DNA from: Octopus vulgaris
Taxonomy: Eukaryota
Length of the DNA: 64,000 bases
Direction of reading: 5' to 3'
Assembly: GCA_951406725.2 (NCBI GenBank)
Contig: OX597818.1
Span: forward strand, 31,558,001 to 31,622,000
The notes beneath the pieces were generated by a model that was not told the DNA's origin, searched no databases, and worked only from the letters and a program-made list of their open reading frames with translations. Positions 1 to 64,000 of this stretch are shown here, one piece after another (position 1 is the stretch's first letter; every line of letters begins with the position of its first letter). The position numbers were made by a program, and so were the translations under genes.

Positions 1-86
1 ACTGGGGTCGATGTAATCGACTCAATCCGTTTGTCTGTCCTTGTTTGTCCCCTCTATGTTTAGCCCCTTGTGGGTAGTAAAGAAAT
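1..86 (+). mobile_element. SINE family A, 3' part (cut by window edge)
   Basis: actggggtcgatgtaatcgac...tttagccccttgtgggtagtaaagaaata matches the 3' half of the full copies at 14401 and 43572. Confidence 0.85.
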
Positions 87-711
87 ATATCTAACAGGAA
101 ACTGAGTGGGTGAGCAGCCGCATGCCAATATGTGGAGTCTTTATTTGAATTGTGAGTTTTATTTGAATTATGATTTTGACTTAAACAAAATAAACATTTT
201 CTTTCTGTTTCCATAGACGCTTTAGTAAGACAGAGGAATTTCTTTCTGTCAAATACTAGACTCAACGAGTAAACAGCTGACGCTGGAGGTGGTTGATCAA
301 TAATGATAATTTAAATAAACAGGAAAGGAAAATAATAAAGAAATTTAATGATTCAGTGCAATATTTGCAGTATTGCATGAAGTTAATCTGTTCATGCTTT
401 CATAAATGTCTCATAATAGTTTTGGATTAATCTCCAGGATATAATTGTTTATGAGAACGATACTTTTATCATGTAATAAGAATTAGTTACTGTGAAAATG
501 TCAAGTGTGTCAATTATTTAACCGACATGAATTAACTTAGAATAGGATTTCACTACAAGAATATATAATCACCTCAACGACATGAAGCAGACCAATCATC
601 ACGAAGCATTCAAGACGCAATCTCATCGTCTTTCGGAATACATGATCTAATATGTTCTTACTAAATTCTATGCCCAAAATAAACATACATATGTAAATAT
701 ATATATATATC

Positions 712-903
712 GGTCTTTCAATATGTGACCTTGTGAGTACCGCTGGCTGTTTTTTTTCCTCTGTCTTCCCTTCTCGGGATCTTTCCTTCTCCTATGTTTC
801 CGACGAAGAGCTCCGCTTTCCTGAGCGTCCAATAATACTTTATTTGTTCCACGTCCTCGCGTTGTTGTGTTTTTTTTTTTTTTTTGTTTTCTTGTTTGGA
901 TTA

Positions 904-907
<4 letters not shown>
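712..907 (+). mobile_element. Short repeat between (TA)n tracts, probable Penelope-like pLTR remnant with half a hammerhead core
   Basis: Shares ttcctgagcgtc(c)aataatacttta.ttgttccacgtcct(c)gcgttg...ttggattaact with 46268-46396; contains gtttCCGACGAaGAGCtccGCT at 796-817. Confidence 0.45.
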
Positions 908-943
<36 letters not shown>

Positions 944-1168
944 TTATAAGTATATGAACGACTAGTTAACAAATATCCTTTATTCTCGTTCAACTCCATT
1001 CTTTCATATACTTATAATTTTAAAATAAGCATACAAATTTCCGCACGAAGACACGTAGTCTATGCCCTAGGGACGTAGCTTCAACCGTGTTCTTTCTGAT
1101 GTGAATTTGCTACCCAGGTATCGGTTATCTTTCGAATTATCCTTAATAAGATAATTCATTCAACTACT

Positions 1169-1250
<82 letters not shown>

Positions 1251-1280
1251 CATACATACATACATACATACATACATACA

Positions 1281-1316
<36 letters not shown>

Positions 1317-1489
1317 CATATACATATATATAAGAGGAATAACCACCAATGTGGATTCCTAATATGCTAGAAAAATCCACCTTGGTGGTTATATAGGTAA
1401 TATAATTCATAGTCTTCTCATTTTTTTAAGTATGCTAGGCCATTGGTTTAAATTGATATTAATTTCTACCCTCATTATTAAACTTTTAT

Positions 1490-1533
<44 letters not shown>

Positions 1534-1546
1534 GTGTGTGTCTGTG

Positions 1547-1606
<60 letters not shown>

Positions 1607-2708
1607 CTAAAAGAGGCCGAGGAAGGGCGAATGGCACCGCGAGTGTCGCGTTGCTCTCAAGCAACTCTGCCGTCCCGGGTCGACATTGAGTGACTCCAAC
1701 ACAACCCAAGCATTCTATAAGGGATTAGTGGAGGGGAGGTACGACGAGCTTCGGGCGAACCTGGACGTCGACGAGGAATGCCTGACCCGCCTGTCCAGGA
1801 CGACTTTCGGGCCAGGGCCCATGGCCTGGCAGTGCTACCGAGAAGCGCTACCCGTTCGAGATAAGCTCTACAGACACGGCTCGAGAAACACGGGGCCGAC
1901 CTGCCCGAGATGCGGTCAGAGCAACGAAACCGTTCTGCACGCTATCGTGAAGTGTCCAACAATTTCCGATTGTGGGCTTATGTCGAATGACTGCTGTCAC
2001 GTGTGGGACGAGTCGGTTTATCAGCCGAGTCTATCGTCAATGTTGTCACGCCTCCTTCCTTCAAACAGGAAGGAAGAGCTATTTTCATCATCCTTGTGGC
2101 TATGGCGAAAGAATGTATCTGGTGGACGCGTCTGAAAGGATTGGAGACAAACACTTTCCTCTCTGGTCAATCTCTCATCAACATTTTCAAGCATCTCTTG
2201 AAAAGGAAAGTGAGAGTATAGAGGCAAGTTTTTTTCTAGCGAATGTTTCAAAAAAAGATGGGTGAATGTACCAAGGATGGTACGTATGAATGACGAAGCC
2301 ACATTGAGCATAATTCAATGAACCCAGAAAATTTAAAACAGAGGGTTACCTACTTGCAAGCAAATGTGGTAACATGTAACATCATTGACCTAGGTTACCG
2401 TGGTCTTTTCCGTAGGCTTTTCTTCCCACGGATAAACCTTATCTGCTTCTCCCTTTACACTTTACACCATGTCACTGTGATACACGATTTCTATTGATCG
2501 TTTTTTTCCCCTTTTTTCCCCTTCTTTCCTTTTACGATCCTTTTTGATCGAAAACCTAACCCACCGTTTTTTCTTCTTTCCCTTTTACCATCCCTTTTGA
2601 TCGAGAACCTAAGCCACCTTATTTTTTCTCTCTCTCCCCCAAAAAGAAAAGCTCTACTATGTAATCTGTCCCGTCTGTCTGCAGCCCTGTGTGTCTAATA
2701 AAGAAACA
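1607..2708 (+). mobile_element. 5'-truncated Tx1/L1-clade LINE (ORF2 C-terminus with zinc knuckle, frameshifted) plus 3' UTR
   Basis: AWQCYREALPVRDKLYRHG...CPRCGQSNETVLHAIVKCP (C-x2-C-x8-H-x4-C), continuing in another frame as AIFIILVAMAKECIWWTRLKG; AATAAA at 2697; (ATCT)n on both sides. Confidence 0.85.
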
Positions 2709-2772
<64 letters not shown>

Positions 2773-3117
2773 CTGCGGCGTTGGTGCACCCAAGATTATA
2801 GCAGAAAGAGCAGTGGAGCAACGTTTCTGATGTAGAAATGTAATTTCGAATAGAACGGAAATTACTCTAACAAATTATCCGAGGCACCGTCAGCTCTCAG
2901 AGCGAAATTCAGTCATTTTACTTCGAATGATAACGTTGGATTTCTATTAAAGCTACTACAACAAAATAAAAAAACAAACAAAAACCCCAAAAAACCTGAA
3001 TAAAGATCGAACATGAAACCACGTGCTTAAACAGAAGACTTCTTAAGTACATGACCGTGCCTGAATCCATTTAATCAAACCAAAGCCTCACGTTTGTGTA
3101 CGCGCGTGTGTATTTGT

Positions 3118-3499
3118 GGAGGCACAATGGCCCAGTGGTTAGGGCAGCGGACTCGCGGTCATAGGATCGCGGTTTCGATTCCCAGACCGGGCGTTGTGAG
3201 TGTTTATTGAGCGAAAACACCTAAAGCTCCACGAGGCTCCGGCAGGGGATGGTGGTGATCCCTGCTGTACTCTTTCACCACAACTTTCTCTCACTCTTAC
3301 TTCCTGTTTCTGTTGCACCTGTATTTCAAAGGGCCGGCCTTTTCACTCTCTGTGTCACGCTGAATATCCCCGAGGACTACGTTATGGGTACACGTGTCTG
3401 TGGAGTGCTCAGCCACTTACACATTAATTTCACGAGCAGGCTGTTCCGTTGATTCGGATCAACCGGAACCCTCATCGTCGTAACCGACGGAGTGCTTCC
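3118..3499 (+). mobile_element. tRNA-derived SINE (family C)
   Basis: A box TGGCCCAGTGG, B-box-like GGTTTCGATTCC, tRNA-like head followed by ~300 bp non-tRNA body. Confidence 0.75.
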
Positions 3500-3949
3500 A
3501 GTATGAACACACTTTTATCAATTGGCGTAGATAGCAAGGACTGTTATCTTCATTCAATATGTCCCAGGTAATGACAGGCTGCTTCGTACTTAATGTAGCA
3601 AACTTTAACGTCTCACTTCATTTGTTATTCGACATATTTATAACTACATATATTTGAAACAGGTTGCAGCTCGAATTATCCAAATTAAGAATAAAAGAAA
3701 AGGATGGAAGAGCACTGTAAGTAGTTATATTTTGTGAAAGTCTGATGGAGAACTTTAGGTTTTCTGTGTTATAAAGTCAGTTACTGAAAACACTGGAGAA
3801 GTCGTTGATTACACGAAATTATAAGAGAACCAACCACAACGCTAACAGTTGCATAGAAATAACAAAATTATACAGACATGCTTGCATAAACATATAATAT
3901 TGGATACACACACACACACACATACATACACACACACACACAAATACAA

Positions 3950-3983
<34 letters not shown>

Positions 3984-4212
3984 GTATTACATTCGTGCAC
4001 ATACACTCACACACACACACGCGCACACAGAACAGAATTACTAGTCAGGGATTATCAATCCGGGCAAAATAGTTTATAAGTTCTATGTTAGTACACCAGA
4101 CTAACAATATTGTTTAGATTAATAAATAACTCTGCATATTCTTAACACAGTCTGAGGTTATGGTTTATCACCATTCTATATTGTGAATCCATGGTTGTGT
4201 TCCAGTTATATC

Positions 4213-4436
4213 TATTTCTTTACTACCCACAAGGGGCTAAACACAGAGGGGACAAACAAGGACAGACAAATGGATTAAGTCGATTATATCGACCCCAGTG
4301 CGTAACTGGTACTTAATTTATCGACCCCGAAAGGATGAAAGGCAAAGCCGACCTCGGCGGAATTTGAACCCAGAACGTAACGGCAGACGAAATACGGCTA
4401 CGCATTTCGCACGGCGTGCTAACGTTTCTGCCAGCT
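4213..4436 (-). mobile_element. SINE family A
   Basis: Reverse complement of the family A sequence at 14401/43572. Confidence 0.9.
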
Positions 4437-4532
4437 ATCTTTAAACTGAGTGATATACAAGATGAAAGATAAATAATACTCATTACACATTTGTTGTAGT
4501 AAGTTTGATAAGTTTACTCAATCGGCCAATTG

Positions 4533-4652
4533 ATCGGTTGAGAAAAATTGAACGACCAAAAGGATTAATGCTACTTTCTTCAGATCACAACCAGAAATGA
4601 CCCTGACGAAAGTAGCATTAATTCTCTAGGTTGTTCAATGTTTCTGACCGAT
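4533..4652. repeat. ~120-bp imperfect palindrome (about 55-bp arms, ~10-nt loop)
   Basis: Left arm atcggttgagaaaaattgaacgaccaaaaggattaatgctactttcttcag versus reverse complement of right arm atcggtcagaaacattgaacaacctagagaattaatgctactttcgtcag. Confidence 0.85.
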
Positions 4653-4664
4653 GGAAGAATATTT

Positions 4665-4870
4665 AGTTGAATGAATCGACCTCAATACTTAAAATTTGCT
4701 AGGACTGGTGCTTACTCTATCGGTTTCTTTTGCCGAACTCCTAAGTTACGGGGACGTAAACACACTAACACCGGTTGTCAAGCACAGACAAAGGGGACAA
4801 ACACAGACAAAGACACACACGTACATATATATTTATATATGCGACGGGCTTCTTCCAGTTTCCGTCTACC
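4665..4870 (-). mobile_element. SINE family B fragment fused to the family A array
   Basis: cttttgccgaactcctaagttacggggacgtaaacac...gtttccgtctaccaaa matches the family B body. Confidence 0.8.
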
Positions 4871-4872
4871 AA

Positions 4873-5575
4873 AGTACGCAACTGGTACTTAATTTTTCGA
4901 CGCTGAAATTATTTACGCAAAATCGACCTCGATGGAATTTGAACTCAGAACGTAGCGGCAGACGAAATATCTATTTCTTTACTACCCACAAGGGGCTAAA
5001 CACAGACAGGACGAACAAGGACAGACACACGGATTAAGTCGACTATATCGACCCCAGTGCGCAACTGGTATTTATTTAATCGACCCCAAAAGGATGAAAG
5101 GCAAAGTCGACCTCGGCGGAATTTGAACTCAGAACGTAGCAGCAGACGAAATACCTATTTCTATTTCTTTACTACCCACAAGGGGCTAAACACAGAGAAA
5201 ACAAACAATGACACAAAACGGATCAAGTCGATTATATCGACCCCAGTGCGTAACTGGTACTTATTTAATCGACTCCGAAAGGATGAAAGGCAAAGTTGAC
5301 CTCGGCGGAATTTGAACTCAGAACGTAGCGGCAGACGAAATACCTATTTCTTTACTACCCACAAGGGGTTAAACACAGACAGGACAAACAAGGACAGACA
5401 CACGGATTAAGTCGACTATATCGACCCCAGTGCGTAACTGGTACTTATTTAATCGATCCCAAAAGGATGAAAGGGAAAGTTGACCTCGGTGGAACTTGAA
5501 CTCAGAACGTAGCGGCAGACGAAATACCGCTAAGCATTTCGCCCGGCGTGCAAATTTTTCTGCTAGCTCGCCGTC
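4873..5575 (-). mobile_element. Tandem array of about four SINE family A units (~185-bp period)
   Basis: Repeated gaatttgaactcagaacgtagcggcagacgaaata-cctatttctttactacccacaagggg junctions; only the last unit keeps the tRNA head. Confidence 0.9.
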
Positions 5576-7255
5576 TTGTGCTTCAGTAAATATCTATTAA
5601 AGAGTCAGGCCAGGTAGAAGAGACAGGATGCATTAACATTAAACTTGAGTAGTGAGCAGCAGAGACAAAATTATTCTACAGGAGGTCCAACTTTCGCATA
5701 TGGGACCCTTCAGGATTATTTTGAGACACATTTTGCGGTTGAGGTGGGGGGGGGAGTTGCGGGTGTCTTGTATGCCGTTAAATACAAACATTTTACATAG
5801 GAACAGGAAGAAAAATTTTGCGGGAGGGAACATTCAATTATATTGCACCCTGTATTTAACTCGTACATTATTTTATCGAGCCCGGATCGATAAATTGTTA
5901 GTCTGACAAGGATTTGAACTCAAAACGCAAAAATTTTGTAACGCGTTACTGGAAACACGTTTCTTTTTACCTGGCACTAACTCTGCTATTATAACATCTT
6001 GTCAGATCCATAACCACCACCACCACCATCGCCGCCGCTACCGCTGCTACCTCCACTGCCACTGCAACTACCGCCGCTGCTACTACCGTCGCTGCTGCTG
6101 CACCTGCTGCTGCCGCCGCTGCTTCTGCTTTCGTCACTGTCTCGTCTACCGCAGTTTCCGCCGCAGCCTCCTCTCCCGTTGCAGCCGCCATTCCTGCTGT
6201 TCCCGCTCCTGCCATTATCATCATCGTGACCATCGTATCATCATCATCATTGTCATTTCTTTCCACAGCAGCAGCAGAAACACCAGCATCCTTTTCATTT
6301 TCTATTTTACGTCATTTTTCCTATCTTTCGAGAAGAGATGCTTTAGGACAAAAAAATATATATATATAAGAAAATAAAAATAAAAATAAAAAAAGAAACA
6401 ATACACTGACAAAAAATTCCTCAATTACGTATGATTAACAACAGATACTAACACTCTATGAGTTGAATAAAAAAAAAATAATGAAGGGAAACTGACAGCG
6501 ACTTTCTTTAACACAAGATATAGGGAAAAAAATTATTACGATAGAAAGAAGGTAGACAAAGAAACAGCGACGAAAGTGGCGAAGTGAGATGGCTTTCTGT
6601 AATGACATCAAGAATAAATTGTAATTATAGTGAACAGCGCCGAGGGCGTTCAGAGAAAATAATTGTGCTTTAAGCGCTGGTGATTATAAGAATTGTTTTT
6701 GCCAAAGTACTGGTTGCTTAGAAACACCATTTTCTACAGAGTTAATGTAGTATTTCTTTTATCTCACTGTTATATTTTTCTCCTCTTATATTTTGTATTT
6801 ATCTAGCTAAACTGTGCATTCTCTTTTTCCTTCCGTTTGCTATAAGTTTTTGCGAGATATTCCTCATGATGTCACTAATTCTATTCGTGTATTCTATTTG
6901 CATATGACTTGAACCCAGCAGTTGAAAAAGTGAAAACATAGCTGTAGGTTATTCTTTAACTTTTAACTATTTTCCAAGATGGAATTACCAATGATAGCCT
7001 GTCCATTATTCCGAGACAGAAAAATCAATGGTCCATTTAAAAAAAAAATTTTTTTCTTAATGTAGTGTTTTTTCTTTTTTTTTTTTTCAAATCGATATTT
7101 CATAATGAAAACCAATCATATTTCCTTTGTTTTGTTCTGCCGCTGTGCTTCATATATATGACAGAGGAATTGATATATATATATATATATATATGTTTGT
7201 GTGCTTGTATGTTTGCGTGTGTGTGTCTATATATGTGTGTGTATGTGTATGTGTA

Positions 7256-7359
<104 letters not shown>

Positions 7360-7865
7360 TCTGTGCTTGTGTGTTTGCGTGTGTTTGTGTGTGTGTGTTC
7401 GCGCGAGTGCGTCAGGAAACCGTGACAGGTCGATCAGAAGGATTCTAGAGTAAAAGCCCACATGTCAGGCAAATTAAGATAAATATCTATAACATTAGTT
7501 ATAGTCTAATGTTAGACTATAAATATCAACAGCATCAGTTAATCTAACGTTAGACTAAGGTCTAATGGATGTACCTTTATTTTCTAAACCATTCAATTGA
7601 CATTCACTAACTAGGGCTCCGAATATGGATCTAAAATTCAAAGGATGCACTACTTCCGTTTCAGGTGTTATGCATGAGGAATAATTCGAAATCTTTCAGG
7701 CATTTGAAGTTTAATCAATTCGATTCACGCTCTCATTTTGCACATATATCTGTATGTATGTATGTATGTATGGACGCATGTCTGTATGATACCTATGTGT
7801 GTATGTACATTTATATATATATATACATTTACATATATCGGTTTAAATATATGAATGTCTGTGTG

Positions 7866-7901
<36 letters not shown>

Positions 7902-8033
7902 CACACACGTATATAAACATATACTGATATCTATATCAATATCTATCTATCTATTTGTCTGCCTCAATCTCTGTCTGTCTGTCTGTTTGTCTCCCTCTCT
8001 AACTTCCTCTCTGTTCATATATATATTTATATA

Positions 8034-8165
<132 letters not shown>

Positions 8166-8514
8166 TAATAATAATAATGATATGACAAGAAAAGAATGAA
8201 TGAGACCTCGGTATGTATAATAGAAGAATTTATCTATAAATATATGTGACAATTAGTTGGTTGTCATAATAAAAGTCAGAGTTTCGGATGCCGGAGCTGA
8301 AATCTGCTCAGCCATCTCATCAGTCATTAAGACAAAAAAAAAACGCTAACCTTTTTTTTTTTTTATTAATGTCGTTATAAACTTGTGGTATAGCTCTAGT
8401 GTAATTATTAATATTGTTGTTACGTAGAAGTCACAAATGTATTTATATTGAACATGAAAATACGGAATGCCAGTAAACGAGTACATAATTTTTCAACTGG
8501 GCATATGTATGCAC

Positions 8515-8930
8515 GTATTTAGGGAGCTTGTTACATATCCCAGTACCCCAATAATTAAAATAAATACCCGAACTTGTTATCTGGGCAGAATAGCTGTAGA
8601 TTTCTCAAAGTTCAGCGCAGGTAATTTTCTTTTTCGCTGATCTTTAGCTTTATGTTAATATTCGCTATGCAGTTGATTTTCACAACTGTACAGTTTCTCT
8701 TCCCTATCCCCAACTACAATGTCAGGTCTATTATGCTTACATTTTATTTAGGTTTTCACTGGAACATTCCACCAGTAATAATTTTTATTATGAGTGGTTA
8801 TGATTTCTACCATACTGTAGGTTCAAGTTTCTTTGGTTATCTTTCCGACGGATCTTATTATACAGTGTCCTAGCTACAAAATCATGTTTCACCGGTAGAA
8901 AATACCGTAATGATATTTTCGAACAACTGT
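8515..8930 (-). mobile_element. Decayed R4/Dong-like LINE, restriction-like endonuclease region
   Basis: Minus-strand translation with frameshifts: SCSKISLRYFLPVKHDFVARTLYNKI...YWWNVPVKT*IKCKHNRPDIVVGDREEKL...; homologous to 31720-31999; abuts (TATG)n. Confidence 0.75.
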
Positions 8931-9216
8931 TTGTATGTATGTATGTATGTATGTATGTATGTATGTATGTATGTATGTATGTATGTATGTATGTATGTAT
9001 GTATGTATGTATGTATGCATGCATGTATGTATGTGTGTATGTATGAATGTATGTATGTACGTATGTACGTACGTGTGTGCGTGCGTGTGTGTGTGCATGC
9101 ATGTACGTATGCATGCATGTAATTGTATGTATTTACGTATGTATGCATGTATACTTGCGTGTATGTATGTATGTATGTATGTATGTATGTATGCATGCAA
9201 GCATGTATGTATATAC

Positions 9217-9606
9217 TTTTACTTGTTCCAGTCGTTCGACTGTGGCCATGCTGGAGCACCGCCTTTAGTTGAGCAAATCGACTCCAGGACTTATGCTTTG
9301 TAAGCCTTGTACTCATTCGATCGGTTTCTTTTGCCGAACCGCTAAGTTACGGGGACGTAAACACACCAGCATCGGTTGTCAAGCGATGTTGGGCGGACAA
9401 ACGCAGATACACAAACGTATGCGCAAGCATACATGTATATATACATATAAAAGACGGGATTCTTTCAGCTTCCGTCTACCAAATCCACTCACAAGGCTTT
9501 GGTTAGCCTAAGGCTAAAGTAGAAGACACTTGCCCAAGGTGCCACGCAGTGGGACTGAACACGGAACCATGTGATTGGTAAGCAAGCTACTTACCACACA
9601 GCCACA
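9217..9606 (-). mobile_element. SINE family B (tRNA head, internal microsatellite)
   Basis: Reverse complement of the copy at 16321; sits in (TATG)n. Confidence 0.9.
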
Positions 9607-9784
9607 TGTACGTACGTACATGCGTGCATGCATGTGCGTATGTATGCATGTATTTATGTATGTATGCATGTATACTTGCATATACGTATATATGTATGCC
9701 GCTAATTGTAGTCATAATTTGCAAAAGGAATAGGCGAAAACTCATGGTTATGCACACGAAGATACACACACACACACACACATA

Positions 9785-10402
9785 TCTGCAGGGGAGGTGA
9801 TAGCATCAGCATTTGTGGATGCAAAAATCATTGTGCTTATTCACTATTTTCAAAAGAGTTTACACCATCAATGAAGAGTACTATTCCAGTTGTTGAGGCA
9901 GTTACGAAAGGCTATCAAGACCAAACGCTCAGGAAAAACCGACAAAAGAGGTCTTGTTTCAACAAGACAATGCTCCAGCACACAAGTTCTTGGTTTCAAA
10001 GGCCGCTGTGTGTAACTGTGTATTTTTGAACTGGTTGATCAGCTTCGCTGTTCTCCTGATTTTGAACTCATCTGCTTATTATTTTTTCTCTAACAGGAAA
10101 AAAAAAGAACAAAAAAACAAAACAAAAAAACCCCCACTTGGGAGCCATTATCGCAGTGATGGTGACGTCATATCTGCTGTTGATAACTTTTTTGACCATC
10201 AGGATGAAAGCTTTTTCACCAATGGAATCCAAGCAGTGCAACATCGATGGAAGAAGTGTGTGAACCGCAAGGAGGGATATGATGAAAAATAAACGTCATT
10301 TGGTTTATTCTAATATTCCATGGAATACTCTTTCATGGAATACTCTCATATTCCATGAGAGTAATCTTGGTCAGCTTATGAACCTCCAGCTGACATTCGT
10401 GT
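9785..10402 (+). mobile_element. Decayed mariner transposase, catalytic C-terminal half and probable right end
   Basis: SAGEVIASAF/WDAKIIVLIHYFQK, FQQDNAPAHK, SPD, FFTNGIQAVQHRWKKCVNRKEGYDEK*; several frameshifts. Confidence 0.85.
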
Positions 10403-10869
10403 ATCAGAATTTTTTCAGCAGCTGTGTTGCTACCATTTAATGAGAATCAGTAAGAATAAGAATAGTTTTGATAATCATGTCCATACATAATTCTGTTCAC
10501 TCAGCAGTTCTGAATTCTTTTCAATCTAACCACACTGCTATCACGTTACAGCTGTACACGTTTTCCTTCTTACTTATATCTTATACTGCGTGGTCAATTA
10601 GCACATAGAAAGAAATCCGCTTCGAGTACTTTTACTAACGGTTACTGATAAGTATGTCATTTCCATCTATTTTCAATGCAAGATTTTTACTGATCTCACA
10701 ATATGACTTAATACTTAGATCGACGCTTTTTCATTTATAAGACTGTAATCGTAATTTTGATACCATCTTGTTGCATTCTCACACAATGTTGCTGACAGTT
10801 TCACCTACTGTAGCAAATACACACGCGACATGTGCGATCTTGCTATCACACACACACACACACACACAT

Positions 10870-10965
10870 TCCTCGGCGGAATTTGAACACAGAACATAAA
10901 GACAGATGAACTACCACTAAGCATTTTACCCAGAAAACTAACGATTCTGCCAGATCGCCGCCTTC
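10870..10965 (-). mobile_element. SINE family A head fragment
   Basis: cctcggcggaatttgaacacagaac...ctaacgattctgccagatcgccgcc. Confidence 0.7.
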
Positions 10966-11014
<49 letters not shown>

Positions 11015-11019
11015 TGATG

Positions 11020-11087
<68 letters not shown>

Positions 11088-11089
<2 letters not shown>

Positions 11090-11565
11090 ACAGATAGAGA
11101 AATTAAGGCCAATAACACACAGATAGAGAAATTAAGGCCAACAGACCAGATATAGTTGTCAGAGATCATGAAGAAAAAAAATGCTTTCTAATTGATGTAT
11201 CAATACCGGCAGATGACAACGTGTCTCTAAAAGAAATGGAGAAACTCTCAAAATACAAAGACCTGGAAATAGAGGTAACTAGAATGTGGAACCTGAAAAC
11301 AGAAACAATTCCTATCATAGCAGGTGCATTAGGCATGATAAAAAAATATTCAGACAAATACATAACAAAAACACCAGGACTTACAAACACATATAACATA
11401 CAGAAAATTGCACTACTAGGCACTGCACACATCCTACGCAGAACACTTTCCATACAATAACCATCAGAGCATCACAACAAATCACAGCACATACCCAAGG
11501 CACACAGAGCTGCGCTCGGTAGTGAAGTGAAAGCACGCTATAAAAATAAAACTACTGAATAATGA
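11088..11565 (+). mobile_element. 5'-truncated R4/Dong-clade LINE (RLE domain plus 3' UTR) inside (TAA)n
   Basis: Uninterrupted DREIKANRPDIVVRDHEEKKCFLIDVSIPADDNVSLKEMEKLSKYKDL...PIIAGALG...QKIALLGTAHILRRTL*; (AAT)n on both sides, the known Dong target. Confidence 0.9.
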
Positions 11566-11590
11566 TAATAATAATAATAATAATAATAAT

Positions 11591-12102
11591 GCCCTGATGC
11601 ACTACCGGGCAGTGGGTCACATGGCTGCTGATCTTAACTGATTGGAAGTGTTATCATGTACCTGCTCAATACCACAGATTTGTTTGTCAGTTGTTTGACC
11701 TTAACCAGTAGACCATGTCCCTTAGTGGCTGATGATATCTTCATCTCTGATTACGAGCAGAAGTAGTGGGGGTGCATCATAGCCGTGTGTTGAAAGGAAT
11801 TCTTAGAGGTTTGGATAATTCACCTTTGGAAATATGGGTGTTACTTTCAACATCCTTAAACAACCCTTATTCAGGGACCTTTTGAGCGGGATGGGCTACT
11901 CGACCAGAAGAAAATTCTAATTGGGCCCCACCTGCAAGGTCATGCGCTGTTCATCTTGATATGAGATAACCATGTCGCGCACATATGGTTGTGATGCATG
12001 TGCTTAGTGTACCCTTATCAGACGGGTAGTCACGATGGGTATATTGGGCTTCGTATATTTTACCCCAGTGTCACTTTGCTGGCATGCACTGCTCTCTCAC
12101 TC
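11591..12102 (+). mobile_element. Non-coding interspersed repeat family D flanked by (AAT)n
   Basis: Closely similar to 63496-63960; both end gcatgcactgctctctcactc followed by AAT/AAC repeats. Confidence 0.8.
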
Positions 12103-12154
<52 letters not shown>

Positions 12155-12189
12155 TTAATGATAATGATGGTGATGATGATGACAGTGAA

Positions 12190-12400
12190 TTCAAATATTG
12201 GATCAAAGCCAGCAATTTCGGCGGAGCGATTAAGTCGTTTAATTCAAAACTTGGTGTTGAACTGGTACTTATTTTATCTTTCCCAGAAAATGAAACGCAG
12301 AGTCGACCACAATGAAATTTGAACTCAGAACAAAAAAGACGGACGAAATGCCGCTAAGCATTTTTCCCGGTATGCTATCGATTCTGCCAGCTCGCCGCCT
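12190..12400 (-). mobile_element. Diverged SINE family A variant with alternative tail
   Basis: aaatttgaactcagaac...gaaatgccgctaagcatt...ctgccagctcgccgcc. Confidence 0.7.
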
Positions 12401-12454
12401 TCATGATAACGACAATAGTAGTAGTAGTTGTTGTAGTAGTAGTAATAATAATAA

Positions 12455-12505
<51 letters not shown>

Positions 12506-12646
12506 TGATGACGATGACGATGATGATAAGATTCATACTTTACATTAAACAGTCCTGTTAACCTTGGTCACCCTTATGTATATTTTCTAAAATGTACCCA
12601 ATTCTTGTCTCAAGAAAAGGAAACTCCTGACTTGATTTGTCAAGCC

Positions 12647-13055
<409 letters not shown>

Positions 13056-13304
13056 GAACAGCAGTAGCAGTAGTCGTAAAATCGTCTGTAGTATTCCACC
13101 CTCCGGAAGCCAAGCAATGTCAGTCGTCGTGGAGGCGTTTTCTTATATCTGTCTGACTTCCGATTCCATTCGAGAGACGCGCCTGATAAGAGGAAACGGT
13201 TAATTACATAATGATTACATCGTTTGATGTCTTGTGTCTATATATCTGCCACACCAGAGGCACAAACCTCACATTCATCAGTAAGTCAGCGTCAGTGCAT
13301 CTTT

Positions 13305-14100
13305 CACTACCACCACCACCACCACCAACACCACTACTTCCACAAACACCACCAGCACCAGCGCACCATCAGCACCACCACTACCACCATCACAAGTGCC
13401 AGCACCATCACCACCAGCACCACCACCAACAACACTACCACCATCACCACCACCAGCACCAGCACCACCACCACCACCACTAAAATCACCAGCACTTCCA
13501 CTACTACCGCCACCAGCATTACCACTACCACTACTACCATCCAATACTACCACCATCACCATCACCACTACCACAACCACCAACATTATCACCATCACAC
13601 TACCACCATCACCACCACCACCACCAACAACAACACCACTACTTCCACAAACACCACCAGCACCAGCACCATCAGGACCACCACTACCACCATGACAAGT
13701 GCCACCACCATCACCACTAGCACCACCACCACCACCACTAAAATCACCAGCACCTCCACTACTACCGCCACCAGCATTACCACTGCCACTACTACCATCC
13801 CATACTACCACCATCACCATCACCACTACCACCACCAACATTATCACCATCACACTACCACCATCACCACCACCACCACCACCACTATCACCACTACCAC
13901 CACCATTTCCGCCACCACCACTACCACCGCCACCATTACCCCCACCACCACCACCAAAAGTACCACCACTACCACCACTACAATCACCACCATTACCACC
14001 ACCACCACTCCTATTACGACCATCACTACCACCAACATCGCCACCACTACCACCACCACCACTACCGCTATTATTACCATCTCACTCTCACATCATCACC
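13305..14100. repeat. (ACC/ACT/ATC) low-complexity tract with a ~259-bp higher-order duplication
   Basis: taaaatcaccagcac.tccactactaccgccaccagcattaccact...aacattatcaccatcacactacc occurs at 13481 and 13740. Confidence 0.85.
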
Positions 14101-14400
14101 TCCCTGTCATCACAAGGAATACCACAACGATCTTTATATTCTTTTAACATCAATGTTCGCATATGACACACAGTTATTTGATCCAACGTTGGAGCATTTA
14201 CATGGTCACTCACCCTGTTAGAAATAGCAGCCAAATCACCCTTTAATCCCCACTACCATCTTGAAAAATGACGCATTGAGCGATACACTAGCTTAAATAT
14301 CCATAGTAGTCAAGGTTTCAAGGCTTCTAAGTCCTTCTCCATCACAGAGATACGAGTTTAAACAGCAATAAAATGAAGCAATTTCATTAATGAATGTAAA

Positions 14401-14762
14401 GGCGGTGAGCTGGCTGAATCGTTAGCACGCCGGGCGAAATGCTTAGCGGTATTTCGTCTGCCGTTACGTTCTGAGTTCAAATTCCACCGAGGTCGACTTT
14501 GCCTTTCATCCTTTCGGGGTCGATAAATTAAGTACCAGTTACGCACTGGGGTCGATGTAATCGACTTAATCCCTTTGTCTGACCTTGTTTGTCCCCTCTA
14601 TGTTTGGCCCCTTGTGGGCAATAAAGAAACAAGAATCGTTATCATGCCGAGAAAAATGCTTAGCGCTATTTCATCCGTCTTCACGTTCTGAGTTCAACTT
14701 CCGCCGAGGTCAAATTTACCTTTTAGCCTTTCGGGGTCGATAAATTAAGTACCAGTTACGCA
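14401..14762 (+). mobile_element. SINE family A, full copy plus partial second unit
   Basis: ggcggtgagctggctgaatcgttagcacgccgggcg...gagttcaaattcc (B box)...gaggtcgactttgcctttcatcctttcggggtcgataaattaagtaccag...caataaagaaa. Confidence 0.9.
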
Positions 14763-16237
14763 TATAATGTAAAGTTTCTAAAAGATTTCGTTGCTCGAGT
14801 GACACATTAGAAACTTCCACTTTGGGTCGAAGCCTCCTTTGTAATTTCAACAAGTAAAGGATATAACAATGATAATCATTGGTTTTTCCCACTAAATGTT
14901 TAGAATTTATTGCAATAATTAGTTAGCGATGATAAATGCCTCAATGAGTTATTAGGGCTAAGATAATTTCCTAACGAATATTCTTAAAAAGCAACTAATG
15001 TCTGAAGATAAAATTCAAACGTTTCAATAATAATGGTTTTCGCATTATCTAAATGTAAAAATGTTTAACCTCTTTTCTGTAATATTCTATAAGCGAATAT
15101 TAGACATACTAAAGAAAGAATTCTTTCCTTTTCCACTTTCGAGAGGTCACTTGTTAACAGAACGCCCAATTACTGAAAATTATAGGCGTAAACGGGAATT
15201 TACAACCGATAACTTTATCTATTAGAAACAGAAGGTAATATATATCTATATCGTTTTTTTTTCTTAAAAATCAAACAAATAAACTAATTTCTGAAGTCTC
15301 CTATCCTTTGAAATATAATCAGAATTTTTATTTACTTACTTATATATTTTGAAAACCATTTTATAGCAGTATCTCTAATTTTCGTATAGTTTGGAGAAAT
15401 TATCTTGTAATAAGATTTGATATATTGCACTTTCAACAAGGAAAAAGAAAATCTGAAAAATAGGTTAAAAGAATTACAAAAATATATATATAAAAGGAAT
15501 TAATACAAGTGCCTCTGATTACAAGTCTGTTAAATATATTTCGTAGAAAATATAAGGCTGTTGTCCCTAAACGCAAAAAAATGTATGTAATTTAACGTTT
15601 TGTAACTATAGCGTATCTTTGTTTTACGAATTGCACGACTACAAAACGTAACATATAAAATTCATATTGACTATTTCTCTCTCTCTCTTTCTCTCTCCCC
15701 CTCTCTCTCTCTCTGTTTGCCTCTTCCTGTCTGTCTGTCTTCTTGTTTTTCTCTTTCTGTTTCTCTGTTTCTGATTCTCCCTCCCCAACTCTTTCCGTCC
15801 ATCTGCTTGTGTGCCAGCCTATCTACCTCTTCTAAAACATACTACCGTCATTGTGAATGCATATACCTCTCTCTATATCTATATTTATATATATGTGTAT
15901 ATATGTCTGTGTATGTGTGTGTGTGGATTTATATCTCTTGTTGATAACAACAAAAGTACTCATTGCAAAATCTGTGTAGAGTGACCGTCTTTAATATGGG
16001 AAACTCTCGACGATATATGGCATTATTATAATACCTAATATCACCCCACTTATTATACTAACATTTTACCTTTGCTTTATATTAGATCAATACTCTGAGA
16101 AGTTTATATGAAACGTTATGATCATATTGTAAATGTCAAATCTGTCCACTAAATTGCGCGTGCGTAGAATATGAACGCAAGGAATGATAATACAACACAC
16201 ACATACGCACACATACATACATACATACATACATACA

Positions 16238-16320
<83 letters not shown>

Positions 16321-16323
<3 letters not shown>

Positions 16324-16722
16324 CGTAGGAGTGGCTGTGTGGTAAGTAGCTTGCTTACGAACCACATGGTTCCGGGTTCAGTCCCACTGCGTGGCACCTT
16401 GGGTAAGTGTCTTCTACTATAGCCTCGGGCCGACCAAAGCCTTGTGAGTGGATTTGGTAGACGGAAACTGAAAGAAGCCCGTCGTATATATGTATATATA
16501 TGTGTGTATATGTTTGTGTGTCTGTGTTTGTCCCCCCAACAACGCTTGACAACCGATGCTGGTGTGTTTACGTCCCCGTAACTTAGCGGTTCGGCAAAAG
16601 AGACCGATAGAATAAGTACTAGGCTTACAAAGAATAAGTCCTGGGGTCGATTTGCTCGACTAAAGGCGGTGTTCCAGCATTGCCGCAGTCAAATGACTTA
16701 AACAAATAAAAGAGTAAAGAGA
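16321..16722 (+). mobile_element. SINE family B, full copy in (TA)n
   Basis: tRNA-like head ggagtggctgtgtggtaag...ccgggttcagtccc, internal (TA/TG) microsatellite, tail aaataaaagagtaaaga. Confidence 0.9.
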
Positions 16723-17346
16723 ATATATATATATATATATATAGATGTATATATATATATATCATATATATATATATCCTTCGAAACGTAGAGTAGATGA
16801 AAGCTTTAGCGACTGAAGAAGGGGTTTTTTCTTTGTGTTAATTGTCCTGTATTTTATTTTTTTGTTGTTTTTAAATATATGTCCAGTTCCTTTGGTTTGT
16901 GTCTATGTTTTCGTTTCTCATTGTGTTCGACGTCCTTTTGGTGTCCTGTACTCATATATGCGTGTATATGTACATGTAGAGGTAGGTACGTACATATATG
17001 TTTATATATATGCATATGTTTTATTTTATTTATTAATATATATATATATATATATATACGTGTGTATAGTTTTGAGGTACAATATAAGTTTACAAAATGC
17101 ACTAGGTGTTTCCATAAGTTGTACGCATCGAACTAACTGAAGAATTCTCTATAGAACGTACTTAACCTGCTTTTCTGATACGTGCGCGAATCAGCTAATA
17201 GCTATATTGAAAATATATGACTCTGTGTGATTGAGTGTGTGTGTGTGTATGTGTGTGTGTGTGCGTGTGTTGAAGCAGAAGAATATTTTGCGAGCTATCA
17301 AAGCACAGAAAAAGTGGTTATTTTTTTTATTTAGTTACATACTCAC

Positions 17347-17378
17347 CTTTTGTTGCGAGTTGGTTTTTCTAGTGCATA
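17347..17378 (-). other. Candidate 32-nt micro-exon (YALEKPTRNK + AG)
   Basis: Acceptor tctctgattttctacag and donor AAG|gtgagt, both near consensus; no homology recognised. Confidence 0.4.
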
Positions 17379-18211
17379 CTGTAGAAAATCAGAGATTTTC
17401 TTCATGAAACTACGACACAGAAAATGCTACGCTGGTTATGAAATTTTACAGTTCCATGATTATAAACGTGTATACAGTGAAGTGACATAGAACAGTCCTT
17501 ATTAGTGTGATTGGACGCAGGCAATTTCTTTGGTGAAACCATTGAGATAACGATGGCAAATGCCTTGAATGATCCAGAAATAAGACACAATAGAATCGCT
17601 AAGAAATTGCCATGGCTATTCATAATCGATATTCATTTCTAATTGTTTTTATGCAACTTATTTTTCATTAGAATGGGGTAGCGTCTAGTTCTCCATTTTC
17701 TAATGATTTGAAGATGTAGATGTGAAGTTAAAGACCCGCGGAGATTCACGCTCTCATTTTGCACATATATCTGTATGTATGTATGTATGTATGTATGTAT
17801 GTATGTATGTATGTATGTATGTATGTATGTATGCATGTATGTATGTATGTATGTATGTATGTATGTATGTTAGTATGTATGTATGTAAGTAATATATACG
17901 CACATATAGTTGTATATTAAATATATATATCGATACCTAACACACACACACAGACACGAATATATATATGTACATACATATCTATCTGTTTGCCTGTCTG
18001 TCTGACACACTCTCTTCCTCTCTCTCTTTCATTCTTTCTTTCTCTCTGTCTCTGTATGTATATATATGTGTGTGTGTGTGCGTATGTATGTATGTATGTG
18101 CATATATATGTGCATATATGTGCACCATCGCAAAATAAAGCACACAGGAGACATGGCATAAGAAAAGAAGTTGTGTACGTATCAATGCATATATAAATAC
18201 ATGTGCTATGT

Positions 18212-18251
<40 letters not shown>

Positions 18252-18340
18252 GTGTGTGTGTGTGAATGTTGTTAGAGAGAAAGTGTATGCTGTCTCTTCC
18301 TACTTGTGTTTAGCTGAAGTAGAAACAGATAGCAGATCGA

Positions 18341-18438
<98 letters not shown>

Positions 18439-19164
18439 ACACACCCACACACACATATATATATATATATATAAGTTTAAAACGACATTTGATATAATGA
18501 ATCATGGAAAGAATTAATTTCTTTCTCTGACACTTATATTGGCATTTAGTTGATAAATATTTATTGATTGTTCTTCATATTACACATAAAAAATACACCA
18601 AATGTCTCGTGCACACTTATAAAAGTACACACTGGCACATACACGCACATGTATGCAGTCACATAAGCAAACTTGATCCAGTAAATATATACATATACAG
18701 ACAAACCGTTATATGCATTTTTGATAATGATATGCTTATAAAGGAAATATGGTTGACAAATGCGTATATTTATTGGATATTTTCACACACATTCACAAAT
18801 ATATACTGAAGAACACGCGAGTATATATATTTGATTTGTTGAACTTATGTATTTAGAACCGAAGAAAAGTATTCAATACTTAGAAGGGGAATTGTTTTGA
18901 ATCGTGAGTTTTACGTTATGGATTATTGAAACGATTACACACTTGTATGCACACGCACGCGCGGGCACGTACACACATGTAGGTAGATACAAGCGCTGTC
19001 TTTTGTCAAGCCAATGTGAGAGAAAAGCTCAATACATGCTGGAGAAGATATGTTTTTTTTCTTGGAAGTGAAACTGTCTAGCGATTTGGGTTTTACGTCA
19101 CTGGAATCTTCAGAGGAAAAGTGTTACAACTTGGTACTGGTCGTGTATCTGTATCCTCTGGTGT

Positions 19165-19207
<43 letters not shown>

Positions 19208-19449
19208 CGCATGCGGTCTACGTCTCGTGTTTGCTCATTGGTTAACTTTTCGTATTCGTTGGATAGTATTTTCTGGCTTTTTCTAATAATTATCGTTTAT
19301 TTTTGTGATGCAGAGTTTGTGTCTCTTGTTATTGTTAGCAGAAAGGTACAAAGGTTGATGAGGTGTTGGTGACGGAGTGTTTTTTTTTTATGTATGTGTG
19401 ATTCGGTATTGATACAGTTTGGTGTAAATCTTATGAATGTATGTATGTG

Positions 19450-19507
<58 letters not shown>

Positions 19508-20357
19508 TGTGTATGTGTGTGTGTGTGTGTGTGTCTGTGTGTATAGTTCAAATTTGCAGAAAACAAAAGACGATGACAGGTGAAGGAACAACAAGCCGGT
19601 GTATTAGCTTAAATATCGGGAAGAATATATATTTATATATATATACATACATAAACACACAAAAAGACACACATGCATACACACATATACATACACACGC
19701 ACACACATAATTCATTGAAACTGAAATTTCTTTCACTCCGCAATTCGAGTTACAGCTCAGTTTTGGTGGTATATTTATATTCGTTGGTGTGGTTGTTGTC
19801 ACATACTTGCTTTTATTTATTACTTTGCGTTTTGTGCTTTTTCATTGGTTGAATTTCGATAAAAGGGTGTTCATTATTTTTTATTTCTGAATTCATTCTA
19901 GATTTATCTGTTAATCTAGTTATGCCTATTTTTGTTTGAATTAGTTTTGGACTATTCGTATTATCGCCTTTGTAAATACTGTTAGGAGTTTTAAGATGTT
20001 TCTGAGGGGTTTTTAACGATGCAACGAAGCAAGGCCGTATCTATTGTAAAATTTGGTTCATAGTCGAGTGATTTTTGTGTTTCCCATCATTTTAATGGCA
20101 GACATAGAGGCGTGAATTTCGAGTCGTTTAATTTTCAATTATTAACCACATACTTTAGAACACGCATTCAGTCCTCTCTCATTCGTTCGATATAATTCAA
20201 CATTTCTGCATGTACAGACACACACACAGGCGCACACGCACATGCATACACACACACACACACACATATATATAAAACGGGTTTGAATCTCTGCGTGTGC
20301 GAGTGTGCTTGTGCATGTGTTTGTGTGTGTGCGTGTGCATATATATATATATATGTG

Positions 20358-20391
<34 letters not shown>

Positions 20392-20401
20392 CAGATATAT
20401 A

Positions 20402-20445
<44 letters not shown>

Positions 20446-20477
20446 TATATATATATACATATATATACATGTATATA

Positions 20478-20550
<73 letters not shown>

Positions 20551-21917
20551 ATATACACGCATACATACATATTCATACACATATATACATAGATAGATAC
20601 AAATTTTTCTCGCGTCTCTCCCTCAAGGCTATATTATACCTTTGCCATAATTTTAAGCTTTTCATATGATTTCCCGTATCTCTTCTGGCAAAATTCTGTC
20701 GCCAAGATAATTACACTGTACCAGACACATAAAAAGCGGAACGTACATCCGCACTCATTACCGAAACTCTACTATTCGCGTCCGCACCTACCCAAACGCA
20801 CACGTATGCACACATATACACGTACACACAGAGTGTTAGGTGTACCTCTTGAACAAAATACTCTGAGAAAAGCAAACACATTAGTTCTATCACTGAATGA
20901 GAAGAAAAACAAATCCTGTTTGACCTGGCAAAGACCTATTCATCTGTACATAGAAAATCATTTCGCTTAGAGTTTTTATTGTATATACAAACTTTCATTA
21001 AGCTCAAGTGGCCTGTTTAATTTGTGGTATAGTGCATGCACTGATAATGTGGTTAATTGGTTAATTAATAGTGCATGCATAGCGTTTTTCTAAATTACGA
21101 ATTATAGCTTACAAATACAAAAGCTTTCCTCTCTTGTATTCATATATCAGTATAGTTATAACTAATTATAGGAAGCAGTGGCTCTCGAGAAAAGGTATGA
21201 TAAAAGGTTGAATATATGTTCTTTAAATGAAGAAAAAAATATTCTCACTAGAAAATACGTAGCAGAAAACTTCCAGAAAATTGGTTTTTACAGTAACGAA
21301 TTTTGTTATACTCTCCGTATGAATACATGCTTCTATGAGTGTGTACGTGAATGTGTATTTGAAGTTGAGTTTCGATTTCTTCACAGCTCAGTGTTTCTCG
21401 TTTTCCGCCCTCAATTTAACCGGTACACATCAAAAGCATATGTAAGGCCTATTTATATATTTGTCTCTGGACAAACATATTATTTTTTCCATAGCGGATG
21501 ACATTGTATGTTGCTCAGTAACTACAATGCGTCATTGCGAAGTAGTAGTTTATTGGATTGAAATCATTTGGCAGTTGATCAAATGTATAATACCTTCCAA
21601 GTAAATGTGACAGAATTAACATATTCTGTCATATCTTGGGGATTTAAGCGCTTCCCTCTCTAATTTTATTTCTTAAATAAATATTTTCTAGTTATTATTT
21701 TCTCTTGGAATGCAAAACCACATCCTACATAATCTGTCAATATTAGCTTCGTCGTTATGCTTATGAAAAACATATGAATACAGATTTTCGTTTTTAAAGC
21801 GTTTCTTTCTCAAGTCTAAATTCGCAGCTAAGAAAATTTTAACATTACGTTTCATATTCGCTTAGAATGTTGGTAAAACGTTCGATTAAAATCTGTGGTA
21901 TCTTATAAAAATTAGTA

Positions 21918-22110
21918 GCAGGAGTGGCGCAGCAGTGGCTGTAAGGTACAGGTGTGGATGTATGGGTAAGTAGCTTGCTTACCAACCACATGGATCTGGG
22001 TTCATTCCCACTGCCTAGCACCTAGGGCAAGTGTCTTCTACTATAGCCTCGGGCTGACCAAAGCCTTGTGAGTGGATTTCATAGACGGAAACTGAAAGAA
22101 GCCCGTCGTA

Positions 22111-22157
<47 letters not shown>

Positions 22158-22386
22158 ACGTATGTGTGTGTATATGTTTGTGTGTCTGTGTTTGTCCCCC
22201 TAACTTCGCTTGACAACCGATGCTGGTGTGTTTACGTCCGCGTAACTTAGCGGTTCGGCAAAAGATTCCGATAAAATAAGTACTAAGCTTACAAAGAATA
22301 AGTCCTGGTGTCGATTTGCTCGACCAAAGGCGGTGCTCCAGCATGGCCGCAGTCAAATGACTGAAACAAGTGAAAGAGTAAAAGAA
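21918..22386 (+). mobile_element. SINE family B with partly duplicated head
   Basis: Matches the copy at 16321 over its whole body. Confidence 0.9.
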
Positions 22387-22621
22387 TAAGCAATATAGCC
22401 GATACCATAAACTTGAGAATGACCGATTATCAAGAACCCAAGAGCTTATTCTCACGTTAGATTTCAGTAAAGTTCAAGAATGAAATCAATATGCAGCATC
22501 GATTCCGGGCACATCGAAGCTTTCAGATTAACGAATAAAAAGAGCAAAAGTCAAAAGGACGTACACTTAAAATGTCTTAGTATGATGCTCAATATGAGAT
22601 GGAAACAAAGAGTGAGTGTAT

Positions 22622-22648
22622 AACGTTTCGAGGCTGGCTCTTCGTCAG
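22622..22648 (-). ncRNA. Minimal hammerhead core motif (stem I not evident)
   Basis: Minus strand reads CTGACGA-a-GAG-ccagc-CTC-GAAACGTT. Confidence 0.45.
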
Positions 22649-23087
22649 GAAAGGTTCGGCGATCTTACTGACACAACAAGCAAGAGAGTTCCTGCTATAC
22701 TCTACTAAGTATAACAGCTAAATCAGTCAAATGACAGTCTATTATTTTGGGGGAAGGAAGAACATATTAAAGAATGTAATCCTAGAAATTATCTTAAAAT
22801 GATATGGTTACGGCTGGAATTCCTTTTATTGCAGGTTTGTTCAATCAAGAAGTTTAAGAACATTTAAGAAATAAGTGGTAATTTTACCGTTGAGCGTGTT
22901 AAATTATAAGGCACAAAAAGAAAATGACTCTCCCCAGACACAACAGAATATGCTTCAACACACGAACTCATATAAAGAATCTTGCAAACCAAATCCAAAA
23001 ACGAAATATTAAGAACAACAATAAAGAATAAAAGAAACCATGCCAACTTTACCACTTTCTGTAGCGGTTTTCAGTATCGATACCAAA

Positions 23088-23122
23088 ACTGGTGGTGGTG
23101 GTGGTGGTGCTGCTGCTGATGA

Positions 23123-23210
<88 letters not shown>

Positions 23211-23255
23211 ACAACTACTACCATTACTATTACTGATGCTGCTGCAGCTACTACC

Positions 23256-23354
<99 letters not shown>

Positions 23355-23597
23355 AATAATACAACAACTATAACTGTTGCTGCTGTTTCTGCTGCTGCTA
23401 CTACTACTACTACTGCCACTACCATTACTGCTGCTACTACTACTACTACTGCCACTACCATTACTGCTGCTACTACTACTACTACTGCCACTACCATTAC
23501 TGCTGCTGCTACTACTACTGTTGCTGCTGCTACTAGTACTACAACAACAACAACAACTACAACTACTACTACTATTACTGCTGCTGTTGCTGCTGCA

Positions 23598-23637
<40 letters not shown>

Positions 23638-23790
23638 TTACACCCACCTCACCCCGACCATCACAAACACTAGCACTACCACCACTCTGTACCACCACTG
23701 TCAACACTAAAAGAATTGCCTTCGCCACTGTCACCATCCCACCACAACCACCACCACCACTACCACAATCAACACTTATCACTACCAACT
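23088..23790. repeat. Compound (CTA/CTG/CCA)n triplet repeat
   Basis: Direct inspection. Confidence 0.95.
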
Positions 23791-24119
23791 AACATAGCCA
23801 TCAACATTATCAGTAGTAATACCAGCACAATAAACATTATCCCAGCACCACCACCGTCACCAACACAAACACTATGGAGGCCACCATCAACACCATCACC
23901 ACACGACCAGGATTTCAACAAGTAACTGAAGAAGCAAAGCAGTCGCAGGTGCTACGTGGTCATTAATAATGGTTTTGATGACAACGACATTAACAGGAAA
24001 TATTATTATGAATTACAAACAAAATAAAATGATGACGACGACGACGACAACGACAAGGACAACGAATGTGACACACAACAACGTTCGAGATACATAACAA
24101 GCCAAGGCTGCTTTGAAAA

Positions 24120-24121
24120 GG

Positions 24122-24167
<46 letters not shown>

Positions 24168-24187
24168 GGTGGTGGTGGTGGTGGTGG

Positions 24188-24233
<46 letters not shown>

Positions 24234-24265
24234 GGTGATGATGGTGGTGGTGGTGGTGGTGGTGG

Positions 24266-24317
<52 letters not shown>

Positions 24318-24790
24318 GAGGTGGTGGTGGTGGTGGTGATGATGATGATGATGATGATGGTGATGATGTTGGTGATGATGGTGATGATGGTGATGATGGT
24401 GATGATGATGGTGGTGGTGATGGTGATGATGGTGATGATGGTGATGATGGTGATGATGATGGTGGTGGTGATGGTGATGATGATGATGATGATGATGAAG
24501 ATGATGATGGTGATGATGGTGGTGATGATGGTGATGATGACGACGATAATGATGACAACGATGATGATAATGATGATGATGATGGTGACGATGATGATGA
24601 TGATGGTGGTGACGATGATTATTATGATGATGATGGTGGTGACGATGATGATGAGGACGATAAGGAAGAATACGATGTGGAGGAGGAAACAGAGGACGAA
24701 GGGAAGAAATATGGCAACAATGCTGACAAGGCGGACAATGATGATGATGATGATGAGGAGGAGGAGGAGGAGGAATACGATGATAATGAG
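24120..24790. repeat. Compound (GAT/GGT/GAG)n triplet repeat
   Basis: Direct inspection. Confidence 0.95.
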
Positions 24791-25307
24791 GAGAACGAGG
24801 TGGCAGAAGAGGAGGAATTCGACGATATTGAATGACGTGGACGACGCTGATGATAAGGACATCGACCACAGAAGAGATGCTGATGGCATTTTAAAACGAA
24901 AAGCAATTATAAACTGCGCCATCGTTATTGACGCTCACCTTTGAAAGAAGCTCTGTATCATTAGTGATTCGTCATGTTAGAAATAGCAGCAAATATCCTT
25001 TACATCCTATCTTAAGAAAAACAAAAACAAAAACAAAAAATAAAAGACATTGCATAATGTGATTCTGATACACTGCGTCAGAACAAAAAAAAACTGATGT
25101 GTAAGTCTTTTTTTGAAGAAAGGGATGTTGACCCTCACGATCTCTCTTGCAGTGGCAGACTAGGCATGAACTTAATGCTATCTGTTTTCGTAGCATTGAA
25201 AACAAAGTTGACGGTGATGGAATTTGAACTTTGAGCTCATAGTTCCAGAACAAATACCGCTACGTATTCTATCTAACGCTCTAGCGACTGCTATATCGCT
25301 TCTTATC

Positions 25308-25558
25308 ATTTCTTTATTGCCCACAAGGGGCTAAACATATAGGGGACAAACAAGGACAGACAAACGGATTAAGTCGATTAGATCGACCCCCACTACACAT
25401 TTGGTACTTAATTTATCGACCCCGACAGGATGAAAGGCAAAGTCGACCTCGGCGGAATTTGAACTCAGAACGTAGCGGCAGACGAAATACCTATTTCTTT
25501 ACTACCCACAAGGGGCTAAACACAGAGAGGACGTAGAAGGACAGACAAACGGATTAAG
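25308..25558 (-). mobile_element. SINE family A partial tandem
   Basis: atttctttattgcccacaaggggctaaac...gaactcagaacgtagcggcagacgaaatacctatttc. Confidence 0.85.
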
Positions 25559-25775
25559 TACCGTCACCACAGACAACACCAAACCGCTGCCACAATGCTG
25601 AAATATTCTAATATTGTTTCTCACCAGAAAAAAGCATAACAGTATGATGTCTAATCTCTCTGCCACCAACAGTTATGATGTTATTCAGGCTATTTCGCAA
25701 TAAAACTCCCACTAAAACCATAACCACCTTCGAACCAGAAACGGATGAGATTTGGGTTAGTCGCTATTTAACTTT

Positions 25776-26028
25776 CATTATTTACATTATTCATATTTGA
25801 CGGATATTTGTCCTCGTCTTGTTTGTTGTTAACACAACGTTTCGGCTGATATACCTTCCAGCCTTCATCAGGTGTCTTGGGGAAATTTTGAACCTGGGTT
25901 CTCATTCCTAACGTATGCTTCGATGTCGTTATTATTATTATTGTTATTGTTCAGGTCACTGCTTGGAATCGAACTCGGAATCTTGGGGTTAGTAGCCCAC
26001 GCTATTAACCAGTACGCCATATACCCGT
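25776..26028 (-). mobile_element. tRNA-headed, hammerhead-carrying short element (left, inverted copy)
   Basis: Minus strand: tggcgtactggtta (A box)...gagttcgattcc (B box)...short (AAT)n...acacCTGATGAaggctgg...cagccGAAACGTTgtgt; reverse complement of 26029-26355. Confidence 0.8.
25831..25876 (-). ncRNA. Minimal type I hammerhead ribozyme motif
   Basis: gacac-CTGATGA-a-GGCTG(gaaggtatat)CAGCC-GAAAC-GTT-gtgtt; stems I and II pair, stem III is the palindrome AACGTT. Confidence 0.7.
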
Positions 26029-26091
26029 GGATATAGTGGTTAGGAACGCGGGCTACTAACCTCAAGATTCGAGTTCGAGACCAGGCAGTGA

Positions 26092-26180
<89 letters not shown>

Positions 26181-26390
26181 GTAATAATAATAATAACAAC
26201 AACAACTTCGAAAAATATGTTAGGAATGAAAACCCAGGTTCAAAATTTTCCCAAGACACCTGATGAAGGCTGGAGGGTATATCAGCCGAAACGTTGTGTT
26301 AACAACAAACAAGATGAGGACAAATATCCGTCAATTGTAAGTAATGTAATTAATGTACGTAATTCCTCATCTCTTAAATATAGAACTGTG
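26029..26390 (+). mobile_element. tRNA-headed, hammerhead-carrying short element (right copy)
   Basis: tagtggttagg, gagttcgagacc (B box), expanded (AAT)n at ~26096-26195, hammerhead motif downstream. Confidence 0.8.
26255..26300 (+). ncRNA. Minimal type I hammerhead ribozyme motif
   Basis: gacac-CTGATGA-a-GGCTG(gagggtatat)CAGCC-GAAAC-GTT-gtgtt. Confidence 0.7.
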
Positions 26391-26759
26391 CTATTTAAAC
26401 TTAGTTTAATTTTCTCTTCTTCATTTGTGGTTTTAATATTCTTGCATTTCATAGAACAGAAACTACGGTTCTTAAAAAGTCGATGTTTTTTTAAAACCTT
26501 ATCTACGTATTTTATTTATCACAATTTAATTACAAGGAAACAAAAACGGTGGTGGTGGGGGAGAAAAAAGAGGAAAAGTAAAAACGGAGGGGATTAAAAG
26601 ACAGAAGGGGGTGGGCAGTGGGCCGCACCCCCTAGAATGAATGGCGTGTTCAGTCGCATCCCAGGGTCATAACCGCAATGGTGTTGTCGCGGAGAAGGTC
26701 AACAACATTCGCTGCAACGGTCACCCCTATTTCGCAGGGATTTTACAAAGAACATGTAT

Positions 26760-27178
26760 ATTCTTTTATTCTTTTATTTGTTTCAGCCATTTGGCTGTGG
26801 CCATTCTGGAGCACCGCCTTTAGTCGAGCAAATCGACCCCAGGACTTATTCTTTGTAAGCCTAGTACTTATTCTATTGGTCTCTTTTGCCGAACTGCTAA
26901 GTTACGGGGACGTGAACACACCAACATCGGTTGTCAAGCGACGGTGGGGAGGGGACAGACAGACACACAAACGTACACACCAACATACACACACACATAT
27001 ATATATATATATACGACGGGCTTCCTCTCAGTTTCCATCTACCAAATCTACTCACAAGGTTTTGGTCAGCCCGAGACTGTAGTTGAAGACACTTGCTCAA
27101 GGTGCCACGCAGTGGGATTGAACCTGGAACCATGTGGTTGGTATGAAAGCTACTTACCACACAGCCACTCCTGCGCCT
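26760..27178 (-). mobile_element. SINE family B
   Basis: Reverse complement of the copy at 16321. Confidence 0.9.
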
Positions 27179-30100
27179 GAAATGAAAGATGTTTCTGAAA
27201 TGAAAGAAGAAAAAATTTCAAAATCTAATTTTTTTTACACTTTGTTTCCCCTTTGCCATTCGTAGTCTTTTCCTTTTCTCCATGAATAGTTTGTAATGTT
27301 TGTTGTCCATCGATTTGTTGTAGAAAACAGTTCGCACCATCCGACTCAACTAAGCCTTATAATATCTTCACCAATACTACTGACAGTAGGCGCATCATAG
27401 TCATCAATATAATCTCTATTAACACATCATGATGAAAGCATCTAACCCCCACGTCCTACCCATATTATAAAATCTAGTCGTCTCTACCATCATCACCATC
27501 TCGATTTACAGCTTTATCACCCACATCACTGGCCTTATATTTATAAAAGATCGCGTCTTCAACCCCCAACGCAATGAAGTCAACAACACACACACGTCTT
27601 TCCTTATCCAACCCTATATCCCATCTGCACTGAAAGGCCCATTCTATGACTCATTTGCTTAGTAATAGAAGTTTGTCCATTTTATCGTTATTTCCGTTGT
27701 TTAGGTTTTAAAATCCCACTAGGGTCACAAGCATGACATCGAATCCCATTAAACATTACCTTTTATAACCTACTTTACTATGTGGGTGCAAGAGCGGGCG
27801 AGTGCGAGATATTCTCAGCTTAAACATTTTATTCTGTTCCTCTTTACTTTATCCGTTTTCCATTCCGTTTTTGTTATCATTCTCCATTTTTTTTTTTTAT
27901 CTCTCGCGTTCTTTAACCTTCTTCACTTTCTCGACTCATTTTCATATTCACTTGCCCCATGTTTGTTCCTTTTGTTTCTTTTGCAAATAATATCATAATT
28001 ATTTTTCTAAACTTAACAGCTTATCTTCCTTCATTTTTTTTTTTTTTCCCTTTCCATTTTCCACTTCCTCTCTCTTTTCAGATCATCATTGTCTTTCACC
28101 TCTCCTTCCCTCCCGCCACCGTGATTTTCATTCATTCTGTGTGTTTAACATTATTATTCACTAGTTTATCTCTTCCGTTCTTATGTCATAGCAATGACTA
28201 CATCTGCTGCATCAGTGCAACCAGCAATAAACCGAACATAAAACGCAAGCAAAAAAAGAGCTGCAGTAACACGTTAAACAGATACTTCGTTGATTAAATG
28301 TTCTTACAATACAAAACCATTCAGAGGTGCCAAAGACAATATTTGCTTTTCTTTGGAGATACAAATCTCTGGTCTGGATAAGTGACTAATAATAATAGAT
28401 TATAATTCACTGATCATTTTTATTTTTATTTTTTTTACTTCTGCTTATTATTTATGCTTGTTATTTGTGCTTGTTTTTTATTATTATTTTTTTATTAGAA
28501 TTTGATTTTGGCTTTGTATTATGTTTTCTTTTGTTTTTCATATTTTTTCAAGAAAAATATTGCACTCACTGTTTTTCGATTATGTGATTAAAGAAGCAAC
28601 GTATAAAAGAAAACAAAAACAATACATATAGGAATGCGTAAGTGACACACACACACACACACGCACATACGCACACACACACACACTCACACACAGTACA
28701 CAAAGATATGCACACATTCTCACACACACACAAACACACACAAGCACACAAAGATATACACACACTCTCTCACACACTCACACAACCACACCACACACAC
28801 ACATATCTTAACATATTCATTAACATACACATATACACTTCTTCAAATATACATAAGATACACACACACACATACACAAACACACACACACATATTAAGA
28901 ACTTGTCTTAGAATCCTTGTCACTGGGAATAACTCTATAAGGAACATAAGCGTCGTGAAGAGCCTCCATAATTTTAGGAAAACACTCATCATTAAGATCC
29001 CTCACCTCGAAAAGTGATAATATATATATATTCAGAGTGTGTGTATGTTTGTATATGTGTTTATGCATATTTGTATATGTATCAAAATGTATCAATTTGT
29101 ACTAGATATCTAGAAAAGTTGATGCATAGATATCTGTGTGTAAATACATACATACATAAATAAATATGCATGTGAATGCATGATTATTCACATATGCATA
29201 CGCATGTATTTAGATGCAAAACAGCGATATAGAAGGGGGTCGTTCATAATCGAGGAAGCAGAAACGAAACTATTTGACTGATCACTAGCATTCTGAAAGA
29301 TAAACAGATCGGTAGATAAGAGGAATCTAGACGTGATTTATTTTCCAGATCTTTCCTCAAATACGAAAGAAACATATGCAATACTAGTGTTAATGTCATA
29401 AACTTATTCCTACTACACCATAACAGTACAAAGAATTGCAGGTGGATATCGCACGAAATATATTGTTGCTCTTGTACATTGATGACAGATATTCGTATAC
29501 ATCAATTCCGCCATAACAATATTTCATGTTTTTCATGCAACATGTTCGCGAGTATAAAGAATATAAAGTGATGTATCTATATCATTAAACAATGCACGTA
29601 TTGTCACAATGGGAAATAAGTTTATTTGTTGGCAAAGGAAAATGCTTTCGAAGATTGGATTCTTCAGATGAATACACCAAAACATTTCTATCGTAAAGAA
29701 ACCTCGTCATACAAGATTGATGTAATTTTTCAGGGATATTTTTAGTATATTTCTTGGATCCCGAAAACAGATAATGTTAATTCAATCTCTATATAATGTG
29801 ATATGAAAATAAATATTATCCACTACATTGTTATTTAGTAAATAGCATTTTCCAGAGTAATCTACAGGTTTGATCGAATCCATCACCTTTCACGCTACAA
29901 TAAAATTTCATTTCATTACAATAAAAGTGCAATAATTTTCTTCAAATCTAGGTTCGTTATAACCAAACCCAAAAGAAAAGCAAAATCATCGTTGACAGGA
30001 TTTGAGCTTTGTAAGGAAAGAAATGCAACTGTTTATTGAAGATCAGCCACGCTACCGTTTCAGTACCTCTTCTGCATTTGATATAATAAACTTCACAATT

Positions 30101-30485
30101 GCATCAATAATAAACTTCACAATTACATCCCTATATAGGGATTCTCTTTTTCCTGTTACCAATACTTCAACCATGTAGCTGCACAGACATTTAGATTTAC
30201 ATACATTTATTTCTGCTCCTGTAGTAACGAAACGTGTTAGTGAAGCTTAAACAAGTAACGTCACGAATAGAGAGGTTTTAGATTTGCTGCGGTGAATTCC
30301 TTGGCAAAATTGTAATCTAATCAACCTTTACCCGCTGGCGGAGTGTTCAAAACTGAAGGTATGGTATTGTTTTAACTGAAATTCGAAGACCACATTAAGA
30401 ATGAGAGATGCTAACTATCTCTTCTTAGCCATACAAGTAACGACATTCATAAGAAAGACCTCATGCATCATTTTGAAATGCTTAC

Positions 30486-30588
30486 CTGTTCGTCACCAAA
30501 CTTTGTGAAAAGTATAATGTTCCAGTCATACATTTTTATTGAAATTCTTGCGCAAAAGATTTTCAAACAGAACTTAGTTTCTATGGAT
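30486..30588 (-). other. Candidate 103-nt exon (one open frame: SIETKFCLKIFCARISIKMYDWNIILFTKFGDEQ)
   Basis: Acceptor atatcatttcattttag and donor CAG|gtaagc; the other two frames hit early stops; no homology recognised. Confidence 0.4.
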
Positions 30589-30848
30589 CTAAAATGAAAT
30601 GATATTAATCAAATAATATTTATCAAATATTTATATATAACATACAATGGACTGAGTGAATTGACAAAAAGAAAAATAACCGGACAAACGACCAGATACG
30701 CTGACAAATGTACACACCCACACACATACACTCAAGTGTGTGTGCGCGTGTGTGCGTGTGTGTGTGTTTGTACATGTATGTATGATTTAATGTAAGTTCT
30801 TCTTGAGAGAGTTCAAGCTGGTTGCTAACAAAGCGACGTGTATATATA

Positions 30849-30938
30849 TCATTATTCAGTTTTATTTCAAAATTACTTGTCAATAGAGAAAGAGGCGGAT
30901 TCTAACTTAGATTCAAGGTTCCTTCAGTGGAATTTCAA
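30849..30938 (-). mobile_element. Isolated 3' terminus of the (CATA)n-associated R4-like LINE
   Basis: Similar to 31343-31432 (tcattattcagttttatttcaa...caatag..aaagag.cgg.ttctaac.....tcaagg.tcc). Confidence 0.65.
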
Positions 30939-31342
30939 ATCACTATGTCAAGTCTGTTATGCGTACATTTTATTGAGGTTTTCATTGGACTATTCCACCA
31001 GTACTCCTTTTTATTTTGAGTGGTAATGGATTTCGTTCTGTTCTTGGTTGTTGATGTTGTATCCAACCATGTTGTTTGTAGCAACTCTCTGCATAGTAAA
31101 TTCAAGTTTCAGTCGAAAATTACTACGTTCTTGAACAAAAGGCTCCTCTCGGTTAATTCAACTGAAGATTAACAAGTTATTTAACACGGCTGATAATTGG
31201 GGTATAAAGTTGGAGATAGCATTCATCGTATATTCAATAGACCCCCACGCCAAATATGCGTTTTGCTCTTCGAATGTGTGATGTATGCATTATGTATGTA
31301 TGTATGTATGTATGTATGTATGTATGTATGTATGTATGTATG

Positions 31343-31999
31343 TCATTATTCAGTTTTATTTCAAGATTTCTTGCCAATAGAAAAAGAGCCGGTTTCTAAC
31401 CCAGTTCCAAGGCTCCTTTAATAGAATGTCAACAACAGCAACAAGGTATTTTTGTATGTATGTATGTATGTATGTATGCATATATGCATGTATGTATGTA
31501 TGTATGTATGTATGTATGTATGTATGTATGTATGTATGTATGTATGTATGCATGCATGTATGCATGTATGTATGTATGTATGTATGTATGTATGTATGTA
31601 TGTGTGTGTGTGTAGATTTGTATGCTTTGTTTTATGTATGTATTCTCATGCATATACCTGGATATCTAGATACGCTCATTGATTACAATAAAAGTGCAAT
31701 AGTTTTCTTCCACTCCAGGTTAAATGATAAATGTCCGGAAAGTTTTATAGATTTTTACAGTTTCAGTGATGGATTGGGTCTGTAATTTTGAGAAATCTAA
31801 TTTCTCAAGTTTGATATTTAGGCAGTGTGGTACATATCCCAGTGCCCCAATAATTACAGGTATAAACCTGAACTTGCAATCTGGCTAGAGTAGCTGCAAA
31901 TTTCTCAATAGTTCAGGGCAGATGTTTTCTTTTTGGCTGATCGTAACATCCACTGGGCAGCTGATTTCCACAGCCGTACAGTTTCTCAACTTTATCCCG
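31343..31999 (-). mobile_element. 5'-truncated R4/Dong-like RLE LINE embedded in (TATG)n/(CATA)n
   Basis: Minus strand: CTAVEISCPVDV...ELLRNLQLL*PDCKFRFIPVIIGALGYVPHCL...QSITETVKIYKTF; 3' end aaataaaactgaataatga followed by (CATA)n. Confidence 0.8.
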
Positions 32000-32014
32000 A
32001 TGTATGTATGTATG

Positions 32015-32048
<34 letters not shown>

Positions 32049-33015
32049 TGTATGTATGCATGCATGCATGTATGTATGCATGCATGCATGTATGTATGTA
32101 TGTATGTATGTATGTATGTATGTATGTATGTATGTATGTATGTATGTATGTATGTATGTATGTATGTATATATGTATATATGTATGTATGTACTCTGTTA
32201 CTTTCTTTCTTTTCTATATGTATCAGTCATTAATTTTCACGTCATTCATAGTTTTAGTTGATCACATCAACACCAGTAATAGCTTCACTATGATAACTAT
32301 TCATCGAATTCTATTATTGCTCTTTAAATAAAGATGCTATCAGTTCGCTCGTTGTAAATATAAGATCTTTTGACGGAGCAGAGATACTTAATCTTAGCAA
32401 TTTATACCTCCTAAACACACTTTAAGGTAAGTTAATGACCACTTATGTCCGTACGTATTGAGATGACGGGTTGATACATTCACAGACATGAGTAACTATA
32501 CAATAGACACATTTAGAAAAGAATTAATCAACACTCTTAACAATTTCGACGTGAAAATGACAATAATTAGTATTAACTTGAAGTTGTTTAATGTCTTAGC
32601 CATCACACTCAAAATTACCATAAATATACCATGACATTATGATTCAGTCCTTTATCTCTTAAAACACTAAATCTAACACAGTAAAGAAAATTTAAACCTT
32701 TATAAAAAATCATTTTCCAGTTAGCCGTATTCAATTATTTTACAGACATAATTAAATCTAAACTGATGTGTATCTACATACATACATACATATATGTATA
32801 TATGATTGTGTGTATTGTGTATAAAATATGTTTCTAGGCTTTCCCAAATATAAATTGAAACTTATACAGCCTTATATTTTTATGCCTTTCTAACCGCCAT
32901 TGACTTTTGCAGGGTTTCTGAAACTTGTACTAGTAGTATTAGCAGCAGCAACAGCAGTAGCATTCGTCGTCGTAGTAGTAGTAGTAGTAGTGGTGGTGGT
33001 GGTGGTGGTGGTGGT

Positions 33016-33124
33016 GGTATTCCTCTCTCACATTCACACACTTATAGCAGCCCTTCAGTTTTTCTAAGCCCTGTAAAAGAACTCGGAAGGTTGGGCCTCC
33101 AGCCTGGCCTTTCACGACACCCAT
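33016..33124 (-). mobile_element. Possible mariner transposase C-terminal remnant
   Basis: LQGLEKLKGCYKCVNVREEY resembles the mariner end motif (GI.KL..RW.KCV...G.Y); short match. Confidence 0.35.
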
Positions 33125-33823
33125 AAAACCAGGAACTCTTTAGCATATGTATATGAAGGCAAGCCACACTTGAGCCTACCTAACAAAAAAACAAAAAAAC
33201 AAAACAAAAACACCCACAAGATTGTTTCCAAAATTCTACATGCATAAATAAAATCGAAACAAAAGCATAACGTAACTTAATCAGTTAAAATTTTTCCAAA
33301 GACCTCTCAATAACGACCTTATTTTCACTCCACTCAAGGCCACACACCCAAAGTGATATTAACTCAACAGAGACTATATAAAAGTAAGCCTAACGCTAAT
33401 GCATCGCACTCTGACTATGGCTTAGCGGACCGAAACTTTGAAGTCACTGACAACATCATTCTTGTTGACGAATAATAAATTTCTACTTTGTTTTTATTTT
33501 ATAGAATACTTAAAGGCAATGGTGTATTGACATGTAATTTAGCCGAACTAATGTGACGAATAGAAGAAGGATAGCAAAAAATCGTGACTCGGGCTGTTGT
33601 AGTTGTAGGTGGTAACGCATAAAGACAGGGAATTAGTCTTATGCCTGTCACATATTTTTAACGTTTGGATCAGAGATGTTTCCATTAAAGGTTCGCAAGG
33701 GGCATGTTTTAATGATATTAAACCGGATGATATATATATATACCAGACAAAATCTATAACTAAAAGTTTGAACAATTACTTTATCAGAATCTTCAAGGTG
33801 ACAAGCAAATTACGAAAAAAAAA

Positions 33824-33883
<60 letters not shown>

Positions 33884-34233
33884 CTTTGATTGATATACTC
33901 GCTTCTTGTTTTATATACAACCCAGATAATTATTTTTTCGACGCTGAATTTGAAATCACTATTTAGATATATGAAATAATGGCTACGCTAATGAAGAGAA
34001 TACTTTACAGCGTTTAGTTACATCCCTTTACATTCAGGGATCAATTACAATCTTCTAACTTGACCAACACGTTGCTCTTTCTTGATTTATATATATTTTA
34101 TACAGAGCTCTACTAACACGGTTCTGTTATTGCAATTACTCGTTCGTCGTCTGGTTAATTTACACTATTCTTGTTCAATTTTCTCAGAGCATCAAATTGC
34201 TTTCTTTCTCTCCAGATTGATTATATATATACG

Positions 34234-34268
<35 letters not shown>

Positions 34269-34276
34269 GCACACAT

Positions 34277-34312
<36 letters not shown>

Positions 34313-34323
34313 TTTTTTGTGTA

Positions 34324-34372
<49 letters not shown>

Positions 34373-34802
34373 CCATATACACGCGCATATATATGTATAC
34401 ATGCATATATATATATATGCATGTATATACATATATATATGTATATATATATAATATATGTAGAATATAGCATACATACATGTATATATATGTGAATATA
34501 TATATACATACATATATATATGTATATATATGTATGCATGTATGTATGTATGTATGTATGTATTTATGTATGTATAAGTAACTATTTACGTTAATAATTT
34601 GCCACTCAACTTGACTATGTGTGTCCTGTATGGTCTGGCTTCTTTTAATTCGCTGAAAGATATCAAGTGTTATTGAAGACGTTTCAATTACATAGCAATG
34701 CTGTCTCATTACAATTATATAGCAACGACTTTCATCGAAATGGTGATTTTCATGTTCAAACAGCTAAAGTTTGTAGCCAACGAAGGAAAGGGAAATGGAA
34801 AT

Positions 34803-34908
34803 ACCACCACCGCCGCCGACGCCGCCAAAACCACCACCCAAACCCCCACTATCGCCGCCGATGCTGCTGCTGCTGTTGCTGCTACTACTGCTGCTACTAC
34901 TACTGCTT

Positions 34909-35007
<99 letters not shown>

Positions 35008-35027
35008 ATAATAATAATAATAATAAT
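34803..35027. repeat. Compound (GCC/GCT/ACT/AAT)n triplet repeat
   Basis: Direct inspection. Confidence 0.95.
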
Positions 35028-35255
35028 ATTTCTAGCAATGGCACAAGGGCTAATATTTTTAGTGGTTGGGGGCTAATTGATTTACATCAATGCCAGTGCT
35101 CGACTGGTTCTTTTTTTATCGACACCGAAAGGATGAAAACCAAAGTCAATATCAGCGGAGTTTGGACAGACAACTTGAAGTCTGAAGATTTGCGGTAAGT
35201 ATTTTACCCAGCGTGATAAAGACTGTGGTTGACCACCGCCTTAATGATGATGTCT

Positions 35256-35834
35256 CCATTGTAACGCATCTATAATAGAGTGAACAAAACCATTGCCCAT
35301 AACGCGAACGAATGCTCTAGACTTGCCCAAAACCACTACAAGTTGTGGCCACACGATAAAGTAGCGAAAGTGCTACTTTGGAATCTGTGCGAAAAGTGGG
35401 GGCTAGAGACAGGTAAGATGTAATGTGAGCACAAACTGCAGAGAGTGGCGGAGTCAGAGACTTGCAAAGTCCTCTGAGATTTCTCAATCCAAACAGATGG
35501 GTTGCTAGAGCATAACAGACCAGACCTAGTAGTGTTGGGCGAGAAGCACCACATATGCTATATAGGTGACGTTACATGCCCCTTTGACCCCTGAATAGTC
35601 AAGAAAGAAGGTTTAAAAATAGATAAATACAACCCTCTTAAATACAAAATAGCCCGGCCATGGAAAATGAAGAAGGTGAAGATAGTGCCAATTATTGTTG
35701 TGTCCTTAGGGACAGTATCAGAAGATATCAAGAGGAATATAAAGGATATCGGAACAGGTTGCGTAGTAGAACTGTTACAAACGACTTGCCTCCTTGGCAC
35801 GGCCAGAATAATCAAGAAAGTATTTGATAGTTGA
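35256..35834 (+). mobile_element. Decayed R4/Dong-clade LINE C-terminus (zinc knuckle remnant plus RLE)
   Basis: TIAHNANECSRLAQNHYKLWPHDKVAKVLLWNLC...KVL*DFSIQTD..LEHNRPDLVV...IGDVTCPFD...KIDKYNPL...VPIIVVSLGTV...LLGTARIIKKV; in-frame stops. Confidence 0.85.
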
Positions 35835-35847
35835 AAGGAACAGATAG

Positions 35848-36051
35848 ATCTTGTGGGAGTTTACAATCCAATGTGACTTTCTAACAGATGCCTAAAGACC
35901 AGACATTGTTGTAGTAGATACCTGGGGACGCATGCGTATGTGACAAAGAACTGGAAAGGTTGGAAAAATACAAGTTGCTAAAAGACGAAATAACATGAAT
36001 GTGGGCAATGAAAAGATTAGCCTATCATCCCAGTAGTTGTAGGGGTACTCG
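35848..36051 (+). mobile_element. Second, different RLE fragment directly downstream
   Basis: ILWEFTIQCDF..A*RPDIVVVD / KELERLEKYKLLKDEIT*MW / IIPVVVGVL across frameshifts. Confidence 0.7.
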
Positions 36052-36275
36052 AAGTTCGACATATGAAGATAAAGATCACACAACAGAACACCTAGCCCCG
36101 GAAACTTTTCCCTCGTACATCCAGCCAACGTTTCTCAGTTTTTGTTTCACAGAGATCTGCATCCATCTCTGATAGGAGCTTTATGCTGTCGAGGTTAACC
36201 AGTAAAGACTATATGCTCAGCTCCAAACGGTTGAATGAAGTGCCACTCAGATCTGCCCGGAAACGAAGTAGCTCG

Positions 36276-36326
36276 CATCCGTACGTCAATCTCAGAGGCA
36301 CAGCCTCTGAGATTGACGTACGGATG
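36276..36326. repeat. Perfect 24-bp inverted repeat with 3-nt loop
   Basis: catccgtacgtcaatctcagaggc-aca-gcctctgagattgacgtacggatg. Confidence 0.95.
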
Positions 36327-39300
36327 TGCCTCTGCTACCCGGTCCTATCGAAAAAACTCATTTTTTTCATGCATTAGAGTTAACAATCTGGCTCTGACAA
36401 TGCATCATTTGTCCTTAACATTGACGAATTGGTCAAGAGAATGTTACACCACCAGAACATGACACAATGCCTTTCCTAAGAACCTCTTCTAGGTTACTTG
36501 CCATCCCTCTACTCTAGGCTTCTGTACCATTATTTTTGCACTAAGCTTATCGACTCTGCTTTAATAGCCTACAACTAAGTCAACCGCCATCGGTTGTTGA
36601 CCATTGTTTCCGTCAATTCCCTCTTACGTAATTCTCTAATCTGGTCTCTGTGAACTTGGGGCGGCGGGAATGACGTTTCCGTTAATTAGGTCCTGGCCTA
36701 TGTAATCTATTTAGGTCGACCGTGCAGATTACTACCTCTTTCCTCCTCATGTGAAACGCACGGCAAAAAACTCAAACACTATAAAGGCTAGACCCTACAG
36801 TCTCTGAGGATCATTTTCCGGCACACACAAAAATAGCACTGTAAGAACTGTACGCAAGAAGTCAGTTTTACATTTGAAGACAAAAAGGTACTTCAGCTCT
36901 GATCGGTGGATGTATCTTAATAAACAAATGGAGTTGTTCATATTAGATACTGCTCTCATATATTCTTTTTGTTGTTGCCTTGACGTTGTAGTTGGTGGTA
37001 GTGCTGATGTTTAGTACCTTCATGAACTCTGTTGGATCAGTTTTATTATCTGTATACATTCTGTCCTTCTCAGAGTTTGAGGGACTGCATTATATGATGT
37101 GTTCTTTGTTTTTCAAAGATGCTGGAAGTGGAGTTTGAGGTAGATTTGGCAACTATATTTAGCATTACAGACGATTATATAAAAGCTACCACACTGGTTT
37201 ATGGCGCTTTAACAGATATATACAGATATTCTAGAACCCCCAACCGAAAAGAAATCATTTCACTTGTTTTCCAAAGACACACTCACCAATACACTAGAGG
37301 CACTAATTCAAATAGCCCTGCTTCTTTCTGCCATTCAAGTGCTAAAATAATAGTTTCTCTTGTGAGTCACCAAGATGTTCGCTCACTCCAAACTCCAGTC
37401 AGGGCCACCCAATACACTTCCCTCATTAACACTATTGTGACTCACCCTAAAACCCGCTCAATACATTTTCCTTAAGAATTTCTTACTCAGAATCGACACT
37501 TCTTTAGAATTCTTTCCTCAACAACCCATGTTTTCACAAGGAACATTAGCCTTTAGAAGCCATAAAGCTGAACATAAACTGCATTGATTTCACCAATTTT
37601 GAATGACCTGCAAATGCTCAGGGCACCATCCTCCTATTACTAAAAACTAATCGAAAAGAAACACATTTTCGAGCAAAAAACAATCCGACAACATTCACCC
37701 TAATAAGATAGAAAATAATATGAAAGGAACGAATATAACTCTAAACACTGCTAAATGTTTCGCCGAATTTATCAATAAACTTCGTTTTTGGATATTGTCC
37801 CCCGGTGGCGAACAAAAAATGGCTGGTCAAATAAAATAATATTTACATAAGGAAAATACAACACAATCGTTGAGCAACATAGGTCATGAGTTGACGAAAT
37901 TGTAAATCGAATCAATGAAAAGTGGATTTTACTACTTACATCTGGGAAAGGGCAGTAGTGCTATCAGTGGTTTGTTTTGCTTAGGTTCATTGGTTATTTT
38001 TTCCTTTACAAGTGTCTAGGGTAGATCCGATTGAAAATCAATTGATTTAAAATAACTTGGACACTTTGTTGTATCGGCAGTTTTTCAGTGATCGAAAGCT
38101 CGCCATTGAACAATGTATTATAGAAGATGAAAAGCAAATATAATAAGAATATATAAAACAAACTAACATATATAAATGGTATCTCGCATGACGAAGCAAA
38201 TGGAGTAAATCAGATGACACTAGCTCGTTTAGCAAACAGAATGCCAGTGTAAATAGAAAATAAACAAAAATACGCAGAATGACTTACTTAAAAGATACAA
38301 ATAAATATTTTTAGTTTTTCTCTAAGATTTAATCAAGTAAAAATAAAACGTGGCACCAAAATACACGTACCAACCGATATATCGTGATTTTGTCGAAATT
38401 CTGTCTGTTCAAGTACTACCAGAAAATTGGACTCTGCACCAAAATATCTATTGAACACTAATTATATTGTTATAATTGAGTATTTTAAGGCTGAATCAAA
38501 CATCTATTGCTGTAATTAGTTATATCACTTCATGTTTTTAGTCGAAATACAGCTGGAGACATCTTTCTAGTAATTCTTCGAGATAAAATAAGTGCCAGCT
38601 AAGTACCGGATTTGATTCAAACAATCGAACGTCTCCAAAATCTGGTTATGTGCCAATGTTAGGAATCAATACATCGCTACATGACAAGCAGAATCGATTA
38701 TCTTTATGAAAGAGACACCGTTTTTTGTTTTATTGTTTTCCCTCACAACTTTGCTGCTGCGGTCCAGATATTCAACGTCAATTACATTCACTTATACTCC
38801 TCAGAAATACAGGAAGAGCTATTTCCTTCTTGTAAAGTCTGTGTACGAAGAACTAGCCATAGTAGTTGCACCCCAAATTAATAAGGTTGTTTTAGATAAT
38901 CAAAAATGTGTTTATTATAGACGTTCCCACTTTCTCACAAAAATAATTTCAAAAACCTCCACAAAAAACAAACTAAACATTATCAAATACGCCAATCCTC
39001 CTCCGATGATATAAAGTTTTATGCTTCAACAGATGATGCAATCAGTGGGGTGGGAGTAGGGTTGAGATTGAATGCCTTATGCTTATTTAATTACGTCCTC
39101 ACACATCCTGAGTTCAAATATGGCAGAGTCGGAAAATCAATTCTAGCCTGTTCATTCTGTTTCTTTTATATTTAATTGGCTGGTGGTGGGGTATATTTGT
39201 TAGACGATCAGATCCCTGCATTTATGAGAACCTTTGTGCAATGATTGGTCAGAGAGTCATATTCAATATTTTTCATTTAATTAATTCTAACATCACTACA

Positions 39301-39649
39301 ATGGCTGAAACTTTTGGGAAGGGTTAACCAATTATATCGGCCCCAGCATTCATATTTGACTTTAACAATCCAGATTGATAAAAGCCAAAGTTGACCTCGG
39401 TGGGATGAACCCAGAATATAAAAAAAAAAAACAGAATCAATAATCCCCCAAAATAACATAAATTCAATTTGGATGTAAATTTCTACAGCATAACATCAAA
39501 AAATATTGATGTCAAGGTATATAACGGAAACATATTGCGACTGAAGAAATGATGCTGCCAAAATAGTTTCATTCAAAATTTGGTTCCACAACTTTTAGTA
39601 AAATATTATATTGTAAAGTAGCGTTTTAAAAGAAAAAAATTAAATTCTT

Positions 39650-40100
39650 CCTCCTTCAGGCGCAAGGACTGAAATTCAGATTGCATGTCGATTGCATGGT
39701 GGCATTCTTTCGTAGTCTGTGAATTTATTGCTGAATAACCTGCACTTATGAATGTTTATTTCACGAAATGTGAAAGAATCAAAGGCAAAATCAATCTTGG
39801 GGAAATCTGAACTCAGGACGTAGAGAGCCGGAAGAAATAGCGATTAAACAGATTTGTCATACTAATGATTTTACCTGCTCGCAATTTTAAAATTTATTGA
39901 CTTCAAATTTTGGCACATCGTCAGCAATTTCGGAGGTGGGGAAAAGTCGATTGCATATTCAACTGGCACTTATTTTATCGACCGAAAAGAATGAAGGTAG
40001 ACTCGACTTCGGCGGAATTTGAACTCAAAACGTAAAGATGGATGGAATGTCATACATATTCGCCGGTGTGCTAACGAAACTAGCAGCTCGCCGCCTTCAC
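39650..40100 (-). mobile_element. Diverged SINE family A-related copies
   Basis: ctcgacttcggcggaatttgaactcaaaacgtaaag...ctaacgaaactagcagctcgccgcc. Confidence 0.65.
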
Positions 40101-41351
40101 CGTTTTAAAATTATTATCAAATGATAGTATTAGACAGAATAAAATCTTTAGGAATATATTGGCCAATGGGGCCAGCCGATTTGCTACATGTGGCAGGAAA
40201 GACTCCCTTAAGCCAGTCTTGGCAACTTACAATAGATAATATAGTCCTCAACACACTCTCGAAAAAGAAACCAGAATATGGTAACAACAAAAATTCCTTT
40301 GACTGATCTTAGACCTTCTGAATAAGGACTGATCTAGGATTAGAAAGGAACAACAATTATACCCATTTTAAAAACTAAAGTAGCGTTGTTTAACCCAAAG
40401 TCAGATCTGATCAAACAGATGGTGTTCTATTCAGAATTATCCTGCCTGATAAGAGATCTGTTCAGTTAGAGTGTGCATCATAGCGTTTTTTAAAGTCATT
40501 AGGGTGTGTCTTGAGTGAGTTTTAGCTTCCATTTTGAAGGACTAGTTAGTCGTCTTGACTAGGTTACTGAAACTTAATGTGAATATAAGAAAATAATAAG
40601 ATGATCTGGTGAAGTTGTTTCGAAAGAAAGGGTAACAAGCAGGACGTGATTCCATCGAGGTGGAATGCAGAGTATTTGCATATCAATATCTCGCCAGAGT
40701 CAACAACATACTGTGCATCATAGTAGTTAGATGACCATCAAGAGAGTAACCGTGTCGGACAATGTGGATGCTGCAGCTGCAGTTTCATTCGTTTTGGGGG
40801 TGTAGAGTTCATGTGCGGAGTTTCAGTGGGAATACAAATTCGCATGTGGTCCCCGATTATATGCAAACACACTTTGATCCGTAGCAGCTCATCTTGCCCT
40901 GTATTTTCGACCGTTGCGAAGGATTCCCCGACCAAGTCACTGCTGATTATCATGTGTATTACCCACTTTCTCCAAATATTTATATGTATACATAGATACA
41001 TACAAATATTATACACATATATGCAAACGTACATACATACAAGTATGTATGTACGTATGTATGTATGTGTGTGTGTATGTGTGTATACGTGTATGTATGT
41101 ATGTATATATGTATGAATGTATCTATCTATATATATATATATATTTATATATGTAAAAATATATATATATAAGAAATACAAAATGGGACAAGAACGCAAA
41201 ACTCCCGGACAGCTAGGTGATACAAAAAGGGAGAATAAAACATCCAGATAGACGATACAGAGAGAACAAGGACGGGTCATTCGAAGTTTTCTTTCTTCAG
41301 TCAAGCACCAGCTTATCCTCGCAATTTCGGCTGGTTATTCTTGAGATTGCT

Positions 41352-41448
<97 letters not shown>

Positions 41449-41584
41449 CGTTCTCCATGTTAGGCCACTGAAATCTACAAGTCTGTTTTTTCATTTTTTC
41501 CTGAGCGTCAAACTAATACACTTGCTTGTTGTTCATACATCTACCTTCGTCCTTTGATTTTCAATAAATTTCGACTTTATATAT

Positions 41585-41862
41585 CACGGCCTAGTGGTTG
41601 TGTTGCACTCATAATCGCGAGATCGTAGTTTCAAATACTAGACCGGGCGGTGCGTGGTATTCTTGAGCAAAATATTTTATCACATATCGTTCTGCGATCA
41701 GTTCGACACCTGACGTGTGTTGCACTCTGTAATTGTTTAGGCAACGTCGATTTGATGGAAGGAGTGAGATAATGTACGACACATACATTTGATCACTATA
41801 CACAAATCATTTGTGCAGGTCGCTCGGTAAAAGCTGAACGCTCATATGGCATAGTAACGGGC
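41585..41862 (+). mobile_element. Diverged tRNA-derived SINE with a head related to family C
   Basis: ggcctagtggtt...gatcgtagtttcaaatactagaccgggcg aligns with 3129-3193; the body differs. Confidence 0.55.
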
Positions 41863-42129
41863 TCTCGTAATACTTTATCCTTCAAGAAATGCAAATTTAC
41901 TAAACATAAAGGGGTACAAAGTAAAGGAAAATACACACACACACACACATACATGACATTTTCTATCCAGTAAATTTTATCACGATATTTCACGGACAAG
42001 GATCGAATCCCTTAGGAGTGATTACAAAACAAACTTCTTAAACACACCACCAACTCTATCCCTTTATGATACAAAAATATATTACAAAAAATATTTAGTA
42101 ACTAAATAAAAAAAACAATGAAGAAAGCA

Positions 42130-42770
42130 GCGAACGTATTAAACTAGAAACCGGTGAATGAGAGGATGTAGCAGAGTTTACGTATTTAGGTAGTAAGATA
42201 ACGTTTTCAGGCAGCACCGACGAAGATATTAAGAAGAGAATAAGTAAGGCAAGGACCGCTTTTCACCTGCTAAAGAAAGTATGGAGTGCAAAGTGTAATT
42301 TCAATAAAGAACAAAATAAGAATTTTTAATACTAACGTAAAAGCGGTGTTATTGTATGGGGCTGAGACATGGCGAACGACAGTTAAGTCAAATAAGCAAA
42401 TACAATCATTCATCAACAGATGCTTGCGTAGTATACGTAAAATTAGATGGCCCGAACACATAAACAATATGGAGCTATGGCAAAGAACAAATCAAGTTTC
42501 GATTAGGGAGCAAATATTTAAGAAAAAGTGGAAGTGGATTGGTAGCACAATTAGAAAAGACACACCAAATGTAGCGAAAAGTGCTTTACAGTGGAATCCA
42601 GATGGATACAGAAGGAGAGGTTGGCCTAAGATGACGTGGTGGAGATCAAAACAAAAGGAACTAGAGAAAGGGGGACATTCATGGCAGAGTATAAGTACAG
42701 AAGCGAAAAATTATGCGACATGGAACTCAGTTATAAGTGGCCTATACTCCGCGTTGGAGGGTTAAAGGCA
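42130..42770 (+). mobile_element. 5'-truncated RTE-clade LINE, RT C-terminus
   Basis: EFTYLGSKIT..GSTDEDIKKRISKARTAF / KIRIFNTNVKAVLLYGAETW...RCLRSIRKIRWP...KWKWIG...ALQWNPDGYRRRGWPKMTW; one frameshift. Confidence 0.9.
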
Positions 42771-43571
42771 GAAAAAAAATTTTTAATTCCGAAGAACAAA
42801 ACTTGTTGCCTTGCAGGAGTGATAGAAATTGCAAATCGCTGGACAGATGCTAGAGTGCCTGTGATTACTGATTATCTTTTGATTGTGAGTTGTTACCTCC
42901 CTTTGGCTGAATTTTCGTTTCCTTCTGTAAGAGAATCCTGAAAGTACGGGGATCAAAGCATACGACTACATACAATGCATTATAAAATTGAGTCTTAATG
43001 TTTAACAGGATATACAAGATTAGATTAAATAAACTTAGCAAACAAAGGTGAAAGCTACGTTTAATAATTTACGATAAAATCAGTGAAGATGAGAAAGATA
43101 AATTGAATCCTGACTAGAATAAGGAAAACGGAGAGCGTAGTTGTTGAACAATTGTAAAGATATTGGAGGCTTATTGACGGACAGAAGTTGGCAGAATTAG
43201 ATAAAATGGATTTGAACAGCAAAAAACAAATTACTTATAGAAGCAGTAAATCCAATATTTAGTGATTGAATAACGAAATAGGAGAAACTTAGTGGTAATT
43301 GTTGAATTAAAATGGTTATAGTGAAAAGCAGAAATTTTGAAAGGAGTCAATACAGCGCGGAAAAAGAGAAAACTGTGAAACACACGCACGAACGCACACA
43401 TATGTATATACATATATATATATAGAGATTAATGTACGTACGTACATACATACGACACAAACAAACCCACACGCACACTCTCTCTTACACACTCACACGT
43501 ACAAATATATCAATAAAAGTGATTTGCTGGCTGGTTGTTTACATATTTTCGTGGAGCGGCATAAGTGAATA

Positions 43572-43808
43572 ATTGGCTGCGAGCTGGCAGAATCGTTAAC
43601 ACGTCGGGCGAAATGTTTAGCGGTATTTCGGCTGCCGTTACGTTGTGAGTTCAAATTCTGCCGAGGTCGACTTTGCCTTTCATCCTTTCGGGGTCGATAA
43701 ATTAAGTACCAGTTAAGCACTGGGGTCGATATAATCGACTTAATACCTATGTCTGTCCATGTTTTTCCTCTCTATATTTAGCCCCTTGTGGGTAATAAAG
43801 AAATAGGT
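43572..43808 (+). mobile_element. SINE family A, full copy with 11-bp TSD
   Basis: ataagtgaata at 43561-43571 and 43809-43819 flank the element. Confidence 0.9.
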
Positions 43809-44481
43809 ATAAGTGAATATGTGAAAACTAATCAAATTTTTTTTCAAAAATTTCCATAATGGCTTGATCTGGTATGTTTGTACAATTAATTGTTTTTAGA
43901 TTTATTTAATACATATATATCTTATATATCGATAGACAAGCTGTTACCGCAGGTTTTTACTATGTCAGTATAGAACTATGAAAGGGCAATTCATTTACAA
44001 TTTCGCTATTGTTGTTAATCTAAATGGGGCAGAAAGAGACGGAATAACAAAGGGAAAACAAATTGCTGGATGCATTTATATTCCAAGGGATAGTCAGAAA
44101 GACACAGAGGAAAGTAAAATGCCGTTGGTTTTACTCAATATTTCTTTTTCTGATAAGGCCAAAGTAGCACACAAAGTTTAAAGTGTCATGGTACGAGAAT
44201 TATTTAGTGTTTAACCTTTTTCTTAATATCAGGCATTTTTTGGGTGTTTTGTGTGTTCCCTAAAAGCGAAATGGATGGTGATCCACATAATATTCTCTTG
44301 TAGATTTGTAACAGTTTGAAAGAAACTTCAAGTGATTGTTTTGGCTTTAAGAGATGAAGAAATACGAATTGAGTAAGTTCAGCTGCCTCTGTCCCTAAAA
44401 TTATATATGATTTTTCCACTTCGATTTGTTTATTAATTTGTCATTATCCATGTGATGTAAAATAAAGACCACAATATGAAT

Positions 44482-44711
44482 ATTCAGCCAAAGGGAGGTA
44501 ACAACTACAATCAAAAGATGATCAGTAATCGCAGGTACTCTAGCATCTGTCCAGCGATTTGCAATTTCTATCACTCCGGCAAGGCAACAAGTTTTGTTCT
44601 TCGGAATTAAAAAAAAAATTTCTGTCCTTAACCCTCCAACGCGGAGTATAGGCCACTTATAATTGAGTTCCATGTCGCATAATTTTTCGCTTCTGTACTT
44701 ATACTCTGCCA
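44482..44711 (-). repeat. Inverted duplicate of 42682-42912 (RTE 3' end plus downstream sequence)
   Basis: Reverse complement is highly similar over ~230 bp (tggcagagtataagtacagaagcg...gttacctccctttggctgaat). Confidence 0.9.
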
Positions 44712-45423
44712 GTTGTAAATATCTTATAAATAACGAAATGAAGTGATTATCTGTTACTCAGTACTGATGAAGCACAAATATGTATAAACAGTCTGTTTAT
44801 TGATGTAGATATAGAATAAATAAGAAACATTAAATGAATTTTAATTTGAGGGCATAATTTGAGGGCTCGACTCATTCAGATAAAGAAGAAATGTTTTTTT
44901 CATTTCATTACTTCATTCTCTCCCTCACAGGAATAACCCAATCAACAAATGGATTCTTTAACACTTAAAGCTGTGATCTGCAAGAGAATATTATATATGC
45001 ATGTACCCAGCTCGTCTTTAGACAATACTGTATGAACAGATAGATTTAAATATCTTGTTTTTATATTTTTGTTCGAGACGAAGATCTCTGCAGTACAGTA
45101 AGAGCAATAAAACAAACCACTGTTTGTGTACCACGAAATATTACTTTGTTTACGACTGCAATAATAACCTGTTGAAGATAAGGAGTTGCAATAGATAAAA
45201 CAGATATTCTGTTGCAATAAATAAAACGAATATTGTAATGTGTTATATCTTCAATCAGCTGTAAAGATACTAAACTTAACGTTGCTTTCAGGCAGGTGTC
45301 TCAGTACAAAGTATATTTAAACACTGAATACTTATGGAAAGGGTTACTGCACTCAATTTTATAAACTAGGTATTAGACAAAACAACACACACCCACACAC
45401 ACACGCAGACGCTTCACTCTTAC

Positions 45424-45477
<54 letters not shown>

Positions 45478-45481
45478 TACA

Positions 45482-45576
<95 letters not shown>

Positions 45577-45924
45577 CATACATAAATACATACATACATA
45601 CATATGTGTGTATGTTTGTTTGTGGAGGAGGATGCATGAAGGAGGATGTAGTGAAAGAGAAAGCTAGAATGAAAAGAGAAAGAGAGTAAGCGAGAGAGAG
45701 AGAGAGAGAGAGAGAGAGGAAGCGAGAGAGAGAGAGATAACGAAAGTGTGCGAGAGTGAGAGTGAGCGAGCGACTGACCGAGAAAAAGAGAGAGGGAAAG
45801 AGAGATAGTTGTGGAAAAGAGAATTAGAAAAGAAAATATTTTCATGATATAAATTTAGTATTTAGGTTTTGCTGAAATTTCGCACATATTGCACCACCCC
45901 CACACGTACATATAAACATACACA

Positions 45925-46002
<78 letters not shown>

Positions 46003-46045
46003 TTTATACATATGTATATATATATATTGTTATATTTCGGAATGG

Positions 46046-46102
<57 letters not shown>

Positions 46103-46267
46103 TAGTGTACATTTAAACACAAAAAGAGGGGACTCTTAACAGGCCGCCTTATATGCTAGAAGGAGCAGTCAAAACGTCCAAAACCACATTTAAGACAATT
46201 TCCATTTTTACCATTTTTACCAAACTTTTACCATGTTTTTTACAGCCAGACCTAGGTTTCGAACTTT

Positions 46268-46396
46268 AAACGTTAAACCCTCCTTCCCTTCTTTCCTGAG
46301 CGTCAATAATACTTTAATTGTTCCACGTCCTGCGTTGCTGTGTTTTTTTTCTCTTTTTTTCTCTTTTTTTCTGTGTTTTCTTCTTTGGATTAACTA
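46268..46396 (+). mobile_element. Second copy of the putative Penelope-like pLTR remnant
   Basis: aaacgttaaaccctccttcc...ttcctgagcgtcaataatacttta matches 818-907; ends in (TA)n. Confidence 0.45.
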
Positions 46397-46426
46397 TATA
46401 TATATATATATATGTATACACACACA

Positions 46427-46489
<63 letters not shown>

Positions 46490-46769
46490 GTATATATATA
46501 TATACATATGTACACACACACACATAAATATATACATACACACACGCACTCACACACACAAACATTCATAAGTACGTACATTCACGTGGACGTGTATGTA
46601 AATATGAACACAATTTTCATTTACGTCACATCTCATTAAATCATGCATAATTAAGGAAATATGTTCGGCTTCTTCTTATTTATGGTACCTTGTGATGTCT
46701 CTTTGACAAGCAGAAAAGTATAAAATACATTAGAAAACAAAAAGACATGCGGAAAATTAAGCTACGACT

Positions 46770-46831
<62 letters not shown>

Positions 46832-47305
46832 GTAAATCTTTTTATCTGATTAAATTTTGAATCAGTCGGTTTGTTGGAGAATTCTTGCAAAATGTGATGT
46901 TTGTTTTATACAAATGATATTAGGCTTAAACACGAACCCGCTAGGTTTCACACAGTATTTACAGAAATGTTCATAATATAATGGCACCTGATAAACGTGG
47001 ATAAATGAATTTAAACGTATACACGTTCGCACTTATACGCTCACACGTTTATAAACATGTGAACATACAAAGGCATGTGAGCAGACATTTTTTTTTTACC
47101 TAACATATGTGCCTGCTTGCCTACCTACCTGCCTACGTACATACGTTCGTAGGTACGTACGTACGTACGTACCTACCTACCTATCTAATTATCTACCTAC
47201 CTACCAACCTAAATAACAACCACACACATATATATATGTGAACGAGTGTGCACGTGTGTGTGTACATACGGACAAGCTATATGCGTATATACATATATAT
47301 ATATA

Positions 47306-47340
<35 letters not shown>

Positions 47341-47500
47341 GGGGTTGACGGAGGGATTAAAATACATATATATCTAGAAATGTATGAAGTACACTATACA
47401 ATTATATGATATATAAAGTGTAACCGTCTGTCTGTCTATCTATCTATACATATTCTGTAGTATACACAAATACACACATGTGGTATATATGCATGCATTA

Positions 47501-47616
<116 letters not shown>

Positions 47617-47743
47617 GTCTGTCTGTCTGTATATATATATTCTGCAGCACACACAAATACACACATATGGTGTATATGCATGCATTAATACCCTTTTTAA
47701 GCCTGCCTGTGAGAAAGCAGACAATGTAGTTACATCCAGTAAA

Positions 47744-47782
<39 letters not shown>

Positions 47783-48212
47783 GCTGGTAAAGAAATTCGA
47801 TGAGGCTAGTTTCGACATTTATAATCACTTCATCAGAAATTGTCGACACTTCGTCGCCAACGAAGATAATAGCTTATAATTATTCATAATATATATAAGT
47901 ATGAGTGAAACCAAGGTAATGCATAATAAAATTGCTTTTAAATAATTAATAATTGAATTATTCATTTACATTAAAGTGATTTTTATCAATTAGTACTTAG
48001 AATCACATTACTTGATAGAGCTAGCGAAAATGTCAGATTCGAAAATATGTTATTGAGCTAAGTATCGTCATTTTGTGATGTAGAGTGTAGTTTTCTGTCT
48101 GTGAGAGATTGATCAGAGTTGATTCAGATAAAACATGTCCAAGTATATTCGTATAGCAGTAAGTGTAAACAGTGTGAATTTGCTAAAAGTTCAGGCTCAT
48201 AATTTTCCCCCT

Positions 48213-48320
48213 TACACTAATCCTTCGCCATATCGCGGTTCACTTATCGCGGTTTATTATTTACGCTTACGCCGATTCCTTCGTGGTGTTGTTTTGCATT
48301 TATAATAAAATAAATATTTT
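48213..48320 (+). mobile_element. Possible pogo/Tigger-like MITE left end
   Basis: TA followed by cactaatccttcgccatatcgcggttcacttatcgcggtt, Tigger-like terminus with repeated atcgcggtt; no right end found. Confidence 0.4.
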
Positions 48321-49569
48321 TGTACATCAGTTGCAAATCTAAGTATTGTCTTTTCCTCAGAGGGGTCATAAACCAGATCTGCATTAAGATCTTTAAAGCA
48401 TCTTTTTTTTAAAAATGAACTTTAAAAAATGCATTTGTACTCCAACAATTTTTTCATTGTTTGATGCTGAGGATTCCAGCGAATTAATATATTTCGAAGT
48501 AGCCTTTGTATAGATATATGATGTGAAATGTAAACGTAGCCACGTCGTTGTCGCTTGACATATGAGAAACAACAACAACAACAACTGCTGCAGCAACAGC
48601 ATCATTCTTTGTGCATTATATGCATAGTTTCAATGTTTCCTCTCAATCGAATTGAATTCATAGAAAATTGTTTTTTTGATGCTCATAACATAAACGTTTG
48701 CATCAGTCGCAAATCTAAGTATTGTCTTTTCATCAAAAGAGTCAAAAACCAGATCTGCATTAAGATGTGATTCTCCTTAAAACCTCTTTCTTAAAAATGA
48801 ACCTTAAAAGTGTATATCATGAAAAATACTCACTTTCTCGAGCAGATTTGGTGCTTTTTAATGTAGTGAACAGTTTCTATTTATAAACGTTTTGACATAT
48901 CAGAATCATTTCTCTTTCTTCAATAAAGATGTTCAAAGAGTGTCATATAAAATTTTTAATACTTTGCTGTCTGCCTCCATCAGAGAAACCTGAATGAATA
49001 ACCGAATCTAAATATAGTGAGATTTCAGTGTTTATATATGAAATGATTACAATCCATTGTTTGGTATTGTCGTAAATACCTATTCGCTCCTTTTCCTATT
49101 TCACAGTTATGTAAATATGAATATTTTGTTAAAATATAATTTTATATTTTGCCCTTCCTTTCATATCATATAAAAATTACAAGAAAGACGACACTGAAAA
49201 CCATTGTTATTCTCTTATGATTGTCTGGTTAGTTTATCAATGCTTTTGTTTAAGGAATAACAAATTTAATTAATACAATGTCTCTATTTTAGTCTTGACA
49301 CAGTATTACATTACTATGCTTGTTTAGTTATCATCCACTCGTTCTAGAATTGTGTAGTTAGGCATCATGCAGATTAAAAGTTAATATCTAAGCTCACGGA
49401 TGGAGTGTCAAAGTATTCTCTCGACCTGATACTAATTGAATTTTTTTCCATAAGAAAAGTATATATTAGATAATGAGGTCCTTCTATTATCTGTAAAAAT
49501 GGAATTTGACCATGACTATAATACGCATGATCATAGGTTTATTTTTATTTTCATATGGTGTTGTCATGT

Positions 49570-51085
<1,516 letters not shown>

Positions 51086-51086
51086 A

Positions 51087-51120
<34 letters not shown>

Positions 51121-51599
51121 AGACACAAACAAACAAATAAATTAATAACTAACCATGAATACGCGTCACTGCGTTACATCTGTTACCAACAGATTTATTC
51201 GACTAAAGGTGCTGTCTATGTGTGTGCGTATATGGTAACTACGATAAAAACAACGTGGGCGCGCAGTCAAATCTCACATTTCTGTAATTTAGCAAATGCT
51301 TTCCTGAGTTATCTCTTCGACTTTTAGCAAAGCTGTGTAATTTCTACTTCAGATGTCTTTAATCGAATTTGCTTCTTTTGGTCATCTGATCTTCTGGCAG
51401 ATAAATGTAAAGGAAATACTACAAAAGAATGGAATCAATTTGAACTTTTTTATCAGGTACATTCATATATATATATATGCCTATATATATACATATGTAT
51501 TTATATATATATATGTATGTATTTATATATGAACATATATATACATGTATATATATGTATATATATTTGTATATATATATGTATATATATCTGTATATG

Positions 51600-51717
<118 letters not shown>

Positions 51718-52769
51718 CACGCACTTCAGAAGTGAGATCATTAGTCTTTACCAGAATAACACAACCTGTTTCTGTGCCAGGTTCACAATGTTCTTCATAT
51801 CCGGAAAAGAAAAATCATTTTTAAACACATACGCCTGTACTTACATACGCACACAAACACACACAAACACACACTCACTCACACACGTAGACACACACAC
51901 ACACACTTACACACACATCTTAATATCTTTGGTGTGAACAGTATCGAAGTAAAGAGAGATAGATATCGAAACGCCGCGAGGTGAGATGACCAAGATAAGT
52001 GCTTAAAATGACACTATCATCAAGTTATTTGATATAAAGGTTAAAACAAAAATGGCCACCAACTACGGCAAACATTATTGAGATGTCTGGAGGTGTTGAT
52101 GTGTGTTGCAACTTCAAAACAAGATGGTCAGAATCGTAGTTATACTAACAACGTTATTTATAGAATCGACTGGTATGTTTATATATAGACATGGCTGTGT
52201 GGTTAAGAAGCTTGTTTTGAAACTGCATGAATTCGGGTTCAATCTCACAGTGCGTCATACTGAACAAGAGTCTTCTAATATAGCCACGAGCCGATCAATT
52301 TCCTGTCAATGAATTTGGTTACACGTAGATTAGATTTAGTGAGTTATCTTCACAATCTATTGAAAACTACCTTTTCCTAGGAAAACGCCCCTACTCACAC
52401 CCAGACACAGTGACACATATATAATCGTGCACAAAACACACTTACGTTCGTATAAGCTCACGGAATGTGACACTCTCTATTTATATCCTTAACTATGTAT
52501 ATCCTTGTGCTATTCTGTAACATTTGTATATAAGGAAAATAATATGTCATATGCCATTATCATGTAAAATTGGAATAAATGTTCCTCTCTGGAAAATCTT
52601 TTTGCAAAGAATGCTCTTTTCTGTATTCGATCGTCAAACTTTTGATCCGGCATTTTAAACTTGAATGGAATATCGACGCTGTTTATTTATTTGGAATAGC
52701 TGCCTACTTTCCTCAAATCACACTACATATATATAACCAGGCATATTCCTCATGTTTTCTTAGGAGGGG

Positions 52770-53244
52770 GTAGCCACAACAAGACACACACCAGGCATTC
52801 CATTCCTTTCTCAGGGGCGTACCCCGTTCTATGCTCGGGTCAAGGGATAGAACGCGACCCCCAATATCAGCTTCGGGGCCCGACAGCATATGCTGGTTTA
52901 CCCCACCGCATCATGCTGGTTCCATACCCCTTTGAGCAACGTCAAAATTCACTCATCTGCCCATGAACACTTTCCAAGCTTTCCTATCATTTATAAACTC
53001 TCTTGTCTCTCTCACTCTAACACCTCTAACCACCAAAGCTTTTCTCACTCAATCCATCCATCCACACAAACCGTGGTCTGCCCCTGGTTCTGCTGCTTAT
53101 CACTTCTGCCTTCATCGCTCTCCCTACCATCCGCTCCTCATCCATCCTCTCCATGTGACCAAACCTTCTCAACATTCATCTATCCAATTTGGTTTTTAGC
53201 TTTTTTTCTCATTCCTGCTCGTCTTTGCACCTCCTCATTCCTCA
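52770..53244 (-). mobile_element. RTE (BovB-like) LINE 3' end plus UTR, decayed
   Basis: Minus strand: RNEEVQRRAG...MLRRFGHMERMDEERMVGRAM...RTRGRPRFVWMDG...NDRKAWK. Confidence 0.8.
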
Positions 53245-54654
53245 GGTCTAATCTGGCTGGAGTGGTAGTGCCTGTAAACGTCCCAGATATGGGTTAACTA
53301 GCAAATCCCCTGCAATTGGGGACGGGGGTGAGATTGGTAGAATGTATTAGCCATATTCCTTGCGTAGCGCAAAAGGTGACGAAAAGGGGCTGGAGCGAGG
53401 GGACTGGGAGTCCTCTCCTCTTAGTAAATCCATATTTCTAAAAAAAAACCCAGCAAATCACACTATACCACCTTAAAACATCAATGACGTGGTATAACGC
53501 AAAATTAGGTTGTTACACAATCATTCATGATTGTAAAACTTTTAATCTTGTGTCTGCTCTATCACAATTGATCTGGGGCTACAAGCTAAAAAAACAAAAA
53601 TGCAAATAAAGTCAAAAGCCATATATCTAGAAGCTTTGGTTTCAGTCTTGCATAACTTTCATCACCTATATAGTTTGTACACAGAAAATGCATCGCTGTT
53701 TCTGTGGAGCTCATACTAATTTTCTGTAGAAATTTCATATCTATATCAACTTTCTTCCCTTATATTTTTGGCGCTGCGACTGAGGACATAGAATCGAGAG
53801 ACGGGCAGGCAAATGAAAAGAGGGTGAGAGAGATAGAAAGAGAAAGAAGGGGGAGAGTATCGACAGGGAGAAACAAAAGAAATGAGAAAAATATACGAGA
53901 AAAAATAAAGCGAAAGGCAAAATATATTATTGCTAAGGTTTTGGACCCTATACACCGTATCATTTTTGCTTTTAATATTCGACGTCACATGTATAATTGT
54001 CTAAAGCAGTCAAGCTCTCTATGCTTTGGGACTTCCATTGATCATTAATATCACTTTGCTATATCAAGTCAGACGGAATATGAATGAAAAAATATTAAAA
54101 ACCGAAAAAAGAAAATACCAACATTCTGTCGAAAGGGTGAACGACGTGAATTTCTGTGAAAATTTCATATCTAAATCAACCTCATCAGAAATATATCTTT
54201 CCATTGTTTTTTCTTTTGTTTTTGTTGCTGCTACCGAGAGCATAAACTCGAGAGACAGGCAGGAAGTGGACGAAAAGGAGAGTATCGACAGGAAAGACAA
54301 AAAAATAACAAAAGAAAAATATACGAGAGAAAATAAAGCGAAAAGCGAAATAAAATAGAATAAAAGGAGGCAAAACAACGGTAATAAAAGAAATAATAAA
54401 ATAAAGAAATAGATCAACCAATATGGATGTCGTGTATTTTATTTTCCTGGTTTCATCTTTTCATAGTAATTTGTATTCTTCTCAAGGTGATAACTTATTA
54501 ATGTAGAAGTCACCATTTACCACAAATTCCCATCAAATTCCAAACTGTTAATGGGTTCTTGTTATTTCAGTTGCTTTGGGGATTGTTGGGTTTTGTGATA
54601 TTTTCCTAGCCTTTTGGCTGTCATTTTCGCTATTGTTGTTAATGCCATTGTTTC

Positions 54655-55870
54655 GGAGAATTGGCAGAATCGTTAACACGCTGGGTAAAATGTTTAACAG
54701 CATGTCTTAGGATTTGAGTTCAAATTCCGTCGAGGTTGCCTTCTGGTGTCGGTAATTTTTTTTTTACCAGTTGGACACTGGGCTCGATATAATCGAATAG
54801 CCCCCATTCCTTGAAATTTCTAGCCTTCTGCCAAAATCTGAAACCATTATTAGGCGGTGAGATGGCAGAATGGCTAGCACGCTGGGTAAAAGACTTAGCG
54901 GTATTCGTCCGTCTTAACGTTGTGACTTCAAATTCCGCCGAGGTCAGCTTTGCTTTCCATCCTTTCGGGGTCGATAAAAAAAGTAACAGTAGGACACTGG
55001 AATCCATATAATCGACTAGCTACTTTCCCGGAAATTGCTGGCCCTGTGGCAAAATTTGAAATCGTTATCATTATTTAACTGAAGGCGGCGAGCTGGCAGA
55101 ATCGTTAGCACGCCGGACGAAATGCGTAGCCGTATTTCGTCTGCCGTTACGTTCTGAGTTCAAATTCCGCCGAGGTTGACTTTGCCTTTCATCCTTTCGG
55201 GGGCGATTAAATAAGTACCAGTTATGCACTGGGGTCGATATAATCGACTTAATCCGTTTGTCTGTCCTTGTTTGTCCCCTCTGTGTTTAGCCCCTTGTGG
55301 GTAGTAAAGGAATAGGTACTTCGTCTGTCTTTACGTTAGTTCAAATTCTGTCGAGGTCAAATTTGCCTTTCATCCTTTCGGGGTCGCTAAATTATGTACC
55401 AGTTACGTGCCGGGGTCGAGCTAATCGACTGCTAATCGATTTCGGGTGTTGTGCGTAGAGTAGAAAAGAATATTCGAAGGCGGCGAGCTGGCAGAAACGT
55501 TAGCACGCCGGGCGAAATGCTTAGCGGTATTTCGTCTGTTTTTGCGTTCTGAGTTCAAATTCCGCCGAAGTCGACTTTGCCTTTTATCCTTTCGGAGTCG
55601 ATTAAATAAGTACCAGTTACGCACTGGAGTCGACTTAATCCGTTTGTCTGTCCTTGTTTGTCCTCTCCGTGTTTAGCCCTTTGTGAGTAGTAAAGAAATA
55701 GGTATTTCGTCTGTCTTTGCGTTCTGAGTTCATATTCCACCACCGAAATCGACTTTGCCTTTCATCCTTTCGGGGTCGATAAATTAAGTACCAGTTACGT
55801 ACTGGAGTCGATCTAATCTACTGGCACCCTTCCCCAAAATTTCGGGCCTTGTGTGTAGATTAGAAAAAAT
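54655..55870 (+). mobile_element. Cluster of about six SINE family A units, full and partial, with alternative tails
   Basis: Repeated ggcgagctggcagaa.cgttagcacgcc heads at ~54655, 54853, 55084, 55479, plus headless second units. Confidence 0.9.
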
Positions 55871-56149
55871 TGTTATTTAACTGATGTTAGCGTTCTGATT
55901 GTAGACTTAGATGTCGTCATCGAAGTTATATCATTATTTGTGATAACTTAAGTAATTTGATAATTTTGTCATAGCGTTGTGGCTGTTTATCGTTATGCTT
56001 AACGTTATTAGCATTGTTCTGGAAAGTTCTTTCTATTTCAGTATCTTGCTGTTGTAGTTCATACAAGCGTTTTCATTTTTGCCATTGTAAATGTTTGCTG
56101 TTATCACTCATGTTACGACATTTCCTCCTCTTCCTCCCACATCCCACTA

Positions 56150-56187
56150 TTAATAGTAATAGGTAGTAGTGGTAGTAGTAGTAGTAA

Positions 56188-56237
<50 letters not shown>

Positions 56238-56328
56238 TTGTAGCAATTACACTGGTGGAAGAAGTAGTAGTAGTGGTGATGGTTGGTCATGGTAGTACTT
56301 GTAGTAGAGCAACGGTAGGAAATGGTGA

Positions 56329-56381
<53 letters not shown>

Positions 56382-56486
56382 TAGCAATTGCATTGGTGGA
56401 AGAAGTAGTAGTAGTAGTAGTAGTGATGGTTGGTCATGGTAGTACTTGTAGTAGAGCCAATGTAGGAATGGTGATAGTAGTAGTAA

Positions 56487-56519
<33 letters not shown>

Positions 56520-56761
56520 CAGCAGTTGTAGTAGTAGTAGTGTTGTAGCAATTGCATTGATGTAAGAAGTAGTAGTAGTGGTGATGGTTGGTCATGGTAG
56601 TACTTGTAGTAGAGCCAATGTAGGAATGGTGATAGTAGTAGTAATAGTAGTAGTAGTAGTAGTAATAGTAGTGTTGTAGCAATTGCATTGGTGGAAGACG
56701 TAGTAGTAGTGGTCATGGTTGTAGTAGAGCCACAGTAGGAATGGTGATAGTAGTAGTAGTG

Positions 56762-56795
<34 letters not shown>

Positions 56796-56900
56796 CAGTA
56801 GTAGTAGTGTTGTAGCAATTGCATTGATGTAAGAAGTAGTAGTAGTAGTGGTGATGGTTGGTCATGGTAGTACTTGTAGTAGAGCCACTGTAATGGAATG

Positions 56901-56958
<58 letters not shown>

Positions 56959-56962
56959 TAGT
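56150..56962. repeat. Compound minisatellite: five ~135-165-bp units built on (GTA)n
   Basis: gtgt(t)gtagcaattgcatt....gaagtagtag...ggtcatggtagtacttgtagtagagcca....ggaatggtgatag recurs at about 56234, 56378, 56540, 56671, 56806. Confidence 0.9.
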
Positions 56963-57194
56963 ACGTGGAACTGATTTGTGAAAGTAGTAATTGTTGTTGT
57001 TGTTGCTCGTGTTTTTCATTTTCTGGTTATTTTATTGATTTAATATATTTGTGGCAAAATTGTCTTCGTCATCATTGGATCCACTGTTCTTGTGTTTGTT
57101 GTAATTATGATCGATTTTATCGAATGTTTTACACAGTTCCACATACACACAAACATACGCATGCACAGACACAAACCCACCCGCGTATCTATAC

Positions 57195-57386
57195 TCTCTT
57201 CACTTGTTTCAGTCATTTGACTGTGGCCATGCTGGAGCACCGTTTTTTAGTCGAGCACATCAACTCCAGGACTTATTCCTTGTAAGCCTAGTACTTATTC
57301 TATCGGTCTCTTTTGCCGAACCGCTAAGTTACGGGGGCGTAAACACACCAGCATTGGCTGTCAAGCGATGTTGGGGGACAAATATG

Positions 57387-57430
<44 letters not shown>

Positions 57431-57599
57431 CATATATACGACGGGCTCCTTTCAGTTTCCGTCGACCAAATCCACTCACAGGGCTTTGGTCGGTCCGAGA
57501 CTATAGTAGAAGACATTTGCCCAAGGTGCCACGCAGTGGGACTGAACCCTGAACCAAGTAGTTCGTAAGCAATCTACTTACCACACAGCCACTCCTACG

Positions 57600-57602
<3 letters not shown>
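57195..57602 (-). mobile_element. SINE family B
   Basis: Reverse complement of the copy at 16321. Confidence 0.9.
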
Positions 57603-57663
<61 letters not shown>

Positions 57664-57664
57664 C

Positions 57665-57703
<39 letters not shown>

Positions 57704-57924
57704 CGTGTGTGTGCGTGCGAGTGTGTGTGCGTATGTGTATGTGTGTGAAGGAATAGTTTGCATGTGTAGAGATAGCTACTGTTTGCTTACAGAGAAATGC
57801 AGCATTTCCTGAAACAGTTGTGAGACTATCTGCTGACTTCCTTCCTTCTTTCATTCTTTTCTTCCTTCCTTCCTCCCTTCTTCATAATTTATTCTCTTGT
57901 AGCAACTCAATCCTTGTATTTAAA

Positions 57925-58323
57925 CTAGCAGTATCGCCCGGCGTTGCTCGGGTTTGTAAGGGAAATAACTATATAAGCATTTTTAGAGAGTTATACCCCC
58001 CAAATAGCAAAAAAAAATGCATTAAAAATGGAAAAAAATGATGGTAAATTTTTTTCTAAATCGTTGACTCATCGTAGACATTTTTAGAGAGTTACTTCCC
58101 TTATATAATAGCGAAAAAATGCATTAAAATAAAAAAATGATGGTAAATTTTTTTAAAAATCGTAGACTCATCGTAGACGCGCGCTAATACCCAGAAGGGC
58201 TCGATATGAATCAGACTATAAGATACCCGGTTTTGGTTAAACTGCACCGCAAAATGTGGGAGTAGTTAGGAATCTAAATCGTAGGAGACAGACAGCACAC
58301 AACCTTACTTTTATATATAAAGA
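57925..58323 (-). mobile_element. Non-autonomous Helitron (~400 bp)
   Basis: Minus strand begins TC (A^TCtttatatataaaag), ends CTAG^T, with subterminal hairpin cccgagcaacgccggg; no TSD; internal ~100-bp tandem duplication. Confidence 0.8.
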
Positions 58324-58625
58324 TATAAATATCGTAATCTAATGTGATGCCAGTTGTTCGCCTGTTCATACTTGCATTGTATTATACGTGTAACACTTCC
58401 ATTGTCAACCCACCGATATCCAATCATTATTAGGCAGTTTCACAATCCTTGTTTTTAGTTGCAGTTCAAGTTCGAAGTGTTATAGACAGATAGTGATCCT
58501 GAATACTTATAGAATGTACTTCTTACCGACGTCATCAGGCGTAGTATTACCTGAATTCTCTCGCTCTCTACTCTACTCTCTCTCTCTTTCACTCTCTCTC
58601 GCTTTCACTCACTCTCTCTCTCTCT

Positions 58626-58689
<64 letters not shown>

Positions 58690-58691
58690 AT

Positions 58692-59101
58692 TATTCTATT
58701 CTTTTATTTTTTTACTTGTTTCACTCACTTGACTGCCGCCATACTGGAGCACCACCTTGAAGGGATTTAGTCGAGCAAATCGACCCCAGAGCTTATTTCT
58801 GAAACCTAATACTTATTCTATCGGTCTGTTTCGCCGAACAGCTAAGTTACGAGGACGTAAACACACCAATACCGGTTGTTAAGCGGTGATGGGGGACAAA
58901 CACAGACACAAACACACATACATACATACATATACATATATCCGACTGGCTTCTTTCAGTTTCTGTCTACCAAATCCACTCACAGGGTTTTGGTCGGTCC
59001 GAGACTATAGTAGAAGACATTTGCCCAAGGTGCCACGCAGTGGGACTGAACCCTGAACCAAGTAGTTCGTAAGCAATCTACTTACCACACAGCCACTCCT
59101 A
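58692..59101 (-). mobile_element. SINE family B with a different-subfamily 3' body
   Basis: Reverse complement of family B with the ccaccttgaagggatttag insertion variant. Confidence 0.9.
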
Positions 59102-59279
59102 CACATAGATATAAACACATATATACAACGGGGAAAGGATTTATGAATTCTCATCCAAAAGTTCTTGTCAGTAGTATATTCATTGTACGCTATAGCGTTA
59201 GACATAAATTGTTAAAAACAATAAAATGGGATGGATCATATATGCAATTCTTACACTCTCCCAGAATTATATTTTGTTC

Positions 59280-59866
59280 TCCTCTAGGCACAAGGCCCGA
59301 AGGGGGTCAGTCGATTAGATCAATCTCAATACAAAACTGGTACTTAATTTGTCGACTCCGAAAGGATGAAAAGCAAAGTCGACCTCAGCGGAATTTGAAC
59401 TTAGAACGTAAAAGACAGGCGAAATACTGCTAAGCATTTCGCCTTCTGTGCTAACGTTTCTTATTTCTTTATTGCCCACAAGAGGCTTTAAATAGAGGGG
59501 ACAAACAAAGGGATTAAGTCGATTACATCGACCCCAGTGCGTAAATGGTACTTAATTTATCGACCCCGAAAGGGTAAAAGGTAAAGTCGACCTCGGCGGA
59601 ATTTGAACTCAGAACCTAGCGGCAGATGAAATATCTATTTCTTTACTACCCACAAGGGGCTAAACACAGAGAGGACAAACAAGGACAGACAAACGGATTA
59701 AGTTGATTATATCGATCCCAGTGCGTAACAAGTACTTAATTTATCGACCCCGAAAAGATGAAAGGAAAAGTCGACCTCGGCGGTATTTGAACTCAGAACG
59801 CAAAAGCAGACGAAAAAACGCTAAGCAATTCGCTCGGCGTGCTAACGTTTCTGCCTGCTCGCCGCC
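59280..59866 (-). mobile_element. Three tandem SINE family A units
   Basis: Repeated aaagtcgacctc.gcgg.atttgaact.agaac. Confidence 0.9.
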
Positions 59867-60161
59867 TTTCCTCGAATTATATTAAGGGTACGTGTGTCAG
59901 CAAGTTATTCGGCTTCTCAACGACTAAGGGCTTTTCTTTACTCAAAAACTGTAAAATTCGACGAATATCCCATTTTATATTTGTTACCTTCTTATGCTTA
60001 TTATATATTTTTCTTCTTGCTGTTGGTGTCGCCACATCACTTTTGTAAAACCAACACTGTCTCTCTTTCTCCATATATATATATACCACTCTCTCTCTCT
60101 CTCTTTCTCTCTCATACTCTCTCTTTCTCTCTCTCATACTCTCACTTTCTTTCTCTCATAC

Positions 60162-60206
<45 letters not shown>

Positions 60207-60692
60207 CTCCTATTCTCGCTTTTAATACTTCATTTTTTGCATTCTTACAGGTTTCCTCGCTTTCTGGCTCCTTTCTTTTCTTCTTTTATTTCATCCTATC
60301 ACTTAGTCATTCATTCATTCTTCCTTATCTCTTTTTAAATTTTGCCCATCATTTTATTTTTATTTTTATATATTTCTTTTACGCCTGCGCGCTTGTTTGT
60401 TTTCCTTCACTCACTGTCAGCATGTTTGCTGCTCGACAATAGTCAAAGAAGTCATCTCAGTTTGAATGATCTTTTTTTTTTTTTATTTTTTGCCAACCAG
60501 TTCTACCGTTTCAGATGACAACTTCTGATACTGTCAACTCTGAAGTAAATGACGATCGTCTTCAGATAAACTAGTATGTCACCACCACCACCGCCGCCGC
60601 CGCCGTCCCCGCCGCCATCACCCCCACCATCGCCACTACCATCACAACCACCACCACAATCACCACCATCTCCATCACCACCACCACCACCG

Positions 60693-60755
<63 letters not shown>

Positions 60756-60758
<3 letters not shown>

Positions 60759-61859
60759 GTCAAGCTTCAAGCATATAGTTTCCATCCGGATATTGTACGA
60801 TGGGTTGGTGCCTTCCTCTCAGATCGCTCCTTCCAAGTTCAAGTTAATGGTTCGCGGTCCGACGTCTCCAGTGCGAGCAGTGGCGTGCCTCAAGGTTCAG
60901 TGCTTGGGCCCTTGTTGTTCTTAGTCTTCATAAATGACTTGCCCGACGACCTCACGCAACACACCCTTCTATTTGCCGACGATATCAAACTGGTCGCTTC
61001 TCGCGGTAGTATAGAGGATCTTCGTCGATGCCTCCACCAAATTTGGAAGTGGTCTAACGATTGGGACCTGTGTCTGAACGTGTCAAAGTGCTGTCATCTG
61101 CCTGTCGGCTCTACTCCTGCAACTCAACTTGATTTCGAGCCGGGTCGTCTGCTGCTGGAGAGGACCGATCAGGTAAAGGACCGGGGTATCTTGGTGGATT
61201 CCTCCTTTTCGCCTTCGGCCCAGTGCGTCCATGCTGCCAACAAAGCGCGTGGAATTCTGTTTTTGATTCGACGGTCATTCGGAATGCTCACAGCAGCCAT
61301 ATTCCTATCACTCTATGTCACGCTGGTGAGACCCATATTGGAGTATGGGATTCAAGCCTCTTCTCCTTATCTTCTCAAAGACATACAGCATCTCGAAAGA
61401 GTCCAGAGGCTGGCTACCCGCATAGTTCATGGTCTCAAAAATTTGTCCTACGAAGAAAGGCTGAGGACGCTCGACCTTTATTCTCTTGAAAAACGCCGCC
61501 GCCGTGGTGATCTCATTCTCGCCCACAACATCATAAGCGGGAAGTGTAACCTCTCGAAAGAGCTGTTCTTCACTCCTGCTCCGGAGCGTCGGCTGCGGGG
61601 TCATTCCGAAAAGCTCTACCTGCGACGATTTCATCTCAATCGAAGGAGAGGAGCTTTCTCCGTCCGGGTTGCGGATCCGTGGAACAAGCTGCCAGACGAG
61701 ATGGTGAAGATGCCGACGACCGCTTTGTTCAAAGCCCCCCTGGACCTCAAGTGGCCTGAACTCTTTACATGAACACCACCCTGTACATAACTCCATGTCC
61801 CCCTACATGGCCTTGCTATTTGCTTTTGAGCCAAATTAACTAACTAACTAACTAACTAA

Positions 61860-61860
<1 letters not shown>
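60756..61860 (+). mobile_element. Young 5'-truncated CR1-clade LINE: uninterrupted RT C-terminal 338 codons, short 3' UTR, (TAAC)6 tail
   Basis: SGVPQGSVLGPLLFLVFINDL, LFADDIKL, LYVTLVRPILEYG, LERVQRLATR, LSYEERLRTLDLYSLEKRRRRGDLI, FSVRVADPWNKLP; stop at 61772; (CTA)n on both sides. Confidence 0.95.
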
Positions 61861-61956
<96 letters not shown>

Positions 61957-62289
61957 AGCTGCTGCTGCTGCGGAAGATGATGATGATATAGTTCTTGATT
62001 TAGGCACAAGGCCACCAATATTGAGAAGAGGGGTTAGTTAAATCCCTCGTACTCAGTATCTGACTGGTATCTTATTTGATTGTGTTCCGAAGAGTCATTT
62101 AAATAAAGCATCAATCGATGTTGCAATTTTGTTGAGGGGGTGAAAAACAGGAACACAGAGTACACAAAATATGCGAACACATGGTGATACCCTCAGCTAT
62201 TAGTGATGGGCCTTTTAAGTGCAACCAATCAAAGATCACCAAAGTAGAAACTGTCAACCAATTGTCGTTGTATCCGACCTATAAATGCT

Positions 62290-62880
62290 TCCACTCCAAT
62301 CATACTACAATCACCCGTCATTCGACAAATTCGTTGGAGGAAAGCACGCTCTTCCTCTACTTCTCCTCATCTCTTTCCTTTCCAAGTGAAGCCTGTAAAC
62401 GTTTATGTGAACGTGGCCGAAGAAGGAAGTGGATCGTACCTATCCTTTGAGTCTCGATAACCACACATCTTTCACCATAGCCAGCAGAGGAAAGATGACT
62501 TTTCATCCATAGTAAAGGGAAGTTGAGGAGATATATTTACTCGAATGTGAGTCCAGATCGCTCTCGATCTGGACTCGGTCGATAGCTGCTGGAAGTAACT
62601 CAACAAGTTAGTAATGTTTGGACACTAACTGAGTGTGTGTATTGTGGTTTTGTCCTGACAGCACCGCTATATATATATATCACTTCCATTTCTGTAGAAT
62701 GTATTTCAAACTGGTAGTACTCTTTCGTAGCAATGTCATCTTAAGGATGTTATTCATATTAGACCCCGACTTGAAAGTCTCCTTGAACAAACTAACCACA
62801 TCGTAGAGACTTTGAGTTTTCCCGAGAACGTCATCTTCTTTCTCCTCCGTCTCTCCTTCGTGTGTTGCTAAAACTTCAAC
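62290..62880 (-). mobile_element. Old Tx1/L1-clade LINE 3' fragment
   Basis: Minus-strand remnants DDVLGKT..., CYERVLPV*NTFYRNG, RCCQDKTTIHTLS*CPNI, VIFPLLAMVKDVWLSRLKG, homologous to the element at 1607. Confidence 0.65.
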
Positions 62881-62939
62881 CCATCACGCCCAAATATTAA
62901 AGGGAAGTGGATATCAGACGATAATCCAGCACCCAAATA

Positions 62940-63415
62940 ATCCTTTCTACTATAGGCACACTGCTTGGATTTTGTGGGGAGAGAGGGACAGTCGATCACA
63001 TTGACCCCAGTACTCAAATGATACGTAATTTATCGACCCTGAAAGGAAGAAAGGCACAGTTGACCTCGGTGGAATTTGAACTCAGAACGTAGCGATGGCC
63101 GAAATACTGCTAAGCATTTTGCCCGGTGTGCTGACGGTTCTGCTAGCTCACCGCCTCATAAAAGCACCCAAATAATAATAATAATAATAACCCTTTCTAG
63201 TATCGGCCCAAGGCCTGACATTTTTTGTTTTATTTGTCGGGGTGCTTGTCAATTAGATCGATCCCAGTGCGTAACTGACACAAATTTCATCGACCCTGAA
63301 AAGTTGAAAGGCAAAGTCGGCATCGGCGGAATTTGAAGCCTGAACGTAAGGAGAGACAAAATGCCGCACAGCATTTTGACTGACGTGCTAATGATTCTGC
63401 CGACTCGCCGCCTTT
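62940..63415 (-). mobile_element. Two diverged SINE family A-related units
   Basis: tttatcgaccctgaaagg...ggaatttgaactcagaacgtagc...ctgctagctcaccgcc and a second similar unit. Confidence 0.8.
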
Positions 63416-63418
63416 ACG

Positions 63419-63495
<77 letters not shown>

Positions 63496-63497
<2 letters not shown>

Positions 63498-63960
63498 TAA
63501 GATGGGCTACATCAAATATTCTGCTCAATACCACAGATTTGCTTGTCAGTTGTTTGACCTTAACCAGTTGACCATGTCCCTTAGTGACTGATGATATGTG
63601 CATCTCTGATCATGACCAGAAGTAGTAGGTGTGCATCATAGCCGTGTGTTGAGAGGGATTCTTTGGAGTTTGAATAATTCACCTCTGGAAACATGGGTAG
63701 TTCGTTCAACATCCTTATACAATCCTTATTCAGGGACCTTCTGAGCGGGAGGGGCTACACGATCAGAAGAAAATTCTAACTGGGACCCACTGCAAGGTCA
63801 TGCGCTGTTTATCTTGATATGAGATCACCATGTCGCGCACATATGGTCGTGATGCATATACCTGGTGTACCCTTATCAGACGGATAGTCATGATGGGTAT
63901 ACTGGGCTTCGTATATTTTACCCCAGTGTCACTTTGATGGCATGCACTGCTCTCTCACTC
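63496..63960 (+). mobile_element. Repeat family D, second copy, flanked by (AAT)n/(AAC)n
   Basis: Similar to 11662-12102 with the same 3' end. Confidence 0.8.
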
Positions 63961-64000
63961 AATAACAACAACAACAACAACAACAACAGTAATAATAATA

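What the first reader, a model, noticed from the sequence alone, without database searches (positions are those of the whole stretch)
25776..26390. Head-to-head inverted pair of a tRNA-promoter + (AAT)n + hammerhead ribozyme element (candidate Penelope-mobilised SINE or retrozyme)
Seen: two diverged copies of one ~250-360 bp unit join at their 5' ends near 26028. Each has a tRNA-like head (A box, CTACTAA loop, B box GAGTTCGA..CC), an (AAT)n spacer of different length, and gacac-CTGATGA-a-GGCTG...CAGCC-GAAAC-GTT-gtgtt. The core and stems are identical in the two copies, while the stem II loop and flanks differ. Known: Penelope-like elements carry minimal type I hammerheads whose palindromic stem III forms in dimers, and they often insert with an inverted truncated partner. 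Inference: this is a non-autonomous Pol III-transcribed element that self-cleaves (as a dimer through AACGTT) and borrows Penelope RT/GIY-YIG, unlike ordinary SINEs that borrow LINE tails. Read-through transcription would also make a long dsRNA.
Basis: partly seen in the sequence, partly recalled or inferred. Interest (0 to 1): 0.85.

Follow-up and report, generated by a model that had tools for sequence, protein, structure and literature searches.

The report
Penelope retrotransposon with tRNA-derived head
This is one insertion of an abundant Penelope-type jumping gene, made of two back-to-back copies of its end segment; the segment begins with a tRNA-like sequence that likely serves as its promoter, and the paired copies likely record two simultaneous copying events at one DNA cut.

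Summary
The inverted pair is real, but the unit is not a free-standing chimeric SINE. It is the terminal repeat (pLTR) of a protein-coding Penelope-like element. In this genome the same head-(AAT)n-hammerhead follows the stop of a broken RT-GIY-YIG ORF, and it also runs in frame into the ORF start; the hammerhead lies in the first codons. There are roughly 20,000 arms, all decayed in the samples seen. The window pair is one insertion flanked by a ~12-bp duplication, as in 59 of 70 tested pairs. Minimal hammerheads, inverted arms and a one-sided tail are known Penelope traits. Three things were not found in print. (1) 72 of 76 classifiable pairs have one long and one short 3' end (38 expected), which points to twin priming from the two RT start sites. 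(2) A tRNA-like A/B-box head opens the element, and 56 of 70 head-bearing copies start there. (3) The ~2.5-kb coding strand has no T4 run in its column majority, so Pol III could read through it. Pol III use and cleavage are untested, and RNA-seq showed only read-through. Verdict: new variant of a known kind.

The parts
25763..25774 (+). Left copy of the ~12-bp target-site duplication
   Evidence: flanking direct repeats in 59 of 70 long/short pairs vs 2.8% of shuffled flank pairings
25775..26026 (-). Left arm: pLTR copy with near-complete head and the SHORT 3' end (tail position ~150)
   Evidence: 93-94% to column majority
25831..25876 (-). Minimal type I hammerhead, left arm; predicted cut between 25836 and 25835
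   Evidence: cleavage not tested
25775..25905 (-). First codons of the Penelope ORF (ATG at 25905), cut off at the short RT start site
25929..25951 (-). Short (AAT/AAC)n spacer, left arm
25952..26026 (-). tRNA-like head, left arm: A box 26019-26009, B box from 25976, tRNA-like spacing
   Evidence: best colinear match among the distinct tRNA genes retrieved is tRNA-Arg(TCG), L242
26023..26032 (.). Junction: decayed GCCC-AC-GGGC palindrome at which the two arms meet
   Evidence: a perfect 32-nt version of the junction occurs at 70 sites
26029..26095 (+). tRNA-like head, right arm, 7 nt missing in the A box; B box from 26071
26096..26204 (+). Expanded (AAT)n spacer, right arm
26226..26388 (+). 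First ~54 codons of the Penelope ORF (ATG at 26226), open to the LONG 3' end (short end plus ~30-nt tail)
   Evidence: matches the N-terminus of 847-aa PLE protein P0003, 19/45 identical, E 1e-6; continues in frame into the ORF in L144
26255..26300 (+). Minimal type I hammerhead, right arm (stem I 5 bp, stem II 5-6 bp, loop-less AC|GU stem III); predicted cut after 26295
   Evidence: fits the min-HHR description in PMC4209133; cleavage not tested
26390..26402 (+). Right copy of the target-site duplication

Best explanation
The pair is a single insertion of the terminal repeat (pLTR) of a protein-coding Penelope-like retrotransposon, likely made when both nicked target strands each primed a cDNA, one from each of two start sites, on RNA likely transcribed from the tRNA-like head by Pol III. 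Shown: the element reads head - (AAT)n - ATG with the hammerhead in its first codons - RT - GIY-YIG-type EN - stop - ~30 nt - head again; there are two 3' ends about 30 nt apart; pairs have one of each; one duplication brackets the pair; most head-bearing copies start at the head. Inferred: (1) the RNA starts about 6 nt before tRNA position 1, from the internal A/B-box promoter; (2) a protein dimer makes staggered nicks ~10-14 bp apart and starts reverse transcription inside the ORF start, at the short site on one strand and the long site on the other; (3) priming in the 5' pLTR gives only the ~270-nt SINE-like unit, while priming in the 3' pLTR gives ORF-bearing, usually truncated arms; (4) the two cDNA ends join head to head, through the self-complementary GCCC-AC-GGGC when both reach the RNA start, or by other microhomology when one is short; (5) in some events the two templates are different RNAs. 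The hammerhead probably works only as a dimer or with the protein bound, and need not cut for insertion.
For: ORF link: 569-aa RT+EN frame in L106 followed by head and hammerhead; RVT_1, E 2.7e-6, below the curated cut-off; hammerhead in frame with the ORF start; head directly before the ORF start in L306 and L307. One event: duplication in 59 of 70 pairs vs 2.8% null. Two primings: 72 long/short, 3 short/short and 1 long/long among 76 classifiable pairs of 89, expected 38, p 1.7e-17, seen in all five sampling groups. Unpaired arms use both ends about equally (52 long, 48 short). Two templates in some events: N7 allele discordant in 8 of 57 pairs; T131 on the long arm only in 13 pairs vs short arm only in 2; the window's arms differ at the linked head markers and at T131. 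RNA start at the head: 56 of 70 head-anchored copies begin 0-11 nt upstream of the 24-mer; 27 of 36 hammerhead-selected arms that reach the head start end there, vs 7 of 43 in the 55 nt before (four rows reclassified by me); 0 of 5 copies that run from head into ORF start extend beyond the head start. Pol III fit: tRNA-like A/B spacing; 0 T4 runs in 2476 nt of column majority; 0.69 T4/kb in 62 family frames vs 2.52/kb in 26 other LINE-like frames of equal T content. Literature: PMC11167929 (two internal RT starts explain the tail; both strands cut and extended; dimer predicted; HHR cleavage not needed in vitro).
Against: Three raw RNA-seq runs of organism B show equal depth on both strands, 72-76% of reads running on into unrelated sequence and no pile-up of starts or ends; they give no sign of a discrete Pol III or cleaved RNA. 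The T4 absence is weak by itself: P 0.05-0.22 against base shuffles, 0.18-0.43 against dinucleotide shuffles and 0.10 against codon shuffles, per segment; the 62 frames are not independent. No second Penelope family was available as a control. An uncapped Pol III RNA must still be translated, and that is unexplained. Arms share alleles more often than random (8 discordant vs 17.8 expected; head marker 2 of 18), so many pairs may use one template. Most unpaired arms carry no remnant of the opposite end (4 of 42, 3 of 37), so twin priming is not obligatory. No intact full-length copy was seen among the hits examined.
Confidence: 0.6

Rival explanations
1. Same Penelope identity and twin priming, but the RNA is made by Pol II or by read-through. 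The head is a captured tRNA/SINE relic, and 5' ends pile up there because the palindrome is a preferred joining point or because a tRNA-like fold is cut by RNase P.
For: Known PLE promoters are Pol II-type internal promoters (PMC2377424, PMC8557442, passages). RNA-seq looks like read-through. 20 of 70 head-anchored copies match the native upstream sequence for only 1 nt, near tRNA position +1. 70 perfect palindromic junctions exist.
Against: Many copies end at the head start with no palindromic partner, or with a partner truncated elsewhere. 5' ends reach to about -7 and rarely further. T4 runs are absent from the coding strand. ARAGORN and Rfam do not recognise a cloverleaf.
Confidence: 0.2
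2. One reading: the short unit is a separately propagating Pol III SINE that borrows the Penelope protein, with short copies making further short copies.
For: About three quarters of head-bearing copies are short. A long-ended short copy carries promoter, ORF start and both RT start sites, which by PMC11167929 should suffice. There is a weak trend to more N7-A and G129 alleles in short copies (20/87 vs 3/33; 12/80 vs 1/29).
Against: The same sequence and both allele sets occur in ORF-linked copies, and no marker is confined to short copies (p 0.07-0.42). Priming in the 5' pLTR of the full RNA gives the same product with no second element.
Confidence: 0.12
3. One cDNA folds back on the small 5' hairpin and copies itself, giving the inverted arm.
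For: The junction is centred on the palindrome, and arms are more alike in alleles than random.
Against: A self-copy cannot be longer at the 3' end than its template, yet pairs have one long and one short end; in the window the arm with the native centre is the short one. Alleles are discordant in part of the pairs.
Confidence: 0.05
4. A retrozyme that spreads as circular RNA from tandem hammerhead repeats, or two unrelated insertions adjacent by chance.
For: A few short tandem pLTR repeats exist (L265, L308, L309).
Against: 1 tandem vs 89 head-to-head pairs. Element ends do not fall at the cleavage site. One duplication brackets the pair. 19 of 30 loci are paired, at about 1 arm per 120 kb.
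Confidence: 0.03

Closest known systems
Penelope/Poseidon-type PLEs, e.g. Poseidon of Anolis carolinensis (PAc; PMC11167929) and Drosophila virilis Penelope (PMC2377424)
   Same: Single RT + C-terminal GIY-YIG-type ORF; pLTR; hammerhead overlapping the ORF start; two 3' ends ~30 nt apart (tail); 5'-truncated and inverted arms.
   Different: The pLTR starts with a tRNA-derived A/B-box head and most copies begin exactly there. The coding strand lacks T4 runs. Known PLE promoters are Pol II-type. Clade was judged from domain order and motifs, not from a tree.
Metazoan PLE min-HHRs (PMC4209133)
   Same: Short helix I, unpaired base before helix II, G10.1-C11.1, palindromic 15.2-16.2 with no loop 3; opposite-strand pairs 100-700 bp apart already noted there.
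   Different: Helix II is 5-6 bp rather than 7-8. The sections read mention no tRNA head.
Schistosoma Sm-alpha / Sj-alpha SINE-like repeats with hammerhead (review passages, PMC6765202)
   Same: Pol III-type promoter followed by a hammerhead.
   Different: Those are tandem, non-coding and released by cleavage. Here the unit is part of a coding PLE, is paired head to head, and keeps its promoter.
TRIMp3: Cassandra, Helenus, Ajax (PMC10886601, passages)
   Same: A small-RNA-derived Pol III promoter inside a terminal repeat.
   Different: Those are non-autonomous LTR elements, and that paper argues their autonomous partners must use Pol II. Here the head sits in the protein-coding element.
L1 twin priming (recalled)
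   Same: Both target strands prime cDNA and give an inverted arm within one TSD.
   Different: In L1 the second primer anneals internally and the arms hardly overlap. Here both arms start at fixed sites near the same 3' end and duplicate the same sequence.
Octopus tRNA-derived SINEs OK/OR1/OR2 (Ohshima & Okada 1994; title seen in reference lists, content recalled, paper not held)
   Same: tRNA-derived octopus repeats; OR1/OR2 are recalled as tRNA-Arg-derived.
   Different: Not compared. The short unit may already be catalogued under one of these names or in Repbase/Dfam.

Membership tests
Penelope-like element (C-terminal EN) | Single ORF with PLE-type RT followed by GIY-YIG EN | tested here: met
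   L106 569-aa frame: RVT_1 E 2.7e-6 (below cut-off); 39-67% identical end to end with homologs, of which P0069 passes the GIY-YIG cut-off. The family's own EN gave no Pfam hit.
Penelope-like element (C-terminal EN) | pLTR: same segment after the ORF stop and before the ORF start | tested here: met
   seen in separate copies, no single complete pLTR-ORF-pLTR copy seen
Penelope-like element (C-terminal EN) | Hammerhead in the pLTR, overlapping the ORF start | tested here: met
Penelope-like element (C-terminal EN) | 30-40-nt tail at one end; inverted 5'-truncated arm | tested here: met
Penelope/Poseidon clade (vs Neptune, Nematis) | RT phylogeny with named references | not tested
   no named PLE references among the hits; only domain order and motifs seen
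Minimal type I hammerhead ribozyme | Core CUGANGA / GAAA / UH, stems I and II, palindromic 15.2-16.2 | tested here: met
   Rfam has no hit
Minimal type I hammerhead ribozyme | Covariation or excess conservation | tested here: not met
   core 4.7% vs 4.6% mismatch; 4 compensatory cells over 13 pairs in 200 arms. Copies decay neutrally; the only common non-CpG core variant is at the free N7. No cross-family DNA was available.
Minimal type I hammerhead ribozyme | Self-cleavage as dimer | not testable with these tools
   needs an in vitro assay
tRNA-derived SINE | tRNA-related head with A and B boxes at tRNA spacing at the 5' end | tested here: met
   the tRNA set retrieved covers only some isotypes, so 'Arg' is provisional
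tRNA-derived SINE | Independent non-autonomous lineage distinct from its partner's own end | tested here: not met
   the unit is the partner's pLTR; no allele confined to short copies
tRNA-derived SINE | Pol III transcription | tested here: inconclusive
   5'-end pile-up and T4 absence for; RNA-seq uninformative
Non-LTR retrozyme | Head-to-tail tandem units each with a hammerhead | tested here: not met
   1 tandem vs 89 head-to-head pairs

The most novel reading that the evidence does not exclude
An autonomous, protein-coding retrotransposon transcribed end to end by RNA polymerase III from a captured tRNA promoter, with terminators purged from a 2.5-kb ORF. Its own 5' end doubles as a self-renewing SINE, and it inserts as a dimer carrying two RNAs, possibly held together by the hammerhead's palindromic stem, each primed from a different start site on opposite DNA strands.
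Probability: 0.3. Interest if true: 0.85.

Novelty: new variant of a known kind. Interest (0 to 1): 0.6.

Why it matters
How Penelope-like elements form their inverted arms and one-sided tail is an open question (PMC8557442 asks for mechanistic work; PMC11167929 found two RT start sites but did not explain the inversions in the text read). The near-strict rule of one long and one short end inside one duplication gives a genome-scale, countable signature and a direct in vitro test: twin priming. Autonomous retrotransposons are generally held to use Pol II and SINEs Pol III (PMC10886601). A coding element that starts with a tRNA promoter and avoids T4 would break that split and show one way a SINE can arise from its own partner. 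Practically, annotation will split this family into a 'SINE' and a 'Penelope'.

Tried and rejected
Rfam and ARAGORN found neither hammerhead nor tRNA. My first idea, snap-back of one cDNA, was dropped. Homing into the ATT just before the head (the PAc cut motif) was rejected as the cause of the 5'-end pile-up: the ORF is not upstream and the duplication brackets the whole pair. C1:107191460/107194335 looked like a full tandem element but holds two separate pairs. No intact ORF was found: the longest stop-free frame was 569 aa, and a 600-aa match had 3 stops (only the top 75-150 candidates of thousands were scored). A search with a distant homolog to obtain a second PLE family as T4 control returned hits overlapping this family's places and no loci; other LINE-like frames, labelled by eye, were used instead. 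No RNA holder was listed in the run index; the raw reads laid gave no start or end pile-up. Unpaired arms mostly lack a hidden partner. Earlier scan findings: none. Literature searches showed no paper on a tRNA-headed PLE or on PLE twin priming in the listings and passages seen. The library lacks most subscription papers, Repbase and Dfam; Ohshima & Okada 1994 and Lunse 2017 were not held; the supplement of PMC13282606 was listed but not read and may name this family.

Full report
OBSERVATION. The window lies in a 2.8-Gb animal genome, likely an octopus judging from its repeats (recalled; species not determined). Two copies of one unit meet head to head at 26027-26028. Their tails are 90% and their heads 83-86% alike. 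Each holds a minimal type I hammerhead, with predicted cuts after 26295 and 25836. The right head lacks 7 nt in its A box. Rfam and ARAGORN call nothing here. A direct repeat brackets the pair at 25763-25774 and 26390-26402.

FAMILY. Exact counts in the genome are 1745 for a 24-nt head motif, 2166 for the 33-nt hammerhead core and 70 for a perfect 32-nt palindromic junction; reversed controls gave 0. Since 13 of 139 unselected arms keep the 33-mer, there are roughly 23,000 arms (rough). Copies are a median 93-95% identical to the column majority. Head and tail are linked within 1 kb in 57 of 70 head-anchored copies; the other 13 break off, mostly at the (AAT)n, into unrelated sequence.

IT IS A PENELOPE pLTR. 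Upstream of the head, L010, L020, L022 and L028 carry the broken end of an RT-GIY-YIG ORF that stops about 36 nt before the head motif. The EN end has 4191 first-look candidates. L106 has a 569-aa open frame (RVT_1 E 2.7e-6, under the cut-off) followed by head and hammerhead. It aligns end to end with ~830-850-aa RT-EN proteins, one homolog passing the GIY-YIG cut-off. Downstream, the sequence after the hammerhead continues in frame into the ORF N-terminus (L144; 148 sites). The window's own frame from ATG 26226 matches the N-terminus of homolog P0003 (E 1e-6). So the hammerhead lies in the first codons, as in Anolis Poseidon (PMC11167929, parts 1-2 of 4 read). L306 and L307 show head-(AAT)n-ATG-hammerhead-ORF in one piece. 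No intact full-length copy was among the hits examined.

THE PAIR IS ONE EVENT WITH TWO PRIMINGS. Arms end at two places, near tail position 143-150 and at 175, matching the known 30-40-nt tail (PMC8557442, passages) that PMC11167929 ties to two RT start sites. In all loci fetched up to then I found 89 head-to-head, 5 tail-to-tail and 1 tandem pairs. Of the 89, 13 could not be classed; of the other 76, 72 have one long and one short end, against 38 expected (p 1.7e-17), in every sampling group. Of 70 such pairs with a locatable long end, 59 have a flanking direct repeat scoring 8 or more, against 2.8% of shuffled pairings. A fold-back of one cDNA cannot give this, because the copy could not be longer than its template. 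Priming on both nicked strands, one from each site, can (inference). Alleles are shared between arms more than at random but not always: N7 is discordant in 8 of 57 pairs (17.8 expected), the head marker in 2 of 18, and T131 sits on the long arm alone in 13 pairs and on the short arm alone in 2. Some events therefore likely use two RNAs; the window pair differs at three such markers. Against obligatory twin priming, most unpaired arms have no trace of a partner.

THE HEAD. It is colinear with tRNA genes of this genome, best with tRNA-Arg(TCG) among the limited set retrieved. Of 70 head-anchored copies (the first 71 listed on C1 less one already held; a few are near-duplicates), 56 begin 0-11 nt upstream of the motif and 14 run on toward the ORF; one of the 56 has ORF sequence behind a short inverted piece. 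In 60 loci chosen on the hammerhead side, 7 of 43 arms end in head positions 20-74 but 27 of 36 at the head start (I moved four rows at -13 to -19 into that class because the extra match is the palindrome). Among 48 copies running into the ORF start, 5 reach the head, 2 completely, none beyond it. The simplest reading is that the RNA starts there. The coding strand has no T4 in 2476 nt of column majority. Decayed frames have 0.69 T4 per kb, against 2.52 in 26 other LINE-like frames labelled by eye. The shuffle tests alone are weak (P 0.05-0.43), and the copies are not independent. Three raw RNA-seq runs gave equal strands, 72-76% run-on into unlike sequence and no start or end pile-up, as expected from read-through of many copies; they neither show nor exclude a rare Pol III RNA. 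How such an RNA would be translated is unexplained.

THE HAMMERHEAD. It fits the min-HHR described for PLEs, where opposite-strand pairs 100-700 bp apart were already noted (PMC4209133, parts 1-2 of 4 read). In copies it is not protected: 4.7% vs 4.6% mismatch, 4 compensatory cells, and 23 of 139 arms intact. The only common non-CpG core variant is at the free N7, which hints at constraint in source elements. Cleavage is untested.

SINE OR NOT. Short copies look like SINEs and could re-amplify, but no allele is confined to them, and priming in the 5' pLTR of the full RNA yields the same product. Known neighbours are Sm-alpha (PMC6765202, passages), retrozymes (PMC7229834, passages; bioRxiv 10.64898/2026.07.22.740005, part 1 of 5 and passages), TRIMp3 (PMC10886601, passages) and the Pol II-type Penelope promoter (PMC2377424, passages). 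An octopus repeat survey (PMC13282606, parts 1-2 of 3; supplement not read) lists Penelope families without such detail. PMC6962438 and PMC3531059 were seen as passages only and added nothing. Ten searches showed no tRNA-headed PLE or PLE twin priming. The short unit may still be one of the 1994 octopus SINEs or a Repbase entry, which I could not check.

VERDICT. Identity as a PLE pLTR about 0.97; single event 0.9; twin priming 0.75; Pol III start 0.55. New variant of a known kind, interest 0.6.

Noticed in passing
window 22610-22660 (-); weaker at 47836 (-) and 8323 (-): Another hammerhead-like core with GAAAC-GTT and a 3-bp stem II near 22648, without a clear stem I; possibly a relic of a different Penelope family.
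   Followed up: partly
L150, L137, L031: The element's (AAT)n is often interrupted by LINE-like coding DNA (R4/Dong-like by eye) or by other SINEs, which explains many head-only or tail-only copies.
   Followed up: partly
L265, L308, L309, L258: Short tandem or partial-tandem repeats of pLTR plus the first 60-250 nt of ORF, resembling early retrozyme-like arrays.
   Followed up: no
family tail position 131 (window 26350 region): The T allele is enriched on long-ended arms (37 of 118 vs 15 of 131, p 1.5e-4); it may bias the choice of RT start site or mark the template copy.
   Followed up: partly
window 25300-25560 and 26790-27180: Other abundant SINE-like repeats flank the pair, including a 67-nt direct repeat 185 nt apart; names not tested.
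   Followed up: no
L170:993 in runs X21-X23: About 300 reads per run share one loose end just upstream of the head, carrying a short inverted head piece: one highly transcribed locus with a palindromic junction.
   Followed up: no
L110, L174, L210, L061: A second tRNA-headed family with A/B boxes and a different body occurs in the fetched loci.
   Followed up: no
L233: Cluster of seven tRNA calls (six Cys-like) within 3 kb.
   Followed up: no
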